A program made the position numbers and the translations under genes. Of a stretch of DNA of 64,000 nucleotides, positions 1-64,000 are shown one piece after another. The notes beneath the pieces were generated by a model, which searched no databases, had not been told where the DNA came from, and saw nothing but the letters and a program-made list of their open reading frames with translations. How positions within the stretch are numbered: position 1 is the stretch's first letter; every line of letters starts with the position of its first letter. This DNA comes from an uncultured Planctomycetota bacterium (GTDB taxonomy: Bacteria > Planctomycetota > Planctomycetia > Gemmatales > Gemmataceae), in contig CAWKHF010000003.1 of assembly GCA_963849325.1 (NCBI GenBank), positions 64,001-128,000 of the forward strand, read 5' to 3'.

Positions 1-2
1 GG

Positions 3-476
3 ATGCTCAGCCGGCAGCAATGGCAGAAGGCGCGGGAGGCCGCGGCCATCGAGCCGGCCAACCGGGTCAAGCCGACCGCCAGGCCGTACAGCCTGGACCC
101 CGCCGCGCCGGCGGCGGAGGTGATACCGCCGGGCCAATGGAGCCCGGCAGTCCAGAACGTCGCCGACTACGCGACGTTCCTGGCGTGGGAGCTCATGGGG
201 GTGACACTCACCGTCACCGTCGTCCGCACCGCCAACAACTTCCTGGCCTGCTACGGCGCGGGACGGCTGGACCTCAACCTGCTCCGCCTCGGCGACGGCT
301 GGTTCGAGCGAGGCGCGGGCGAGGACGTGGACCGACTGCTGATCCACGAGTTCGGCCATCAGTTCTCCGGCGACCACCTCAGTGACGAGTACCACGACGC
401 CCTGTGCCGGCTTGGGGCGAAGCTCAAGCGGCTGGCCCTGGAGCGGCCGGAAGCCATCCGACCTTTCCTGCGCTGA
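3..476 (+). CDS. C-terminal part of a protein with an HExxH zincin-like motif (5' end outside the window)
   Basis: LLIHEFGH motif; ORF open from the window edge. Confidence 0.55.
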   Translation: MLSRQQWQKAREAAAIEPANRVKPTARPYSLDPAAPAAEVIPPGQWSPAVQNVADYATFLAWELMGVTLTVTVVRTANNFLACYGAGRLDLNLLRLGDGWFERGAGEDVDRLLIHEFGHQFSGDHLSDEYHDALCRLGAKLKRLALERPEAIRPFLR

Positions 477-579
477 GGACATCAGGACGGCCCATCGCCT
501 GCGGCCGCTGCCGCGGGTTAGAAGGCAAGGAGGCGAACCGTGGCCGCCCCACCACCCCGCAGCCCCAAGGGAGACCCTG

Positions 580-1683
580 ATGAAAGTCCTCTGCCGCCGC
601 GAAGAGTTGCTGTCGGCCTTCCAACAGGCGAGCGTGGCCGTGCCGGCCCGTGATTTGAAGCCCGTCCTCCGCAACGTCAAGGCGGTTGCCGAGGAGGGTC
701 GCTGCACGCTCCTGGCCACTGACCTGGAGTTGGGCACCCGCCTGGAGGTGCCGGGTCTGACCGTGGAGGAGCCGGGCTCCGTACTCTTGCCGGCGGCTCG
801 GCTGCACGCCATCCTGCGCGAGTCCCCGGATGAAACGCTGGTCGTCGAAACCGCCGACCAATCATGCCTGGTGCGGGGGGAGCACAGCGAGTTCGAGTTG
901 GCCGGCGAGGATCCGGCGGCTTTCCCTGACGTGCCGGAGTTCGTGGCGGACGCATACCACGAGGTGCCAGCCTGCGCGTTCCGCGAGTTGATCCGCCGGA
1001 CCGCGTTTGCGGCCGCGACCGACACCAGCCGCTATGCCATCACCGGCGTCCTCTGCGAGCTGGACGGGTCGGTCGCTCGGCTGGTGGCGACTGACGGCCG
1101 GCGGCTGGCCGTGGCCGAGCGCGAGGCCGTCGCGCACGGGGAGCATTCCACGAAGGGACAAGTCCACATCCTGCCCCCGAAGGCCCTCCAGCTGCTGGAC
1201 CGCAACCTGCACGATCCGGCCGAGGCGGTCCGCGTGTCACTGTCGCCCAACGAGGCCCTGTTCCGCACCACCCGGGCGACGATTTACACCCGGCTGGTCG
1301 AAGGCCGGTTCCCGCCGTACCGAGAGGTCATTCCCAAGAAGCCGGCCGCCAAGGTCGGCCTCCCGGTGGACGCCTTCCACGCGGCCGTGCGTCAGGCGGC
1401 GATCATGGCGGACCAGGAGAGCCGCAAGGTGGTTCTCGGCTTCGCCAAGGGCAAGCTGACGCTCAAGGCCCAGGGTTCGGACGTTGGCCGGTCCCGGGTC
1501 GAGATGCCGTTGGAGTACCAGGGCAAGCCCCTGGAGATCGCCTTCAACCCGCAGCTGCTGACGGACATGCTGCGGGCGTTGCACGGGGAGGAGGCGGTGG
1601 AACTGGCGCTGACCGACGGCGCCAGCCCGGCACTGTTCCGCTGTGGGGGGAACTACTCCTATGTCATCATGCCGCTGACGTGA
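580..1683 (+). CDS. dnaN: DNA polymerase III beta sliding clamp (island-borne copy)
   Basis: ATDLE, ATDGRRLA, RLVEGRFPPY and C-terminal YVIMPL motifs; 367 aa; GGAG upstream of ATG 580; no dnaA/recF nearby. Confidence 0.92.
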   Translation: MKVLCRREELLSAFQQASVAVPARDLKPVLRNVKAVAEEGRCTLLATDLELGTRLEVPGLTVEEPGSVLLPAARLHAILRESPDETLVVETADQSCLVRGEHSEFELAGEDPAAFPDVPEFVADAYHEVPACAFRELIRRTAFAAATDTSRYAITGVLCELDGSVARLVATDGRRLAVAEREAVAHGEHSTKGQVHILPPKALQLLDRNLHDPAEAVRVSLSPNEALFRTTRATIYTRLVEGRFPPYREVIPKKPAAKVGLPVDAFHAAVRQAAIMADQESRKVVLGFAKGKLTLKAQGSDVGRSRVEMPLEYQGKPLEIAFNPQLLTDMLRALHGEEAVELALTDGASPALFRCGGNYSYVIMPLT

Positions 1684-1805
1684 GCCAACCCGAAGTGGAG
1701 CGTCGGTTCGGCAGGGGCGCGTCGCCGTCTCTTCCGCAGGGTAGAGGTCTGCGGGTGCCGGCATGCCGTTGCCTGGTTCGGATTCCGACACAAGGGGAAA
1801 TCGAA

Positions 1806-2909
1806 GTGAGAACGCTGGCAGAACTCCAGGCGGAATGCGCGGGACTTGGCCTTGCGGTCACGAGCGGGGGCCGGCCGAGCAAGGAAGCCTACGTTGCCGC
1901 CCTGCGCGAGCATTACTGGCATCGGGAGTACCCGGAGCGGCCATTGCCGCCGCAGGTGTTGCCGATGCTCCTCGGGGTCTGGGCCGACCTCGACCCGGCC
2001 GATGCGGAGCAGATCGAGCAAGAAGGTTCGGGCTGGCTGGTGCAGCCCAAGCTGGACGGGGTACGGGCGCTGCTGCACGTCGGGGCGGACGGGGTCCGCA
2101 TTACCAGCCGCCACGTCAGCGTCGTGAGCTACCGCTTGGCCGAGTTGCAGGACAACTTGCCCCACTTGGCGGAAGGGCTGGGGGCACTGCTGGGAACTGT
2201 CTTGGACGGCGAGCTGGTCTGCCCCAGGGCGGTCCTGGATACCGGTACCACCGTGACGGCCCATCCGCTCCAGGCCGCAATGGCCGTCCTGGCAACGAGT
2301 CCTGTCGCTGCACGTCAGTTGCAAGAAAGGTACGACGCCCGGCTCCGCTTCCACGCCTTTGACGTCCTCAGCTTCCGCGGGACAGACGTCACTCGCTTGC
2401 CCCTGCTGGACAGGCAAGACGTGCTGGCCGAGGCGCTGGCCGCGGCAGACACTCCTTACCTGGAGTCGGTGCCGGCCTTCGTGATCGGCAAGGGCGCGGT
2501 CCATCGCAGGCTGATCGAGCGGGAAGGCGAAGGGACGGTGTGGAAACGCCTGGACGGGCTTTACGAGCCCGGACGCAGGGTGACTCATTGGCTCAAGCGG
2601 AAACGAGGGGTCGAAGTAGAGGCGTTCGTCACCGGCTGGAAGCCCGGCGGGGAGGGCAATGGCCACGCCCACCTCGTTGGGGCCGTCGAATTCAGCGTCC
2701 GACGGGATGACGGCTCCGCCTGCCCCGTGGCCTGGGTAAGCGGCTGGACCGACGCCGAGCGGCGCGCGCTGACGACCCACGATGCCACGGGTGCCAGCCG
2801 GCTGAACCCGAGCTACCTGGGCCGGCGGGCGCTCATCGCTGGCCAGGACCACGCGGCCAAGTCACGCCGGCTCCGGCACGCGCGCTTCGTATCGTGGGTA
2901 CAACCCTGA
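1806..2909 (+). CDS. ATP-dependent DNA ligase
   Basis: QPKLDGVRA (KxDGxR), VLDGELV, FDVL, EGTVWK, WLKRK motifs, then OB-fold-like C-terminus. Confidence 0.88.
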   Translation: MRTLAELQAECAGLGLAVTSGGRPSKEAYVAALREHYWHREYPERPLPPQVLPMLLGVWADLDPADAEQIEQEGSGWLVQPKLDGVRALLHVGADGVRITSRHVSVVSYRLAELQDNLPHLAEGLGALLGTVLDGELVCPRAVLDTGTTVTAHPLQAAMAVLATSPVAARQLQERYDARLRFHAFDVLSFRGTDVTRLPLLDRQDVLAEALAAADTPYLESVPAFVIGKGAVHRRLIEREGEGTVWKRLDGLYEPGRRVTHWLKRKRGVEVEAFVTGWKPGGEGNGHAHLVGAVEFSVRRDDGSACPVAWVSGWTDAERRALTTHDATGASRLNPSYLGRRALIAGQDHAAKSRRLRHARFVSWVQP

Positions 2910-2940
2910 CCAGGCCTTTGCCTCCTAAGGCCCTCCTTAG

Positions 2941-4223
2941 TACACAAAGGCATTGAAAAGGTGGCGAAATCATGCGGCCTGTGCGGGTTCGGGCGGACTG
3001 CTCGATTCGTTCGGCAGTCGCGGCTCGCACTTGGCCATGATCTTCGCCACCGACTTCGTACTCCAGGCAAACGGATGAGCGACTTCGTTCCACCCCCGAA
3101 GGAACGCTTCCAGCCGCTCCGCCAGCGCCGCCTTGTCGGCGAAGTCAGCGATGCACAGCCGCTTCCGCTGCAAGATGCTGAACCACTGCTCCCCCTGGTT
3201 CATCCACGAGCAAGGAACCGGCGGGTGATGGAAAACAAAGCGCGGGTGCTTCGCCCGCCACGCTTGCACCTGCTGGCCCTTGTGCATCCGCAGGTTGTCC
3301 AGCACTACATGGATCATCGTGACCGTCGCCGGGATCTCCCGGTCCAACATCTCCAGGAAGGCGATGAACTCCGCCTGCCGCTTGCGCTCCGCCGTCATCC
3401 CGTACACCTTCCCCGTGCGCGTGTCGAAGGCGGCGAAGAGGTTCAACGCGCCGCAGCGCCCGTACGCGTGCTCGACGCGCACCGGCTGCTCCGGCAAAGC
3501 CGGTCGCGTCGGCGCCATCCGCGGCCGCGGCTGCAAGCTCGTCTTCTCATCTACGCACAGCACGACCTCGTGAGCCGCGAGCGGCCGCGTGTACAGATCA
3601 CAGACCTCTTGGACCTGGGCGGCGAAAGCCGCATCGCGGGGCACCTTGGGGGACAGCCACAAGTGGTGGCGCCACGGCTGGAGCCGGTGGTTGTTCAAGA
3701 TCCGGCCGACGGTGTCGGCCGAGATGCTCTCGACCAAACCGTCGTTGACCAGTTGGCGGGCCAGTTCCTGGCAATCCCACTGGGCCAGCGAGCGGCCGTA
3801 GCGATCGGGCCGTTCGCAGGCGACCTTAACCAGATGCAGCGCGACCTCGGGGGGAAAAGACCGGCCGGCGTCCGCGCCCCGGTTGGTCGTCTAGCCCCGC
3901 GGTCCCCTGTCCGAGGAAGCGGCGCACCCACTTGCGGGCGTTGTTGGGCGCCAGGCCGGCGATCTGGGCGGCCTCCGTCACGGAGCGGCCCTCGCTCAAG
4001 GGCAGGATCAGTCGCCCCCGGCGAACGAGCCTGCGGGGAGGGTGGTGGAGCGCTGCCAGCGCAGCCGTTCCGCTCGTTGAGGATCGGTTAATTCTACGGA
4101 GAACATTTTCTTGCGGCCGCGCATGGGAACACCGGGGAAAGAAAGCCTGGAATGCTCGTAACCCCGATTGTCCTTCTTGCCCAGCTGATGTCAATTAGCG
4201 CTGCTTTCAATGCGTAGCTGTAC
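2941..4223 (-). mobile_element. IS630-family insertion sequence
   Basis: Imperfect terminal inverted repeats (GTACAcaaagGCATTGAAA versus revcomp GTACAgctacGCATTGAAA); TTAG directly repeated at 2937-2940 and 4224-4227; DDE transposase inside. Confidence 0.85.
2970..4194 (-). CDS. IS630 transposase in two frames (HTH ORF 3826-4194, DDE ORF 2970 to ~3850)
   Basis: VDEKT, VVLDN, SWMNQGEQWFS motifs; HTH segment SVTEAAQIAGL..RKWVRRF; frame break near TTTTCCCCCC at ~3849-3858. Confidence 0.85.
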
Positions 4224-4399
4224 TTAGGCAGCCGCGGGGGTGCGAAAGGTAAGAATGCGGGCCGCTGGCGAGCTTTTGGCACGGGGATTGTGCGCAAGAG
4301 AGACGACGCCTCATGCGAGGGCGACCCGGTGCCTGAGCCGACCGCGCGGTACTCGGCGTGCCGGACGCAGGCACCGCCAAGCGCAGACCGCAGGTGCGA

Positions 4400-4873
4400 A
4401 TGATGAGTACGCCAGGTGATCCGCCGCTGGAGAACTGCTTCCTCTACCAAGTCCAGCGGCTCCTCCGGGCGCTCCGCGAGTCCTTCGAGCGGCGGTTAGC
4501 CCCACATCACCTTTCCATCTCGGAAGGAAGGGTGCTGATTCACTGCTCCCAGGGCGTCGGAACCCCCGCCGGCTTGGCCGATTGTCTCGACATCGACCGG
4601 GCGGCAGTTACGCGCCTCGTGGACCAACTGGAGCAAAAGGGTCTGCTGTCGCGTGAACCTAACCCCACGGATCGTCGCTCGACCGTCGTCCGGCTGACCG
4701 AAACCGGCCGCGCACTGGTGCCCCAACTCAACGAATATGCAAAGGCAACTGACCAAGAATTCCTCGGACATCTACAGGGCAACCGGGTGACCGAACTTCG
4801 GCAACTCCTCCAAGAAGCGGTTAGGGGTCTCCCCAGGCGAAGCTACGACGGCGACGAATGCCCGGAAGGGTAA
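4400..4873 (+). CDS. MarR family transcriptional regulator
   Basis: LADCLDIDRAAVTRLVDQLEQKGLLSREPNPTDRRS winged-helix signature. Confidence 0.9.
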   Translation: MMSTPGDPPLENCFLYQVQRLLRALRESFERRLAPHHLSISEGRVLIHCSQGVGTPAGLADCLDIDRAAVTRLVDQLEQKGLLSREPNPTDRRSTVVRLTETGRALVPQLNEYAKATDQEFLGHLQGNRVTELRQLLQEAVRGLPRRSYDGDECPEG

Positions 4874-5263
4874 TTGCCTCTTTTGAGCCGGCACTACAAC
4901 CGCTTACGGAGCGACGCCGGTCGTATACCGTCGCAACGTACCAGGCCCATTCCAAATGGCCCGCCCGAGAGCCGTCGCACCTTCACTGGACGATAATCCT
5001 TATCGTCGTCGTGGGGTAGCGGCTCCTCCCCGCCCGCGCCCGCAAACCAAGTGTCCCGTCAAGCTCCCTCCCGCAGAACTCTGAAGAATCGAGACTGGCC
5101 ATAAATCCGGCCGACCGTCTTTGCGACCGGCCGCCGACACCGCCGTCACGCGAGATGCCCGTAATGCCTGCCGGAGGCCCGGATACTGGAGTGTCCGTCG
5201 GGGCCGTGAGAGGCCGCCCGGGTGGTGTGGCTCGGCCTCGACAGGTTTCTTTGGGGAACCCCT

Positions 5264-6160
5264 ATGCCACGACAACTCCCTGCCGCCGAAGAACTCCGCG
5301 GGGCCAATTTCCTGTCGGCCCGGATCCCGCAGTGGTTGCGGGATCTGTTTCACCGGCACCGCAGTGCAAGCAGGCTCGCGGACGGCTCGCCGATGCCCGC
5401 TTATGCTTTCGCGGAACTCATCTGGCGCGAGGGCGGCTCTCCCATGGCCCAGCCGCTCATCCCAGCCCTGGGCGTGAACGCAGCCCCCGCAGCCGTCAGC
5501 TTTCGTCTCACCACGGAAACCTACAACCGCTTGCGGTCAGACATCCGGGCCTCGCAAGTCCCCAAGGACCAGTTCATCGCCAGGGAACTCGTGACGCGCC
5601 TCCGGACGATTCGGCTGGACCTGGTTCAGCGCCAGGAAACGCCGGAGCCGGTGCGCGTGGTGTGCGCCAACACATTGTCGCTGGCCCACCGCCAGGGGGC
5701 GGGCGAGGGCGTCAGCATCATGCACAAGGGCGACCTGCAGGCCAAGATCCGCCAGGCCCAGGAGGTGCTGGGGCTGGCCCGCCGCTTCTTCGACGACGCG
5801 GCCGCAGTCATCGACCGGCTGGCCGGCTACTCGCCAACGTCAGCCCAGCTCGCGGCCTATTTCGCCGAGCTGTACCCCGACCCGGAGGGGGGCAAGGACA
5901 ACGCCCGGGCGGCGAAGGCCCGCACCGAATTGCAGCGGCTGTTTGAAGAAGGCCGTGGGCACGACCAGCCCGGCGTAAAGGGAACGGCCTGGGCGGCCTA
6001 CAACGCGGGTCACCGAGTACGTGGATCACCATCGCCAGGCCCGGGCGCGAACGACCGCGACCGCGCCAGCCGCCGCCTCAACTCCGTCTGGTTCGGCTCC
6101 GGTGCCCGACTCAAGGCCCGCGCCTGGAACCTGGCCGCCGCGATGGCCGGGGGCGACTGA
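5264..6160 (+). pseudogene. Chimeric ORF: unknown N-terminus fused to the C-terminal half of a DUF932 phage/plasmid protein
   Basis: PVRVVCANTL and GTAWAAYNA DUF932 motifs begin abruptly at ~5648; local frame disruption ~6008-6035. Confidence 0.65.
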
Positions 6161-6351
6161 CCAACCGGCACGCGCTCCCCGGGACATTCCACCGGGGAGT
6201 GTGCCAGCCCTGCCAACACTCAAAGCCTCCTGGGGACAAGCACGAGACTCCCGGTGCCGGCGGATACTGCGGTCGAGGTGACCGAAGCACTCACCGCTCG
6301 GCTGGAGGGCTCTCCGCAAGGTGACGAGAGCCGATACGGCGCGGAGGCTCC

Positions 6352-7242
6352 TCAGGCAAACCGCCCAGAGTGGAACCGCACCCGTTCGCCGTGCCGGGCC
6401 AGCACCTCGTACTCCTCGGCTGGTAGCGGGCCAGAGGCGGAGAGAACTTCCAAGTCCTGGTCGAGTTCCGCCCAGGTGTGCGGGGCGGCCAGGACGACGG
6501 AAACGGCCGGCTGCTGCAGGGCGAACCGATACCAGGCGCGGGGCGGGGGTGGGGTGAATGCGGGTGGGTCGTCCGGTGTTGGCCGCAGCAGTGCTCCCCA
6601 CCGGAGGGCGGTGTAGGCGATGACCGGCAGGCCGCGGGCGGCGGTCACCGGGAACACCTCCTGCTCAGCCCCGCGGTGGGCCGCGTTGTACCGGACCATG
6701 ACGCAGTCGAGCAGCCCCGAGGCGGCCATCGTCGCCGCGAGTGGGCGCTGGTGGCTCGTCACCCCGAGCCGCCGCACGACCCCGTCCGCCTGTGCGGCCC
6801 GCAGGTACTCGACCACCCCGCCCGGGGCGGTAAGCGCTTCCCACTCGTCCGCCCGCTCGACGTAGTACAGGGTGAGGACGTCGACGTAGTCCGACCGTAG
6901 GGCGGACAGCACCGACCGGAGTTCCTGGGTGGCCTCCGGGGCGGTTCGGGCGGAGAACTGCACGCACACCGCGACCCGGTCGCGTTCCGGGCCGAGGGCG
7001 GTGACTGCGGCGGGGAACGACTCGTCGTCGGGCGGTCCCTCGGCGAAGCCGGTCCAGTTCAGGAAGTTCACGCCGCGCCCAACCGCGGCGAGCACGTCGT
7101 CGGGCGTGATCGCGGTGGCACCATGCGAGGCAAGACCGAGGCGGCAGACGGGCTTGCCGAACTCCCGCGCCGGGCGAGTCAGGAATGGCGCGAGCGCCGG
7201 GGCATCGGGCGGCGTGCGCTCTTCGCGAGCGGGCTGGTTCAT
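6352..7242 (-). CDS. Aldo/keto reductase
   Basis: LRSDYVDVLTL, GVVRRLGVTSH, YNAAHR AKR-like motifs. Confidence 0.8.
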   Translation of the reverse strand: MNQPAREERTPPDAPALAPFLTRPAREFGKPVCRLGLASHGATAITPDDVLAAVGRGVNFLNWTGFAEGPPDDESFPAAVTALGPERDRVAVCVQFSARTAPEATQELRSVLSALRSDYVDVLTLYYVERADEWEALTAPGGVVEYLRAAQADGVVRRLGVTSHQRPLAATMAASGLLDCVMVRYNAAHRGAEQEVFPVTAARGLPVIAYTALRWGALLRPTPDDPPAFTPPPPRAWYRFALQQPAVSVVLAAPHTWAELDQDLEVLSASGPLPAEEYEVLARHGERVRFHSGRFA

Positions 7243-7298
7243 TGCGATCTCCGCATCACCGGATGGCATCTCGCCGGCCTGTCGTCATTCGCGGCCGC

Positions 7299-9038
<1,740 letters not shown>

Positions 9039-9120
9039 TTATCCCTCTCTTGAGCTCCTGACTCTGGCCCAGGCGTGCGGTCGATCACGACGGATGCGAC
9101 CGGGCCGGCTCCCCGCGTCA

Positions 9121-9864
9121 TTACCAGGGCTGGTTGGCCGGGCCCACCGTGAACTCGTTGATGGTCGTGTCCTCGGGCTGGTCAATGGCGAACGCCACCA
9201 CACTCGCAACCCGGTCCGGCGAGATCCCGTATCGCTCATAGATCTTCTGCATCCCGTTAGCCGTGTCCTTGTGGCTGATCATGCCCAAGAGCTCGGTGTT
9301 GATCGCGGCGGGGTAGATCGTCGCCGTGCGGATGTTCGTCCCCTCCATGGCGGACTCCATGCGGAGGACCTCCATGAAGTCGCGCACGAACCATTTCGTC
9401 CCGCCGTACACCGCCCCACCGGGGTAGGCCTTGAGCCCGGCCACCGACAACGTCGCGATGACGTGCCCGGACTTCTGCTCGACGAACGTCGGCAGCACGG
9501 CCGCGACGCCGTTAAGGACGCCCTTGATGTTCACATCGACCGTCTGGTGCCAGTCGTCGGTCTTCAGCGCCGAGAGCGGGGAGTTCGGCATGATGCCGGC
9601 GTTCAGGAAGATCACGTCCACGCGGCCGAACGTCTCTCTGGCCAGTTTGACGATGGCCTCGTTGTCGAACGGTTTCGTCACGTCCAACTCCCGGTAGACG
9701 GCCTGGCCGCCGTCCTTCTCGATCGCGCCCGCGATCTGCTTCAGCTTGTCTTCTCGTCGGGCGCCGAGGACGACCCTGGCGCCTTTGCTCGCGAGCAGCT
9801 TCGCGGTCGCCTCACCGATCCCGGATGACGCGCCGGTGATAACGACGACTTTATTCTTGATCAT
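9121..9864 (-). CDS. Short-chain dehydrogenase/reductase
   Basis: TGASSGIG, FLNAG, YGGTK. Confidence 0.9.
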   Translation of the reverse strand: MIKNKVVVITGASSGIGEATAKLLASKGARVVLGARREDKLKQIAGAIEKDGGQAVYRELDVTKPFDNEAIVKLARETFGRVDVIFLNAGIMPNSPLSALKTDDWHQTVDVNIKGVLNGVAAVLPTFVEQKSGHVIATLSVAGLKAYPGGAVYGGTKWFVRDFMEVLRMESAMEGTNIRTATIYPAAINTELLGMISHKDTANGMQKIYERYGISPDRVASVVAFAIDQPEDTTINEFTVGPANQPW

Positions 9865-9920
9865 GTTGGTCCTCCGCTCTTGTTGATCTGGTGATGGGTT
9901 TGCTGAGCTTCTCTTTCCTT

Positions 9921-10689
9921 TCACACGACCGTCATCCCGCCGTCCACGGTGAGGGCGTGGCCGACGACGTAACTCGCCGCCGGGCTGCACAGCCACAGGA
10001 CGGCCGCGGCGATCTCCTCGGGCCGGCCCGCGCGGCCGATGGGAACCTGCTTTGCGAACTCGGCGTACGCCCGCTCGTCACCGCTCGACGACGTCGCGGG
10101 CGATCTGCGTGTCGATGAGGCCGGGGTTCACGGCGTTGACGGGGATGCCGCGCTTGACGTACTCGAGCGCGGCGGTCCGCGTCAGCCCGACCACCCCGTG
10201 CTTGGAGGCGATGTAGAACCCGATGCCGGGGTTGCCGGTCAGGGCCCCGACCGACGCGTTGTTGACGATGGCGCCGCTACCCTGGCGCTCCATCTGCCGG
10301 AGCTCGTGCTTCATGCAGCTCCACACGCCCCGCAAGTTGACCCCGATCACCCGGTCCCACTCCTCGCGGGTGCTGTCGGCGGTCGGCGCGATTCGGGCCA
10401 TGACCCCGGCGTTGTTGAACGCGGCGTCGAGCCGGCCGAATTGGGCGACGGCGCGGTCCACCATCGCGGCCACCTGGGCGTCGTCACTCACGTCGCACCG
10501 AACGGCGAGCGCCTCGTAGCCGGCGGCGACGAGCTGCTCGGCCGCCGCCTTCACCGCGTCCTCCTTAAAGTCCGCGAGGACGACGGCCGCGCCCGCCTCC
10601 GCGAACGCCCGCGCCGTTGCGAGTCCCATACCGGCCGCGGCCCCGGTGACGAGGGCCACCTTCCCGCTGAAATCCAACGGATTGCTCAT
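9921..10689 (-). CDS. Short-chain dehydrogenase/reductase (frameshift ~10080)
   Basis: [19 protein letters not shown]-terminus [14 protein letters not shown] ends at 9921 in another frame. Confidence 0.85.
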
Positions 10690-10708
10690 GATGTCCTTCC
10701 TTTCTCAG

Positions 10709-11884
10709 TCACCCCTGGTAACCGTCCGCTGTCAAACACCCTTGACGCACCGTTGCCGCGCGTTCTCCCTGGTGGGAGTAGAGCGGCAGGGTCTTCGCGA
10801 ACCCCTTCGCGTGAAAGATCGCGGAGCCCCGTCCCCCCTTGCCGTCGGTCGTCACGACGTACAGGTCGTTGGTCCCGGGCTTGATCGCCAGGCTGGTGGA
10901 ACTCAGGTTGTGCCCCTCGTTCCGGCCCGGCAGGAGCACCTGCCCGATGGGAATGCCGTTCCGGTTGAGCACCAGCACCCGGCCCTGCCCGTACATCGCC
11001 ACGTACAGGTTGCCGTCGGCGTCGGCCCGCATCGAGTCCGGCGCCGGGCCGGTGAAGTGGTACGCGACGGCCGTACCGACGGGCGCGATCGTCGTCGCGT
11101 CTGCCAGTTGCACCCGGTGCAGCAAGTTCCTGCTGAACTCCGTCGTCCACAGCTCCCGCCCGTCCGGGCCGAGCGCGACGCCGTTGGCCATCGCCAGGCG
11201 CGGCAGCACGGGCGTGACCACCTTGAAGTCCGGCGAGACGTAGTAGACGCCGCCCTTCGGGTCGGTGGAGGTGCCCCGGAAGTCGGTGAAGTAGAACCCG
11301 CCCCGGGCGTCAAACACCAGGTCGTTCGGGCAGTAGCCGTCTGCCTCCGGGACGATCGTCTGCATCCCCGACCCGTCCGGCCGCACCGCGACGACGGCCC
11401 CGGTGCCCTTGGCGAGGTCCAGGGCGGCGATGAAGACGCGCCCGTCCCTGTGGACCGCGAGCCCCGCCGGGCCGAGCCGGTCCAGGGTGAGGACGGTGGA
11501 CAGCCGCTTCTCCGGCGTGACGCGGAGCACCCGCCGGCCCGACAAGTCGCTGAAGAGGAGGCTCCCGTCGCGGGCGAAGGCCGGGCCCTCGAACACCTGC
11601 CCCTCGTCGGAGACCTTGAGCCAGCTTTCCGCTACGACGGCCTGCAGGCCCCGCTCCGCGGGCGGGATCGGGACTGGCCCTCGCGTCAGCGCGTCGTAGG
11701 CCAGTTCGGGGGGCATCCCGCCCCGCTGCGCGTGGGCGGCGGCGACGAGGGCCGCGCAGAGGGCGGCAAGGACCAGGGGGCGGCGCGGGACGAGCGGGAG
11801 GTGTCCCCGCCGGGCCGGACTCGGCCCGCGATCGACGCCCGTCGTGGCATCGGTTTCGGACGCGACCTTCGCTGCCGTTGTCAT
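10709..11884 (-). CDS. SMP-30/gluconolactonase (Drp35-like lactonase)
   Basis: FEGPAF, PNDLVFD, ANGVAL, PDSMRADADGNLYVA beta-propeller motifs; signal-like hydrophobic stretch. Confidence 0.85.
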   Translation of the reverse strand: MTTAAKVASETDATTGVDRGPSPARRGHLPLVPRRPLVLAALCAALVAAAHAQRGGMPPELAYDALTRGPVPIPPAERGLQAVVAESWLKVSDEGQVFEGPAFARDGSLLFSDLSGRRVLRVTPEKRLSTVLTLDRLGPAGLAVHRDGRVFIAALDLAKGTGAVVAVRPDGSGMQTIVPEADGYCPNDLVFDARGGFYFTDFRGTSTDPKGGVYYVSPDFKVVTPVLPRLAMANGVALGPDGRELWTTEFSRNLLHRVQLADATTIAPVGTAVAYHFTGPAPDSMRADADGNLYVAMYGQGRVLVLNRNGIPIGQVLLPGRNEGHNLSSTSLAIKPGTNDLYVVTTDGKGGRGSAIFHAKGFAKTLPLYSHQGERAATVRQGCLTADGYQG

Positions 11885-11952
11885 GTATCACCTCTCAGGG
11901 TTGTAGGAGATTTATATTTTTTGTTGGCAGGTGTTCTTGTCATTCATCGCGA

Positions 11953-12973
11953 TCAAAAACCCTCAAGCACGATCTTGCCGCGTGCTTTGCCGCTCGCCAG
12001 CAGCCGGTGTGCCCGTTTGAGGTTGGCCGCATTGATCGTGCCCATGGTTTCAGTCAACGTCGTCCGAATCTTGCCAGCATCAATCAGGTCGGCCACTTGT
12101 CGGAGTATGTCGCCTTGCACGCTCATATCCACTGTCTGCATCAAGGAGCGCATAAAGACAGCTTCGAGGTGAACCGAAATGCACTTTCATTTGAAGGGGT
12201 TCACGTCGAACGTCTCTGGACTGTCAATGTAGCCAAAGCGCCCTTGAGCGCGAGCAGCTTAACGATGTCGTCGCGATACTTGAATACTTGACTGAACCGG
12301 CTGTCGAAAACACGAAGCCGGGCGCTCCAATGCCCAGAGCTTCGATCTGTGGGGCCAGGGGCTGGCTATGATCGACGACATAATGCGCGCCGAGGCTGGA
12401 GCACCATTCCTTGGTTTCCGGTCGCGATGCGGTGGCGATCACCGTGAGATCGGTTCGGACGCGAAGCAATTGGATCGCCATTGATCCTACACCTCCAGCG
12501 GCACCGATGATGACCACTGCCGGGGCGGCTCCCGGGACGGGGCGTGCCACGTCGAGACGCTCGAAAAGCATTTCCCAAGCTGTGAGGGAGGTCAGCGGCA
12601 AGGCAGCCGCCTGGGCATCGGAGAGGGATGCCGGAGCCTTCGCCGCGATCCGTGCATCGACAAGGTTGTACTCCGCGTTTGTCCCCTGCCGCCCAATGGC
12701 CCCGCAATAGTAAACCCTGTGTCCGATCTCGAAACCTTGGACGAGCGATCCCTTTCCTACGACGGTGCCGGCAGCGTCCCATCCCAAGATGCGAACTTCG
12801 CCCTCGGCGGCTGAACTGCTGGAACGGATCTCGCAATCAATCGGGTTGACAGCAGTGGCCGAGATTTCGACGAGCAGGTCGTGATCCGTGGGAACGGGTT
12901 TCGGCAGGGTAATGTCTATGAGGGCATCGTCGCGGTCGATTGGTCCCTTGTCTCTGTAACCTACGGCTTTCAT
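11953..12973 (-). CDS. Zinc-binding alcohol dehydrogenase / quinone oxidoreductase family (frameshifted ~12230-12290)
   Basis: VNPID, GWDAAG, LPLTSLTAWE, GAAGGVG; C-terminal GKARGKIVLEGF in the 11953-12153 frame. Confidence 0.85.
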
Positions 12974-13127
12974 AATTCTTATCCTCGATAGCTAGTTTCT
13001 AGAGATTGACTTCATTGCGTAGTTGATAGAGGTATCGATCACGCGGTAACCGTCCGCCAGAGCGGCCTTCACCGTGTCGACGCTCTCTTCGGGGCCGGAC
13101 TGGAGGACGCCAAGCCGGAGAGCAGGG

Positions 13128-14177
13128 TCAGTCGTCCTGCCTCAACGGCAGGACCTTTTCGGCGTCGGAGAGCCGAACCGCGACGGTCTTGCGCCGGTGC
13201 CAGATCGGGTAGGGCAGGCGCGGGCGCGAGGCTCGTTCGATCCGGTCGATCTGGTCGCCCGTCAGCTTTAACTCCATCGCGGCCAGGTTGTCGGCGAGCT
13301 GGTCGCAGTTGCGCGCGCCGACAATCACGCTCGCGACGCCGGGGCGAGCCATCAGCCACGCCAGCGAGACCCGGGCGGCGGAACAATGGTGCTCCTTGCC
13401 GACCTCGACCAGCGCGTTGACGGTGTCCCACAGCCTGTCAGGGTCGTCGACCGGCGGTTCGTCCCACTCGGTCAGGTGACGGCCGCTCTCGGGCTGCTGG
13501 TCACGCCGATACTTGCCGGAGGTCAGTCCACCGGCGAGCGGGCTCCACACCAGCATCCCCATGCCGGCGTCGATGACAGCCGGCAGCAGCTCCATCTCAA
13601 CGTCCCGGAACGCCGGGCTATAGAAGCTCTGCGTCACCACGAACGGCGGCAGCTGTTCGCGATCGGCGATGCCCAGCGCCTTGACGAGGTGCCACGCCGA
13701 GTAGTTCGAGCAGCCGACGTAGCGGACCTTGCCCTGGGCCACCAGATGTCCCAACGCGCTGAGCGTCTCCTCCAGCGGGGTCAGGCCGTCCCAGGAGTGG
13801 ACCTGGTACAGGTCGATGTGGTCTCGGCCGAGGTTCCGCAGGCTCTGTTCGCACTGCCGGATGATGTGCGTGCGAGACAGGCCGCGGTCATTGGGATCGT
13901 CGCCCACCTGCATGCCGACCTTGGTGGCGATCAGCACGTCGTCGATCGCGTCGCCGAGGGCCGCGCCGAGCATCTGCTCCGAGGTGCCCGTCGAGTAGAC
14001 GTCGGCGGTGTCGAACAGATTCACCCCGGCGTCGCGGCTCTTCGCGATCAGCTCGCGCGCCTCGTCGATCTGGGTGCTGCCGGCGTTGGCGAAGAACCCT
14101 TCGCCACCGAACGTCATCGTCCCGAGCGTCAAAGGCAAGACCATCAGCCCCGAGTTTCCAAGTGTACGGTATTCCAT
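13128..14177 (-). CDS. Aldo/keto reductase
   Basis: LGTMTFG, FDTADVYS, IDLYQVH, VRYVGCSN, WSPLAGG. Confidence 0.9.
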   Translation of the reverse strand: MEYRTLGNSGLMVLPLTLGTMTFGGEGFFANAGSTQIDEARELIAKSRDAGVNLFDTADVYSTGTSEQMLGAALGDAIDDVLIATKVGMQVGDDPNDRGLSRTHIIRQCEQSLRNLGRDHIDLYQVHSWDGLTPLEETLSALGHLVAQGKVRYVGCSNYSAWHLVKALGIADREQLPPFVVTQSFYSPAFRDVEMELLPAVIDAGMGMLVWSPLAGGLTSGKYRRDQQPESGRHLTEWDEPPVDDPDRLWDTVNALVEVGKEHHCSAARVSLAWLMARPGVASVIVGARNCDQLADNLAAMELKLTGDQIDRIERASRPRLPYPIWHRRKTVAVRLSDAEKVLPLRQDD

Positions 14178-14335
14178 CGTCTTCCTCCTTGGGTGGTAGT
14201 TCAAAACGGTCAACTTGCAGCGTACGACGTGTCAGATGGTGCTCGCATCGATCACGTACCGGTAGCATGCTTCCTTGTCGGCCACCGCTTCCCAAGCTCA
14301 GTTGACCTCATCAGTGCCAATCACCTCGGTCTCGG

Positions 14336-14876
14336 TCAAACTTTTCGTCGAATCCCGTGCTCCTGGTAGATCTTCTGCATCTGATCGGCCGTGCCCTTAT
14401 GGCTAATCATGCCCAACAGCTCGGTGTTAATTGCCGCCGGATAGATCGTCGCGGTGCGGATGTTCGTTCCCTCCATAGCCGACTCCATGCGGAGAGCCTC
14501 CATGAAACCGCGTAGGAACCACTTCGTCCCGCCGTACACCGCGCCGCCGGGATAGGCGTTGAGCCTGGCGACCGAGGAGGTCGCGATGATGTGCCCCGAC
14601 TTTTGCTCGATGAACGTCGGCAGTACGGCCGCGAGGCCATTTAAGACGCCCTTGATGTTCACATCGACAGTTTGGTGCCAGTCGTCGGTCTTCATCGCTG
14701 GCAGCGGGGAGTTTGGCATAATGCCCGCGTTTAGGAAGATGACGTCGATGCGGCCAAACCTCTCCTAACGATGGCCGCGCCCGCCTCCGCGAGCGCCGCG
14801 CCGTCGCCAGTCCCATGCCGGATGCGGCCCCGGTGACGAGTGCAACTTTGCCACTGAAGTCCAACGGATTGTTCAT
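14336..14876 (-). pseudogene. Chimeric SDR remnant: start of a 10689-like SDR joined to the middle of a 9864-like SDR
   Basis: [22 protein letters not shown] matches the 10689 start; MPNSPL..KTDDWHQTVDVNIKGVLNG..YGGTKWF matches 9121-9864. Confidence 0.8.
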
Positions 14877-14915
14877 GGTGTAATTGCTCTTTCCGTCACT
14901 CTGTTCGTCACGCCT

Positions 14916-15683
14916 CTACGCCGTTTGCCCGCCGTCAACGACCATCGCGTGCCCGACGACGAAGCAGGCCGCATCCGAACACAGCCAGACGACGGCATCG
15001 GCGATCTCTTCGGGCTGGCCCATCCGTCCTACCGGCTCCTGCGCGATGACCCTCTCCCGCCCCTCGGCAGTGCCGCCGGTGACGCGACCCATCATCGGGG
15101 TGTCGATGATCCCGGGGCACACGGCGTTGATGCGGACGTTCTGCGGGGCGTAATCGCGGGCCGCTCCCTTGGTGAGGCCGATGACGCCGAACTTCGCGGC
15201 GCAGTAAGCCGCCTGGCCCTTGAAGCCTTTGACTCCAGCGCCCGAGGAAGTGTTCACGATCACGCCGCCTTGCTTGAGCATCAGCGGGATTTCGTACTTC
15301 ATGCACAGGAACACGCCGCGCAGGTTGATGTTGACGAGGCGATCCCACTCTGCCTCTTCCAGTTCCGCAGTCGGGGCAAGCCGCTGTTCGACGCCGGCGT
15401 TGTTGAAGGCGAAGTCCAGCCGCCCGAAGGTTTCGATGGTTGCGTCCAGCGCCCGCCGCACGTCGTCAGCCCGTGACACGTCGCATCGGACGGCGAGCGC
15501 CCGCCCGCCCATCCCTTCGATCATGCGGGCAGTTTCCTGGTTGCCCTGTTCCGACACGTCGGCGACCACCACGCCAGCTCCTTCGCGGGCAAATGCCAGC
15601 GCCGTCGCCCGGCCGATGCCGTTCGCCGCCCCGGTCACGAACGCAACCTTCCCCGTAAAGCTCCCGTTCTGATTCCCCGCCAT
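14916..15683 (-). CDS. Short-chain dehydrogenase/reductase
   Basis: TGAANGIG, FNNAG, YCAAK, VVDGG. Confidence 0.9.
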   Translation of the reverse strand: MAGNQNGSFTGKVAFVTGAANGIGRATALAFAREGAGVVVADVSEQGNQETARMIEGMGGRALAVRCDVSRADDVRRALDATIETFGRLDFAFNNAGVEQRLAPTAELEEAEWDRLVNINLRGVFLCMKYEIPLMLKQGGVIVNTSSGAGVKGFKGQAAYCAAKFGVIGLTKGAARDYAPQNVRINAVCPGIIDTPMMGRVTGGTAEGRERVIAQEPVGRMGQPEEIADAVVWLCSDAACFVVGHAMVVDGGQTA

Positions 15684-15713
15684 CTCTTGCTCCTTTCGCT
15701 ATTCGGCCCTTGT

Positions 15714-16550
15714 TCATTGCCGGAGCACTTCATCCAATTTCGTCGCAAATGCTCGCGGCCGTAGCAGCCAGCCGGTATGGCCGCCCGGAAACTCGACGAA
15801 GCTGGCACCGAGACGCTCCGCCAGCGCCGCCGCGCATCGGTAGGGGGCGCAGTCGTGGTCCGACCCGCCCGCGGCCACGATGCGCACCGGCGCCGCTTTG
15901 AGCGCCGCCAGATCGAGCTGATAGGCGCAGTCGGCCGGTACGTCGTGCGAGAAGAAGAACTGCTGATTGGCTTCGACCTGCGGGGTTGGCGGTGGCAGCG
16001 CCACGTCGGCCTCGCGGTCCGCATCGTCGATGGCCGCCAGTGCTTCAATCTTCCGAAAAGCGGCGGCGGCTCCTTCCCGGTGGAATGTACTCACCGCGTC
16101 TTTAAGGGTTTGGACGGCACGATCCCGTTCGGCCTCCGGTAAGAGTTGCCAGGCGGGTGCTTCGTGCGCCACGAGGACGCGGACCTGCTCGGGGTATCGG
16201 GCGACGAGGTCGAGGCCGATCAGACCGCCGAAGCTGCTGCCGAACACGAGCGCGGGCTCGGTCGTTAGCGCCGCCAGCAAGTGGTGCGCGTCGTCGCCGT
16301 GCGTCGCGATGGTGGGCGGGCCAGTGGAGGCGTCGGTCGTGCTCCGCGACTGCCCGCGGCAGTCGTAGGTTACCACCGTGTAGCGATCGGCGAGCTGTTC
16401 GCGTAAAGTCTCCGCCGCCTCCGCATCGCCGGGCCCACCCTGAAGGGTCAAGAGCAGCGGGCCGGTCCCGCGCACTCGGTAGAAGATTGTTGCGCCGCGT
16501 ACGCGGAGCCTGTTGCCCCTGATCGTGCCCCTCTCCTCCCTCCTTTCCAT
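15714..16550 (-). CDS. Alpha/beta hydrolase
   Basis: GSSFGG nucleophile elbow, YDCRGQSRS, C-terminal PGGH. Confidence 0.85.
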   Translation of the reverse strand: MERREERGTIRGNRLRVRGATIFYRVRGTGPLLLTLQGGPGDAEAAETLREQLADRYTVVTYDCRGQSRSTTDASTGPPTIATHGDDAHHLLAALTTEPALVFGSSFGGLIGLDLVARYPEQVRVLVAHEAPAWQLLPEAERDRAVQTLKDAVSTFHREGAAAAFRKIEALAAIDDADREADVALPPPTPQVEANQQFFFSHDVPADCAYQLDLAALKAAPVRIVAAGGSDHDCAPYRCAAALAERLGASFVEFPGGHTGWLLRPRAFATKLDEVLRQ

Positions 16551-16609
16551 GTCGCTCGCCTCTCGGGCATCGTGCGGCACGCTGCGTTACGGCCGGGACG
16601 CCAGCAAAC

Positions 16610-16735
16610 TCACTTGCGGTCCTGCTCGTCGCTGACCTTCTCCATCCAGTCCACCGACTTACCGTCCAGCTTCTCTTGGAAGGCGATGTGGGCCATGGTC
16701 GTGGTCGGGGCCGCCCCGTGCCAGTGCTTCTCGCC
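16610..16735 (-). pseudogene. Cupin-domain protein C-terminal remnant
   Basis: Manual translation [42 protein letters not shown]-terminus missing. Confidence 0.75.
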
Positions 16736-16929
16736 CGTCTACGCGGCTGAGTCGCGTCGTCGGCCACTTCCGCCCGACAAAGGGATTGTAGGCGAAGTCC
16801 CCGGCGGGCCGGTATCACAATCGTCCAGGACTTTAGCCTAATCCTCCACGGCGTGGCCGAATCCCCTGTCCGCAGCGATCCGGGGCGGGTAAACTGGAAG
16901 GGGGCGAGGGGAAACGACGGGGTAGAGAC

Positions 16930-17828
16930 GTGGCGACGAAGGATCTGACGATGCTTGCCGCGGCGGTCGAGCGGCACACCCGGACGGACGGCGATCACGA
17001 GACGGCCGTGCCGGGACTTTGGCTATACCGATCCTCCACGCCGTCGGCGGAGCACGCCGTCGTGTACGTGCCGTCCGTGTGCATCGTGGCGCAAGGGGCC
17101 AAGGAGGTGGTCGTCGGGGGCGAGGTGTACCGCTACAACCCGGCCCAGTCGCTCCTCGTGTCGGTCGATATGCCCGCCTCGACCCGCGTGGCCGAGGCGG
17201 CTGCGGATCGCCCGTGCCTGGCGGCCCGCGTCCCGATAGACCCGGCCGTCGTGGGCGAACTCCTCGCTGACGGCACGGCGACCCCGCCGCCCGGCCCGCC
17301 GGCGCGGGATCGGGGTCATCAACCTCAAGCCGCCGCTCCTCGACGCCGTTCTATCGACTCCTGGGCCTGCTCGACGCCCCGCACGAGGTCGCCGCCCTCG
17401 CGCCGCTCGTGCTCCGGGAGATCGCCTTCCGGGTGCTCACCGGCCCGGAGGGGGCGAGGCTCCGGCAGATCGCCTCGGCCGGCGCCCCGGCCCAGCGGAT
17501 CGCGCGGGCGATCCGCTGGCTACGGGACCACTTCGCCGAGCCACTGCGGATCGAGGGGCTCGCGAAGCGCGCGGGGATGAGCCCGTCGGCGCTCCACCTC
17601 CACTTCAAGCACGTGACGGCCCTGAGTCCGCTCCAGTACCAAAAGCGGCTGCGGCTCCAAGAAGCCCGGCGGCTCATGGTGGGGGAGGGGCTCGACGCCG
17701 GCGAGGCGGCGTTCCGCGTCGGTTACGAGAGCCCGTCCCAGTTTGGGCGGGAGTACCGGCGGCTCTTCGGCAAGTCGCCGCGGCGGGACGTGTCCGGGGT
17801 GCAGGCCGAGGCCCAACCGGCGGTCTGA
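16930..17828 (+). CDS. AraC family regulator, YqhC-like (frameshifted ~17310-17355)
   Basis: AraC_N-type start (VYVPSVCIVAQGAKEV); LSPLQYQK, VGYESPSQFGREYRRLFG; divergent from the oxidoreductase cluster. Confidence 0.88.
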
Positions 17829-18127
17829 TCCAGCTTCTTGCGACGCGGTTTGCGCATTGACACCTGACGCACAAAAGCGTGCTCCGGTCCGCCACACGTC
17901 CGCCACACCGGACGGGCCTGCGGTCAACACCGCCAGCCTCTTCAAGGCGCCCCTCCCTCCCCCGGCACACCGCACCCCGGCCTGAACCGTCAAGGCCTCC
18001 CGGCCAGCTCGACGTGACGTCCTGCGGGCCATTTCTCTCATCCATTCCGATCCACATCAGCGCATGCCTGCCCTCCCCTGGGTAGTCCGAGGGGCCAAAG
18101 GTCCCTCTTCCCCGAAGCGAGGCAGGC

Positions 18128-19160
18128 ATGCGTCTAGCGGCACAGACTCGCGGGGGGTTTTACCCCGCGCACGAAAAGGCGGTCGCGCACGCCGCGTTTT
18201 TCCTGCGTCCCCCCGCAGGTAAGCCGTTCGCCATTCTCGACCCGTGTGCCGGCGAGGGGGCCGCCGTCTGCCAACTCCGGGAACTGCTCGGATGCTCGCC
18301 CGGGCTGACATTTGCAATTGAGTTGGACGACGGCCGCGCCGAAGTCGTCCGTGCGCTCCTGTCCGGTGCTCAGGTGCTCGCCCCGGCCAGCTTCTTCGGG
18401 TGCCGGGCCACCCTGAACAGCTTCTCGTTCATCTGGCTGAACCCGCCGTTCGACGACGGCTACGGCGGTTCTCGTGTGGAGGACCAGTTCCTGCGACGAG
18501 CCACCGACTGGCTCATGCCGGGCGGCGTGATGGCCCTGGTCTGCCCGGAAAACGTCGTGGACGTGTACTCGGACGCCTGCCGGCACTTCAAGACCTACTA
18601 CGAAAACCGCACCATCCTCCCCTTCCCAGAGAAACACCGGCCGTTTCGCGAAGCCGTTGTGTTCGGCCACAAGCGCGTCAGGCCGGACGCGGACAGCGTC
18701 CGCTCCGGTTGGAAGCCGTGGGAGTCCGTCGCGGCACCGAAACACTTCTGCTATCACATCCCGCCGGGAAACGGCCCTCGGGTGTTTCAGAAGGTCGAAC
18801 CGACCGAGGCGGAACTGCAGCGCATGCTGGTCGAATCGCCGCTGCGCTGTCACCTGGCGGTGCCGCCGGCAACGCCGCTGCCTTCCCCACCCCTCGCGCT
18901 GGGTATCGGACATGTGGCGCTGCTGCTGGCCAGCGGGCACCTCAACGGGGTCGTGCAGCCGGAAGGCGGGACGCCCCGGGTGGTGCGGGGCACGTCGCGC
19001 GAAACGCGCCTTCGTCTCCGACGAAACCGACACAGTCAACCCGGACGGCAGCGTCACCACCCGGACGACGGTCTCGGAACGCATCGACCTGGTGGTCCGC
19101 ACCGTGGACCTCACGGGGGCGATCCGCACGTTCTCGGAGACCGACGCAGGGCAGGAATGA
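18128..19160 (+). CDS. Class I SAM-dependent (probable DNA) methyltransferase, DUF6094-like (frameshift ~19005)
   Basis: GGFYP, ILDPCAGEG, WLNPPF motifs. Confidence 0.75.
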
Positions 19161-19206
19161 ATTCCGCCTCCCGAACACGTCCTTCTTCAACCGTGTGGAG
19201 ACTTCC

Positions 19207-20662
19207 ATGCAAGCAACCGGGGAGCCGATGGCCCCTTTCGCCGGCGAATTCGAGTTAGAAGTCTACAGCTCCGGCCGGGGCGGGCGCCATCGTGCGTCGC
19301 ACTTCAAGTTGCGTTGCGACGCCATCGGGCTGCACGAGAATGAAATCCTGCTGCTCTCCGTCATCGGTTCCGAGACCAGCGTCAAGGCCCTCACGGCCGG
19401 CCTGCGCTCCTCCGGCAAGGACCAGCAACGGATCCAGTATTCCGCCCGGGTCGGCAATGTCAGCGGCAGCAACCTGATCCGATGCCCCGGTGGCTACCGG
19501 GTCCACCGCGCCAGGCTCGATTACGGCCTGTGGCACGTCCTGTGTCTGGCCCGGCGTGAGGGCTTCATGCCGGTCCTGTCCGAGGAGGCCGTCTGGCAAA
19601 ACCTCAAACGAGACCCGTTCACGACGCCGCTGCTGCGCGAGTGGGTGCCCTGGCTGTGCCGGGAGATGAGGGAGCGGGGCGCCATCGTCGAGCTGACCCA
19701 GAGCGGTTGCCAGGGCGGGTTGTTGCTGGCCCAGAACGATCTGCTGGACGCGCTGGTGAGCGAGGGGCTCCGGCAAGGCCATCTATCGATCAACGGCCAA
19801 ACGGGCAGGCCTCCCCGCCCGGAGGCATCGGCCGGGAACGAGGGCGCCCAGAACCTGGACGAGTTCATGTGGGCGTACGGGCCGATGCTCCGCCGACAGG
19901 CGGAACGGTCGCTGCAGCCGCTGCACGTGCCCGGCCGCGATTTCCTGCCGTGTCCAGACCTGCTGCGTGAGCCGTTCGAGGCCCAGACCCAGGTGATCGA
20001 GGCGGCACGCAAGGCCCTCCGCCGTCAGCAGTCGCTCCTCATGGTTGGAGAGATGGGGACCGGGAAGACTCTCATGGGGATGGCCGCAGCCCACGCACAT
20101 GCCGCAGGGCGGCCGTACCGCGCGCTCGTGTTCTGCCCCGGCCAGCTCGTCCACAAGTGGGAGCGCGAGATCCGCGAGACCGTCCCGGGTGCCGAGGTCA
20201 TCCAGATCGAGTCCTGGAGGGACTTGCTCCACCTGGACCGGGTGAGAAAACCGGCCGGCCCGGAATGGTACGTCATCGCCCGGGACCGGGCCAAGCTCGG
20301 CGCGACGTGGCGGCCCGCTTACCAGCGCCGCAACAAGGCCGACAACGGCTTCCTGCGCTGCCCGGGGTGCGGCCGGCGCCTTGTCGATGACAAGCGCGAG
20401 CCGCTGCGGGCCGGCCAGCCGGGAACGGGTGGACAGCCGGGCACCGGCCTGTGGAAGCGGCGGGCCCGGTGCGAATGGGTCCTGTCCTCGCACGGGCCCG
20501 ACGAGGATGGCGAGGCCGGGCAAGGGGACCGCTTGGTTCGGGGGTGCGGGGCACCACTTTGGCAGATGACCGGCGAACTCCGGCGGTACGAACCCGCGCT
20601 GCTCATCAAGCGATGGCTGCGGCATTTCTTCAAGTACCTGATTCTCGACGAGGTCCATGAGG
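19207..20662 (+). pseudogene. SNF2/DEAD-like helicase, truncated after Walker B
   Basis: GEMGTGKT, CPGQLVHKWERE, ILDEVHE, then an abrupt switch to unrelated sequence. Confidence 0.75.
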
Positions 20663-20852
20663 AGACCGGCTGGACCATCGGCTCGGCGAGTGTTTCGCGA
20701 TGGACGCGACGGCGACCGCGAGCATCGGCAAGAAGGCCGAAGAGCTGATGGCCCGTCTTGACCGGGAGGCCCAGCAGCTCGGCCTCGAAATCCGCGCCGG
20801 CGTCTTCGAGTGACCCGCGGACGCAAGAGGTTTCCCCAACCGGAGCGGAGTC

Positions 20853-21430
20853 ATGCTGACCGAGCTGTACGGCAAACAGGGCTGCCTCTGTCAGCCCGCC
20901 CGGGCGGGGGAGCTGCGCTGCCCGCTCCTCATCCGGCCTAACGGCGAAGACGTCATTACCGGCCACCTTGCCCTAGCTCTGCGCGTCCTCGACCCCTGCC
21001 GGCTGCTGCCCGACCTCCTGAACGCCGCCCTCGGGGCGGCCCGCTTCCGCTGTCAGGTGTTTCGGCGGTTGCGCGTCGAGCCCCTGGGTCAACCGCCCCC
21101 GCTACCCGCGGGAGCTGCTCCCCTGGGAGGAGGGGAGCACGCAGGTGGACCTGCACCTGTCCTGGGAGAACCCGCCGACCACGGTCTACCTGGAGGCGAA
21201 GTACGGCTCGGGCCTGACCCGGAAAACGGCACGGGACGACGGCAGCCACGGCTTCCCGTCCGACCAGCTCGTCCGCAACGCCCGGGTGGGACTGCTGGAA
21301 GCGGGCTACTTCGGGGGCCACGGCCTCTTCCCGGCGGGGCCGCGGGACTTTGTCCTCGTCCTCCTGAGTCCCTCGCGGCCTTGCGGGAGTGGATCGACCG
21401 GGCGGCGCGGCCCTTGCCCGGGCCGACGTG
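20853..21430 (+). CDS. Putative PD-(D/E)XK nuclease-like protein (frameshift ~21085, possibly truncated)
   Basis: Joined frames give EDVIT...TQVDLHL...VYLEAK...DQL. Confidence 0.5.
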
Positions 21431-21876
21431 AGGCAAGTGTGCCCCGTGGCACTGCGCCCGAAAGCCCGCGCAAGTTTCCGTGGGGCTCCATTTTCCCATC
21501 CGGCCGAGCTATTCCGGCACCCCGCTCGGGCCGGTCATCACCGTGCCCTGGCGACGCCTCCATGTCGGATCGAATCCATTTAGCCAGTCGCGGCGAACGG
21601 TCGTGCGGCGGTCAGCCGCGAATCCCGCGCATCAGGCACATGCGTGGTAATGCACAATCTTGACGGGAGCGTTGCTACTCCAGTCGGGCGGACTCAGCGG
21701 CCAGCTCACTTGAATCGGCCGCGATTCGCCCCCGGACCTTACGATGACGTTCGGGCCGGAGCGCTGTGAGGTCCGTCATCCCGAACCAGGGGCGGTCGTG
21801 GAGGTCTTCAGGTGGTCGAAGGCGCTGGCGAGTTGGGCGAGGCAGGCATCGAATTTCTCAGCCGCAGCTGAACGTG

Positions 21877-23365
21877 TCATTCTTCGGGGGCAAGAGGTGC
21901 GGGCAACCCACGCCCAGCCTCCTCAACCTGCTGGAGCGCGCGGCGAAGGTCCGTGGCCACGCGGTCGGCGAGAACTCGGAGACGTTCGGCAGCGGGGACC
22001 GGGTTCTCGATGGACTCGGGGGACCAGCTGAGATCCAGACCGCACGACGGCCGTTCGAGGATCCACGACACGTCGAACGCCCGCCATCGTTGGAACTCGC
22101 TACCCCTGAGTACCCCCGCCTTTCGCCTGCGGCGATCGCCAGGCTTGTAGCAGGCGACGAAATCGGCGAGGTGGCCCGCGCCGAGTGGGTTCGCTTTGAG
22201 GGAGAATCTGTTCCCCGCCCGCAAATCGGAGACCCACAACTTCTTCGCTCCGGCCGCGCCGTTCCTCCCGGGGGGCAACAGGTCGAAGAACAGTACGTTG
22301 GCCTTCACTCCGTGGGCGTAGAAGATGCCCGTCGGGAGCCGCAAGAGGGTATGGAACGTCACACGTCGCCAATAAACGCCGGCGAATTTCTTCTGCGGCG
22401 CCGCCTTCAAACAGCACGTTGTCAGGCACGACCACGGCAGCGCGGCCTCCCGGCTTCAGCATCGTATAAACGTGCTGGAGGAAGTTCAGCTGCTTGTTCG
22501 ACGTTCGGACCCAGAAATCCTTGCGGACCACCTCACCCGCTGAACTCTCGTCCGCTGTCGAAAAGAACGACCCTTTCACCCCGAACGGGGGGTTGGTCAG
22601 CACCACATCGACAAGTCTTCGCGGCGGGTTCGCAAGGCTGTCCTCACACGAGATGGGGAGCTCCGCCTTCCCGGTCGGGTCACCAACCCCGTGGAGCAGG
22701 AGGTTCATCATGGCCAGCCTGGCCACCTCGCGGACCAATTCGCTTCCTTGGATGGTCTCGTACTGAAGACGCCTGCGCTGCGCCGGTTTGAGGTCGGGGT
22801 GGTGCTGGCGGATAAAATCGTGCGCGGCAAGCAGGAACCCGGCCGTCCCACACGCAGGATCGCAGACGACCTCGCCCGGTGCCGGGCGGACACAGGACAC
22901 GATGGCGTTGATCAGGGGCCGTGGCGTGAAGTACTGGCCGGCACCGCTCTTGGTGTCTTGAGCGTTCTTTTCCAGCAGTCCCTCGTAGGCGTCTCCCTTG
23001 ACGTCGTCGCTCATCCCCGTCCAGTCCGTCTGCCCGATCAAATCCTGCACGAGCACGCGGAGCTTCGCCGGGTCGCGGATCTTATTCTTTGCGTCGTGGA
23101 AAACCAGCCCGAGCATGCCGCCCTGCCGGCCAAGGTGCTTCAGCGCTTTAGAGTAGTGGCGGTGCAGCGCCTCAGCGTCCTTGCCGGAAAGCGACGCCCA
23201 ACTGAACTCCTCCGGCACCACCGCGCCGCCACGCTCCTCTGCCATTTTCAGGAAGAGTAGGTAGGTGAGTTGCTCGACGTAGTCGGGGTACGAGAGGCCA
23301 TCGTCTCGCAGGACGTTGCAGTACTGCCAGAGCCTTCTCACCAGCCTCGTAGCGGGGGACGTCAT
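21877..23365 (-). CDS. hsdM: Type I RM methyltransferase subunit (frameshift ~22345)
   Basis: YVEQLTYLLFLKM, GQYFTPR, DPACGTAG, NPPF, VVVPDNVLF, LRLPTGIFYA; ATGA overlap with the upstream ATPase. Confidence 0.9.
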
Positions 23366-25101
23366 GCGGCTGCCCTCATCCTTGAGTGGTTGTTGTGGGA
23401 GTGATCCGCAGAACATGCAATTCGACCCACCAAGAACTCCTGAACATCATCAGGTACGCCTTCGCCGCCGCCGAATAAAGTTGGTCGCGCTCCATCAGCA
23501 TCTGCCCGGAGTTCAGCAACGATCTTGTTGGCCAATGCCACCCGCTCTTGACGCTGCTCTTCGGTCAGCTGCGCCATTTCGAGCCAGGTTGGGTCCTCCT
23601 GCGCCGTCCATGCCTGGAGGAAAAGCTGGTAGAGAGGATCCCGCGTGGTCTTGGAGAACGCCAGGGGCGCAGGAGGTCGTTTAGTTTCGCGAGTTCCGCC
23701 TTTTCGTGCTCGTCCAGCGGGCCGCCTTTCAGCGCGAGCCGCCGCCGCCGGTCGAGGAGGTCTTGCGTGGGCCGGTCGAGCGTTGAACTCAGCCGGAAGA
23801 TGTCGCTGGTCAGGATGGCCTCGATTCCCATCCCCTGTGGGTCTTCCTCCGGCTCAGCGATGGACAGGCCCCCATCAACGTCCCGGCGAATGATCCGGAC
23901 CTGCTCCTTGAGAAGGCTTGCGAAAAGCAGCGGGTCGTGAGTCGCCATGACGATGTGACAATTCTCCCGGCGCTTCACGAAGCGGTCGAGAAAGCCGAGG
24001 TACTCCACGCTCCAGGTCGGGTTCAGGTGGGTGTCCGGCTCGTCGAGGAGGAAGAGCAGCTTCGTCCTCGGCGGTGAACTTCAGGAGCCCGAGCACGAGC
24101 AGAAGTTGCTGTTCTCCTTCGCTCAGATCCCGGTACGTGACGGCACCACCGCCCGCCTCGGGCGAGATCTTCACCCGCGTGACGACTTCGCCGAGGAGGG
24201 TCGAAATGTCAATGCTCTCCAGGGCCGTGAAAAACGCGTACTGGTTCTGGTAGGGGCGGTATACCTCGACGAGCGCTTCCTGATTCGGAAGGAAAAGGTA
24301 GAGGTTCTCGACGAGCGGATTCTTGGCCAGGTCAACCGGCATCCGCCGAGGCATTCGCATCGGGGTCATTGCGGCATCGTAGAGGCGGCTCAGCAGGTCT
24401 CGGACCTCGCCCTCCGCACGCCAGAAGCGCTCGTCGCCACCCTTGCGGCTCCGCCATCCCCAGATGGGCTCTTTCAGCGCGAACAGCACCGAGTCCAACC
24501 CCGCGATGCGGAGGTAGTCGCGGAGGAAGTCGCGGTCGTCGGACTCTTGGCCGGGTGGGTTCATGAAAAACGCGAGCAGGGCGAACTGGCCGTGGACGGT
24601 CCGGGCGTAGAAAAGCCGGCGCAGGGAGTTCGAGCTCACCGGCTCGCGCTTCTCCGCCGGCTTGATGATAAACTTCCTGAACCTCTCGCGGTGCTTCTCG
24701 AACAGCTCGGCGAGCCGGTCGCTCGGGCCCGAATAGTAGCCGAAGACGAACGCGGGGCGGTAGAGTGGCCGCTCTTCGCCGTCCTCTTTCATGAATTCCG
24801 TCTTGGTGATGCGGGCGAACTCCTCCTCCCCGGGTCGCCTGACTTCAAACCGCGGCGTCCTCTTGCTCTTCGCCTCAATCTTAACCTCGTTGCCGCGGCA
24901 GCGGTACTTGAGTTCGTACTCGAAGGGCGCGGGCTCATCGAGGTCCAGGTTGCGGAAGATCCACGCGACAGCCTCGATCAGATTCGACTTTCCGGTGCCG
25001 TTACCGCCGACCAGAACGGTGTACGGGGACTTCTCGTCGAAATCGACGTACACGTCGCGGAGGTTTTTGAACTGGCGGATCCGGAGTTCATCAAGTCGCA
25101 T
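23362..25101 (-). CDS. ABC/AAA_21-type ATPase associated with the restriction locus (frameshifts ~24055 and ~23600-23660)
   Basis: GGNGTGKS, LSEGE signature, LLDEPDTHLNP (shifted frame), MATHDP. Confidence 0.85.
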
Positions 25102-26803
25102 CGGGAGTCACCTTGAGGATCGAGCGTCCCCCGTCTTGGCCTTCCGACAGGATCGTCTTTCCCATTGACTCCCGGAGTTCCAGATAGAAGCTCTCCACCT
25201 CCCTGGTCAGATCCCGGTCGTAGCCTGCGGTCGCAAACAGATCTTCGGCCGAACAACGCCCGCCGTTCCGCCTGAGCGCCGACGCGAGTTCCTGGTGGTC
25301 GCCGGCCTCCTCGTTCTCCTCCAATTCGTCCGCCGCCCGCTCCGCTCGCGGCGGCCGATCCTGCTTGGGAGGCGGGCCGAGTCGTGCGAGCATCGCTGCC
25401 GGTGATTCTTCGGTGGCCACCCGCTCGCTCAGGTCACCGCGGACCGCCGCCTCGTAGAATCTCCCGCCTCATGTCGTCCACGCCGCCGCGCGACGCCTCC
25501 ACCGTAGCCCGCTGTTCTCGGAGTTGCTTCAATTTATCCTGAGCAAGCCGCACCAGTTCATCCTGAATGCTACGGGGGGGCAGCGGGAAGGGGAGTTCAG
25601 AGAACCGCTTGAGCCCAAGCGTCGCGATGTTCGTTGACCACCGGGCGATCGACCGGAAGACGCCGGCCCTCAGGTAAAAACGGAACACGAGCAGCGCGAA
25701 CTCCGGGTTCGTCTCCGGGGACGCCCGGAAACGGATGAGGTGGTTCTGATAGCAGACGTTTGCAGGTTCGCCCCGGTACATGGCCGGTCTGCCGACGAGG
25801 GCAGGGCTTTGTCCGTCGTTGAGCAGCACGTCCCCTGCGGCGAGCCGGTAGACCTCCTGCTCCTTCGGGGTGAAGTTCATGCTCAACACTTCGGTCGCGT
25901 CGATCCGGTCTTCGAGTACGTTTGCGACCCGGAGTTAGGGGGTGAGGTACTCACCCTGCTCACGCTTCGGCTCTCTCGCCTTGCCCAGTTTTGCCTCACC
26001 CACCTCGCCCACGGTAGACCACGCCCAGGAATCCGGAATCGAGACCTGCGCCAAGGTCTCGATCTCCGTCTTCACCTGCTTTCGCGCCGACCCGCCCTCC
26101 GCACTCCCAACCGCTTCAGCCTCCACGCCCAACTGCCCGGTCACCGCGGCTTCGATGACCGTCGTCACCTGCTCCTCGATCCCCCGGAGCGCGGACGTCA
26201 GCGAGGATTCGGCCGCGGCGACACGCCCCAGCCGGTTGTTGGTTTCCGCAGCGATACGCGCCTGCTCCTCCATGCCTGGGACTGGCACTTCCATCTGGGC
26301 GAACCGCCGGCCCCCAGGTGTTGTATGCCCACGCCATGCGCCAAACGGGCGAATGCACCCGACAGCAGAAAATGGCGGAAGACGATCAGCGCGAAGTCAG
26401 GAAGTAGCGCGTGTGGTCGGAAACGGATCACGGTGTTCTGGAAGCAGCAGTCGGCAACCTCCTCGTTCCAGAGAGCGCTCTTGCCAACGTGTGCCGGGCT
26501 ACCCGAAGCCTCTCCCAGCAATACGTCGCCCCGCGCCAGCTGGAACGACGCCCTCTCCCACTCGGTGAGGTCCATCCGCAGAACCTCGGTCAGATCGAGG
26601 CCTGCCGTCGTGATGTTCGCCGCCCGGATGTAAGGCGTCGATGTGGTCCCCCGTCGCTTCGCCGCCGCCAGCTGTCTTCCGAGCTTGACGTTGCCCACGT
26701 CCGAGACACGAACCCATTTCCACTCGGGCGGGCTGGGCCAGCGTTCAACGGGAGCGGGAGGAGGGGTGCGCTCGTCTGGTTGCTTGGACTGCTGCTTCGT
26801 CAT
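25091..26803 (-). CDS. hsdS: Type I RM specificity subunit with C-terminal extension (several frameshifts)
   Basis: Two TRD-like units (PPEWKWVRV..PYIRAANI..CFQNTVIRFR; IPDSWAWSTV..CYQNHLIRFR), PLPPRSIQ and EEQARI conserved regions. Confidence 0.82.
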
Positions 26804-26855
26804 GCTACTGCGTTCTCCAACCCGGTGAAACCGCCCGCGGCATCCGCCGGCGGGA

Positions 26856-27100
26856 CTAAGCGCGCCGAGTCGTGCTGATGGTACAGCCAGCGGCGGGGTG
26901 CGGGACGAAACGGATCTCCAGGCCTCGGTTCAGGGCGGAGGCAACGCGCTCAGCATGGCGACCGAGTGTCCCTCGTAACGGGCATCTTCGAGCCGACAGA
27001 TGACCGAGGTGGTGGTGCCAACGAGGTCGGCAAGCTCTTTTTGCGTGAGGCCAGCCTCGGCCCGCAGCGTGTGGATGGATTGGGCGACCTCGGCGTTCAT
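26856..27100 (-). CDS. XRE-family HTH protein (possibly partial or frameshifted)
   Basis: LRAEAGLTQKELADLVGTTTSVICRLED. Confidence 0.7.
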
Positions 27101-27254
27101 CGCCTCTGGCGGCGCGGGCGCTGGAAGGCGTTTGTCATCGCCAGCATGGTGATCCCTGACCGACGCCCGTTCCACTTTCCTCGGCCTGCACAGCCCCCAA
27201 GACCAATAGAAGTGGGTAGTCGGGAACGCCCTTTAAACTCGCAGGCTATGACTT

Positions 27255-27272
27255 TTTCGCAAATTTGCGAAA
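27255..27272. promoter_or_regulatory. Perfect 18-bp palindrome, candidate operator
   Basis: TTTCGCAAA-TTTGCGAAA in an AT-rich stretch upstream of the HTH-hsdS run. Confidence 0.5.
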
Positions 27273-27712
27273 TCAGGTCAAGGCAAGGTGGGAAGAATCG
27301 AGGAAGTTCGGCCGACCCAGGTCCGGTTTTTCTCACGGTAGAGTTTTTGCGGCGCAAAACCGAAGCGCGACGTGGCATGCCAGCGGCTGAGGTGCCTTAA
27401 CCCCACCTCATGCGGATTGGCCTCCGGTAGACCAAGGGCTGACTCCGCGGGTAGGATACTCAGAGAAGGGTCTGAACTGGCTAGTCGGTCCGTGGTCAGA
27501 GAATGGCCTCTCCAGATTGCTGCCGCTTGTACTGTGGTACTGGATTTTGTACTGGATAAACGAAAAAGTACTGCATTTCCCGGCACTTCCTTGCAAGAGG
27601 ATGAGAGATCTTGCAACAGAACGCTTGCCAGGAGGCAATCCAGAAGTACAAGTGGGTTCAGCAGTTACGACGGCAAGTTGGCGTCTCCCAGCCAAGCTCG
27701 ACACGCTGGGTG

Positions 27713-28009
27713 TCACTCGCCTGCAGGGCCGGCAGCGCCGCGGGGCGGATACAATTCATCGACGTGGGACCGCAGCTCTTCACCGAGTGGTGGGACCAGT
27801 TCAAGCAGTTCCCCCGGCTGACAACGAAGGAACCGGCATAGTGCCTCGATGTACCGGCTGTTTGACACGATCCCAGGTCGCACCGAGGCGAGCGACGAGA
27901 GCACCGAGGTCGAGATGCCCGTTTGCTCGCTCACTTCTTTCCAGGTAATCTTCCGACCCTCGGCCTCTTCAAGGTCTCGAAGCCGCCGGACCAGGTGAAA
28001 GCGTATCAC
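27713..28009 (-). CDS. Cro/C1-type HTH regulator
   Basis: AAGGAGG RBS then GTG; ITWKEVSEQTGISTSVLSSLAS..IEALCRFLRCQPGELLE. Confidence 0.8.
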   Translation of the reverse strand: MIRFHLVRRLRDLEEAEGRKITWKEVSEQTGISTSVLSSLASVRPGIVSNSRYIEALCRFLRCQPGELLELVPPLGEELRSHVDELYPPRGAAGPAGE

Positions 28010-28489
28010 GCAACCTCCTTGCGGATTCCCGGGAAGATCGACCGTTGGACAGGCCAGCCAAGTCGGCATGATAATAATCCTTCCACAGACAATTTCTTGT
28101 GGGTGGAAGAAATTCCTAGTGACGGAAGGACTCCTCTCGTTTATCCTATTCTCCAACCACGCCCGTGGCGAGTCGTGCGGAGGGTATGTACCTGGCGCGC
28201 GGGGTTCTAAATTCGTAGTGCCTGAACCCGGGCTTCTTGTCCCGACTGTTGGCAGGCGTCTGCTGAATCCGGAACAACTGAAGGGTTGCCGCCTTCAGCC
28301 GGCAATTCACCAGGTTCAAGGGTGCCATTGCGCACCGGAACTGGTGAATTTCCATGAAGGCGGCAACCCTTCTTGCTGTCCCCACCGCGGGGCAGCGGCA
28401 CCCTGGCCGACCGCCCAGGGCCGTGACCGTGGACGTGACACTCGGCGACTCTTTGCCGGGGAATTCTATCCATCCACTCGCCTGCCTGA

Positions 28490-28897
28490 CAGCGGCCCAG
28501 CGCACCGAGGAACGACGGCACGCGCTCGCCCAGGTTAAGGAGCAGTCCGACCTCCGGCAGCGGCTGCAGGCGCTGTCCGCCGAGAGCGCACCGCTCGCGG
28601 CGGCAATGGCGAGAGCCCGTGAGTTCGTCGCCGGCTGGGCCACGGTCGCCCAGATCCTGGACGCCGCCGAGGAGGACGAGCTGCGGCTCCTGTTGCAGCA
28701 CTTCGTCGAGGTGATCGAGCTGGCCCACGAGTCGGCCGACGGCAAGACGGGCACCTACGCGCTGCGGCTTTTCCCGGAGGTGCGGCCGCTCGACCCGCCG
28801 CACGGGCCGGAAAACGAAGGCGGGCCACCCGACCCGACATCCGGGGGGCGGCCCGCGTTAACCGAGGCCGTCGAAACTTGTGGCGACCAGCAAAAAG
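28490..28897 (+). pseudogene. C-terminal remnant of a probable large serine recombinase reading into the tRNA 3' end
   Basis: Coiled-coil then ELRLLLQHFVEVIEL, resembling recombinase C-termini; frame continues antisense over the tRNA (KAPRVGLEPTT); no catalytic N-terminus. Confidence 0.5.
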
Positions 28898-28935
28898 CTC
28901 CCCGAGTAGGACTCGAACCTACAACAAACCGGTTA

Positions 28936-29599
28936 CGTTTGCCCCCATGTTTCCATGGGGAACGGACTATCTCATCACCCCAGAGGGGTGCAGGGCGCTC
29001 GAGGCTGGGTTATTGGATGGGCTCCTCACCAGCTAGTCTCTGCACCTTCCCGGCTACTGATTGCCCTTCGCCGGGCTTGGCTCAGGATTGCCGCCACCCA
29101 AAGTGCTGCGGGTTCCCTGCTAGGCCAACCGTTTCAATTCCTTGAGTAAACAAGGAATCTGCAGGTCTTCCTCCGTGGCGTGGTAAAACGTCACCGTACT
29201 GGCTTTGGCCAGGTATTGCTGAATCAGCAATAACTCCGACCTTTTCACCACAGAGTAGGGGAGGATGAGATCGCATAGAGCCAATCATGCCTGTTTTCGA
29301 TAGACGCGGATGCGATAAGAAGGCCGCGTCGATCTCGGCCTTGGAAGCGGGCCTTTCGTGGAGTAGGCGATGACGTTGTCCACGAGGATGGCAACGACCT
29401 TCCGGTGCATGGCTTCGCTAATACTCTCAATCGTCACACGGCAACTCATGCCGCGTTCCGAATCTCGATGCACCGTCACGCAGCCTTCGCCATCAATAAT
29501 TCCCGCCAGCCAGGCAATGTCGGCAATACCCATCTCCCCTGCCTAGTTTAATTCACCCTGTTTTCCACTGGCCATTGCTGACCAGCGCTGCGATTCTTC
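28936..29599 (-). ncRNA. Group I intron (664 nt) between tRNA positions 35 and 36
   Basis: P1 exon GCUGU with IGS GCAGC (U.G at the splice site); P2 with GCAA loop; P3 CAGGGUG/CGCCCUG; Q AAUCCUGAGC; R GCAGAGACUA; S GAGAUAGUCC; P8; P9 with GAAA loop; terminal G at 28936. Confidence 0.95.
29120..29533 (-). CDS. Single-motif LAGLIDADG homing endonuclease, 137 codons, with an in-frame TGA at 29285-29287
   Basis: IAWLAGIIDGEGCV motif; same frame continues past the TGA as LALCDLILPYSVVKRSE...LKRLA*; AGGGGAG immediately upstream. Confidence 0.88.
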
Positions 29600-29688
29600 A
29601 CAGCCGGTTGCTCTACCATTGAGCTATCGGGGAAAATCAGACGAGGGTGTTGGCCGGGCAGATCCCATCCACACGCTCGCCCGCATAT

Positions 29689-29717
29689 GTTCTAAAACAA
29701 CTCCCGCAACTTCGCAA
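29689..29717 (-). promoter_or_regulatory. Possible sigma-70 promoter of tRNA-Asn
   Basis: TTGCGA-17 nt-TAGAAC about 55 nt upstream of the tRNA. Confidence 0.4.
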
Positions 29718-29773
29718 GTCTATTTTCGTGAATTCACCGAGGCGAAGCAGCCAGAGGGAGGTGCGGGAGGATC

Positions 29774-31120
29774 ATGACGGTTCGGGTGACGGTCATCGGG
29801 GCGGGACTGGCGGGACTGGCGGCGGCGGCGGCGCTGGCGGAACGCGGCTTCGAGGTGACAATGCTCGAAGCGCGAAACCGAGCCGGCGGCCGGGCCAGCT
29901 CCTTCGCCGACGCCGCCAGCGGACAACTGATCGATACCTGCCAGCACGTCAGCATGGGCTGTTGCACCAACTTCGCCCATTTCTGCCGCACGGTCGGCAT
30001 CGCGCACCTGCTCCAGCCTCAACCCGCCCTCTGGTTCGTGACGCCGGATCGGCGCAGGAGCCGCCTTGCCGCTGGTCCTCTGCCGGCCCCGCTGCACCTG
30101 GCAGGCAGTTTCCTGCGCGGCCATTATCTCACCCTGGCCGAGAAGATGCGCATCGCCTGGGGCCTGGCCTGTCTGCGGCGCAGGCCGATCGAGGACGATC
30201 CGCCTTTCCTCGACTGGCTGACGCGCCATCGACAGACGCCGCGCACCGTGACCCGGTTCTGGGGACTCGTGCTGACCAGCGCGCTCAACGAGACGCCCGA
30301 ACGCATCGGCCTCCGCTACGCGCGCAAGGTCTTCCTCGACGGATTCCTGGGCCATCGCCGAGGCTACGAGGTCCAACTACCGCGCGTGCCGCTCGGCCGA
30401 CTTTACGGCGAGGAGCTGCAAGCCTGGCTCAACCGTCATGGCGTTCGTCTCCGCATGGAGTGCGGCGCACGGCGATTGCGGTTGAACTCGGGACGGATCG
30501 AGGGTGTCGAACTGCGAAACGGCGAGAGGACGGTCGCCGATTGGTATATCGCGGCGGTGCCGTTCGACCGCCTGCTCGACCTGTTGCCAGCAGAGTTGAT
30601 CGAACGGGAACCCTACTTCAAGAACCTGCGGCGGCTGGAGACCTCGCCCATAACGAGCGTCCATCTCTGGTACGATCGACCGATCACGCGGCTGCCGCAT
30701 GCCGTGCTGGTCGATTGCACCGGCCACTGGCTCTTCAACCGTGGCGAGGCGGCCCCCGGCGAGTATTACGTCCAGGTGGTCGTCAGTGCCGCCCGGCAGT
30801 TCCGCGGGATGGGACATGCGGAGGTGCAACGTCTGGTCGTCGAAGAACTGGCCCGGCTGTTTCCGAAGGCGGCGACGGCGACGTTGCGACGCGCGCGCGT
30901 GGTGACCGAGCATGCCGCCACGTTCAGCGCGGTGCCGGGCGTCGATCGGTGGCGTCCGACCCAGGCATCGCCCCTGCCCAACCTGTTCGTCGCCGGCGAT
31001 TGGACGGCAACGGGCTGGCCGGCGACGATGGAAGGGGCCGTCCGCAGCGGCTACCTCGCCGCCGAAGTCGTGCTTGAGCGTTGCGGTCGAAAAGAACGTC
31101 TGCTCCAGCCGGACCTCTAG
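29774..31120 (+). CDS. hpnE: Hydroxysqualene dehydroxylase (hopanoid pathway)
   Basis: GAGLAG FAD motif, IDTCQHVSMGCC, EHAATF, AGDWTATGWPATMEGAVRSG. Confidence 0.85.
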   Translation: MTVRVTVIGAGLAGLAAAAALAERGFEVTMLEARNRAGGRASSFADAASGQLIDTCQHVSMGCCTNFAHFCRTVGIAHLLQPQPALWFVTPDRRRSRLAAGPLPAPLHLAGSFLRGHYLTLAEKMRIAWGLACLRRRPIEDDPPFLDWLTRHRQTPRTVTRFWGLVLTSALNETPERIGLRYARKVFLDGFLGHRRGYEVQLPRVPLGRLYGEELQAWLNRHGVRLRMECGARRLRLNSGRIEGVELRNGERTVADWYIAAVPFDRLLDLLPAELIEREPYFKNLRRLETSPITSVHLWYDRPITRLPHAVLVDCTGHWLFNRGEAAPGEYYVQVVVSAARQFRGMGHAEVQRLVVEELARLFPKAATATLRRARVVTEHAATFSAVPGVDRWRPTQASPLPNLFVAGDWTATGWPATMEGAVRSGYLAAEVVLERCGRKERLLQPDL

Positions 31121-31147
31121 CTCGAACGAGGACCGCGGCCTCGGTGT

Positions 31148-32290
31148 TTACCCCTTCGTGACCGCGCGAAGCTGGGTCGAGGACAGGTCCACACGGAAGG
31201 CGCGGGCGGGGATGGACGTGAACAAGTCCCGATGCGCGGCGGGGATGTCCAACTCCTCCAGACCAACAAGCAAGCCCTCGGCATTGACCCGACCGGCCAC
31301 AAGGAAACGACAGCGGCCGCAGCGCAGGGCCTCGAGCGCCTCGATCATCCGGGCTTCGTTGTCGCCGTAGAAACGGGGCTGGACGATGCGGGCGGCGGTG
31401 TCGGCGCCGACGACGAACACGGCGCCGGGGAAAAGGCGCGCCTTCTCGGTGAAGGTCGGCGCCCGCGTCAACCACAGCGGCGCCCGCCAGGCGAAGGGAG
31501 ACAAACGCCGACGGACTTCCTCGTCGGCCAGCGGTGGCTTGTCCGCGTTGGCGATGCCCAGCTCGAAGGCGACCGGCGCGCCCGCGAGGGCCGAGGCCAC
31601 TCTCGCCAGGATACAATGACCATCGTGAAGGGGGTTGAATGAACCCGGCAGCAGCACCGTCGGCCGGGGACCGTCGCCACGCATCCGACCGTCTGCCTCT
31701 ATACATACGGCCGAGAGCCGGCCTGCCAGGAACGCGGCCAGGGCATCCTCGGCAGGCCATGTTTCCCGGACAACCTCTTCGCCGGGTAGCAGCGCGACCG
31801 GGACGCGCTCCGCAAGGTTAAATGCCTCGGCCATCGCGTTGAGCAGTACCCGGTCCAGGACCATCTCCTCGCCTTCCCGGTCGCGCGCCTCGCGCGTAAG
31901 CGTCAACGAATAGGTCGAGGTTTGCCGGTCGGTCTGAATGGCGAGATGGAAGCGATGATCGCCGCGCTTGGGTCGATCCGAGCGCAAGCTGGCGGTGCAA
32001 GCAACTCCGGCGACGGGAAGGGCCGGAGTCAGCCAGCGGGCGCGTTCGAGGGCACGACGCGCCATCAGGCGGGCCGTCGCGGCGGAGCAGAACGAATCGG
32101 GCCGGCGGCCGAGATAGTCGGCCAACGCCTGCTCGCTGTACGGCACCCCCACTTCGAGCACGGTGCGCGAGCCGCCCGGCACCGACAGCAGCCAGGAAGC
32201 GACACCGGCCCCGCCGCCGGTCACAGCCAGAACGTACCGATAAGGTTGGTCATGAAGACGGGCGATGAGACTGCGAACCGCGGGGTCCAT
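31148..32290 (-). CDS. CinA/PncC-like N-terminus fused to an HxGH nucleotidyltransferase-like domain
   Basis: LLSVPGGSRTV..YS N-terminus; GSFNPLHDGH, VVGADT, DLSST C-terminus. Confidence 0.65.
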   Translation of the reverse strand: MDPAVRSLIARLHDQPYRYVLAVTGGGAGVASWLLSVPGGSRTVLEVGVPYSEQALADYLGRRPDSFCSAATARLMARRALERARWLTPALPVAGVACTASLRSDRPKRGDHRFHLAIQTDRQTSTYSLTLTREARDREGEEMVLDRVLLNAMAEAFNLAERVPVALLPGEEVVRETWPAEDALAAFLAGRLSAVCIEADGRMRGDGPRPTVLLPGSFNPLHDGHCILARVASALAGAPVAFELGIANADKPPLADEEVRRRLSPFAWRAPLWLTRAPTFTEKARLFPGAVFVVGADTAARIVQPRFYGDNEARMIEALEALRCGRCRFLVAGRVNAEGLLVGLEELDIPAAHRDLFTSIPARAFRVDLSSTQLRAVTKG

Positions 32291-32296
32291 GACGGA

Positions 32297-33031
32297 TCAG
32301 GGGGCCAATAACTGCTGCTCGGCAGCGACGATTTTTTCCCACGCTTCATGGGGCGTCTCGGCGGCCCGCAGTTCATCGAGGAAGCCTGGTCGCAGGAACA
32401 GGCGGGTCAATCGGGCCAGCACGCGCAGGTGCGTCCGGTCGTCGCGGCAGCAGATGAGGAAGAAAAGGTCCGTGAGTCCCCCGTGCGGAGCGCCGAAGGG
32501 GATGCCCGAAACGGTGCGAGCGTAGGCCAGGACGGATTCGCCCAGGGCGGCGGGCAAGGGGCGGCGCGGGTGCGGGATGGCGACGCCGGACGGAAGGGCG
32601 GTGCTGGCCATTTCCTCGCGCTGGCGGACGGCGTCCAGGATCGCCTCCGGGTCGTAGACCTGCCACGACTGCTCGGCCAGCGTCACCAGCTCCTTGAGGA
32701 CCGAGGCGCGGGTGGAGGCGGCCAGCGGCACCGCCATGCTCGCCTCCGACAGCAAACCGGCCAGGAGCGGCTCGTCGCCGCCACGCGAACCGGACGATTC
32801 GAGGTTGGTCAACTCCTTCTCGGTCAGGGAGGGCATCTGCGTCTCGATCCAGTGATTGATCTCCGCCCGCGCGAACCGCCATTGACCGCCGACCTTGTGG
32901 CCGGGCAGATGACCGCGGCTGGCCAACTTACCCACTTCGCGCACGTCGCGCCGCAGGTAAGCGGCCAGCTGCTCCATGTCCATCATGTCACTCCCCACGA
33001 TCGACACCCCCTCCCGCGGCACGGTCGCCAT
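32297..33031 (-). CDS. PTS IIA (Ntr-like) domain protein with N-terminal excisionase-type HTH
   Basis: LPGHKVGGQWRF; REEMASTALPSGVAIPH. Confidence 0.85.
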   Translation of the reverse strand: MATVPREGVSIVGSDMMDMEQLAAYLRRDVREVGKLASRGHLPGHKVGGQWRFARAEINHWIETQMPSLTEKELTNLESSGSRGGDEPLLAGLLSEASMAVPLAASTRASVLKELVTLAEQSWQVYDPEAILDAVRQREEMASTALPSGVAIPHPRRPLPAALGESVLAYARTVSGIPFGAPHGGLTDLFFLICCRDDRTHLRVLARLTRLFLRPGFLDELRAAETPHEAWEKIVAAEQQLLAP

Positions 33032-33059
33032 GGCTCTCTCTTCTACTCTCTCGTGCAAG

Positions 33060-34321
33060 TCACGTTCCCGATTCCTTGTCTGGCGGCCCGAGCAGCCCCG
33101 GCAGATCGAAGCCCTTGCCGCCCTTGAGCAGCTGCCGCTGCGCCTGCGTCTGCTGGCTGAGACCCCACAGGCGAATGAAACCCGCGGGCGGCGTCGTGGT
33201 CGAAACTGTCGCCGCTCTCGTAGGTGGCCAGCTTCTTGCTGTACAGGCTGTGCTCGCTCTTGCGGCCGACCACCGTGGCCTTGCCCTTGAACAGCTTCAC
33301 CCGCACCTGGCCGGCGACGAAGCGCTGGTTGCTGGCCACGAAGGCGAACAGATCCTGATGGAAGGCGCTGAACCACAGGCCATTATAGATAATGTCGGCA
33401 TATTCCTGCGAGACCAACGTCTTGAAGCGCTGGGCCTGCTTGCTCAGACACAGCGACTCCAGCTCGCGGTGCGCCTCGTGCAGGATCACCGCCGCCGGCG
33501 CCTCGTACAGCTCGCGCGACTTGATGCCGACCAGGCGGTTCTCGACGTGGTCGATGCGGCCGACGCCGTGCTGGCCGCCGAGCTCGTTCAGCCGCTCGAT
33601 CAGCGGCACGCCGTCCAGCGGCTGGCCGTCCAGACCCACCGGCTTGCCGTGCTCGAAGTCGATGGTGACGTAGGCCGGCTCGTTCGGCGCCCTGAGCCGG
33701 ATCGACCGTCCAGGCGAAGGCGTCGGCCGGCGGCTCGTCCCACGGGTCTTCCAGCACGCCCGCCTCGCAGCTGCGGCCCCACAGGTTCAGGTCGAGACTG
33801 TAAGGGCTTTCCTTGGTCGCCTCGACCGGGATGCCGTGCTTGGCCGCGAAGGCGATTTCCTCGTCGCGGCTCATCTTCCACTCGCGCACCGGGGCGATGA
33901 TCTTCAAATCCGGGGCCAACGTCTGGAAGGTGACGTCGAAACGAACCTGATCGTTGCCCTTGCCGGTGCAGCCGTGGGCCACGGCCTTGGCCTTGTGGTC
34001 GCGGGCGGCATCGACCATCAGCTTGGCGATCAGCGGCCGGCCCAGCGCCGTCGCCAGCGGATACTTGCCCTCGTACATCGCCCCGGCCATCAGGGCCGGA
34101 AAGACGAAGCAATCGACGAACAGGTTGCGAGCGTCCAGGGCGACGGCATCGACCGCCCCGGTCCGCAGCGCCTTCTGGCGGATGCGCTCGATGTCCTCGC
34201 CCTGGCCGAGATCCACCGTGAACGTCACCACGTCGAGGTTGTACTTCTCGCCGATCCACGGCACCATCACGGACGTGTCCAGACCGCCCGAGTACGCCAG
34301 GATGACTTTGTCGCGTGCCAT
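33060..34321 (-). CDS. argG: Argininosuccinate synthase (frameshifts ~33690 and ~33180)
   Basis: LAYSGGLDTS, HGCTGKGNDQVRF, ENRLVGIKSRE. Confidence 0.95.
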
Positions 34322-34326
34322 TTTTC

Positions 34327-34408
34327 AGTTCGGAGTTCGGAGTTCGGAGTGAAGAGTCCAATAGAGATTCTGAAACACTCAGAACTCCGAACTCCGAACT
34401 CCGAACTT
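34327..34408. repeat. Inverted pair of heptamer tandem arrays, (GAGTTCG)n and (CGAACTC)n
   Basis: agttcggagttcggagttcggagtg ... cactcagaactccgaactccgaactccgaact. Confidence 0.85.
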
Positions 34409-34446
34409 GGTATCATCCTAGGTGGGACCGTAGGGGACGGAAAGAC

Positions 34447-34878
34447 ATGCCCTCCGCCGCATTTCAACTTTTGAGCATTCCACGATCCGTTTATGAAGGA
34501 ATGCTGTGGCATGCACTGGCGGAGAGGCCGTTGGAATGCTGCGGCCTGCTGGCCGGCACGATACGGGAGGGCGTCGGCGAAGTGCGGATGCGCTATCCGC
34601 TGCTCAACGCCGCCGCCAGTCCCGTGGAGTTCGAGTCCGATCCGGCCAGTCATTTTTCGGCGGACAAAGACATCCGCCGTCAGGGACTCGACGTGCTCGC
34701 CGTCTACCACTCGCATCCCTCGTCGGCGCCGGTCCCCAGTCGCAAAGACCTGGCGCGCAATTGGAGTCCCAACGTGGTCAACCTCATCCTCGCGCTGACG
34801 ACGACGCCTCCGACCGTCCGCGCCTGGTGGTTAACCGCCGAGGACTACCGCGAGGCGAGCTGGGAGGTGGAAAGGTAG
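34447..34878 (+). CDS. JAMM/Mov34 (M67) metallopeptidase
   Basis: ECCGLLAG and YHSHPSSAPVPSRKD. Confidence 0.9.
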   Translation: MPSAAFQLLSIPRSVYEGMLWHALAERPLECCGLLAGTIREGVGEVRMRYPLLNAAASPVEFESDPASHFSADKDIRRQGLDVLAVYHSHPSSAPVPSRKDLARNWSPNVVNLILALTTTPPTVRAWWLTAEDYREASWEVER

Positions 34879-34956
34879 GTTTGCCGATTTCCCTTGTCCC
34901 GTCGGTCGCGCGCCGGTTACGATTGCAAGAGTGACCCCCGTGCAAAGGAGGCCGCC

Positions 34957-37641
34957 GTGTTGTCCGCCACCTCGCGTCGTATCCTGTTCGGCTATCCTCT
35001 CATCCTTGTCGCCGTCCTCTGTGCCACGGCCGCCGAACCGGCCGCTCGGCCCACGGCCAAGCAGATCGCCCAGTGGGTCCAGCAACTGGGGGACAACAGC
35101 TTCGCCGTGCGCGAGGACGCCTCGAAAAAGCTGTGGATGGCCGGCGACGCCGCCGAGTCCGCGCTGGAGGAAGCCGCCAAGAGCGAGGACGCCGAGGTAG
35201 TCCGCCGGGCGCACGACATCCTGGACAAGTTCAAGTGGGGCATCTATCCCGACACGCCCGCCAACGTCGTCGCCCTCATTCAGGCTTACCAATCCACCGA
35301 TGTCAACGCTCGGGCGGGGATCGTGCAACGACTTCTCCAAAGCGGCCCGCACGGTTTGCAAGCCGTCCTCAAGATCGCCAAGGCCGAGACCGACCCCAAC
35401 CAACGTAAGGCTCTCGGTCAACTGGCTTCGAGCAAGCTGCCGGCCGCGCTTCCGCAAGTCCTGGAAGAGGGCAAGTTCGAGAGGTTCGAGGCCCTTCTCG
35501 AGATGGGCCATGACAGCGAGGTCATTGACCACAATCCGTACACCGCCTACTGGTTGCTGCGCGGCAAGCTGGACCCGCGCATCGCCCACTTCCGCTCCCG
35601 GCTGGACAAACATCCCAAGGACCAGCGCAGCGCCGAGACGCTCGCCTACCTCTATCGAGCGCGGGGCGATCTCAAGGAAGCCGCCGCCGCGGCCGAGAAG
35701 GCGGGGAACGTCGATCTGCTTGAAGGCATCCTCTACGAGGCGGCTGATTGGAAGGCGCTGGCGGCGCGTCCCGATCGTTTGCCGGAGGCGGTGGGGACCG
35801 TCGATCACACGGCCTACCGCGCGGCCTACGCGCGGCTGGCCGGTGATCGGAAGGAATTCCAAGCGGCATGCGCCGAATTGCAGAAAGTGGCTCAGAAGGA
35901 GCCGCAGAGCGACGTTTGGCGATTCGCCGTCGCCAAGGCGTTCCTCCTCAACGACCGCCCCGCCGACGGCCTGGCGCTGTTAGCGAAAGTGCCCGAACGC
36001 CATCCGATCCTCTTCGAGATCCTCTGCGCTCGACTCCAATACCGCGAGGCGATGGCGCTGGTGGACCAATCCCGTCCCGCCGACAGCAAGGAACAGAAAC
36101 AGCTGGAAATCCTCAAGGCGCGGACGCTGTATCAGCTGGGGGAGAAGGACAAGGCGCAGGCATTGTTCACCCGTCTCGCCGCGCAGATCAAAGAAGGCGT
36201 TGATCTCTCGTGGGTCGAAAGTTTGCTGGAGGCGGAATACAAAGTCGGCTTGAAAGAACAGGCCTTCGAGCATTGCGCCAAGGCCATGAGCGACGGGCTG
36301 CCGAAAGAGATGAAGGTCATCCAGGCTGGGGCTTATCTGAAGCCATTCTTTCCTGATCGAGCCGAGACGGCCGAGGTATGGTGGGAACTGCTGCGCCTGA
36401 AGCACAAGGACGAAACCAACGCCTCGATTCTGAAGCGACTGCGCGACCTGATGGAGGGCAAGGTCGCCGCCAAGGAAGTCAAGGCATGCATCGAGGAGGC
36501 GGATCGGGCGCTGGCCGTCCCGCAGGAGCGGAAGGTTCCGAGAGACACGGCCCGCCGGCGTCAGGTGTGGGCCGGCGCCGTCGCGGCTGTCGGACTCGAT
36601 GACTTGGCCCATTCGCTCCTGGAGAAAGCTGGTACTCCCGAAGCGTTGCTTCGTCTCGGTGATCTTCTGGCTGGTAAAAAACAGTGGGCGAAGGCGGCCG
36701 AACGCTATCGCCAAGCATGGGACAAGGACCGGATCCACGACGATACCGTACCGGAGGGAAAGCAGCTCGATCCCTTGCCATTGTTCCTCGCCGGCTCGGC
36801 CCTGGTGAAAGCCGGCCAGAACACCGAGGGGAAAAAGCTCATCGAACAAGCGCATTGGGTGTTGTTGGGCGATGCGTCGGGGCGGTACGCCTTTCTCCAA
36901 GCCCTGACGAAGCGCGGGCATGGGGAGGCCGTGCGGCGCGAGACGGACTTGCTGCTTCGCGTCAGCGAGCCGAACTCGTACTATTGGGGTGAGGCCGCGC
37001 GTCGCCTGGGTATCGCCGCCCTCGCTCGCAAGGACTACCGCCAGGCCGCCGAGGCTTTCGAGCAATCGATGCTGCGCTGCCTCAACACGTACACGCACTT
37101 CGTACAATCGGGCGCCTACGCCGGGGTGCCGGCCCAGGTGCATCAACTGCGCGCCCGCGCCTTGCTCATCGCCGGGAAGTTCGAGCAGGCCCAACAGCAA
37201 ATCGATCTGGCGCTGGCCGCCTCGCCGGGCAACGTCGAACTGCCGATCGCTCTGGTACCGGATTTGGAACGATGCGGCCACAAGAAAGAGGCGGCGGCGT
37301 TGTTCGATCGCTGCTTCGCGGCCTACGAGAAAGTGTGTGAGGATTATCCGCGCTGCGCCTGGGCCCACAACTCGGCGGCATGGATGGCCGCTTGCTGCCG
37401 CCGCCATCTCGACAAAGCTCTGGAGCACGCTCGCAAGGCCGTCGAGCTGGCCCCAACCACGGCCGGGTATTTGGACACGCTCGCCGAGGTCTACTTCCAG
37501 CGCGGTGAGAAGGACAAGGCCGTCGCCTTGCAAAAGCGTGTCGTCGAATTGGACCCGAAGAAGGTGTATTTCCGCAAGCAATTGCGGCGGATTGAGTCCG
37601 GCGATCCCTCCGCGGAAAGGCCGGCGGAAGACGAGGAGTGA
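34957..37641 (+). CDS. Large exported TPR-repeat protein
   Basis: Signal-like N-terminus; C-terminal TPRs (ALEHARKAVEL..YLDTLAEVYF..). Confidence 0.8.
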   Translation: MLSATSRRILFGYPLILVAVLCATAAEPAARPTAKQIAQWVQQLGDNSFAVREDASKKLWMAGDAAESALEEAAKSEDAEVVRRAHDILDKFKWGIYPDTPANVVALIQAYQSTDVNARAGIVQRLLQSGPHGLQAVLKIAKAETDPNQRKALGQLASSKLPAALPQVLEEGKFERFEALLEMGHDSEVIDHNPYTAYWLLRGKLDPRIAHFRSRLDKHPKDQRSAETLAYLYRARGDLKEAAAAAEKAGNVDLLEGILYEAADWKALAARPDRLPEAVGTVDHTAYRAAYARLAGDRKEFQAACAELQKVAQKEPQSDVWRFAVAKAFLLNDRPADGLALLAKVPERHPILFEILCARLQYREAMALVDQSRPADSKEQKQLEILKARTLYQLGEKDKAQALFTRLAAQIKEGVDLSWVESLLEAEYKVGLKEQAFEHCAKAMSDGLPKEMKVIQAGAYLKPFFPDRAETAEVWWELLRLKHKDETNASILKRLRDLMEGKVAAKEVKACIEEADRALAVPQERKVPRDTARRRQVWAGAVAAVGLDDLAHSLLEKAGTPEALLRLGDLLAGKKQWAKAAERYRQAWDKDRIHDDTVPEGKQLDPLPLFLAGSALVKAGQNTEGKKLIEQAHWVLLGDASGRYAFLQALTKRGHGEAVRRETDLLLRVSEPNSYYWGEAARRLGIAALARKDYRQAAEAFEQSMLRCLNTYTHFVQSGAYAGVPAQVHQLRARALLIAGKFEQAQQQIDLALAASPGNVELPIALVPDLERCGHKKEAAALFDRCFAAYEKVCEDYPRCAWAHNSAAWMAACCRRHLDKALEHARKAVELAPTTAGYLDTLAEVYFQRGEKDKAVALQKRVVELDPKKVYFRKQLRRIESGDPSAERPAEDEE

Positions 37642-37647
37642 GGCAAC

Positions 37648-38313
37648 TCAGTGCGGGGGTGTCGAAAGGGAAGCTCCGCCCCCGTCCGGTGCGAGACCGT
37701 CGGTCGAGATCCCCTGTTGACGGAGCTGGGCTTTGACAACGGTGTCGAAACATTTCGGACAGATACCGTGGCTGAAGCGAGCGTCCGAATGCTCGCCGAT
37801 GTATTCCTCGACCCGCTGCCAGTAGTTGGAGTCGTTGCGGATACACTTGCAGTAGCAGCAAATCGGCAGCAGTCCTTGCAGCTGCTTGACTCGCTTGAGC
37901 GCCTCCTCCAGCTCCCGAACTCGTTCCGCCAAGCTCTGTTGCAGGGCCGTCATGCGCAGACCGACGTTGACGCGCGCTTGCAGCTCATCGCGGTCGAACG
38001 GCTTGGTAATGTAATCGTCGGCCCCGCTCTCCAGGCCGGCAACGATGTCTTTCTTGTCAATGCGAGCGGTCAACAAAATGACGTAGATGGATCGCTTGGT
38101 CGGATCTTCGCGCAGACGGCGGCAGACCGACAGGCCGTCCATGCGCGGCATCATCCAATCGAGGATGGCCAACTGCGGCGTGTCCGCGCGTTCCAGGACT
38201 TCGTAGGCCGAGGAGCCATCGGTCGTCACGATGACCTGATGGCCCCACTTGCGCAGAGTCAATTCCAGGGTGCGGCGCGAGATCGGGTCGTCTTCGGCGA
38301 TAAGAATGTCCAT
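37648..38313 (-). CDS. Response regulator with C-terminal Cys-rich domain
   Basis: ILIAEDD, ILDWMMP, DDYITKPF; LPICCYCK..SHGICPKC. Confidence 0.9.
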   Translation of the reverse strand: MDILIAEDDPISRRTLELTLRKWGHQVIVTTDGSSAYEVLERADTPQLAILDWMMPRMDGLSVCRRLREDPTKRSIYVILLTARIDKKDIVAGLESGADDYITKPFDRDELQARVNVGLRMTALQQSLAERVRELEEALKRVKQLQGLLPICCYCKCIRNDSNYWQRVEEYIGEHSDARFSHGICPKCFDTVVKAQLRQQGISTDGLAPDGGGASLSTPPH

Positions 38314-38449
38314 GCGGCCGATTGTCCCTATTGCTGTCGTCCCACCGAGCGTCTCCCGATAGGATAGCACACACCGCGTCCGCGGGTCGTTCGGCCTCGC
38401 ATCACGGAACACGCGGTCAACCGTGGGCTTCTTTTCGCGGAGTAAGTCG

Positions 38450-40154
38450 ATGCTTGGTCTGCGTCTGCTGCTTCTGGGAACGTTCGCCCTGAGTCTTCTG
38501 TTGTACGGCCCTGCCTTGGCCGCTCTGGCCGGCGGAGAGATGACCGAGCGCGCCCGCCAGTTCGTCAAGGGCCATGAGACGCGCTTGCGGCCTCTCGACG
38601 TGGCCGCCAACCGCGCCTGGTGGGACGCCAACACCAGCGGCAAGTCCGAAGACTTCGCCCGCAAGATCGAGACGCAAAACCGCATCGACGAGGCGCTCGC
38701 CGACCCTGCGGTGTTCGCCGAACTGAAGAAGCTCAAGGAAAACCGCAAACAGATCGATGATGCCGTGCTGGCCCGCGCCATCGACGTGTTGTATCTACTG
38801 TACCTCGAAAAGCAGGTAGACACGGCCCTGCTCAAGAAGACGGTGGCCAAGGCCAACGCCATCGAGGAGAAGTTCAACAAGTTCCGCGCTCGCGTGGACG
38901 GCGGCGAGATGACCGACAACGAGGTGCGCAAGGTCCTCAAAACGTCCACGAATTCGGCACGGCTGCAAGCCGTCTGGGAGGCGAGCAAGGCTGTCGGCGC
39001 CGAGGTGGCCGACGACCTCAAGGAGTTGGTTCGTCTGCGCAACCAGGCCGCGGTCAAGCTCGGTTTCAAGAACTTCCATGCCTTGCAGCTGTACCTCAAC
39101 GAGCAGGACGGTGAACAGCTGCTCCAGCTGTTCGACGAGCTGGACCAGCTGACGCGCGGCGCCCTTCGAGGCGGCCAAGGCCGACCTCGACGCCCGCCTT
39201 GCCGGTTGTTACGGCATCCCGAAGACGGATCTGCGGCCGTGGCACTATCACGATCCGTTCTTCCAGGCGACGCCGGACGTGTTCGCCACCGACCTCGACG
39301 CTCCCTTCGCCCGCGCCGACTTGCCGGCCCTGTGCCGCGACTTCTACGCCGGCATCGGTCTGCCGATCGATCGCGTCATCGCTCGCAGCGACCTGTACGA
39401 GAAGAAGGGCAAGAGTCAGCACGCCTTCTGCACCGACATCGACCGCGAAGGCGACGTGCGCGTGCTGGCCAACGTCCGGCCGAACAACCAGTGGGCCTCG
39501 ACCCTGTTGCACGAGTTCGGCCATTCCGTCTACAGCAGCCTGAACATCCCGGCGACGCTGCCCTACGCCCTGCGCATGGAGTCGCACATCCTGACCACGG
39601 AGGGCGTGGCCATGATGTTCGAGCGCCTGAGCAAGCGCGGCCGATTCCTGGTGACGATGGAGCTGCCGGTCAAGGACGTCAAGGCGTTCGACGAGGCGGC
39701 GTCCAAGACGCTGCGCTATCAACTGCTGATCTTCTCGCGCTGGTGCCAGGTGATGCTGCGTTTTGAGAAGGGCATGTACGAGAACCCCGAGCAGGACCTC
39801 AACAAGCTGTGGTGGGATCTGGTCGAGAAGTACCAGCAGGTCAAACGGCCGCCCGGCCGCAACGCCCCGGACTATGCCAGTAAGGTCCACATCGTCAGTG
39901 CGCCGGTATACTATCACAATTACATGATGGGCGAGCTGTTCGCCTCACAGGTACATCACGCCATCGTCCGCGAACTGTACAAGGGCGCCGATCCCGGCAG
40001 CGTCGTCTACGTCGGCAACAAGGCCGTAGGCGAGTTCATGAAGAAGCGCGTCTTCGAGCCGGGCCGGAGCCTAAGCTGGAACGAATTGACGCGCCACGCT
40101 ACCGGCGAGGCGCTCAATGCCAAGGCGTTCGCCGCGGATTTCAAGGAGAAATAA
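38450..40154 (+). CDS. M2/M3-like metallopeptidase, peptidyl-dipeptidase A-like (frameshift ~39160)
   Basis: LLHEFGH, LTTEGVA, PVYYHNY; signal peptide. Confidence 0.82.
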
Positions 40155-40170
40155 GGAACTCTTTGCCAAC

Positions 40171-40225
40171 AAGCCCGGAGCGTCCGCGACGGGTTCTTGC
40201 AACCCGTCGCGGACGCTCCGGGCTT
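40171..40225. repeat. REP-like palindrome, family A
   Basis: AAGCCCGGAGCGTCCGCGACGGGTT-cttgc-AACCCGTCGCGGACGCTCCGGGCTT. Confidence 0.9.
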
Positions 40226-40240
40226 GTTTGAAAGCTCTCC

Positions 40241-41371
40241 ATGACACACGAACATCACCCGACGCAATCGTATTTACATAAGATCAGTCATCGGCGTATC
40301 GATCCGCCAAGGCTAACGGGGCAGACTCCCTTGCCTCGCGTCCTCGACGAGGCGTTCCTGTCGTACAACGCCGGCCGTTTGCGCGAGGCGTGCCGGCTGT
40401 ATGCGACCAAGATGCTCGCCGACGATGCCGTGGTCGGCCTATCGCTGAGCGGCGCCCTGACGCCCGCCGGCCTGGGCATGTCGTGCCTGGTGCCGCTCGT
40501 CGAGGCAGGCTTCCTCGATTGGATCGTCAGTACGGGCGCGAACCTCTATCACGATACGCATTTCGCCCTGGGCATGGACCTGCATCAGTCGCGTCCCGGA
40601 CTCGACGACTTGCAGCTCCGCGAGCACCAGGTTATCCGGATTTACGACATCGTTTTTGACTACGAGAATTTGCTCGGCACCGACCGTTTCTATCGCACCC
40701 TCTGCCGTGGCGAGGCGTTCCAGCAGACGCTGGGCACGGCGGAGTTTCACTACCTGGTTGGCAAGTACCTGGCCGCGCGCGAGGACGAGACGGGCCACAA
40801 GGGCCGCAGTCTTCTGGCGGCGGCGTATCGCTGCGGCGTGCCGATTTTCACATCGTCGCCGGGCGACAGCTCCATCGGCATGAACCTGGCCGCCCTGCAG
40901 ATGGAAGGCTCGGCCCTGCTTATCGACCCACTGCGCGACGTCAATCAGAGCGCCGCCCTTGTCTACGATGCCAAGAAACACGGCCGCAGCGGCGTGCTCA
41001 TCCTCGGCGGCGGTTCGCCGAAGAACTTCATGCTGCAAACCGAGCCGCAGATCCAGGAAGTGCTCGGCCTGCCGGAGAGCGGGCACGACTACTTCTTGCA
41101 GATCACCGACGCCCGTCCCGACACCGGCGGGCTGAGCGGGGCCACGCCGCAAGAGGCGATGACCTGGGGCAAAGTCGATCCCGAGCAACTGCCCGATACG
41201 GTGACGTGCTACGTCGATTCGACCGTGGCGCTGCCGCTGATGACCGTGTACGCCCTCGCCTCCCGATCGCCGCGTCCGTTGCGGCGGCTGATGGATCGCC
41301 TATCGGAGATGACGCGGCTACTCGAACAGGAGTATCAGTCGCGCCGAACGGAGGAGACGACCTCCGGATAG
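40241..41371 (+). CDS. Deoxyhypusine synthase-like protein (probably homospermidine synthesis)
   Basis: [36 protein letters not shown]. Confidence 0.88.
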
Positions 41372-42528
41372 TTACGGACCCAATCCCTTGCTCATTTCCT
41401 GCTGAATGCCCGCCAAATCTTCGACGCCGACCGACAGCCGGACAAGGCCGTCGGTGATCCCCTGGCGCTGTTTCTCCTCGGGGTTGACGTAGCGGTGCGA
41501 GGTGGTCGCCGGGTGACTGCACGTCGTCGTCGTGTGGCCCAGCGACGGACTGAACGGGATGCCCGGCGCCTGGCGCATGAAGCGGTTGACCGCCTCTCGG
41601 CCGTCGGCGAGATCGAAGCAGAGCATGTTGCCGAAACCGCCGCCGAGGAGACGGCTGGCCAGCTCATGGTCGGGGTGGTCGGCGCGTCCGGGGTAAACGA
41701 CGCGCGTAACGCCGGGTTGTCCGGCGAGCCAGTCGGCAAGGGCGGCGGCGTTGGCCGACGCCGCCGTCATGCGTAAGCGCAGCGTCGCCAGGCCGCGTTC
41801 GGCCAGCCAGCAGTCGAACGGGTTGGACGAGCAGGCCCCAGATGCTGCTGACCTGGCTTACCTCGGCAAGCAAGTCGCCCTTGCCGCACACGAGGCCGAG
41901 CGTCACGTCGCTGTGGCCGCCAATCATTTTCGTCAGGCTCTCCATCACCACAGCCGCGCCCAACTCCAGCGGCCGAACCAGCACCGGCGTGGCAAACGTG
42001 TTATCGACGACGAGCAGCGCAACGGGCCTCATGGGCCAGCCGGGCCAGCGCGGACAGGTCGCAGGCGCGCAGCAGCGGGTTCGACAGCGTCTCGACGAAC
42101 AGCAGACGCGCCGGCGTCTCCAGGGCGCGGCGCACTTGCTCCAGGTCGGTCGTGTCCACGAACGTCGTCTGCACGCCGAAACGTGGCAACTCCTGCTGGA
42201 ACAACTGCGTGGTCCGGCCGTAGAGGCGGTGACTGGTGACAATGCGTTGTCCCTGTTCGACCAGGGCCAGGACGATGGCGCTGATGGCGGCCATGCCCGA
42301 CCCGGTGACGAGCGCCCACTCCGCCCCCTCCAGGTCCGCCAGCCGAGCAGCAAGGCGGTGTGCGTTGGGGTGAGCGTCACGGGCATAGATGTAGCCGGCC
42401 TCGTGATCGTCGAGGATGCGGTCGAGGGCGTCGAGGTCCGGCAGCGTGTAGACCGACGATTGATACAGCGGCGGCACCAGCGGATGGCTCGGTCCCAGCG
42501 TGGACGGAGGCGTGCGGTTCTCGGCCAT
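41372..42528 (-). CDS. Cys/Met metabolism PLP enzyme, cystathionine gamma-synthase/lyase family (frameshifted)
   Basis: GSGMAAI, ETLSNP, VDNTFATP, ESLTKMIGGHSD, LVRLSVGVED. Confidence 0.88.
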
Positions 42529-42549
42529 GACACTTTCTCCGCGATCTCC

Positions 42550-42600
42550 GAGCCTGAAGCGTAAGCGAAGGAACGGCGACTTCGCTTACGCTTCAGGCTC
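42550..42600. repeat. REP-like palindrome, family A variant
   Basis: GAGCCTGAAGCGTAAGCGAAG-9 nt-CTTCGCTTACGCTTCAGGCTC. Confidence 0.88.
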
Positions 42601-42772
42601 GGACAACAACAAACATTTTGTCCGCTCGCTCTTATTGGATCAAGCGACGGCCTCTCCGTCGATGGGGGATCGCCGAGGAAAGTCCGTCGATGAAAAAAGC
42701 GTCAGCGAGGGGGGCCTCGCTGACGCCAACGCAACCTCTCTGCCCGCTGGGGAGCGGCGGAACAGAGATCGC

Positions 42773-43745
42773 TCACGGTTTGCTTTTCTGCAAGTAGTTC
42801 TGCACGGCGATCCACATGGTCCGGTGCGGCCCTTCTTGATCCTGCTTGAAGCCGAGCCGAGCCGCCGCTTCCCGCGCCTCGGTCGTCGCTATCGCGGTCC
42901 ACGAGACGAAAGTGCAAGTACCACAGCCCACCCGCCAACGAGCTGTCTCGGTCATAGACGAACAGAGGCAGATTGTTGGCGTCGCTCACCAATCGGTTGA
43001 ACTGGTCCACGATCTCCTTCGACAGTGTCTGCGGCGACACTTCCAGACTTAGATAGCGCAGCCCGATTTGCTCGAAAGTACGGCGGGCGGCGCTGTCGTC
43101 CTCGCCGGGCGCGCGGACGTGCAGGACCGTGCGATAGCCGTGCGCTTTCAGCCACTTGACGCCATCGGCGAACGGTTCCTGCCCGGCGGCGACGTTCGGC
43201 TTGACCTCGGTGAACTGCGGGATGTCCACCGGCAGCGCGGGGCTGGCGGCGCGGTCATCGCGGGCCGGAGGCGGTTCGTTCGTCTGCGGCGGATACAGTC
43301 GGGCCGACTCCTTCGGCGGGGCGGCATCTTTCGGCGGGGCGGCATCGTTCGGCATCGGCCGCGTCGACTCCGGCTCGACCGGCTCCGGCGGCGCCAGGTA
43401 CACGCCCGGAGCGCCGGACGGAGGAGCGGCAGCGCTCGGCGGCTCCCGGAGAGACATAAGCGTTCTGCTGGATTTCGCCGCCTGGCGCGGGCGATACCGC
43501 AGGGGACGGTCCCGGCGGAGGCGCGGCCACGACCGGCGCGGGGGCGCTGCTACGACGGGCGGTTGGCCGGGATTGAAGCGCGGCGGCATCGGTCCACCGG
43601 GGGAGCAAGAAGCACAGGGCGGAGCCACGGCCGGGCGGGGAGTGGCCAGGTAAGCAGTGCGCGTGCGAGGCGTACCGCAGCAGCCCGACAGCCCCGCCAG
43701 CACGGTCGCACCCATTAGCCAGAACGAGATCCATCGCCGGTTCAT
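42773..43745 (-). CDS. Pro-rich probable lipoprotein with a C-terminal phosphatase-like domain (frameshifted)
   Basis: LSGC lipobox; AGQEP..WLKAHGYRTVLHVR..PLFVYD (no catalytic Cys at the expected place). Confidence 0.55.
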
Positions 43746-43902
43746 GACCTGTCCTCCTCTTCGTTCGCCATCCCAATTCTACGGTGGGCGACGGACAGGC
43801 CGGCAGAGCAGCACGACCAGTTTCCTGCGGAAATCCCGTAATCTGGCGTGAACGGTAGCGATTAGAGAGGTTGCAACGATACCGGACAGGACCAAGGGTG
43901 GC

Positions 43903-45079
43903 TCAGGCACGAGAAGGGACGCCGCTCCGCAACGCCGCAACGAGCCGGGTGACATCGGCCTCCGTGTGACCAGCCGTGACGCTGATGCGCAACCGCGCGG
44001 TCCCGTCCGGGACCGACGGCGGCCGAATCGCCGGCACAAGCAAGCCGTCGTTCTCCAGTCGGCGCGATAGGGCCATCGCCTCCCGCGCCGCGCCGACAAT
44101 CAGTGGTACGATGGGGCAGCACGAAGCGCCCACCCTCGCGCCAAGATCGCGCAGCTCCTGGCGCAATCGTTCGGCCAAAGAGAGAACATGCCGGCGGCGT
44201 TGGGGTTCGCTTTGCACCACGGCGACGGCGCGGCGGGCCGCCGCCGCGACCGGCGGTGCCAGCGCCGTCGAGAAGATGTACGGACGGGCGTGATTGACCA
44301 ACCAGTCGATCAGCCTGCGCGAGCCGCACACGAAACCGCCCTGCGCCCCCAGCGCCTTGCTCAATGTGCCGACCTTGATGAGCCGATCCCACGACCACGA
44401 TCCGGACGGCAACAGGTCCGTGACGCCGCGGCCGTGCTCGCCCAGCACGCCGGTCGCGTGCGCCTCGTCGATCACCAACAGACAATCGAATCGCTCCGCC
44501 AGCTCCAGTAGTTCGGCCAGCGGCGCAACATCGCCGTCCATGCTGAAGACGGTATCGCTGACGATCACTCGCCGTCGGACACGCCGGCCGACGCTGCTCA
44601 GAAGTTCGGCCAGATGATCCGTGTCGTTGTGTCGATAGACGTGAATCGATGCCCGCGAGAGGCGGCAGCCGTCGATCAGGCTGGCGTGATTGAGGGCGTC
44701 GCTGAAAACGGCGTCTGGCCGAGCAGCGAGAGAGCTGACGACCGCCAGGTTCGCGGCATAACCGCTACCGAAAACGAGTGCCGCTTCGGCTCCCTCCCAC
44801 TGAGCCAGGGTGCGTTCGAGGGAGCGCAGCGGCGGCAGATGGCCGGATACCAGGGCGGACGCCCCGGAGCCGCAGCCGTAACGCCGGGCGGCGCGGGCGG
44901 CGGCGCGCAGCCAGGCGGACATCGCCGGCCAGACCGAGGTAATCGTTGGAGGAAAAGTTAATCAGCTCGCGGTCGCGGAGGCGGATGCGCGCTCCCTGCC
45001 CGGACTGCAAACGCCGCCGGACGCGGTAAAGCCCGCGGCGACGGCGTTCCTCCAGGTCATCATCCATCCAGGCAAACAT
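43903..45079 (-). CDS. bioF: 8-amino-7-oxononanoate synthase (frameshift ~44915)
   Basis: FSSNDYLGL, NHASLIDG, FSMDGD, DEAHATG, GTLSKALG. Confidence 0.93.
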
Positions 45080-45092
45080 AAAAAGAAAAACT

Positions 45093-45225
45093 AACCGCAG
45101 AGAACACAGAGAAGAAAAAGACAAAAAAGAATGGAGAAGATCCCTTTGTTCGCGGTTCAGGAGAGTGTTGATCCCCGTTGTTCTTCTCTTCTTTTTTCTC
45201 TGTGTTCTCTGTGTTCTCTGCGGTG
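45093..45225. repeat. Purine/pyrimidine-skewed inverted repeat between bioB and bioF
   Basis: ACCGCAGAGAACACAGAGAA ... TTCTCTGTGTTCTCTGTGTTCTCTGCGGT with a 9-nt unit. Confidence 0.8.
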
Positions 45226-45232
45226 AAAAAGT

Positions 45233-46303
45233 CTACGAGAGTACGGGCAGCTCCCAGGTTGAGGCCGTGCGCGGTGGGAGCGGCGCGATGTCGGGATCGG
45301 CGTCGCCGACGCGGTCGTCGTGCCAGGTCAGCTCCAGGTCCTCGATCATCTGCAAATCGTCCTCGTTCGGTCGGCCGGCCGTGGCCAGGTAATTGCCGAT
45401 CAGGCCGCTCGTGCCGCCGACGTAGAAGATCCAGCTTTGCAGATCGCGCAGGTTCTTCTCACGGCCGCCGGCGATCTTCAAGTCCTGACGCGGCAGGATC
45501 AGACGCATGACGGCGATGATTTTGAGGATCTCCAAGGGCCGCAATCGCGGTGCATTCTCCAGCGGCGTGCCGGGGATGGGGAAGAGGAAATTCAGCGGCA
45601 CCACGTTGGGGTTGAGTTCCTTCAAGCTGAAGGCCAGGCTGACGCGGTCGTCGATGGATTCGCCCATGCCGAAGATGCAGCCGCAGCACGTCTCCAGACC
45701 GACGCGCTGGGCCAGCCGCACCGTCTCGACGCGCTCCTGCCAGGTGTGCGTCGTGACGATCTGCGGGTAAAACTCGCGCGACGTTTCCAGGTTGTGATTG
45801 ATGCGGCGGACGCCGGCGTCCTTGAGATCGCGGGCCTGCTCCTCGCTGAGCGTGCCGAGCGTGGCGCAGTGACAGATGCCGTCCACTTCCTTCATGGCCC
45901 GCACCGCTTCCATGATCTTCGGCCATTCGCGCTTGGTCGGACCTCGGCCGCTGTTGACGATGCCGAAGGCGCTGGCGCCGCGGTCGCGGGCGTCGGTACA
46001 CGCCTTCGCCACTTCCTCGCCGTCCATCATCGGATGGGCCGCGATGCCGGTGTCGAAGTGTCCGCTCTGGCGCAGAACTTGCAGTCCTCGCTGCAATTGC
46101 CGAACTTCGTCGGCAGGATGCTGCAAAAGGTCACGCGGTTGCCGTGGAAATGACGGCGGACCTTGTGAGCGGCGTAGAACAGGTCGTAAAGCTCCTCGCC
46201 TTCCAGGGCGAAGAGTTGGCGGGCTTCCGTCGCGCGTCAGATCGCCGCCGTCGATGATGCGACGGCTCAGCGACAGCAGGTCGGGCAGGTCGGCGGACGA
46301 CAT
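45233..46303 (-). CDS. bioB: Biotin synthase (compensating frameshifts ~46070 and ~46220)
   Basis: GNCSEDCKFC in the shifted frame; NHNLETS, CGCIFGMGE, VPLNFL..PGTP, AGGRE; upstream of bioF. Confidence 0.93.
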   Translation of the reverse strand: MSSADLPDLLSLSRRIIDGGDLTRDGSPPTLRPGRRGALRPVLRRSQGPPSFPRQPRDLLQHPADEVRQLQRGLQVLRQSGHFDTGIAAHPMMDGEEVAKACTDARDRGASAFGIVNSGRGPTKREWPKIMEAVRAMKEVDGICHCATLGTLSEEQARDLKDAGVRRINHNLETSREFYPQIVTTHTWQERVETVRLAQRVGLETCCGCIFGMGESIDDRVSLAFSLKELNPNVVPLNFLFPIPGTPLENAPRLRPLEILKIIAVMRLILPRQDLKIAGGREKNLRDLQSWIFYVGGTSGLIGNYLATAGRPNEDDLQMIEDLELTWHDDRVGDADPDIAPLPPRTASTWELPVLS

Positions 46304-46335
46304 GAAGCTTCTCCTGGGAGGACCAGAACGCCGCC

Positions 46336-46533
46336 TCAAGCCTTGCGGCTGGGCATACAGACGATCGACAGGACGATCAGGGCGTAGAGAATGGTCACGA
46401 CATAGGGCACCGCGGAAGTAGACTTTTCCGCCTTCTCTCCCTCGGCGGCGGGAGCCTGGGCATGCACGGCGGGGACCGCGAAGGCGAGGAGGAGGACCAG
46501 GGGGGTGAAGAAGCGGAGCCAGTGTCGCAGCAT
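46336..46533 (-). CDS. Small membrane/exported protein (65 aa)
   Basis: Signal peptide plus C-terminal TM segment ending CMPSRK; tightly packed in the operon. Confidence 0.6.
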   Translation of the reverse strand: MLRHWLRFFTPLVLLLAFAVPAVHAQAPAAEGEKAEKSTSAVPYVVTILYALIVLSIVCMPSRKA

Positions 46534-46545
46534 GATGTCGGACCT

Positions 46546-47260
46546 CTAGCCGGCGCGTCGGTGCATGAGTCGGCCTCCCCAGGCCAACAGCGAAAGGCGC
46601 GCGGGTTTGACGGGCGGAGGGGGTGCGGGCGGGGACGGCGGGAGCAACCTCGGGAGGCGCCGGCTCGGCGGCGATTTCGAGCTGTCGCTGGCGTCGGCGC
46701 TCCAGCAGAAACTGCACCAGGATGCCGGTGACGATTAACGACGCGCAGCCCCAGTTCAGCAGCGGGCCGTTCCGCTGCGTCCAGGCAACACTGTCGAGTC
46801 GGCCCAGTCGGTCGAGCAAGGCCAGGCCGCTGTACGCCATGAGCAGCGAACCGACCAGGCTGGCGAAGGTGGTGATCCAGAAACGGTACAGCAGCACGCC
46901 GGCCAAGCCGCCAATGAGAAAGACGGCGATCGGCTCATCCCAGCCCGGCGCGATGGCCTGCGTCAAACCCAGCGCCGCCACACCGCCGGCCGCGAAGAGC
47001 AAGATCCGCACCAGGGACAGGGCCAACGCTCCCGCCGAGATCGCCAGCAGCAGGCCGGCCACCAACGGCTGCATGCCGTACTGCTTGCCGTGGGCCAGGC
47101 CGAGCAATCCCGCCGCCAACGTCACGCTCATCGCCAGCCAAAAGCGATGCGTTCGGCCGCCGAGCATCCACAGGAGAACTCCGATCGCCAGCCCGGTGCC
47201 GCTGATGAAAGGCGAAAGGAAGCGCGCCTCCTCCAGAATGTCCGGCGCCAGCAACTGCAT
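46546..47260 (-). CDS. Multi-pass membrane protein (C-terminal frameshift)
   Basis: About seven hydrophobic segments from MQLLAPDIL. Confidence 0.7.
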
Positions 47261-47662
47261 GCGGCAAGCTCCCTCGAAGCGTCGGCCCCTCGCGGACCCG
47301 TGGATGTCGCCTTTCTGCCTCAATGGAGGGAAGTTAACGAGGGCGGGAAACCCTGTCAAGGTGGCTCGCGTTCGCGGGTGCATCGCTAGAAGGGCGAGGC
47401 GAGCGGTTTTTCCGAGCCGCGAGCATCAGCGCGCGGCCCATTCCCGCTCGCGGCTCGGAAATCGGAGGTACATCATTTGCAAGGAAAAGATTCGACGATG
47501 TGCTTGCGGTTGAGTTTCCGGCATTCCATACTAAACAGGGTTCCCTTTCGCCATCTCCGTTGGCGGGGGCCGACGCGGAGAGGTGAGAAACGCCCTGCCG
47601 GTTCGATGGAAGGACACTTCCGGTCGCTCCGTGGCCCAGAGTTTCCCCGAAGGAGGGGCGTC

Positions 47663-48379
47663 ATGGGGAGTAACGAGGAGACCTCGAGTCATTCACCGCC
47701 GCCCTTGCCGGAGATGATCGTCCGCACTCTGCGGCACGAGGTTGGCGACCTGCTGCAATCGGTTTATTCGGCAGTGGCCATTCTTCAGGAGCGACTGCCA
47801 CGGGAACCGATGTTGGAACGAACGATCCTGACGGACCTCCGTAGCCGGGCCGAGTCGTGCAAGCATGAACTCGATGCCGCCCACGATCTGATCTGCCCGC
47901 TCGCTCTGAACCTGGACTGGGTCGATCTGGGCGAAGTGTCGGGCAATCTGGCCACGTCCTTTTCCACACGCTATCCCAAGCTGGGCATCGTGTGTGAAGT
48001 GCCGCGGCCGCTTCTGGTTTGGGGAGACACGCAGCGGCTCGTCCAGGTAGGGACCCTCCTGATGCTGTCCTTTTGCCCGACGGCGCGGAGCAAGGTGTCG
48101 ATTGGCGCATTCACGGGCGGGGAAAACGTGGAATGGCGTTTCGCTCATGACGGGCCGGCGGCCAACGACGATCAGCTGAGCTGGCTCGCCGCTCCATTCA
48201 GTACGACCCGGCACGCCCGCTTCGGGCTTGCCCTGTCCTTCGCGCGCCGCGTCACGGAGTTGCATGGCGGGAGTGTCCGGGCCGGCACGAACGCGGAAGG
48301 GGGCTTCCAAATGGGTCTCGTCTTGCCGTCCGCTCCGTCCGGAAAGGACGGAGGACCGGCCGGGGCCGGGAGTTGGTGA
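47663..48379 (+). CDS. Sensor-less histidine kinase-like protein with degenerate ATP-binding boxes
   Basis: AGGAGG RBS; LRHEVGDLL H-box; APFSTT, FGLALSFARRVTELHGG; N-box Asn absent. Confidence 0.7.
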   Translation: MGSNEETSSHSPPPLPEMIVRTLRHEVGDLLQSVYSAVAILQERLPREPMLERTILTDLRSRAESCKHELDAAHDLICPLALNLDWVDLGEVSGNLATSFSTRYPKLGIVCEVPRPLLVWGDTQRLVQVGTLLMLSFCPTARSKVSIGAFTGGENVEWRFAHDGPAANDDQLSWLAAPFSTTRHARFGLALSFARRVTELHGGSVRAGTNAEGGFQMGLVLPSAPSGKDGGPAGAGSW

Positions 48380-48628
48380 AACCGCAGCGATTCTCCGTCC
48401 TCCCGGTTCGAGGAGGATGCGGAAGAATCCGTGCTTGTGCTGGCGTTCGACACGGCACCTGTTAAGCTGGAAGGGCAAAGGAACCAAGCCGTCGGCGGTT
48501 CGTTTCCCTGTAGTCCTTCAGAGTGTCCTTGGAGGCACGAACCGAATGTGGCGGCACGTTTGTAACGTGACGTACAATCCAACACGTTGAAAACGTGTTG
48601 CCACATTTTGTTAGGGTCTCTTGGCGTA

Positions 48629-48645
48629 CCGGCATCTGAATTGCC
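48629..48645 (+). promoter_or_regulatory. Putative sigma-54 -24/-12 promoter
   Basis: CCGGCATCTGAATTGCC (GG-N10-GC) about 80 nt upstream of the ANTAR regulator. Confidence 0.55.
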
Positions 48646-48721
48646 CTTCCTCAGCGCGGCGGGCCAGATGCACAACGGTTGTGTGACAAAGCCCGCTTCA
48701 GATTGTGAGGAGGTTGGCGTC

Positions 48722-49324
48722 ATGGAGCAGTCGGCATCCATGTTGGCGCCCTTGAAGATCGTGGTGGTCGAGGACGACGCCACCGTCCGCCTATTCTTGA
48801 AGGAGACCCTGGAGAAGCTGGGCCACGAGGTCATCGGCGAGGCCGCTACCGGCACGGACATGGTGCGAACCGTGCTGGAGATGGAACCGGATGTGGTGGT
48901 CTTCGACATCCATCTGCCGCGGCTCAACGGCCTGGACGCCCTGCGACAGATCTATCAGGAGCGCGTCGTCGCCGCCGTGGCGATCACGGCCGACCGCGAC
49001 CAGGAGCTAGTTCGCCGCGCTCTAGAAGAGCACGTACTGGCCTACCTGGTCAAGCCGGTCGAGGAACACCAGCTGGGGCCGGCCCTCATGATCGCCCAGG
49101 CCCAGTTCGCGGAGTTGCGCGAACTGAGTCAGGAGAACGCCTCGCTGCGGCAGGCGTTGCAGAACCGCAAAGTCATCGAGCGAGCCAAGGGCGTCCTCAT
49201 GAAACGCTACCGCTGGACGGAGGCGGAGGCCTTCCGCCGCCTCCAGCGCGGCGCCATGAATCGTCGCACTACCATGGTCGAACTGGCCCAGAACGTCCTC
49301 AACGGTATTGAGGTGAATCTTTGA
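48722..49324 (+). CDS. ANTAR-domain response regulator (PdtaR/EutV/NasT-like)
   Basis: REC domain (VVEDD, FDIHLP, YLVKP) plus RKVIERAKGVLM..EAEAFRRLQ. Confidence 0.92.
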   Translation: MEQSASMLAPLKIVVVEDDATVRLFLKETLEKLGHEVIGEAATGTDMVRTVLEMEPDVVVFDIHLPRLNGLDALRQIYQERVVAAVAITADRDQELVRRALEEHVLAYLVKPVEEHQLGPALMIAQAQFAELRELSQENASLRQALQNRKVIERAKGVLMKRYRWTEAEAFRRLQRGAMNRRTTMVELAQNVLNGIEVNL

Positions 49325-49337
49325 GAACGAGGCGGTG

Positions 49338-51312
49338 TTAGCGCTTGTCCCAGGTGATGGTGATGCGCGTCACGGGTTCCTCGACCCACAGGCGGACGAA
49401 GGGGATGGAGTCGGAGGGCAGTTCGGCGCGTTCGAGGCGAACGCTTTCGAGGTGGACACGGCTGGGAGCGACCCTCATGCCGGCCTGGTAATGGAGGCTG
49501 AGCATGACTTGACCCTTGCGCGTATCGGCATCGCCGCGCGACGGCACGACGTCGGCCAAGACGATGCGTTGGGAGTCGGCGCCGAGCCAGCGGGCCGAAC
49601 CGACGAGAGCGAAAGCGTGCGTGCGACGGAGCGCGAAGAGACAACCGGGCGGCTCCCCTGTGCGGCACGGGGGTAGTGTCGCCGTCCATTCGGCCTTGCT
49701 CCACTGCCGAAAGCGCTCGCGCGTTGCGGGCGACCAGCACACGACCCAGCCGATGTTGTAGCGCTCGCAGTAAACGCCCAGCTCGATCCTCCTTCCACTC
49801 CGCCAACGGCCGGCCCAGCAACACCTGGTCGGTCAGGCCGTTGGCGGTGTGCTCGATGCCGGCCTCCGGGTCCAGTCCACCGACGTAAGCCCGTTCCGTC
49901 AACAGCGGCAACAAGGCCGTCCAGTGAGCGTCCGAGGGCGTGCCGCGCCGGTCCTCCCACAAGATGCGCGCATCCGGCGTGGTGTGGGAACGCAGGATCT
50001 CCAGCAGCGCTTGCTGGTTTTCGTCGAGGCCCAACTGCAAGGGTGGAGTGCCGAGCAGTCGCGTTGCCCACTCCGCCAGCGCCGGCGGAGGGGATAATCC
50101 CAAGAGGACGGCAACCAGGGCGCCTGCGGCGAGACCGGCCCAGCGCGTACCGCGCCAACGACCGATCAGGCGGACGGCCGTGCTCAACGCATGCCCCGCC
50201 GGCAAGGCTGCGAACAGCAAGGCGGGGACGAGCAGATGATGGGCGCCCCATCGCCCCAGTGGTTCCCACGTCAGGCCGATGACGGACAGCAGCAGAAAAC
50301 TGCCCCAGGCCAGGCCGAGAAGACGGGCCGTCGCCCGCTGGCTGGTTTCGTTGTACAACAGCACGCCCGCCGCCGCCGCCGCCGCCAGGGCGCAGGCCAG
50401 CGCCTTGTCGATCGGCCCGCCCCACAACGGCGCCTCCCAGACCGAACGCAGCGTGTGGTGCGCCAGCAAAGGCGCATCGAGGTGCGTCGGCACGCGAATC
50501 CACCAGTAGCCGACCCAGTCGATCAGCCAAAAACCGTTGACGGCGATGGCGGCCAGCAAGCCGCTCAGCAGCGCCAGGTGCCAGGCCAGCCGGTGCCGCG
50601 TGCCGACACTGAGGTAGTAGACAAGGAACAAGGGCAGCAGCAGGACAAGCAAAAGCGGGTGAGCAAACCAACCGAGCAGGGCGGCAGCGACGACGCCCAG
50701 CCAGCTGAGCAGTCCGGGATCGTTGTGATAGCGGATCAGCAGCCCCGCCTGGGCCAGCACCAGCAAGGTGGCCAGCAACAAATCGACCTCACCCGACTCC
50801 AGGGCGTCGCGGCAAGGCTGGCCCCACCAGACGAGCAAGCCCAGCGCGCAGGCCAGGCACGCCGCCGCCCGACCCAGGCCGACGCTCCGCGCCGCCGCGA
50901 ACAAGAGCAGCGGAGCAAGGATACACACCAGGGCGACGCCAACCTTGTAGGCGGCGGGATAGTAACGGCCTCCGGCCACGGCCAGGATCAACTCGGCCGG
51001 CCGACTGCCGCTATCGAAGATCGGCGTCTTGGGATAGCCGGCGTGAAAGGTCGGATCGTAGCAGGACAGGTTGCCGTGCTCGTGCAAGGCCCGTGCGCCG
51101 AGGTAGCCGTGATACAGATGCAGCGGGTGCCGGCCGGACAGAATGGGGCGGTCGTCCAGCAAGCTCTCCCAGGGTCTTTCGCCGCCGAATAGGCGGAGCG
51201 TCATCCAGACCTGCCAGGCCAGTAAGGCCAGCAGAAGCAGCACCCAGGCCGGATGATCGCCAGCGCGCGTCCGAGGAGGATCGTCATTCCGTGACGGTAC
51301 AGGTCTTCCCAT
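49338..51312 (-). CDS. Large polytopic membrane protein, possibly GT-C-like (frameshift ~49785)
   Basis: Many TM segments; YDPTFHAGYP loop. Confidence 0.6.
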
Positions 51313-51425
51313 GAAGGGCGCATGGTAACGGCGGTGCGCCACGGCGACAAGGCGGGTTCCGGTCGCTTGCGGCTTGGCGGTGCGCGCTCAGTCGCACGCG
51401 GCTGCGAGGTGGCCGAACGCTCTTC

Positions 51426-51453
51426 TTGACAGCCTACCCCCCCCTGTTAGAAT
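51426..51453 (+). promoter_or_regulatory. Sigma-70-type promoter of the mcsA-mcsA-mcsB operon
   Basis: TTGACA-16 nt-TAGAAT with extended -10 TG. Confidence 0.7.
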
Positions 51454-51529
51454 GGCGCTAGGTTGACACCCAAGCCGGCCGCTCCTGGTGGCATTTCCTC
51501 TGGCCGCGTGTCCGGAGGCGGATCGAAAC

Positions 51530-52012
51530 ATGAAATGTCAGAAATGTCACAACGCCGCCACCTTGCACATCACCGAGGTCCTCGGCGAAGATCAGATCGA
51601 AGAACTGCACCTGTGCGAGAGTTGCGCCCACAAGCACCTGTACGAGCCGCAGCAGAAAGCCAGCGGCGGCAAGGCGGCGGCGTCCGGCTCGGGCGAGGAC
51701 GTCGAGGAGCCGGCCGTGCTCAATCGCCAGTGCGAGGTGTGCGGCATCAAGTTCGTCGACTTCCGCAACACCGGCCGGCTCGGCTGTCCGCACGATTACC
51801 AGGAATTTCGCGAGGAGCTAACTCCTCTTTTGGAGAACATCCACGGCGAGACGCGCCACTGCGGCAAGACGCCCCGCCGCCTGCCCCAGAGCAAGCAGAC
51901 GCAGTCGGAGTTGATCCAGCTGCGCAAGCAGTTGCTCCAGGCGGTCAACAAGGAAGCCTACGAGGAGGCCGCCCGACTCCGCGACCGCATCCGCCAGCTG
52001 GAAGAGAGCTGA
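51530..52012 (+). CDS. mcsA: McsA-like protein (CxxC motifs plus UVR domain), copy 1
   Basis: MKCQKC, LCESC, CEVC, GRLGCPHDY, EAYEEAARLRDRI. Confidence 0.88.
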   Translation: MKCQKCHNAATLHITEVLGEDQIEELHLCESCAHKHLYEPQQKASGGKAAASGSGEDVEEPAVLNRQCEVCGIKFVDFRNTGRLGCPHDYQEFREELTPLLENIHGETRHCGKTPRRLPQSKQTQSELIQLRKQLLQAVNKEAYEEAARLRDRIRQLEES

Positions 52013-52053
52013 ACCGCAACCGGCCGCTTGCGGCTTAGCGGAAGGAACCCAAC

Positions 52054-52541
52054 GTGAAGTGTCAGTTCTGTTCCAACCCGGCCACGGTGCATCTGACCGA
52101 CATCGTCGAACTGCAGAAGAAGGAGATGCACCTGTGCCAGAGCTGCGCCGAGCAGCATCAGCTGGTCCAGCAAGCAGGAGCTGAACCTGCCGGCCATCCT
52201 GCAGAACCTGATCGGCCAGCACCTCGGCCGCAGACCGACGAACTGTCCCGATTGACCTGTCCGGCGTGCGGCATAAAGTATATGGAGTTCCGCGCCGGGG
52301 CCGGCTCGGCTGCCCGCACGATTACGAGGTCTTCCGCGGCGGACTGGCCCCGCTGTTGCAGCGGATTCATCGCTCGGATCGGCACGTCGGCAAGACGCCG
52401 CACCGTTCCGTCCTTGCCCCGGAGCAGCAGGCGGAGCTGGTGGAGCTGCGCCGCCGCTTGCAGTCGGCCGTCGAGCCGAAGCGTACGAAGAGGCCGCCCG
52501 TTTACGAGACCTGCTCCGACGAAGAAGGAAGCCACGGATGA
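52054..52541 (+). CDS. mcsA: McsA-like protein, copy 2 (frameshifted)
   Basis: KCQFC, LCQSC, CPAC, GRLGCPHDY across frames. Confidence 0.8.
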
Positions 52542-53606
52542 ATCTGGATAGCCTGACTCATACCAGTGGCGAATGGCTGCGCGGCAGCGGGCCGGAGTCC
52601 GACATCGTCATCTCCAGCCGCATTCGCCTGGCCCGCAACCTGGCCGCTTTCCCCTTCACCAACCGCGCCAGCAGCGGACCAGAAGGCCGAGATCGAAGCG
52701 ATCCTGCGCGACCGCATCGCCAAGCTCGACTTCGAACCCAGGCTCGGCTACGTCAACGTCCCCACCCTGTCGACGCTGGACCGCCAGTTCCTGGTCGAGC
52801 GCCAGCTCATCAGCCGCGAGCTGGCCGCCGCCGACGGGCCGCGCGGCGTCGCCCTGGGGCCGCAGGAGACCGTCAGCCTGATGGTCAACGAGGAGGACCA
52901 CCTGCGCCTGCAGGTCATGCGCAGCGGCTTCACCCTCGACGAGGCCTGGCAGGAGATCGACCGCGTGGACGACCTGCTCGAGCAGCGCGTCACCTACGCC
53001 TTCAGCGAGGAGTTCGGCTACCTGACCGCCTGCCCGACCAACGTCGGCACCGGCATGCGCGCCAGCGTCATGCTGCACCTGCCGGCCCTGGAGCACACCA
53101 AGCAGATCGAGAAGGTCTTCCGCGCCTTGCAGAAGATCAACCTGGCGGTGCGCGGCCTGTACGGCGAGGGCAGCCGGGCGTCCGGCCACTTCTACCAGAT
53201 CTCCAACCAGGTGACGCTCGGCAAGAGCGAGACCGGCATCCTCAACGAGATCCACGGCGTCATTCCGCAGATCATCACCTACGAGCGCCAGGCGCGCACG
53301 AGCTGGCTGCGCGACAACCGCCAGGGCTTGCAGGACAAGATCTCGCGCGCCTACGGCACGCTCTGCTCGGCCACGATGATGACCTCGGAAGAGACGATGG
53401 AACTGCTCTCCTACGTCCGCCTGGGCATCAACCTGCGCCTGGTCGACGACATCACCATCCCGACGGTCAACGAGCTGTTCATCCACACGCAGCCGGCCCA
53501 CCTGCAAAAGCTGATGGGCACGTCGCTGGACGGCGAGGAGCGCAACGCCGCCCGCGCGCGCTATCTCCGCACGCGGCTCCGCGAGGCCGGGGCGCATCCG
53601 AATTAG
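52538..53606 (+). CDS. mcsB: Protein arginine kinase (frameshift ~52672)
   Basis: SSRIRLARN, NEEDH, CPTNVGTGMRAS, QISNQVTLG. Confidence 0.93.
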
Positions 53607-53678
53607 CCCCGGCTGTTTGCGGTTTCGCGCCGCCATTGCCGAAATCCATCGCCGCGCGGCCCCTCTCTTGAGGTTCCT

Positions 53679-56600
53679 ATGTATCAGGGGGCCGGCGATC
53701 CCCGCAGTGCCCAACGCTCGCTCGATAGTCCCGCCGGCTTCAGCCCGGAGGCCACGGCGCGCATCGTCCTCGCGCGCGTCCGCAAGTTGCTCGACGCTTT
53801 CGTGCTGGGAATGCCGGTCGAGTCCACGTCATCCGAGTCCCTCGCGGCTACGCTGAGCGATCCCGAGTTGGAGCGCGAACGTCTCTTCCTCCTCGGTTGG
53901 CTGCACTGGCTGAACGACGACCCGGCCGCCGCGGAGTCCTTGTTAGCCGAGGCGATGCGACGTGCTCGCGAGCCGAACGCGATCGAGACGCTGGCCGAGT
54001 CGGCGTACTGGTGTGCGCGCGTGCGTCTGTTGCTGGGACGAGCGGAGGCGCTGGCGGAGTTTGAGGGCGTGTTGCGCATGCTCGGCGGCTCGCCGCGGGC
54101 GACGGTATGGTTCGTCGATCTGCTCGGCCGCGCCGGCCGCGTCGATCGGGCGGAGCAGGTGTGGAAGTCGGTGCGCGGCAACCGGCGCGTGGCCGACTGT
54201 CCCGAGGCTCCCCTGCTCGAAGCGCGTTCGCTCCTGCGCCGCGGCGAGACGACGCCGGCCGAGCGACTGCTCCACGAGGCGGCTCCGGCCGCCGGCGTTG
54301 TGTGGGTCGAACGGCTCCTGTTGCTGGCCTGGATCGCCGCCAGTCAAAAACAGTTCGACCAGGCGCGCGGCCTGTTGCGGCAGGCGGAGAAGGGGCCGTA
54401 TCCATCGACGGCACTGCAAGCGTGGACGGCGAGGATCGAGCAGCGGGCCGGGGTTGAGCTATCCGCCGAGGAGGCCGCGCGGTACAGGCCGCCGTCGTTG
54501 CGGGAGTTCCTTAGCGGACAACAAGCGCGATTGGATGGACAATTGGAAGGGGCGATGGCGGCCTATCGTGCCGCGTTGGGCCATCCGGTCGCGCAGCCGT
54601 TCGCGCGCTACGCCCTGGCGTGCCTGGGGGAAGAGGACTTCGCCGCCTTGCTGGCAAGTCAACCGGGGTTGTTCCTCGCCGTGCGCTGCCGGGCGCGGTT
54701 GATGGGGGAGCGCTTTCGCCGCCGCGAGGTCAGCCCGGCGGAGTACCTCGACGCTCTCCAGAACGCCGCTGTCACCGGCTACCAGGATGCCGCCGCCGAA
54801 CACTTCCGCCGCCTCGCCACGGCCCTGCAACAGCGACAGCCCGACCCGACCTCCCTGCGCGAACTGGCCGCGCATCCGGCCACGGACGCCGTCGCTCGCA
54901 ACGCCTTCCGGGCCGCATTCGAGCTGACCGTGCGCCGATTGCCTGCCACGTCGGCCCGCGAACTGCTCCTCGAATGGTCGCAGCGCGAGGACGTGGACGA
55001 CGAGCTGCGCGGATTGGTGGGACGTCAGCTTCTGCGATTATTGTTGTTGACGGAGTCCGACGAGGAGGTTCGCGCGGCCGCCGAGCGCCTGCTGCCACCG
55101 GACGAACCGCTGCTGGTCCTGGCGAGCGGAAGGCGTCAGCCCCCGGTTGAAAATCAACAGGGGGCTGACGCCCCCCGCTCGCCGGCTGTGCGTCTATGGC
55201 AGGCCGCACAGGCCATCGCTCAGCAGATCCCAGGGCCGGAGCGCTGGCGCGATGAGGTAAGCCAACTGCGGTCGCACGCGCGCTGGAAGGGATTGGCCCA
55301 ATCGCTGCTTCTGCAAGACGCCGGGCAGCGCGGCGATGTCGCGGCCGTGTGGGCGCTGCTGGACGAGGCGGACGTCTGGCGCGGCTTGCGCGCGCCGCCG
55401 TCCTTTGTGCTGCGGACCCTGGAAAGTATCCTCGTCGCCCAGCCGGCCCATCCCGGTTGGCGGAACGGTCTGTCTCGCTGGCTGTCGTTATGGGACTTGG
55501 CCGCGCTCGGCCCGGCGGGGGCGAGGTTGGCGACGCACGCCGGTCGGACGACGGTGCGCGGCGACACGGTGGAACCGCCGCCGAGTGTCCCGGCAGTGCC
55601 CTGGCTCTTGCACCAGGCGGCGCGAGCGCTGGGCCGCGACGACGCCGTCGAAGCGCTCGTCTTCACGCGCCGCGCGCTCGCCCTCGATCCGGAACTCGCC
55701 ACCGTGCCCGTGGCGCGCGTGGTGCGCGAGGCCGTGCCGGAGCTGGAACATCGTGCCCGCGCCCAGCGCCTGGCCGCCGTCGCGTCCGCGGCGGACGAAA
55801 AGGACTCATCTCCCAGCAGCACGTTCGCTGGTGCCGTCGAGGCGCTGGCCGAGCTGCCCGAGGGAGCGGCGGTGCTCGACGCCCTGACGAACGGCGACCT
55901 CGACGCCGCTCGCGTCCGGCTCGATGCGCTGAGCGAACGGCCGCACTTGCCGCCGCGCCTGGCCCATCATCTCGCCCTGCTGATGCAGCGCGGCGCCGCC
56001 GGCCTGGAGGAACGCGAGGAGACCGACAGGGCCGAACCGTACTGGCGGCGGGCCTGGTTGTGCTGGCTGCGCTTTCTCACCACCGCCGAAGCCGACGCTC
56101 GGCGCATCGTTCTCGACGGACTTCTGCGACAACACCGTCATCGCGTCAACGACCTGTTGGCCCGCAATGCCGTCGATGCCGCTCGCCGCCATTGGGATCT
56201 CGTGCGTGAATCGCCGGTCCAGGCCGGCCCAATCGAGGACGGGCTGGGGCACGATCTGGCGGAGCGCGTCGAGCGGTTCCGCGAAGAACTGGCGACGGAG
56301 TATCTGTTGACCACGCGCGAGGCGATGCGCTTCGGGGTCATCCCGGAAGGATGTCGGGCCGACTACGAGAAGGGACTGGGCTACCTGCGCCGTCTGCTCA
56401 GCCTGGATCGCGACAACGTCCGCTTGCTGGCCGCTCTGGTCGAGATCTGCAACGACTGGTTTCTCGACCTATATCACCTGGGCGACGCGGCGGCGCTGCG
56501 GCGCAGGTTGAGCGCTTCACGCCGTTCGCCCTGCAGTTGGCGCGACGCATCGACGATCACCCCGGCGAGCTGTCGGCCCGCGCGGCCCTGTCGGATTTCT

Positions 56601-56728
56601 GGAAGTTTCGCGGCTTCCTCAGCCCCGACCGCGAGCACAAGATCGCTCTGTACCGCGAGGCGTTACGCTTCAACCCGGCCAACAACAACGTCCGCGACCT
56701 GCTGGCCAAACGAAGTGCTGAGTTCTGA
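53679..56728 (+). CDS. Large TPR-like helical protein (frameshift ~56505)
   Basis: About 1000 aa Ala/Leu/Arg-rich helical repeats; C-terminal ALYREALRFNPAN in the shifted frame. Confidence 0.65.
55121..55183. repeat. REP-like palindrome, family B, in frame inside a CDS
   Basis: GGCGAGCGGAAGGCGTCAGCCCCCGGTTG-aaaat-CAACAGGGGGCTGACGCCCCCCGCTCGCC, 63 nt. Confidence 0.88.
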
Positions 56729-56762
56729 GTTCTGAGTTCTGAGTGAAGACAGAACTCAGAAT
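56715..56762. repeat. Heptamer tandem array (GAGTTCT)n with a short inverted copy
   Basis: gtgctgagttctgagttctgagttctgagtgaagacagaactcagaat; same family as 34327-34408. Confidence 0.8.
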
Positions 56763-56784
56763 CCGCAAAGAGAGGACGTCACCG

Positions 56785-57213
56785 ATGCCCGCCAATCCGT
56801 TCGAGGTCCTGCGTCTGGACCCCTCCGCGACCGAGGAGGAGATCGTGCGCCAGGCCGGACGGCTCCGGCAGCGCGCCACCGACGAGACGGCGCGAAACGC
56901 CATCCGTCACGCCGTGCAGGCGCTAACCGCCCATCCCGAGGATCGGCTACGGTTGGCCCTGTGGACCCACCCGGCGCCGCGCCATCACTGGCCGGCGCTG
57001 GAAGGTCTGGTCGCCGCCTTCCAACGTCCGCCGATCGCCGACGCGGACCCCTGTCCGACCCTCGATGTGGAAGAGTTCAGAGACCTTCTTAAGTCTTTAT
57101 CCGCCGAGGAACTCGAGTTGCCCCCTCTGCCTTTCGAGCTGATCGGGGCCGACGAGGAGGGCGAGGAAATCCACCGGCAATCGGCGGAGGCGATGTGGCA
57201 GAGCTTGCTTTAG
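56785..57213 (+). CDS. Degenerate J-domain-like protein
   Basis: NPFEVLRLDPSATEEEI start; canonical HPD loop missing. Confidence 0.55.
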   Translation: MPANPFEVLRLDPSATEEEIVRQAGRLRQRATDETARNAIRHAVQALTAHPEDRLRLALWTHPAPRHHWPALEGLVAAFQRPPIADADPCPTLDVEEFRDLLKSLSAEELELPPLPFELIGADEEGEEIHRQSAEAMWQSLL

Positions 57214-57229
57214 AGGCACTAACCAAATA

Positions 57230-57295
57230 GGCGAGCGGGGGGCGTAAGCCCCCTGTTGACGGCGAAAAACAGGGGGCTTACGCCCCCCGCTCGCC
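57230..57295. repeat. REP-like palindrome, family B, intergenic
   Basis: GGCGAGCGGGGGGCGTAAGCCCCCTGTT...AACAGGGGGCTTACGCCCCCCGCTCGCC. Confidence 0.9.
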
Positions 57296-57389
57296 AAAAA
57301 GTTACAGCTTGCTTTCCGACTCCTGGGCGTGAGAAGGCAGTCGGCGCAAGAAAATCTACGTTGTGCGGATTTCTTTCTTGCTGAAGAAT

Positions 57390-57530
57390 GAAAAAACGGT
57401 TAAGAAAGAGGTGTTGGCACGGGGTAAGGCTGAGACTCGCAAATCAGCCAATCCCCGTGCCACGTGTGGGAGGTGTGAATGTGCGGGAAGTCCTACTGAA
57501 AGGGCTGGGACTCGCTACCAACCCTTCTGT
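57390..57530 (-). ncRNA. Candidate sigma-54-dependent small RNA
   Basis: Predicted +1 at 57530; hairpin 57499-57527; C-rich linker; long hairpin 57415-57462; T-run at 57391-57396; no credible ORF. Confidence 0.55.
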
Positions 57531-57540
57531 CTAAGAGAAT

Positions 57541-57557
57541 TGCAACCATCGTGCCAA
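57541..57557 (-). promoter_or_regulatory. Consensus sigma-54 -24/-12 promoter
   Basis: TTGGCACGATGGTTGCA matches TGGCACG-N4-TTGCW. Confidence 0.8.
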
Positions 57558-57969
57558 TTCTCGGCCGTCATCCACACCTTCCCACCCTCTCTTCCTAAGT
57601 TCTCTGGAATTCGGCATTTCTGCCTGATAGCTTCGTGTTTCGCCTTGCTCGGTCTCCCTTGTTCCATTTTGCTCCAGCCCGTCAATGCGCTGTTTTGACA
57701 CATCCCGGTGCTTCATTTTGCGGAAAGTGTTTCATTTTCATCTTCTCCACGCCACCCGAACGCACGCCAGAGGACACGGACGGCACGAACGGATACTGTC
57801 AAAATGGATAGTGCTCCCTTGTACTTCCGGCTCCGCGTCGAGATTTGTGAAAGATCCCGCGAGGTAGACGCCTACTCGTGATAAAGCGCCTGGAACGGAA
57901 AAGCGCCTCTTTCCAGCCGAGCCTTCCGCGACCAGGCGGCTTGTGAACACGATCCTTGTCGGGAGTGGA

Positions 57970-58653
57970 ATGATGCCCTTGCGTCGTCCCGCGCTCAGCA
58001 TCGAACAGATCCTCATCTGGGCGGATGTCCACCGTAAACAGCGGGGCAAGTGGCCAACCTCGCGCAGCGGCGTGGTGCGCGGCGGCTGTGGAGAGAAGTG
58101 GTGGAACATCAACGAGGCCTTGATCCACGGCTGGCGCGGCCTGCCCGGCGGCGATACGCTGCCGCGTCTGCTGGCGCGTTACCGAGGCTGCCGCAACCCG
58201 CGCGGCCAGGCGCCGCTGGCGGCGGAACAGGTACTGGCCTGGGCGGACGCTTACCGTCAGCGAACCGGCCGCTGGCCCAGCGCGACCGGCCAGCCGATTC
58301 CGGAAGCGTCCGGGCTCACCTGGCGGGCCATCAATCTGGCCCTGACGCGGGGCCACCGCGGCCTGCCGGGCGGCACGTCGCTGGCCAAACTCCTGAGACA
58401 GCATCGAGGAGGATCATCTGGCAGGGGCCAGCCAACCCTGACGGTCGGGCAGGTGCTGGCCTGGGCCAAGGCCCACCGAGGACGCACGGGACGCTGGCCC
58501 TCGGCCGCTTCGGGAGCGATCTCCGAAGCGCCAACCAATACCTGGATGGCGGTCAACGCGGCGCTGTGTCATGGCAACCGCGGACTTCCGGGCGGCATGT
58601 CGCTCGCGCGCTTGCTGCGCGATCTGACCGGCCACCGAGGCCGGGCCGGGTGA
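57970..58653 (+). CDS. Hypothetical protein with three ~70-aa repeats
   Basis: WA[D/K].[H/Y]R...G.WP...G.RGLPGG..L..LL repeated three times. Confidence 0.75.
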   Translation: MMPLRRPALSIEQILIWADVHRKQRGKWPTSRSGVVRGGCGEKWWNINEALIHGWRGLPGGDTLPRLLARYRGCRNPRGQAPLAAEQVLAWADAYRQRTGRWPSATGQPIPEASGLTWRAINLALTRGHRGLPGGTSLAKLLRQHRGGSSGRGQPTLTVGQVLAWAKAHRGRTGRWPSAASGAISEAPTNTWMAVNAALCHGNRGLPGGMSLARLLRDLTGHRGRAG

Positions 58654-58822
58654 TCTCCGCACGCCGCAAGCGGCTTGCGGGACCGATTATGACAAAAAAA
58701 TCATTTTTTTGGTTGCATCGAGCCGGACTCTGTCGTACACTCACACTCGACTCGACTCGTTTCGTTAGTTCTCATCCCATTTCAGGCCGGAAGGCCGGAC
58801 ACACTCTGTGGCGAGGAATGTC

Positions 58823-59749
58823 ATGTTCCAACGTTTCCGCAACGCGCATCGTTCCGCGTTCACCCTGATCGAGTTGCTGGTGGTGATCGCCATCATTGCC
58901 ATCCTGATCGGGCTGCTGCTGCCGGCCGTGCAGAAAGTGCGCGAGGCTGCTTCCCGCAGCCGGTGCAGCAACAACATGAAGCAACTCAGCCTCGCCATCC
59001 AGAACCTCAACGACACCTATGGCGTCCTGCCGCCGCTGGATGCCCCCGATGCCGTCACGGCCATCCCCTCCGGGGCGTTCGCCGGCAAGAACTACACCCT
59101 CCAGGGCTTCATGCTCCCCTTCCTTGAGCAGGGCAATATTTACAATCAGATGAGCTTAGCCGGCTATGCGGGCGGACAGTACATGCGCGTGATCAAAACG
59201 TTCCTCTGTTCCTCGGACCCCAGCACGACCAACGGAATGTGCATGACCTCGAACGGCGGCGCCAACGGCTGGGCCGCCTGCAATTACGTGGCGAACGCTT
59301 ACGTGTTCGCCAACGTGCCGGCCGGCAATGGCGCGACCGGCGCGGCGCGCATCCCGGCCACGTTCATCGACGGCACCTCCAACACAATCGTTTTCACCGA
59401 GGCGTACGGCACCTGCGGCAAAAGCGGTGGCAATGTGAATGCCGGCAGTGAGTACGGAACCCTCTGGGCCGACTCCAACAGCGTATGGCGTCCCTCCTTC
59501 AACTTTACCTATGGAAGCACCAAGGGGACCATCTCCACCACGTATGCGCCCACCACGCGGTTGTTCCAGGTCCAGCCCAACTACTCCACCACCTGCGACA
59601 TCAACCTCCCGAACTCGCCGCACAACTCCGGCATCATGGCCGGCGTCGGCGACGGCAGCGTGCGTTTTATCAGCCAGAGCATCACGGTGACGACGTGGGC
59701 TCGGGCCTGCGACCCACGCGACGGCAATCCCCTGGCCAGCGATTGGTGA
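58823..59749 (+). CDS. DUF1559 prepilin-like protein
   Basis: AFTLIELLVVIAIIAILIGLLLPAVQKVREAA, DGTSNT, H-X9-DG. Confidence 0.93.
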   Translation: MFQRFRNAHRSAFTLIELLVVIAIIAILIGLLLPAVQKVREAASRSRCSNNMKQLSLAIQNLNDTYGVLPPLDAPDAVTAIPSGAFAGKNYTLQGFMLPFLEQGNIYNQMSLAGYAGGQYMRVIKTFLCSSDPSTTNGMCMTSNGGANGWAACNYVANAYVFANVPAGNGATGAARIPATFIDGTSNTIVFTEAYGTCGKSGGNVNAGSEYGTLWADSNSVWRPSFNFTYGSTKGTISTTYAPTTRLFQVQPNYSTTCDINLPNSPHNSGIMAGVGDGSVRFISQSITVTTWARACDPRDGNPLASDW

Positions 59750-59838
59750 GTACGTCTGCTCCGGAGGGCGGCTCGCGGGCCGCCCTCTGTCCTTCCCGGA
59801 TCGGAATACCTCACCGATTCTTCCGCAGGTGCCAGACC

Positions 59839-60288
59839 ATGCTCCGAATCGATCCCTATGCCGCCAGGAGGATTGTGCTCGCGGTGGTCTTGCCGTCGGG
59901 CCTGCTCTTGGCCCTCGGTTGCCAGCGGCCAGGAGACCTGCCGTCCACTTACCCGGCCAGCGGCAAGGTCGCGTACACGGATGGTCAGCCCGTGCAGGGG
60001 GGGAGCATCGAGTTCACCCCTTCCGCGGCCGACGCCACGTTCGCGGTGACGGGCCAGATTGAAGACAACGGCAATTACACGCTGCACACCTTCAAGGGCA
60101 ACCAGAAGTTTTCCGGCGCCGCCGAGGGCCAGTATCAGGTGACCATCCTCCCGCCGCAAACGACCGACCATCAGACGGTGCGGCCCATCACCCTGCCCGG
60201 ACTCTTCACGATCACGGCGGGCGAGAACAAGTTCCCGACGTTCACCATCCCGCGGCCGCCGAAGCGGACTGGTACGTCGCCCCGTTAG
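59839..60288 (+). CDS. Lipoprotein of the carboxypeptidase-regulatory-like type that often follows DUF1559 genes
   Basis: LALGC lipobox; YPASGKV..DGQP, GAAEGQYQVTI. Confidence 0.75.
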   Translation: MLRIDPYAARRIVLAVVLPSGLLLALGCQRPGDLPSTYPASGKVAYTDGQPVQGGSIEFTPSAADATFAVTGQIEDNGNYTLHTFKGNQKFSGAAEGQYQVTILPPQTTDHQTVRPITLPGLFTITAGENKFPTFTIPRPPKRTGTSPR

Positions 60289-60306
60289 GGCGTTAGGAAC
60301 GATTTC

Positions 60307-60370
60307 CCCACTAGCCCGGAGCGCCAGCGACGGGTGTTTCCGCCCGTCGCTGGCGCTCCGGGCTAGTGGG
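60307..60370. repeat. REP-like palindrome, family A, between convergent genes
   Basis: CCCCACTAGCCCGGAGCGCCAGCGACGGG...CCCGTCGCTGGCGCTCCGGGCTAGTGGGG. Confidence 0.9.
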
Positions 60371-60381
60371 GAACGAATTAC

Positions 60382-60996
60382 TTACTCCTTGATTTCGCGC
60401 AGACGCAGGTTGCGGAACTCCATCGGCGCGCCCTCGGCTTGAAGACCGATGTACCCCTTGGCCGGCGTCAGCCCGGTCGCCTCCCACGCCAGCTTGCCGT
60501 TGCACCAGAACGTCACCTTGTCTCCCTGGACGCGCACGCGCCATTCGTTCCACTCGCCGGCCGGCTTCTGCAATTCGGGCACCTTCTTCGCTCCCTTTGC
60601 CGAACTGGTGATCAAACCACCCTCGCCGCCCTTGGCGAGGTTGATCTGGTTGGCGTTGACCTTGCGGCCGCTGCGGATGAACAGACCGCTGTTGTAGCGC
60701 TCGCGGAGCGCCCGCCACTCCAGGCAAAGCTCGAAGTCGGCGTACTCGTGCTCGGTGGCCAGGTGGGGCGAACCGCCGCCGGACAGCGCGATGACGCCTT
60801 CTTTCACCTTCCAGTTCGGCGCCTCCGTGGCCCCGTCTTCCTTGCCGCCGCTGAAACGCCAGCCGGTGAAGTCCTTGCCGTTGAATAAAGGCTTAAAGCC
60901 CTCTTCCTTCTCCTTGTCGGCCGCCGAGACGATGGCCGACAACAGCAAGACGGCGAGACCGGTCAGGAGGGAACGAGACGTGCGCGATGGATTCAT
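60382..60996 (-). CDS. DUF1080 (3-keto-disaccharide hydrolase family) exported protein
   Basis: LFNGKDFTGW, NSGLFIR, GEWN, GYIGLQ..FRNL. Confidence 0.9.
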   Translation of the reverse strand: MNPSRTSRSLLTGLAVLLLSAIVSAADKEKEEGFKPLFNGKDFTGWRFSGGKEDGATEAPNWKVKEGVIALSGGGSPHLATEHEYADFELCLEWRALRERYNSGLFIRSGRKVNANQINLAKGGEGGLITSSAKGAKKVPELQKPAGEWNEWRVRVQGDKVTFWCNGKLAWEATGLTPAKGYIGLQAEGAPMEFRNLRLREIKE

Positions 60997-61020
60997 GGCG
61001 TGGCATCCTTGGCAAAGGGA

Positions 61021-62379
61021 TCAGGAGCGGATCAATTCGCGGATGGGCGCGCCGGTTTCGACCAGCGGGATGGGGCGGCCCTGGGCGTCGGCGAAGAGGA
61101 CGCGGCGAGCGTCGATACCGAGATGGTGAAAGACGGTGGCGGCCACGTCCTGCGGGCTGATCGGCCGATCGGCGACGTACTCGCCGCGCGGCGTGCTGCG
61201 GCCGACGACCTGGCCCATGTTCATGCCGCCGCAGCCCATGAGGACGCTGAAGGTGTTGCCCCAATGATCGCGGCCGCCCTCGGCGTTCATGCGCGGCGTC
61301 CGACCGAACTCGCCCATCGCCACCACCAGCGTCTTCTCATACAGGCCGCGCTGAATCAGATCCTCGACCAGCGCGGCGAGGGCGCGATCCAGCGGCGGGA
61401 TAAGCCGTTTCGCTCCTTCGGCCGTGGGTAAGCGGCCGGCGGTGCCGTGGTGGTCCCAGGGAACGCAGTTGACGGTGACAAAAGTGACACCGGCCTCGAC
61501 CAGCCGTCGGGCCAGCAGGGCGCTCTGGCCGAAGGTGTGCCGGCCGTAGCACTCGCGCACCGCGTCCGGCTCGGCGCCGACGTCGAAGGCGCCGGCCACC
61601 TGCTTGCTCGTCAGCAGGTGGAAAGCCCGCTGGTAATGGGCGTCCCGATCCGCCGTTTGACGCTCGCCCGCCAGGCGGAAGTGGTCCATCGTTTCGAGCA
61701 TGTGCCGGCGGTCTTCCAGGCGGCGAAAGGACAGTTCGGGGGCCAGTGACAAGCCCTTGACACGGAAATCCGCCGCGTTGGGGTCGGACTCAACAATGAA
61801 GGGGTTGGCGCCGCCGCCGAGGTAGGCGGCATAGTGGAAGAAGTTATCGGTGCCGCCGCGCAGGTGCGGAACGGCGACGTAAGGAGGCAGACCGGGCCGA
61901 TTCGAGCCGCGTAGACGGGCTGTCGCCGAGCCGAGCGACGGCCGGCGCTGCACCTTGAAGTCGGGGACGTTGAAGGCTGGTCCCTCGAAGCCGGTGAGCA
62001 TCCAGTGGTTGGACTTGGTGTGATCGCCGGAGCCGTGGTTGACGCTGCGCAGGACCGCGAGCCGATCCGCCACCTTCGCCGTCCGCGGCAGCAGCTCGCC
62101 GAACTGGGCGCCCGGCAGGCGCGTGCGGATGGCGCCGAACGGCCCGCGGAATTGCGCGACCGCCTCGGGCTTGGGATCCCACGTCTCCATGTGGCCCGGC
62201 CCGCCGCTGAGCCAGAACAGGATGACGCTGGTGTCGCGCCTCGCCGTCGAGCCGGCAGCGCGCAAGCGGCCGAGGTCGGCCAGCGAGAAACCACCCAGTC
62301 CCAGGACGCCGGCCTGGAGGAAGTTGCGGCGCGTCACACCCGAACAATCGGCCGCCGCGCTGCCCACGATCTTCAACAT
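61021..62379 (-). CDS. DUF1501 domain protein with Tat-like motif
   Basis: TRRNFL, GGPGHMETWDPKP, GEFGRTP, GRDHW. Confidence 0.92.
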   Translation of the reverse strand: MLKIVGSAAADCSGVTRRNFLQAGVLGLGGFSLADLGRLRAAGSTARRDTSVILFWLSGGPGHMETWDPKPEAVAQFRGPFGAIRTRLPGAQFGELLPRTAKVADRLAVLRSVNHGSGDHTKSNHWMLTGFEGPAFNVPDFKVQRRPSLGSATARLRGSNRPGLPPYVAVPHLRGGTDNFFHYAAYLGGGANPFIVESDPNAADFRVKGLSLAPELSFRRLEDRRHMLETMDHFRLAGERQTADRDAHYQRAFHLLTSKQVAGAFDVGAEPDAVRECYGRHTFGQSALLARRLVEAGVTFVTVNCVPWDHHGTAGRLPTAEGAKRLIPPLDRALAALVEDLIQRGLYEKTLVVAMGEFGRTPRMNAEGGRDHWGNTFSVLMGCGGMNMGQVVGRSTPRGEYVADRPISPQDVAATVFHHLGIDARRVLFADAQGRPIPLVETGAPIRELIRS

Positions 62380-62523
62380 CGGATGACCCTGCGGGGAAAC
62401 GGGATTCGGTGGGAGTTTCGACCGACTCAAGCGTACACCGTTTGCCGGCCGTTGTCACGTCCGAAGACCCTCGGTATCGAGGGTCGAGATGCGTGGGCCG
62501 ATTCTGGGAGTCCTCTGTCTTTC

Positions 62524-62621
62524 TCCCCTCTCCCCCGCTTCGGGGGAGAGGGGTTGGGGGTGAGGGGGTGGCTCCTCCCCCTCACCCCCTACCCCTCTCC
62601 CCCGCTTCGGGGGAGAGGGGA
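62524..62621. repeat. Compound palindromic repeat, family C
   Basis: Two copies of CCCCTCTCCCCCG-ctt-CGGGGGAGAGGGG flanking GGGGGTGAGGGGG/CCCCCTCACCCCC. Confidence 0.88.
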
Positions 62622-62768
62622 GGAGATCCGTCTAAGTTCTAGAAACCACTCGCGCACCCGAGCGGGCCGATCTTCCCTGGAAAAACGCGGCCGGCATCCT
62701 ACAACGAGGGAAAGGTTTTTTGGCGCAACCGAGCGGGTAAACCGCCCGGCACGGCGACGGGATCGGAC

Positions 62769-64000
62769 ATGGCCGAGCGTTACGATGTGTTGGTGATCGG
62801 AGCGGGGCCAGGCGGCTACGTGGCGGCGATCCGAGCGGCGCAGCTGGGCATGAGCGTGGCCTGCGTCGAGAAGCGCTCGACGCTGGGCGGCACCTGCCTC
62901 AACATCGGCTGCATCCCCAGCAAGGCGCTGCTCCACTCCAGCGAGCTGTACGACCAGGCCAAAACGCACTTCGACAAGCACGGTATCCAGATCGGCCCGC
63001 TCCGTCTCGATCTCGCCGCCATGCTCGGCCGCAAGGACCGCGTCGTCAAGGGGCTTACCGACGGCGTCGCCTTCCTCTTCAAGAAGAACAAAATCACTTC
63101 CTACGTCGGCGGCGGTCGGCTGCTGGGTGAGGGCAAAGTCGCCGTCACCGGCGCCAATGCCGAGGAGATCATTCTCGAAGCGAAGCATATCCTCCTGGCC
63201 ACCGGCAGCGAGTCGATCCGTCTGCCCTCGCTGCCTTTTGACGGCACGTCCATCGTCAGCTCCACCGAGGCGTTGTCCTTCGAGCGCGTGCCGCAGCACC
63301 TCATCGTTGTCGGCGGAGGATACATCGGCCTGGAACTGGGTTCAGTATGGAATCGGCTGGGCGCGAAGGTGACGGTGCTGGAATTTTTGCCGCGCATTCT
63401 GCCGTTGAGCGACGGCGAGATCGCCAACTTGCTGCACCGTTCGCTCCTCAAGCAGGGCTTGACGTTTCATTTGGAAACGAAGGTCACGGGTGCCGGGTCG
63501 CAGGGCGGACAGATGGTCGTCAACGCCACGCACAAGGGCAAGGACGTGCTCTTCCAGGGCGACAAGGTGCTGGTGGCCGTCGGACGCCGGCCGTACACGA
63601 CCGGGCTGGGGCTGCGCGAAGTCGGCATCAACTCCGACGAGCGGACGGGCCGGGTGTCCGTGGACGAGAATTTCGAGACGAACGTCAAAGGGGTCTTTGC
63701 CATCGGCGACCTCATTGAGGGGCCGATGTTGGCCCACAAAGCCGAGGAAGACGGCATCGCCTGCGTCGAGCGCTGGGCCGGCATGAAAACGCACGTCAAC
63801 TACGATACGGTCCCCAGTGCGGTCTACACCTGGCCGGAGGTGGCCAGCGTCGGGCCGACCGAGGAGCAGGTCAAGGCCAGCGGCCGCGAGTCTCGCGTCG
63901 GCCGCTTCCCCTTCACCGCCAACCCGCGAGCGCGCTGCATCGACGAGACCGAGGGGTTGGTCAAGGTGATCGCCGACGCCCGCACCGACCGCTTGCTGGC
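62769..64000 (+). CDS. lpdA: Dihydrolipoamide dehydrogenase (runs off the window; absent from the ORF track)
   Basis: Manual translation MAERYDVLVIGAGPGGYVAAIRAAQLG..GGTCLNIGCIPSKALL; GGGYIGLE; MLAHKAEE. Confidence 0.95.
   Translation, partial: MAERYDVLVIGAGPGGYVAAIRAAQLGMSVACVEKRSTLGGTCLNIGCIPSKALLHSSELYDQAKTHFDKHGIQIGPLRLDLAAMLGRKDRVVKGLTDGVAFLFKKNKITSYVGGGRLLGEGKVAVTGANAEEIILEAKHILLATGSESIRLPSLPFDGTSIVSSTEALSFERVPQHLIVVGGGYIGLELGSVWNRLGAKVTVLEFLPRILPLSDGEIANLLHRSLLKQGLTFHLETKVTGAGSQGGQMVVNATHKGKDVLFQGDKVLVAVGRRPYTTGLGLREVGINSDERTGRVSVDENFETNVKGVFAIGDLIEGPMLAHKAEEDGIACVERWAGMKTHVNYDTVPSAVYTWPEVASVGPTEEQVKASGRESRVGRFPFTANPRARCIDETEGLVKVIADARTDRLL

Follow-up and report, generated by a model that had tools for sequence, protein, structure and literature searches.

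The tRNA-Asn(GUU) gene described here, from a soil planctomycete, is split between U35 and U36, inside the anticodon, by a group I intron that carries a gene for a LAGLIDADG homing endonuclease. It is likely that a conserved Gemmataceae-like tRNA-Asn(GUU) gene was invaded at this position by a mobile intron of composite build and that this intron, its endonuclease gene disabled, splices but no longer homes. The gene lies on the minus strand of the window, i.e. the whole 64,000-nt stretch of DNA that was analysed, and its parts are listed in Table 1.

When the exons 29633-29600 and 28935-28898 were joined by their coordinates, ARAGORN folded them into a tRNA-Asn(gtt) cloverleaf, the join in the sequence being ...GGCTGT / TAACCGG.... 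On the minus strand, the junction between 5′ exon and intron reads ...AACCGGCTGT / GAAGAATCGCAGC ..., and the junction between intron and 3′ exon reads ... GGGGCAAACG / TAACCGGTTTG.... With introns allowed, ARAGORN reported tRNA-Asn(gtt) i(35,664), its coordinates agreeing exactly with those of the joined exons. In its default mode it reported no tRNA in the 64-kb window, as the sequence-only reading had foreseen when it warned that standard finders could miss the gene. Intron-tolerant ARAGORN was rejected as a stand-alone test; taken alone this mode is non-specific, with about 100 intron-containing calls across the 8.16-Mb genome. Only two of its genome-wide intron calls coincide with a match to the Rfam family Intron_gpI (RF00028). 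The match in the tRNA-Asn gene spans 28943-29162 (minus strand) and scores 56.6 bits versus a gathering score of 50; its E-value is 1e-11 when the window is searched and 3.1e-13 in the search of the genome. The U at position -1 (U29600) forms a wobble pair with G29591, and G28936 precedes the 3′ exon, both features being invariant in nine copies of the element. The presence of a group I intron at 35/36, proposed in the sequence-only reading together with the pairing of the 5′ exon U to a G of GCAGC (29591-29587) and with the terminal G of the intron, is thus borne out by the cloverleaf of the joined exons and by the group I match above the gathering score.

Table 1. Features of the split tRNA-Asn gene, its intron and the adjacent gene (positions in the window).
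Feature	Position	Strand	Description
5′ exon of tRNA-Asn(GUU)	29600..29633	-	acceptor and D arms, anticodon stem-loop to U35; 3′ end CUGU
3′ exon of tRNA-Asn	28898..28935	-	U36 onward, T arm, 3′ strand of the acceptor stem, discriminator G; CCA not encoded
Group I intron, 664 nt	28936..29599	-	first base G29599, last base omega-G28936; RF00028, ARAGORN i(35,664), covariation
P1	29587..29604	-	exon GCUGU (29604-29600) with guide GCAGC (29591-29587), U.G wobble at the splice site
P2 hairpin	29569..29584	-	29584-29579 with 29574-29569; both-side changes in 5/6 pairs
P3 5′ strand CAGGGUG	29554..29560	-	pairs with CGCCCUG at 28997-28991
Endonuclease cassette, 430 nt	29120..29549	-	at the J3/4-P4 boundary; missing from a contig of soil DNA in which 29550 adjoins 29119
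LAGLIDADG homing-endonuclease ORF	29120..29533	-	137 codons plus TAG stop; in-frame TGA at codon 83 (29287-29285)
P4	29083..29119	-	29119-29115 with 29087-29083; encloses P5 (29111-29110 with 29092-29091, plus distal hairpin)
P6	29042..29081	-	29081-29079 with 29044-29042; 29075-29070 with 29054-29049; compensatory changes in 3/6 distal pairs
P7 pseudoknot	28965..29038	-	GACUA (29038-29034) with UAGUC (28969-28965); invariant in 9/9 sequences
Extra helix between P7 and P3′, 'P7.1-like'	29004..29033	-	GCUGG/CCAGC (29033-29029 with 29008-29004) and inner GG/CC
P3 3′ strand CGCCCUG	28991..28997	-	
P8 hairpin	28976..28990	-	compensatory changes in 3/6 pairs
P9 hairpin	28943..28960	-	CCCCAUG, GAAA loop, CAUGGGG
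hpnE (hydroxysqualene dehydroxylase)	29774..31120	+	divergent to the tRNA gene; synteny marker; assigned by names and Pfam

The structure of the ribozyme was derived from an alignment (A2) of nine of the 11 Asn elements then mapped, the truncated L055 and L057, a duplicate of L056, being left out. RNAalifold, applied to A2 minus the ORF columns, returned the tRNA arms, P1, P2, the long-range P3, P4-P6, the extra helix, P8 and P9. In a curated structure of 61 pairs that includes the P7 pseudoknot, 99.5% of the cells are paired and 20 of the pairs have changed on both sides among the nine elements. This level of covariation was reached by none of 500 shuffles, and slid controls were 30-45% paired; the invariance of P7 and P4 carries no weight either way in the covariation test. 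Helices P2, P6, P7, P8 and P9, all recognized in the sequence-only reading, pair in this structure. The pairing of P3 (seven pairs, 100% paired, three compensatory) was also correctly predicted, but its 5′ strand is located at 29560-29554, upstream of the ORF that had been passed over. Five of six pairs in P1 are invariant in nine sequences, the sixth (29605 with 29586) being G-G in the window only, and the first base of the intron is G in the window and A in the eight other copies. The alignment confirms the additional GCTGG/CCAGC helix (29033-29004) proposed earlier, with covariation in four of the five outer pairs and a conserved internal loop, UGAGGA...CC.AUAA. The helix is found in an ORF-less copy on a viral contig (L129), is missing from another (L131), and falls outside the general Rfam model, in whose RF00028 alignment it appears as a 34-nt insertion. 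Rfam's own placement of 'P2' and 'P3' inside the 3′ end of the ORF was rejected because the upstream P3 covaries; in L129 and L131 the homologous strand is aligned as P3 by Rfam itself. The two helices are misplaced because the cassette splits the core, and the misplacement in turn accounts for the modest RF00028 score.

The sequence-only reading had described classical bacterial tRNA introns as compact and mostly ORF-less, a picture that does not fit an intron of 664 nt with a LAGLIDADG gene. The ORF is single-copy in the genome and contains one LAGLIDADG motif (LAGIIDGEG); its reading frame in the window is not intact owing to the TGA at codon 83. The window protein scores 20.5 bits with Pfam PF14528 (LAGLIDADG_3), under the cut-off of 22.5, and 17 of the 18 members of the protein alignment match this family at E<=0.01 (best 4.4e-9). 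Residues W8, L9, G11, I12, D14, G15, E16 and G17 are invariant in the 18 sequences. A search of 5.8 billion proteins yielded 21 homologues; the majority have an unbroken frame of exactly 137 aa and an identity of 53-70%, and PF14528 is annotated in several. Matches of the family profile include the solved structure of I-CvuI (5a72_A, E 9.2e-5, residues 6-111) as well as I-AabMI and an I-DmoI/I-CreI chimera. When the closest intact homologue was modelled as a homodimer, it reached 0.73 versus 0.01 for the best control, a mark attained by 20 of 30 proteins solved as one-chain pairs and by one of 23 solved as single chains. At least 97% of the contacts agree between runs, pLDDT is at least 90, and the modelled interface is formed by residues 3-16, i.e. 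the LAGLIDADG helix. This pass may stem from the memory of solved I-CreI-type dimers. The target of I-CreI is near-palindromic, and by analogy a near-palindromic target would be expected for the intron endonuclease; of the 19 positions around U35 in the intronless anticodon arm, 14 are palindromic.

Protein-alignment scans covered 25 loci in species-representative genomes and the best 80 of 344 in metagenomes. At least 13 loci (L023, L024, L048-L057 and L059) have an ORF that is at least 47% identical, and ten of the 13 were called tRNA-Asn(gtt) by ARAGORN, split as CTGT/...G/TAACC with introns of 665-714 nt. L049 and L051 have the same 3′ junction, and L054 ends 66 nt past the ORF. Beyond the window copy, the same element was found at the same site in at least 12 of these loci, mostly with exons of the Acidobacteriota type. 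L023 and L024 are MAGs of Acidobacteriota/Pyrinomonadaceae; the exons of L048 are almost identical to those of the window, and its T-stem variant is that of the relative G022. In a protein tree of 28 rows, from which broken ORFs, the fragments P0018, P0020 and P0022, the 82-aa piece of the window (P0005) and P0010 were left out, the window forms a group (support 86/99) with P0002, P0003, P0004, P0006 and L048, to which the acidobacterial copies do not belong; the bootstrap was not fully settled and the root is arbitrary. Frameshifts or stops have disrupted the ORF in L055, L056/L057 and L059. Introns of the tRNA-Arg(UCU) type in Acidobacteriota contain genes for related enzymes, 25-33% identical, at the corresponding position.

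A DNA contig from one soil run joins 29119 to 29550 and omits exactly 430 nt, and two more contigs stop at 29119 and then read the reverse complement of ...CAGGGTGAATT. In relatives without the ORF, AAUU therefore links P3 directly to P4 (P3-AAUU-P4). The ORF-less tRNA-Asn introns in the giant viral contigs L129 and L131 likewise have this layout; they score 76.6 and 92.8 bits with RF00028, which aligns P3, J3/4 and P4 accordingly. Since the ORF-less forms lack exactly 29549-29120, the endonuclease gene is a discrete 430-nt piece at the J3/4-P4 boundary. A possible stem closing the cassette, CUAGG (29546-29542) with CCUAG (29124-29120), whose 3′ strand contains the stop codon, is conserved without covariation in the nine-element alignment. 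L130, another candidate from the viral scan, was discarded as a chance pattern match within a protein gene.

As a tentative idea, the cassette might be an independently mobile module that targets J3/4-P4 of compact tRNA introns, a site in the core and not in a peripheral loop, where it would be tolerated as its closing stem insulates it; its small homodimeric enzyme would exploit the DNA palindrome that every anticodon arm offers. On a switch of the host tRNA, the two half-sites would then change together, and both the related enzymes in the acidobacterial tRNA-Arg(UCU)-type introns and the crossing of the Asn element between Acidobacteriota and Gemmataceae would be explained. The ORF-less forms would, in a different and rather doubtful scenario, have arisen when an intron that originally bore the ORF lost the cassette by secondary, precise deletion, and would not be the state that preceded a later insertion. 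The closeness of the ORF-less soil contigs to the window ribozyme (4-8 differences in 172-220 nt), compared with the 61-71% protein identity within the ORF clade, would suit such deletions. They are harder to reconcile with canonical P3-AAUU-P4 ORF-less copies in hosts as distant as those of the giant viral contigs L129 and L131, or with the general Rfam model, which expects precisely this layout.

The planctomycete-like character that the sequence-only reading ascribed to the genome is supported by hpnE, whose nearest named relatives are labelled 'Gemmataceae bacterium' (74-77% identity). In seven of ten genomes of the same genus the tRNA-Asn exons are contiguous and uninterrupted, each beside the same hpnE, and the joined exons equal the uninterrupted tRNA-Asn in 72 of 72 nt at 11 of 19 loci of relatives. 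No copy of the intron was found in a DNA search of 60 relatives. A survey of Planctomycetota, which had been suggested earlier, located the pattern of invariant motifs for the intron family in one of 401 genomes sampled from the phylum, namely in this genome and in none of the other 400. A soil-run DNA contig that joins 28935 to 29600 represents the intronless allele expected from the relatives. Contrary to what had been anticipated for genomes with such a gene, this one would not appear to lack tRNA-Asn: a second, intact tRNA-Asn(gtt) is present at G000:C12:838633-838706. This copy has a G.A mismatch in the anticodon stem and two G.U pairs in the acceptor stem, and no match above 88% was found for it in 36 relatives. 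It looks like the accessory copy, and the split gene is therefore the conserved one.

From the anatomy of the element and from established group I chemistry we infer how splicing would proceed, and likewise the cleavage site and homing. Transcription would yield a pre-tRNA of about 736 nt, in which the ribozyme would fold with P1 (GCUGU/GCAGC, U.G at the splice site) and P2-P9 including the P3/P7 pseudoknot. Free guanosine would attack after U35, omega-G28936 would take the same site, and ligation of the exons would produce mature tRNA-Asn. The composite intron comprises a ribozyme of about 234 nt and the 430-nt cassette encoding a 137-aa single-motif LAGLIDADG endonuclease. By homology to I-CreI/I-CvuI, this enzyme would bind as a homodimer to the near-palindromic intronless anticodon arm (AACCGG CTGTTAA CCGGTT), and after cleavage of the intronless arm the intron would be copied in by repair. 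Judged by its sequence the intron is probably splicing-competent, and it is probably no longer mobile. With its endonuclease gene disabled by one TGA, it is therefore probably stranded, splicing being needed and homing lost.

Among public sequencing runs, none holds more than 0.13 of the words of the stretch, and contigs of X1 and X3 (DNA) and of X2 and X7 (RNA libraries) at 90% likeness represent relatives only. As the exons are identical across the genus, the joined form in public contigs is not assignable to this genome. A promoter scan of 28750-29800 returned no sigma-70-like sites. Terminator-like matches in this interval include the T arm of the tRNA itself and are thus uninformative.

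A different outcome of the invasion would be a dead relic: a pseudogene whose ribozyme has lost its splicing activity, in a cell that depends on the intact tRNA-Asn at C12. Several features point in this direction. The endonuclease gene is broken, and the ORF decay in L055, L056/L057 and L059 shows that the family decays; the window copy is without the 3-4-bp P10 of the other copies (GGUU/AACC in L048, AAUC in the window), and its ribozyme has five private changes at otherwise invariant non-ORF columns, the most among the nine copies (0-4 in the others). Moreover, the second tRNA-Asn(gtt) gene offers a backup, so that selection for splicing may be relaxed. Nevertheless, we consider the relic improbable: all five private changes are in junctions or near the ends and none in the scored helices P1-P9, which are intact in the window except for the outermost P1 pair, the exons agree with the relatives' uninterrupted gene in each of the 72 nt, and the backup, with its mispairs and lack of close matches in relatives, looks accessory. 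Conversely, the endonuclease might still be made and the intron still be mobile if the TGA were an assembly error or were overcome by readthrough or recoding. The TGA is a single defect in an ORF otherwise under purifying selection, with a dN/dS of about 0.2 between the window and L048 (0.294/1.42, dS near saturation), and the genome encodes tRNA-SeC. However, the 17 aligned homologues all encode Ala, Val or Ile at codon 83, two base changes from TGA, with Cys and Sec absent, and other copies are broken too, which makes continued synthesis very unlikely. The idea of a SECIS element was rejected: the predicted fold of the 66-nt segment that starts at the TGA is no more stable than those of shuffled sequences (z -0.09), so that no SECIS-like hairpin is present there. 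Given the dN/dS of about 0.2, the stop codon is probably recent, and an intron that splices but no longer homes remains our preferred reading.

For genome annotation, this means that tRNA finders in default mode overlook the conserved tRNA-Asn gene here. Pipelines like that of Williams 2020, in which a group I model is combined with tRNA detection that tolerates introns, would recover it. A LAGLIDADG-bearing form is added to the tRNA-Asn intron class, and what separates forms with and without the ORF is a single, exact 430-nt segment in an unusual part of the core. The element is common to two soil phyla. A rare intron, uninterrupted alleles at the same locus in sister species and an endonuclease gene that was probably newly disabled together provide a snapshot of the homing cycle. 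Homodimeric according to the model and presumably aimed at a tRNA anticodon arm, the 137-aa meganuclease would be small and easily tested.

The accessible text of Williams 2020 (bioRxiv 10.1101/2020.01.27.920355) names four classical bacterial tRNA settings and reports 17 more. The four are those already listed by the sequence-only reading, and the introns in Leu(UAA) 34/35, fMet, Ile(CAU) and Arg(CCU) are marked IC3 in the intron database according to the same source. Its naming rule, as given there, would turn our intron into 'Asn.4Ug' (loop positions 4/5, CUGU/UAA, U at -1, omega g); the term 'Asn' was not found in the accessible running text of that paper. With the classical bacterial tRNA introns, the window intron shares the insertion in the anticodon loop, the compact core and the U.G wobble in P1, whereas it differs from them in the tRNA and loop position, the extra helix between P7 and P3′ and the 430-nt ORF cassette. 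The same genome also contains a classical 218-nt intron at 34/35 of tRNA-Leu(UAA), whose core GAGCCAA...GAAGGUG.AGAGACU is similar. Unlike the LAGLIDADG enzyme of the window, a homing endonuclease of a bacterial tRNA intron that is directed at the anticodon region reportedly belongs to the PD-(D/E)xK family. The arrangement in that system, a bacterial tRNA group I intron with its own anticodon-region homing endonuclease, is the same in a different tRNA, according to a title cited in PMC3984707. With I-CreI and I-CvuI, homodimeric single-motif enzymes of group I introns in 23S rRNA genes, the window family has in common the single motif and, in the model, a homodimer with the motif helix at the interface. 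In contrast, its members have 137 aa compared with a chain of 172 residues, its host is a tRNA intron instead of an rRNA intron, and the window copy contains a stop. In a search of the openly accessible literature, we found no paper that names the tRNA-Asn site or reports a LAGLIDADG gene within a tRNA intron of bacteria. The insertion site itself is of a known kind; compared with these known systems, the novelty lies in the phylum of the host, the family of the endonuclease and the place of the cassette in the intron.

Besides the split tRNA-Asn gene, the genome holds a second tRNA group I intron, located in tRNA-Leu(UAA). It is 218 nt long, ORF-less and inserted at the classical 34/35 site, and once the exons of the split gene are joined, ARAGORN calls tRNA-Leu(taa). 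The Rfam group I intron model RF00028 scored this intron at only 35.1 bits, which is below its gathering score. The genome also encodes an intact second tRNA-Asn(gtt), whose stems contain a G.A mismatch (anticodon stem) and two G.U pairs (acceptor stem), and whose closest match among 36 relatives reaches 88%. This gene resembles an accessory or rapidly evolving copy. Genome-wide, other ARAGORN calls (among them G000:C2:189639-189710 and G000:C6:239940-240031 on two contigs of this genome) comprise one tRNA with the anticodon UUA ('Stop'), two tRNAs whose anticodons are of odd length, one tRNA-SeC(tca) and four tRNA-Trp(cca). About 60 nt downstream of the split tRNA-Asn gene, a consensus scan placed a hairpin and T run that may serve as its terminator.

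Location of tRNA genes, introns, endonuclease homologues and a candidate terminator
Feature	Location	Strand	Basis or context
tRNA-Leu(UAA) with group I intron	L002:1382-1688 = G000:C2:959701-960007	minus	RF00028 and ARAGORN on joined exons
Intact second tRNA-Asn(gtt)	G000:C12:838633-838706 = L132:1001-1074	minus	stem pairing and comparison with 36 relatives
G+C-rich hairpin followed by T run	window 28818-28836	minus	consensus scan only
Distant endonuclease homologues	L027-L036, L076, L077, L080, L097-L100		mostly Acidobacteriota MAGs and soil contigs
ORF-less group I introns at tRNA-Asn 35/36	L129:682-983; L131:712-983		viral contigs, 436 kb and 470 kb
Archaeal 23S rRNA genes, Woesearchaeota	L038:1-3317; L039:1-1435		RF00028 matches and LAGLIDADG homologue

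In related tRNA-Asn introns (loci L055, L056, L057 and L059), the endonuclease ORFs are broken by frameshifts and stops, and the ribozyme parts are still well paired. In this intron family the endonuclease gene seems commonly to decay ahead of the ribozyme. The distant endonucleases, with identities of 25-33%, reside in introns of about 625-660 nt within a tRNA other than tRNA-Asn. Read by eye, the host is tRNA-Arg(UCU) split as CCUU|...G|CUAAG (34/35); ARAGORN calls for these loci are inconsistent. Here too the ORF begins directly after P3 and GGUGAAU, which puts the cassette at the corresponding point in the intron of another tRNA.

According to a 2014 review, all phage introns known at that time were in protein-coding genes, and Archaea had no known group I introns. 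In the Woesearchaeota locus L038, the RF00028 matches scored 50.1 and 34.4 bits, and a LAGLIDADG homologue accompanies the archaeal 23S rRNA genes. Later work has reported group I introns in Archaea. The viral introns of L129 and L131 sit within tRNA arrays; the extra helix between P7 and P3' is present in L129 and absent from L131.

Follow-up and report, generated by a model that had tools for sequence, protein, structure and literature searches.

A LAGLIDADG endonuclease cassette within the P4 helix of a planctomycete tRNA-Asn group I intron

Our study reports on a group I intron, found in a 64,000-nucleotide stretch of DNA from an uncultured planctomycete (the window), whose homing endonuclease gene lies within a helix of the ribozyme core. 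Taken as a whole, the data are probably best explained by an IC3-like mobile intron in which a LAGLIDADG cassette is tolerated inside the 5' strand of P4. The genome, that of a Gemmataceae-like planctomycete, has two tRNA-Asn(GUU) genes, and in one of them the anticodon loop is occupied by this intron, which is probably mobile and of the Azoarcus/IC3-like type; its LAGLIDADG gene forms a discrete 430-nt cassette. We propose that the ends of the cassette pair to give a closing stem abutting the remainder of P4, and that the AAA trinucleotide links this stem to the first P4 nucleotide; P4 would remain stacked along its unbroken 3' strand, with the reading frame displayed as the side helix of a three-way junction, so that the ribozyme would still fold and splice, as introns do when their frames lie in peripheral loops. 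Of the three mechanisms put forward in the first-pass annotation of this DNA, a looped-out junction that the ribozyme tolerates has the strongest support.

A tRNA-Asn(GTT) gene was called at 29633-28897 on the minus strand, with a 664-nt intron after U35, by aragorn with introns allowed, a setting that makes many false calls across the genome; the default aragorn scan of the window reported no tRNA. Removal of the intron yields a cloverleaf with a GUU anticodon from the exons under the same option. Another intron-bearing tRNA of the genome received conflicting anticodons from aragorn. The group I hallmarks are present (the P1 U.G at the 5' splice site, the terminal G, the P3/P7 pseudoknot, P4-P6 and P8-P9), and in a scripted check all 79 hand-placed pairs of the intron and tRNA are standard pairs. 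The Rfam model RF00028 matches the window at 29162-28943 with 56.6 bits against a gathering score of 50, in an alignment that makes the end of the reading frame serve as P1-P3. The model scores above its cut-off in 9 of the 20 related loci scanned; the non-tRNA examples are weaker (L065, 42.2 bits; L188, 30.1; L025, 27.5), and L062 gave no match at E 0.001. The features of the locus are as follows.

29600-29633, minus strand: tRNA-Asn(GUU) 5' exon, 34 nt, last base U35 (aragorn intron option and sequence).
28936-29599, minus strand: group I intron, 664 nt, starting GAAG and ending with G at 28936 (Rfam, aragorn, helix-check script).
29587-29591, minus strand: internal guide GCAGC, pairing with exon GCUGU as P1, with U.G at the splice site (5/5 pairs by script).
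29568-29585, minus strand: P2 hairpin CUGGUC-AGCAAU-GGCCAG (one compensatory change relative to L048).
29554-29560, minus strand: P3 5' strand CAGGGUG, partner CGCCCUG at 28997-28991 (sequence and script).
29550-29553, minus strand: J3/4 AAU plus U29550, the first P4 nucleotide, which pairs with A29082 (transferred by alignment from the Rfam alignment of cassette-free alleles).
29120-29549, minus strand: inserted cassette, 430 nt, missing from natural cassette-free alleles (comparison with those alleles).
29547-29549, minus strand: AAA linker from U29550 to the closing stem (invariant in 12/12 aligned tRNA-Asn cassettes).
29541-29546, minus strand: closing stem 5' arm CUAGGC (fold and in-register pair count).
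29120-29533, minus strand: single-motif LAGLIDADG homing endonuclease frame, 137 codons plus stop, TGA-interrupted (translation, profile, homologues).
29285-29287, minus strand: premature TGA, in frame, as codon 83 (V or A in most homologues).
29120-29125, minus strand: closing stem 3' arm GCCUAG, the last Ala codon plus the UAG stop (fold, pair count, third-position invariance).
29115-29119, minus strand: remainder of the P4 5' strand, CAGGG, directly adjoining the cassette (sequence, Rfam alignment, script).
29081-29087, minus strand: P4 3' strand UCCUGAG (sequence, Rfam, script).
29049-29075, minus strand: P6 hairpin CCCGGC ... GCCGGG (Rfam and script).
29034-29039, minus strand: P7 5' strand AGACUA, partner UAGUC at 28969-28965 (Rfam and script).
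28976-28990, minus strand: P8 hairpin CACCCC-UCU-GGGGUG (Rfam and script).
28943-28960, minus strand: P9 hairpin CCCCAUG-GAAA-CAUGGGG (Rfam and script).
28897-28935, minus strand: tRNA-Asn 3' exon, 39 nt (aragorn intron option).

The position of the cassette is defined by natural cassette-free alleles, which carry the predicted junction GAAUU-CAGGG (hyphen at the insertion point) in genomes and in contigs 96-97% identical to the intron core of the window. These relatives score 78-108 bits on RF00028, which aligns the junction as J3/4-P4 with J3/4 as AAU and P4 as UCAGGG/UCCUGA; the insertion point thus separates P4 pairs 1 and 2 and falls inside a helix, not in a peripheral loop. The first-pass annotation had taken P4 to be TTCAGG/CCTGAG. 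Its view that the cassette splits P4 stands, while its helix limits depart from those of Rfam by the addition of a basal U.G pair, a pair supported by two cassette-free alleles in which U.G has become C-G. The strings it relied on lie where it placed them (CAGGGTGAATT at 29560-29550, AAA-CTAGGC-AGGGGAG-ATG from 29549, GCCTAG at 29125-29120, CAGGGAACCC from 29119 and CCTGAG at 29086-29081), and subtraction of the cassette leaves the expected 234-nt intron (664-430 = 234).

The ends of the cassette are complementary, as had been proposed, with CUAGGC and GCCUAG forming 6 bp and the UAG stop closing the stem. When in-register pairs were counted for the interior 12-mers of the cassette as a control, only 1 of 391 matched the six pairs of the closing stem, which exceeds chance. 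All six pairs are present in the minimum-energy fold of the window, with a mean pair probability of 0.97, and in 11 of 14 loci such folds contain at least 6 of the stem's 6-10 pairs. Seven of the 137 third codon positions are invariant over 10 aligned rows, and the final GCC and UAG codons account for two of them; read from this alignment, invariance at synonymous positions is a mark of RNA-level constraint on the closing stem. Because this stem hardly varies among the tRNA-Asn cassettes, formal pair counting was replaced by in-register counts over unrelated stems, with interior 12-mers as the control. The linker reads AAA in L058, L062 and L025, and GA in L065. The first P4 pair is U-A in every cassette-free allele read; C.A takes its place in 3 of the 11 distinct cassette alleles from tRNA-Asn, and G.A in L062; the junction may therefore be rearranged in some cassette-bearing introns. 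In the genome's own tRNA-Leu intron family, 8/8 loci read carry 10 additional nucleotides, largely conserved, at this position to within one base.

Cassettes of 426-436 nt lie between GAAU(U/C) and CA(G/A)G in 14 distinct tRNA-Asn loci, and tRNA-Asn introns from Acidobacteriota genomes and from soil metagenome contigs have homologous cassettes at precisely this point. The same insertion point is also used, with different closing stems, in introns within or next to phage head genes. Nine loci tested carry homologous insertions there whose closing stems differ but are complementary. In L058, L062, L065/66 and L025/60/61/188/189 the closing stems are unrelated and have 8-11 in-register pairs, and 0-1 of 410-456 interior 12-mers in the controls are as long. 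Across these loci the placement of a cassette inside P4 is a recurrent arrangement and not a one-off, and on the conditions that the first-pass annotation had set for its own refutation the results favour it. The tRNA-Asn introns exist in several allelic forms: some are empty, some have an HNH gene in the loop of P1, some the LAGLIDADG gene in P4, some another LAGLIDADG gene after P7, and some carry two genes together. In L058, L025 and P0021 the frames read on through P4-P6. The whole intron is found at the same tRNA-Asn site in different phyla, and on this distribution it has clearly moved between them.

The reading frame fills 414 of the 430 nt of the cassette. It had been described as frameshifted; it is in fact one 137-codon frame whose sole interruption is the TGA that stands as codon 83. 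This copy of the gene was therefore probably disabled recently and is probably decaying. Selenocysteine was rejected for this codon, as homologues have Cys in no case and V in 12/17; aragorn does report a tRNA-SeC for the genome. Of the 14 distinct tRNA-Asn cassettes, 9 have an intact frame and five a broken one (the window, L055, L056, L057 and L059). The protein is 53-70% identical to intact 137-aa homologues, with one more distant at 42%, and W8, L9, G11, I12, D14, G15, E16 and G17 are invariant across 18 sequences, which include the conserved LAGLIDADG motif with its acidic residue. Against PF14528 (Pfam LAGLIDADG_3) the protein of the window reaches 20.5-21.1 bits, below the cut-off of 22.5; 17 of 18 family members match at E <=0.01 (best 4.4e-9), and the family profile matches I-CvuI (5a72) at E 9e-5 over residues 6-111. 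We slightly favour a model in which the active enzyme is a predicted homodimer that would cut intronless tRNA-Asn genes near the anticodon stem-loop and so drive intron homing.

Within the tRNA-Asn family the cassette is shown by the alleles compared to be gained or lost as a unit, in keeping with its first description as an element in its own right. On an intron-core tree of 40 rows its presence requires seven changes, at least four of them forced by starred branches, giving at least 4-7 gains or losses; the rows were sampled in two ways, cassette-bearing ones by protein search and cassette-free ones by DNA search. This pattern bears on a tentative alternative, in which the cassette parasitises the intron itself: its endonuclease would cut the cassette-free P3-J3/4-P4 sequence (GGrUGAAUU-CrGGGAA, hyphen at the insertion point) and copy only the cassette, whatever the host gene, and the ribozyme may tolerate the result. 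Related cassettes (~35-41% protein identity) do sit at one intron point in unrelated hosts (tRNA-Asn; L062 and L065, which have phage major head protein frames beside them; and the phage contigs L188/L189), and their flanks share the conserved core string. The changes on the tree agree with such a scheme, as does the fact that the cassette-free contigs are nearer to the window than its nearest cassette-bearing relative (87% identity). The cassette-bearing L024 and the cassette-free L134 agree at 193 of 195 aligned positions lying outside P4-P5 but at only 28 of 43 in the adjoining P4-P5 segment, a mosaic that resembles a conversion tract; it is a single case and may reflect either gain or loss. 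The insertion point lies in a GAATTC palindrome and would fit a 4-nt staggered cut centred there, but beyond GAATTC the two-fold symmetry of the intron site is near chance (3-5/11 pairs), against a modest 6-7/11 at the tRNA site. Furthermore, the broadly congruent cassette and core trees also fit co-inheritance with repeated loss, the two-way sampling of the rows may affect the tree, and the movement of the whole intron between phyla into the same tRNA-Asn site means that something must cut the tRNA gene. In its fullest form, which we regard as possible though doubtful, this alternative holds that the LAGLIDADG family parasitises group I introns and not host genes; it would recognise the P3-J3/4-P4 DNA of IC3-like introns and insert there, and would therefore hop between introns of tRNA genes and introns within or next to phage capsid genes, the ribozyme core having evolved to work with a helix emerging from P4.

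The cassette-bearing alleles retain from 46/51 to 58/58 of the consensus pairs. The window and L048 carry sister cassettes at 66% nucleotide identity, and over 79 pairs they differ by five double compensatory changes (one each in P2, P3 and a P7.1-like helix, the other two in the T stem of the tRNA), two one-sided changes and three breaks, two of the latter being a P9 alignment gap. The five compensatory changes between two cassette-bearing alleles favour a still-splicing intron with the cassette as a side helix of P4; comparison of these sequences thus favours a ribozyme under selection with the cassette in place, and splicing is predicted. No public run contained half of the sampled words of the region (best 0.15), and no exon-exon joint was seen in contigs of four runs at 85% likeness, in which uncovered stretches are uninformative. 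Contigs from the RNA libraries X7 and X9 cover, in relatives, both cassette junctions and the 5' exon-intron border, and are neutral on splicing. All 3 cassette-bearing genomes checked (G000, that of the window, G457 and G458) have a second tRNA-Asn(GTT) gene that lacks an intron, and 4 of 10 same-genus genomes have two tRNA-Asn genes; the argument that splicing must occur on grounds of essentiality was dropped because of these second genes. The exon sequence of the interrupted gene differs from that of its paralogue.

It is on these second genes that a further, unlikely reading draws, namely that introns with the cassette have lost splicing and the interrupted tRNA-Asn gene is a dead copy, while the second gene supplies the cell and the endonuclease drives spread. 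The missing exon-exon joint, the broken P4 pair 1 in some tRNA-Asn alleles and the broken endonuclease of the window would all suit a dead copy. It is opposed by the compensatory changes in ribozyme helices and the tRNA T stem, by the retained consensus pairs, by the normal cloverleaf of the exons, by the invariant synonymous positions of the closing stem, and by maintenance of the arrangement across 53-70% protein divergence. Some mitochondrial LAGLIDADG proteins are maturases, and by analogy the encoded protein, whose cassette lies in the P4-P6 scaffold, might hold the split P4 together; the nonsense copy of the window would then be splicing-impaired. We consider this improbable, as the tRNA-Asn cassettes with broken frames belong to a set whose cores keep their pairs. 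Least probable is nested removal of the cassette from the RNA before the intron acts: the ends pair and excision would restore a perfect P4, but the frame takes up nearly the whole cassette, the best match to another RNA family inside it (E 8.1) is at chance level, the one-sided bulge affords no bulge-helix-bulge motif, and genomes and one DNA run contain the joined sequence, which makes joined reads alleles and not products. A twintron, whose inner element would have its own ribozyme or splice signals, was rejected on the same frame length and chance-level Rfam matches, and an archaeal bulge-helix-bulge intron (two 3-nt bulges and a 4-bp helix) because AAA is on the 5' side only and the stem adjoins P4 without an unpaired base.

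The preferred model, a tolerated cassette within P4, can be set beside known systems. Like the Azoarcus tRNA-Ile and cyanobacterial tRNA-Leu(UAA) introns (IC3), the window's intron lies in an anticodon loop and has a 5' U.G, a terminal G and a small P2-P9 core; unlike them, it is hosted by tRNA-Asn(GUU) and has its reading frame inside P4. We take the subgroup label from a presumed likeness to the Azoarcus intron. With the cassette taken out, the J3/4-P4 string reads AAUUCAGGGAA, which would likewise resemble that of the Azoarcus type. The tRNA hosts named for bacterial group I introns in the portions of the literature consulted are Leu, fMet, Ile and Arg, with disputed short introns in Gly and Lys; within the limited collection searched, no description of one in tRNA-Asn(GUU) was found, and a search for insertions in P4 or between P3 and P4 gave unrelated papers only. 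The single LAGLIDADG motif and small size recall the homodimeric I-CreI and I-CvuI enzymes of 23S rRNA introns, whose frames lie in peripheral loops, though the present family is 137 aa against 172. A further comparison is the endonuclease-bearing tRNA-fMet intron of Synechocystis (I-Ssp6803I; Bonocora and Shub, 2001), which is reported to have a 150-codon frame. Its enzyme presumably belongs to a different family. Group I introns with frames continuing into core sequence are noted in a figure legend (2b) of a review (Hausner et al., 2014); coding sequence overlaps the core there as it does in L058, L025 and P0021, but those are loop-borne frames that extend, whereas here a whole gene lies within a core helix with its own closing stem.

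The tRNA-Asn family documents the spread of a bacterial intron across phyla, for which the relevant part of a 2014 review (section 11) found little evidence. Its natural allele series makes the independent invasion of introns by endonuclease genes directly testable. The textbook view places the frames of group I introns in peripheral loops, leaving the core free to fold; in the present introns the conserved P4 helix is split by an entire gene, an arrangement maintained in several lineages and host genes. If splicing proves true, P4 can bear a three-way junction, with consequences for our understanding of ribozyme folding and for the placement of cargo in engineered introns.

On the minus strand of the window, an endonuclease cassette interrupts P4 in the catalytic core of a group I intron, which itself splits a tRNA-Asn(GUU) gene. 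The tRNA gene was called by aragorn with introns allowed, the default scan having returned no tRNA anywhere in the window. The match of the Rfam group I model covers 29162-28943 and scores 56.6 bits (cut-off 50); its alignment is correct from P4 on but forces P1-P3 into the tail of the endonuclease frame, where non-standard pairs are marked. The remaining elements were placed by reading the sequence.

Elements of the interrupted tRNA gene, its intron and the cassette
29633-28897, minus strand: tRNA-Asn(GUU) gene, split after U35 by a 664-nt intron
29591-29587, minus strand: P1 guide GCAGC, pairing with exon GCUGU, with U.G at the splice site
29585-29568, minus strand: P2
29560-29554 and 28997-28991, minus strand: P3, CAGGGUG with its partner CGCCCUG
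AAU, then U29550, minus strand: between the 5' strand of P3 and the cassette
29549-29120, minus strand: 430-nt cassette, consisting of AAA, CUAGGC, seven bases, a 137-codon frame and its stop
29533, minus strand: ATG of the frame
29119-29115, minus strand: P4 CAGGG, pairing with UCCUG inside UCCUGAG (29087-29081)
Following P4, minus strand: P5, P6, then P7 (29039-29034 with 28969-28965), a P7.1-like hairpin, P8 and P9
28936, minus strand: G at the 3' end of the intron

All 79 hand-placed pairs are standard, and the elements together make up a complete small group I intron. The opposite strand directly before the start of the tRNA gene encodes an hpnE-like squalene-associated FAD-dependent desaturase (29774-31120, plus strand).

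The last Ala codon of the frame and its UAG stop form GCCUAG, which is complementary to CUAGGC and provides the closing stem of the cassette. The first-pass annotation spoke of a repaired protein; the frame is not shifted, and holds a single in-frame TGA at codon 83 (29287-29285). With X at this position, the protein matched 21 of 42 candidates at E 0.001 or better, most of them intact proteins of 137 residues, 53-70% identical, from soil metagenomes and Pyrinomonadaceae, and one of them the window's own 82-residue shortened product. The LAGLIDADG motif residues are invariant in an 18-sequence alignment, and position 83 is V in 12, A in four and I in one of the 17 homologues. The window protein scores 20.5-21.1 bits against Pfam LAGLIDADG_3, just under the cut-off of 22.5; 17 of the 18 family members match this model at E 0.01 or better, and the family profile matches the homodimeric enzyme I-CvuI (E 9e-5). 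On the profile matches, the motif and the residues at position 83, we read the frame as a putative gene for a single-motif homing endonuclease that recently acquired a nonsense mutation. Because none of the public sequencing runs searched holds the locus (best word share 0.15), the TGA may also be a base-calling error.

Cassette-free alleles define the insertion point. The 3' part of the intron at L024, a cassette-bearing Acidobacteriota locus, matched 36 of 301 sampled genomes of its order (that of the cassette-bearing genome G457), and all 30 loci returned (L133-L162) are tRNA-Asn introns at the identical site. Seventeen are frame-less, with lengths of 243-288 nt (L145 judged by eye). Ten, of 551-570 nt, carry a frame in the P1 loop, which tested as an HNH endonuclease in L136 and was assigned by length and common sequence in the other nine. 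The others are a 422-nt remnant (L152), an intron with a LAGLIDADG_2 gene after P7 (L161, E 1.5e-34) and a single P4 cassette (L133, which is the L024 locus itself). An extra hairpin of roughly 30 nt occurs in the P1 loop of L140, L147 and L159. The frame-less alleles read ...GGAUGAAUUCAGGGAAGCC..., and in-silico removal of the cassette lets the cassette-bearing alleles be aligned to them base by base; the cassette-free alleles that had been predicted thus exist, with the predicted junction. Rfam scores the frame-less alleles at 78-108 bits, with J3/4 as AAU and P4 as UCAGGG/UCCUGA, and the cassette therefore sits between P4 pairs 1 and 2. This covariance alignment, proposed earlier as a check, places the insertion point inside P4, the opposite of a peripheral loop with P4 intact. 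P4 covaries among frame-less alleles, from C-G to U-A in L138 and L142, G-C to A-U in L153, L154 and L157, and, at the base of the helix, U.G to C-G in L150 and L158; L138 is from a genome flagged unpublished (G706), and no claim depends on it alone. The junction AATT|CAGGG was also found in contigs 96-97% identical to the window core, from DNA run X1 and RNA library X2, with a variant in run X9. Since the joined form occurs in a DNA run, it is an allele and not an RNA product.

A protein-guided search of genome and metagenome contigs yielded 14 distinct cassette-bearing tRNA-Asn loci, L133 and L024 being counted once. In every one, the tRNA-Asn(GUU) gene has a group I intron with a cassette of 426-436 nt, preceded by GAAU(U/C) and followed by CA(G/A)G; L023 and L024 are on Acidobacteriota genomes and the remaining loci on metagenome contigs. 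The Rfam group I cut-off was passed by nine of 20 loci scanned. The endonuclease frame is intact in nine of the 14 and broken in the window, L055, L056, L057 and L059; some of these five breaks may be assembly errors. In locus L049 (1-640), a single intron holds two endonuclease genes: its P1 loop contains an HNH frame tail (..CANCHREAH..), and P4 contains the LAGLIDADG cassette.

Cassette-bearing alleles keep from 46/51 to 58/58 consensus pairs and cassette-free alleles from 54/58 to 58/58, the lower counts of the window and of metagenome contig L048 being measured against a consensus drawn mostly from Acidobacteriota. These two carry sister cassettes (support 100/99), and across 79 pairs they differ by five double compensatory changes (in P2, P3, the P7.1-like helix and, twice, the tRNA T stem), two one-sided changes and three breaks. 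Two of the breaks are an alignment gap in P9, which by eye pairs in a shifted register in L048, and the third is P4 pair 1. Conservation of the closing stem extends to synonymous sites, the last GCC and UAG codons supplying two of only seven invariant third positions (137 codons, 10 rows, without the frameshifted L056 and L059), and the minimum-energy fold contains at least six of the stem's 6-10 pairs in 11 of 14 loci. The kept pairs, compensatory changes and stem constraint are taken as signs that selection would keep the RNA folding and splicing with the cassette in place. No exon-exon joint was seen in contigs of four runs. Another, intronless tRNA-Asn(GTT) gene is present in the window's genome and in the cassette-bearing genomes G457 and G458, so that essentiality of the interrupted gene cannot be argued; two tRNA-Asn paralogues occur in four of 10 same-genus genomes.

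The strand order suggests how the core might accommodate the insert. U29550 is followed by AAA, the 5' arm of the stem, the frame, the 3' arm and CAGGG, with no base between the 3' arm and CAGGG, and the 3' strand of P4 is uninterrupted. The cassette ends and P4 would thus form a three-way junction, in which the closing stem would point outward and P4 would remain stacked on P6 and along its own 3' strand. All 12 aligned tRNA-Asn cassettes have the AAA linker, which recurs in the other introns L058, L062 and L025, with GA in L065. Every cassette-free allele read has U-A as its first P4 pair; with the cassette this pair is C.A in L048, L050 and L054 and G.A in L062, and this relaxation suggests that the first pair may be lost at the junction.

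The same genome holds a second group I intron (L002/L167, G000:C2:959739-960019, minus strand; 35.1 bits, under the Rfam cut-off), whose host reads as tRNA-Leu(UAA) and is miscalled Ser by aragorn. In the P4 of this intron, 10 additional bases (CAGUCGAAGU) separate AAUU from CGGGG, at the cassette's spot within one base. The 10-nt extra is present in all eight loci of this family read, seven differing by at most one base and L172 by two; it suggests that the spot tolerates extra nucleotides, and may be a tolerated bulge or a scar. In two same-genus genomes, G007 (L185/L173) and G008 (L187/L174), about 500 nt interrupt the match to the tRNA-Leu intron near query position 148-166, a hint that a further gene is inserted elsewhere in that intron.

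Distant protein relatives (about 35-41% identity) are encoded at the P4 insertion point of other introns, and the closing stem differs each time.

Closing stems of cassettes in other introns (5' arm; 3' arm)
L058: CUAGAGA; UCUCUAG
L062: GUAGUAUCA; UGAUACUAU
L065/L066: GACCUAUG; CAUAGGUC
L025/L060/L061 and phage contigs L188/L189: CCGUUUCG; CGAAAUGG

Across nine loci the stems have 5-11 pairs in register from both junctions, and for the four non-tRNA stems only 0-1 of 410-456 interior 12-mers reach equal pairing. By Rfam the group I assignment of these examples is weaker (L058 76.4, L065 42.2, L188 30.1 and L025 27.5 bits); L062 has no Rfam group I match at E 0.001 and was assigned from its P4, P6 and P7 strings. 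Frames beside the L062 and L065 introns match phage major head proteins (phrog_9953, E 1e-35; Pfam Gp23, E 2e-7), and in L065 a further intron lies between the head frame and the cassette-bearing intron. L065/L066 carry several tandem group I introns beside the Gp23-like major capsid frame, one with a P4 cassette; L065 has two Rfam matches and, upstream, a P9-like end. In L058:2001-2592, L025:2001-2586 and protein P0021, the closing stem has no stop and the frame continues through P4-P6 and beyond, giving C-terminal extensions encoded by the ribozyme core. Homologues at 28-30% identity occupy an ordinary P6 loop of another tRNA intron (L027-L037, L070, L076, L077, L080 and L097-L100, mostly Pyrinomonadaceae genomes), for whose host tRNA aragorn gives conflicting anticodons (Arg, SeC, stop).

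The hpnE-like neighbour has named homologues in Gemmataceae at 74-77% identity. The 3' part of the tRNA-Asn intron was not found in 60 relatives searched, where matches are the 3' exon or a different intron, and a further 400 genomes from the phylum gave only one match, a weak one. The same tRNA-Asn type, without an intron, is present in seven of 10 same-genus genomes; in the other three (completeness 93, 82 and 64) the pattern search found nothing. The nearest cassette-bearing relative is L048, with 87% identity in the core, 66% in the cassette and an identical 5' exon. We infer from these comparisons that the intron probably came horizontally into a conserved target site. Locus L019 (G054:C211:32442-32540), in a same-class genome, matches the P5-P6 part of the window intron at 76% and is probably another group I intron.

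On a core tree of 40 introns (13 with the cassette, 27 without; L133 as a duplicate, L054 with its 3' end cut, and L152 and L156, whose anchors were not found, left out), cassette presence needs seven changes, at least four of them forced by well-supported branches; gain and loss counts are limited by rows from two different sampling routes. Only one of 500 label shuffles was as good as the observed distribution. The cassette tree, built from 14 rows, agrees with the core tree in broad outline; this fits gain accompanied by co-conversion as well as co-inheritance in which the cassette was repeatedly and precisely lost. Outside P4-P5, L024 and L134 share 193 of 195 positions, but only 28 of 43 in the columns adjoining the cassette, where L024 and L137 agree at 41 of 43; the L024/L134 pair looks like a mosaic. 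Two-fold symmetry of the candidate targets is weak: of 11 pairs, 6-7 are symmetric in the anticodon stem-loop of the tRNA, and 3-5 around the intron site. We slightly favour an enzyme that drives homing of the intron into tRNA-Asn; that the cassette itself homes into the conserved intron core seems less likely.

A 2014 review (Hausner et al., section 11) found little to show that bacterial introns move horizontally. In the part of a cyanobacterial tRNA survey consulted, the intron hosts named are Leu, fMet, Ile and Arg, and the portion seen of a 2025 intron database paper does not address frame position. A literature search, with most subscription journals outside its reach, found no relevant paper on a group I intron in tRNA-Asn nor, in main texts, on an insertion located within P4 or between it and P3. 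We therefore rate the intron-plus-endonuclease element as of a known, ordinary kind, and its recurrent insertion point inside the ribozyme core as unusual.

Follow-up and report, generated by a model that had tools for sequence, protein, structure and literature searches.

A putative sigma-54-dependent small RNA family in one order of Planctomycetota and its candidate unlinked activator

What does a sigma-54 promoter serve when it points at no protein gene? The question is raised by a locus in the window, the whole stretch of 64,000 nucleotides from an uncultured Planctomycetota bacterium (Gemmataceae) that was analysed here. The initial annotation, made from the letters alone, had taken the locus for the gene of a ~140-nt trans-acting small RNA (sRNA) that pairs with ribosome-binding sites through an anti-Shine-Dalgarno (anti-SD) motif. 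Our analysis partly supports it: the first reading was right on the kind of element, while the anti-SD mechanism is an unproven proposal. Judging from the sequence and its relatives, the locus is very probably a real sRNA gene with a predicted transcript of ~130-140 nt. The best explanation of the data as a whole, which may well hold but which we put forward tentatively, is a free-standing sigma-54-dependent sRNA gene served by an unlinked FHA-GAF activator, its product being a base-pairing riboregulator.

Layout and surroundings of the locus

The promoter, the hairpins, the C-rich linker and the T-run described by the initial annotation were all found in place on the minus strand, and an array of repeats lies upstream of them (Table 1). 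The predicted fold of the RNA had an energy of -47.6 kcal/mol (z = -3.08), moderately better than that of shuffled sequences, 2 of 200 of which folded as well. The hairpin with its T-run is not a canonical intrinsic terminator, because the T-run begins 19 nt past the stem where a canonical one has its U-tract within 0-2 nt of a G+C-rich stem, and a terminator scan of 57100-58000 did not call a canonical intrinsic terminator at P2. The nearest minus-strand terminator-like call was at 57288-57272, inside a palindrome at 57228-57297. No sigma-70-like promoter was called in 57100-58000.

Table 1. Positions in the window of the features of the locus
Feature	Position	Strand	Basis or remark
Upstream repeat array, candidate enhancer (UAS), four direct copies of approximately CAAAAYNNNRCA	57739-57660	-	sequence
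CAAAAYNNNRCA-type copies	57739-57728, 57720-57709, 57697-57686, 57671-57660	-	104-198 nt upstream of the -24 element
Sigma-54 -24/-12 element, TGGCAC-N5-TTGCA = TGGCACgatggTTGCA	57556-57541	-	predicted start near 57530
Hairpin P1, 10-bp stem GAAGGGTTGG / CCAGCCCTTT	57527-57499	-	fold
P1 loop, 9 nt, UAGCGAGUC	57517-57509	-	fold
Linker, 36 nt, single-stranded, ends in CACCUCCCACAC	57498-57463	-	unpaired in MFE and consensus folds
CCUCCC, pyrimidine-rich patch at the end of the linker	57473-57468	-	sequence
Long hairpin P2/P3	57462-57415	-	fold
Outer helix P2, GGCACGGGG with CCCCGUGCC	57461-57453 with 57424-57416	-	encloses P3
Inner helix P3, GGCUGA / UCAGCC	57449-57444 with 57433-57428	-	fold
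P3 loop, UUUGCGAGUC	57443-57434	-	fold
3' tail AACACCUCUUUCUUAACCGUUUUUU, U-rich, conserved core CAYNUCYU	57414-57391	-	3' end of the RNA is a prediction
T-run	57396-57391	-	sequence

The flanking genes had both been placed on the plus strand. This holds for the downstream gene, which is convergent; the upstream neighbour, at 57943-58653, is merely a probable plus-strand ORF (GC3 0.80) without a Pfam family. The downstream convergent genes of the window, encoding a 156-aa protein and a TPR protein, were common to only 4 of the other loci. Over 40 loci, the flanking Pfam families were diverse and many of them unrelated. Since neighbouring genes differ between genomes, the RNA gene appears to be free-standing.

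The initial annotation had also held that the promoter serves no protein gene, and this was borne out: no conserved ORF was found over the RNA, the neighbours vary, and the structure is supported by covariation. Coding frames over the RNA, one of 35 aa with a GTG start on the minus strand and others on the plus strand, were considered and rejected, as the indels of the alignment are not multiples of three. The alternative given at the outset, that the locus is antisense to a plus-strand mini-ORF (MCGKSY, 57479-57499), did not stand either. That stretch is the most variable and indel-rich part of the family alignment, and the plus-strand frame 57363-57698, which overlaps the mini-ORF, has a non-coding composition (GC3 0.54).

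The palindrome at 57228-57297, beside the RNA gene, is repeated, unlike the single-copy RNA element. Rfam matches near the locus consisted of miRNA-like ones to this palindrome and a 15-bit match to SCARNA4. Among the sequencing runs listed for 57200-57800, no RNA run containing the stretch came up; the best row was a run of small share labelled metatranscriptomic and marked as probably DNA. Four runs yielded only contigs of relatives over parts of 57318-57523 and many copies of the neighbouring palindrome; these carry neither ends nor strand and speak neither for nor against expression.

Conservation of the promoter and the RNA

Together with its reading of the locus, the initial annotation had suggested an Rfam scan and a homolog search with covariation analysis. 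In the scan, the RNA matched none of the 4227 families of Rfam 15, either at the gathering score or at E values up to 10. The homolog search showed that promoter and hairpins recur in related genomes with compensatory changes. BLASTN with 57380-57600 matched promoter and RNA in 17 of 41 related genomes. Every one of the 10 other genomes of the genus was among them; the remaining matches came from 5 more genera within the family and from 2 genomes of a second family. The similarity set in exactly at the promoter and ended at the U-rich tail; within the genus, conservation extended to ~57370. When the 17 sequences were aligned (MAFFT/RNAalifold), the consensus fold had 25 pairs, and compensatory changes were seen in 10 of these. 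Recurrence of this kind, with compensatory base changes, places the RNA beyond chance.

The distribution of the RNA was examined with covariance models built without promoter columns. The first (R1), built from the RNA part alone, found one copy in the genome of the window and detected the RNA in 87 of the 151 genomes of the order to which that genome belongs, and the RNA was not found with the covariance model in 150 other genomes of the phylum. The second (R2), built from 40 diverse members, detected it in 104 of the 151 genomes (49 of 60 genera, and 91 of the 126 high-quality genomes), nearly always as one copy per genome. Among 80 loci listed from public records with a loose three-block pattern, 8 were confirmed by the covariance model, and the titles of these records were Gemmataceae bacterium (4), Gemmata sp. 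(1) and Planctomycetota or planctomycete (3); the list serves for such titles rather than for the distribution of the family. In the literature searched on Planctomycetes, including Pirellulales, Gemmata and Gemmataceae, we found no sRNA or sigma-54 RNA of this kind. The RNA family is new and, as far as searched, confined to one order of Planctomycetota.

In the 40-sequence alignment, 96.4% of the cells were paired and 17 of the 25 pairs displayed changes on both sides; the fitting of these sequences to the model favours the structure, and the independent MAFFT/RNAalifold result agrees. The covariation values were reached by none of 500 shuffles, and slid-partner controls were 34-53% paired. 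Changes on both sides occurred in 9 of the 10 pairs of P1, and compensatory change in 4 of the 5 pairs of P3. In P2, pairing was 100%; 5 of its pairs were invariant and 3 showed compensatory change. The most conserved parts of the RNA were the loops and this helix. The motif GCGAGUC was present in the P1 loop and in the P3 loop of all 40 sequences, and the two strands of P2, GGCACG (5') and CGUGCC (3'), were each kept in 39/40. The tail motif CAYNUCYU followed with 38/40. The anti-SD motif was less conserved: CCUCC occurred within 22 nt before P2 in 23/40 sequences, and CCUCC or CCUUCC in 31/40. A pyrimidine patch ahead of P2 was present in 32/40, and the linker as a whole varied in both sequence and length across the family.

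Concerning the promoter, the pattern TGGCAC-N5-TTGCW has a single exact match in the window, which is the element of the locus. With up to one mismatch, 3 matches were found where 1.53 were expected, and 17 of 100 shuffles reached 3, so that the motif alone proves little. On the other hand, TGGCA[CT]-N5-NTGC was located 21-27 nt ahead of the model start in 30/30 hits checked (27 by pattern, the other 3, with GTGC at -12, read by eye), even though the model excludes the promoter. The sigma-54 promoter proposed initially is thus an exact match here and an element kept in every family member checked. The GGCAC inside P2 was also considered as a second -24 element or sigma-54 decoy, and was dismissed because the family alignment has no -12-like element at the right distance.

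A trans-acting, structured sRNA gene remains the best reading of the locus, as the promoter, the structure and the repeat array are conserved and the neighbours are not. Two readings in which there is no such gene have to be weighed against it. The RNA could be a cis-acting leader, the 5' UTR of a sigma-54-dependent mRNA whose downstream gene has been lost in this genome, and a same-strand frame does come next downstream in about half of the 40 loci, sometimes within 20-120 nt. The families encoded there are unrelated, however (DUF7133, PhoPQ_related, ABC transporters, E1 dehydrogenase, FIST, HEAT and others), and at the other half of the loci the gene that follows is convergent with the RNA gene; in the window, too, what comes next downstream is a gene of convergent orientation together with a palindromic element resembling a terminator. 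With neighbours that vary, frames over the RNA that are not conserved and a composition that is non-coding, both the antisense reading and the leader are unlikely, the latter very much so. Alternatively, the conserved stretch could be a DNA element without a stable transcript, such as a palindrome bound by a protein or what is left of a mobile element, its sigma-54 motif being there by chance. Although the promoter motif by itself is not significant in one window, we regard this as highly improbable, taking into account that compensatory changes hold the RNA helices as the sequence changes, that the sigma-54 element lies at a fixed distance in 30/30 hits, and that the RNA is present in a single copy per genome, unlike the repeated palindrome beside it.

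The upstream repeat array and the candidate activator

The repeat array upstream of the promoter is conserved within the genus and can be aligned across genera. In the -230..-100 windows of 39 loci, the 12-mer CAAAAYNNNRCA occurred 40 times, compared with 2 occurrences in -100..0 and 1 further upstream. When the 8.16-Mb genome of the window was searched with an HMM of the array, the locus alone was found (E 4.2e-07; next best E 2.8). The layout is that of a predicted enhancer-dependent sigma-54 promoter served, at these putative sites, by a dedicated activator. Since the array is found nowhere else in the genome, a dedicated activator fits, and we propose that the sRNA is its main or only output.

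The genome harbours one rpoN gene, and rpoN was present in 147 of the 151 genomes of the order. Enhancer-binding proteins are numerous, with 23 PF00158 matches, of which ~14 are full-length genes. An activator encoded adjacent to the RNA gene was not found: no enhancer-binding-protein gene was present among the flanking frames of the 40 loci, and the distance to the closest one was 45-460 kb in 5 complete genomes. A tree was constructed from 65 enhancer-binding proteins, taken from 3 genomes that have the RNA and 5 that lack it. In one clade (a), each of the 3 carriers was represented by one protein, and the 5 non-carriers by none. Clades (b) and (c) also contained proteins of carriers alone, each from 2 of the 3.

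One member of each of these clades was used as a query against the 151 genomes of the order. Clade (a) was detected in 112 genomes (E <= 1e-120). Protein and sRNA were both present in 99 genomes, the sRNA only in 5, the protein only in 13 and neither in 34, giving an odds ratio of 52. For clade (b), found in 88 genomes (best E <= 1e-130), the corresponding numbers were 66, 38, 22 and 25, with an odds ratio of 2.0, and for clade (c), found in 108 genomes (E <= 1e-110), they were 85, 19, 23 and 24, with an odds ratio of 4.7. These two receiver-domain clades were rejected as activators because their distribution does not follow that of the RNA. An FHA-type protein encoded beside a csrA gene (L075) was also rejected, its orthologues being present in genomes without the RNA as well.

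The p-value of the association between the RNA and clade (a), 6e-18, overstates it, because related genomes are not independent. Splits within genera are a stronger argument for the assignment. In genus g28, all five carriers of the RNA (G101, G118, G120, G122 and G127) had the clade (a) protein, and the three tabulated genomes of the other five had no match, the tally being 5/10 for each. The protein was found in 6 of 14 genomes of genus g26 and the RNA in 5 of 14, and in genus g23 both were missing from G061 and G075. Of the 18 genomes discordant for clade (a) and the RNA, 6, G027 among them, belong to the second family; their matching protein is only ~51-53% identical. In 5 genomes with the protein and no RNA hit, divergent copies of the RNA were sought with a promoter-plus-loop pattern, and the matches equalled those of the reversed-pattern control.

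Six of seven scanned orthologues of clade (a) had the architecture FHA - GAF - Sigma54_activat - AAA lid - HTH_8; the GAF domain was not detectable in the seventh (G027), which comes from a genus without the RNA. In the genome of the window, the gene lies on contig C5 at ~792.9-794.9 kb and is covered over nearly its full length, in four frame pieces. The split may reflect a pseudogene, but an assembly error is as likely, because other enhancer-binding-protein genes of the assembly are also split. On the basis of this co-occurrence among related genomes, the unlinked FHA-GAF-AAA+-HTH protein is probably the activator of the sRNA.

These observations suggest how the sRNA gene would be switched on. 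RNA polymerase with sigma-54 would bind the -24/-12 element at 57556-57541. Its activator would be the unlinked FHA-GAF-AAA+-HTH_8 enhancer-binding protein, acting from the CAAAAYNNNRCA repeat array that lies 100-200 nt upstream, and the sRNA may be the main or only output of this protein. The FHA domain of the putative activator suggests an input from Ser/Thr-kinase signalling. The regulatory chain predicted in this way, leading from a kinase signal through the activator and sigma-54 to the sRNA, would be shared by the majority of genomes in an entire order. What the analysis provides is an RNA family with clear bounds and a covariance model, together with a promoter class, a candidate enhancer and a candidate FHA/GAF activator.

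Among the Proteobacteria, Qrr1-5 (activated by LuxO), GlmY/GlmZ (GlrR) and CrcZ (CbrB) are sRNAs that depend on sigma-54 and an enhancer-binding protein, and the gene of the dedicated activator usually adjoins that of the sRNA. Their logic, in which one pathway acts through one activator on a sigma-54 promoter with upstream sites and has an sRNA as output, is like the one proposed here. Differences are the phylum, the unlinked activator of the FHA-GAF type, the upstream sites, which are direct repeats rather than palindromes, and the genome, in which no Hfq was found. As judged from its sequence, the RNA resembles the sigma-54-dependent sRNAs in logic and is a member of no described RNA family.

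The closest parallel is the Pxr sRNA of Myxococcus xanthus. According to the report on it (PMC5684412), Pxr has a predicted sigma-54 promoter, an enhancer-binding region and stem-loops, the last of which contains an invariant 8-bp stem segment needed for accumulation of the RNA, and its NtrC-like activator PxrR is encoded adjacent to it. A predicted sigma-54 promoter, an upstream enhancer region and stem-loops are common to both systems, and the invariant 8-bp stem resembles the near-invariant 9-bp P2 helix of our RNA. The two share no sequence or model similarity, however. The RNA described here has the same loop on both of its hairpins, a search of 5 complete genomes found no gene for an activator within 45 kb of it, and its candidate activator carries FHA and GAF input domains in place of a receiver domain. 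The present family, by prediction, adds one more to the short list of sigma-54-dependent sRNAs outside the Proteobacteria.

Mode of action of the RNA

Pairing with ribosome-binding sites, as the initial annotation had proposed, fared less well than the gene itself. CCUCC is kept in only 23 of the 40 sequences, and the GCGAGUC loops, which are invariant, are not anti-SD. The genome uses SD sequences moderately: SD-like GGAG/GAGG was present in 34% of the -18..-3 windows against a background of ~10%, starts being taken crudely as the first ATG. Target prediction, a check suggested at the outset, was carried out with RNAduplex by pairing four segments of the sRNA, from the linker, the tail and the loops, with 4028 crudely defined start regions, and the duplexes were no better than those of shuffled segments. 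The linker gave a mean of -16.9 against -18.4 for its shuffles, and the tail alone was slightly better than shuffles (-9.5 against -8.6). The complement of the loops, GACUCGC, was not enriched near start codons (24 seen and ~29 expected in 110-nt windows), tandem copies were not in excess either (7 pairs, with 9.5 expected), and neither GACUCGC nor GCGAGUC was present in the rRNA operon. One start region, on contig C11, combines an SD and an ATG with two copies of GACUCGC spaced by 15 nt, and belongs to a long repeat protein whose repeats look TPR-like by eye; we take the match as chance.

Two mechanisms are live, base-pairing and a protein decoy, since the loops are the most conserved part, the target searches were empty, no Hfq was found in the genome of the window (84.7% complete) and 9 CsrA-family genes were. 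We lean towards the former, with caution: that the RNA works after transcription as a base-pairing riboregulator is possible, though far from secure. In this case, the pyrimidine-rich strands flanking P2, CCUCCC and CACCUCUUU, would cover purine-rich ribosome-binding regions, and the twin identical GCGAGUC loops would make loop-loop contacts that provide specificity. As a result, a small set of mRNAs would be translated less. As no Hfq was found, the mechanism would be Hfq-independent. RsaE/RoxS, 6C and the alpha-r14 'cuckoo' family are base-pairing sRNAs with repeated C-rich or anti-SD loops. Like them, the RNA has repeated identical loop motifs and pyrimidine-rich strands able to cover an SD, but the motif in its loops, GCGAGUC, is neither C-rich nor anti-SD, and its anti-SD-like patch is situated in the linker, where it is kept in 23-32 of 40 sequences.

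The unusual twin loops point to a partner of the RNA. Some sRNAs act by binding proteins, CrcZ titrating Hfq/Crc, GlmY RapZ and RsmZ RsmA. The RNA might in the same way be a genuine sigma-54-dependent transcript that titrates a dimeric or repeated RNA-binding protein, recognized sites being the twin loops GG-UW-GCGAGUC-CC and the invariant P2 helix. Several observations agree with this. The most conserved unpaired bases are the twin GCGAGUC motifs, 40/40 in both hairpins; P2 keeps its very sequence in 39/40 despite being a helix, a pattern typical of recognition by one conserved macromolecule; the mRNA target searches gave no signal; and RNA-binding regulators are plentiful, with the 9 CsrA-family genes and no Hfq found. 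The RNA is also like the CsrA sponges CsrB/RsmZ in being structured and in repeating a motif from one hairpin loop to another. Their defining GGA loop motif is missing, however, there are two loops only, and GGA was found in the linker of 2/40 sequences. Moreover, identical repeated loops occur in base-pairing sRNAs as well, and an invariant stem can have another reason. In Pxr, such a stem is reported to be needed solely for accumulation of the RNA (PMC5684412). On balance, we consider a protein decoy somewhat less likely than a base-pairing riboregulator, which is the reading that we retain.

A likeness to 16S rRNA raised a further possibility. The 3' end of the 16S rRNA of the same genome reads ...GGAUCACCUCCUUUCUAAGGA, also given as CACCUCCUUUCU and GGUUGGAUCACCUCCUUUCUAAGGA, and the tail of the sRNA in the genus, AACACCUCUUUUCUAA (CACCUCUUUUCUAA), is near-identical to it, being one base off over CACCUC-UUUCUAA. 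The P2/P3 hairpin followed by CACCUCUUUCU could then imitate helix 45 and the anti-SD tail, in which case the RNA would compete for SD sequences in general or act as a decoy, drawing off some factor with affinity for the 16S 3' end. The tail does come after a hairpin, as in the 16S rRNA ending in ...GGUUGGAUCACCUCCUUUCUAAGGA, and in the window a second CACCUCC stands just ahead of the hairpin. Against this, the family keeps only CAYNUCYU, the position of the first C of CCUCC varying among C, U, A and G, the loop of the P2/P3 hairpin is unlike that of helix 45, and the tail may simply be a U-rich transcript end. We regard such a mimic as improbable. Scarcely less so is a combined reading in which the RNA is a decoy of two identical T-arm-like hairpins plus an imitation of the 16S 3' end (CACCUCUUUCU), driven by Ser/Thr kinase, FHA-GAF protein and sigma-54, and titrating a conserved factor of translation or ribosome biogenesis, or SD sequences globally. 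If true, the RNA would act as a brake on translation that is controlled by phosphorylation and peculiar to this order of planctomycetes.

The loops of the RNA, which are 9-10 nt in length (UWGCGAGUC), are not the loop of a tRNA T-arm, which is a 7-nt UUCRANY on a 5-bp stem. There is no more than a resemblance, to UUCGAGUC, the T-loop UUCGAGU of 18 of 92 predicted tRNAs together with its closing C, from which the loops of the RNA differ by one extra G. One atypical tRNA-Asp has UGCGAGU.

The 3′ end and surroundings of the sRNA gene

Within the genus, conservation at the predicted sigma-54-driven sRNA gene runs beyond the T-run as far as a CAAGAARRAA motif (window 57370-57390, minus strand). This extension raised the possibility that, in the genus of the window, the predicted transcript may be longer than the family core.

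The sRNA gene and the convergent 156-aa gene are separated by a palindromic, REP-like repeat. When both strands are counted, the genome contains 115 copies of its arm, three of them in the window, and the palindrome itself is matched by hundreds of metagenome contigs. The sole minus-strand terminator-like call sits inside it, and the miRNA matches that it drew in the Rfam search were spurious. Upstream of the sRNA promoter, a probable coding ORF had no match in Pfam. A self-match of approximately 80 aa with 43% identity reveals an internal repeat in this ORF. In the Rfam scan of the whole window, the group I catalytic intron was the only family above threshold, its score exceeding the gathering score of 50.

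Coordinates of the features (G000, the genome from which the window derives; C4, C5 and C12, its contigs; L075, the locus G000:C5:314000-326000)
Feature	Location	Strand	Remarks
Group I catalytic intron (RF00028)	window 28943-29162	minus	Rfam match, 56.6 bits
Palindrome, near-perfect, 70 nt, GGCGAGCGGGGGGCGTAAGCCCCCTG...	window 57228-57297		between 156-aa gene and sRNA gene
CAAGAARRAA motif, here CAAGAAAGAAA	window 57380-57370	minus	conserved within genus
Probable coding ORF	window 57943-58653	plus	GC3 0.80
Predicted tRNA-Asp(GTC), atypical	G000:C4:434519-434593		outside window
Split enhancer-binding-protein genes	G000:C5 ~792.9-794.9 kb; C12:1038357-1038856; C12:1059425-1059925
FHA-type enhancer-binding-protein gene	L075:4636-6495		csrA convergent toward it
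csrA gene	L075:6604-6837	minus	one of nine CsrA-family genes in G000

A tRNA-Asp with the loop motif

GCGAGUC, the invariant motif of the sRNA loops, was present in only one of the 92 tRNAs predicted in the genome, a tRNA-Asp(GTC) whose D stem has 3 bp, whose D loop lacks GG and whose T loop reads UGCGAGU. A second tRNA-Asp is found on another contig, C10.

Enhancer-binding proteins and RNA-binding regulators

At the loci examined in four complete genomes, the gene of the FHA-GAF candidate activator is often preceded by other genes on the same strand. In L252 and L255 they encode a glycosyltransferase of family 2, an unnamed protein about 480-505 aa long and an Rce1-like CAAX protease; L253 retains the protease, and L256 the glycosyltransferase and the unnamed protein. 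These upstream neighbours hint at a link between the candidate activator and the cell envelope. Several enhancer-binding-protein genes in G000 are broken into two to four reading frames, which suggests either that the assembly contains indel errors or that these genes are a set of pseudogenes.

Concerning RNA-binding regulators, Hfq had no match in the G000 genome, and nine CsrA-family genes were present. In L075, the FHA-type enhancer-binding-protein gene is divergent relative to a glutamine synthetase gene.
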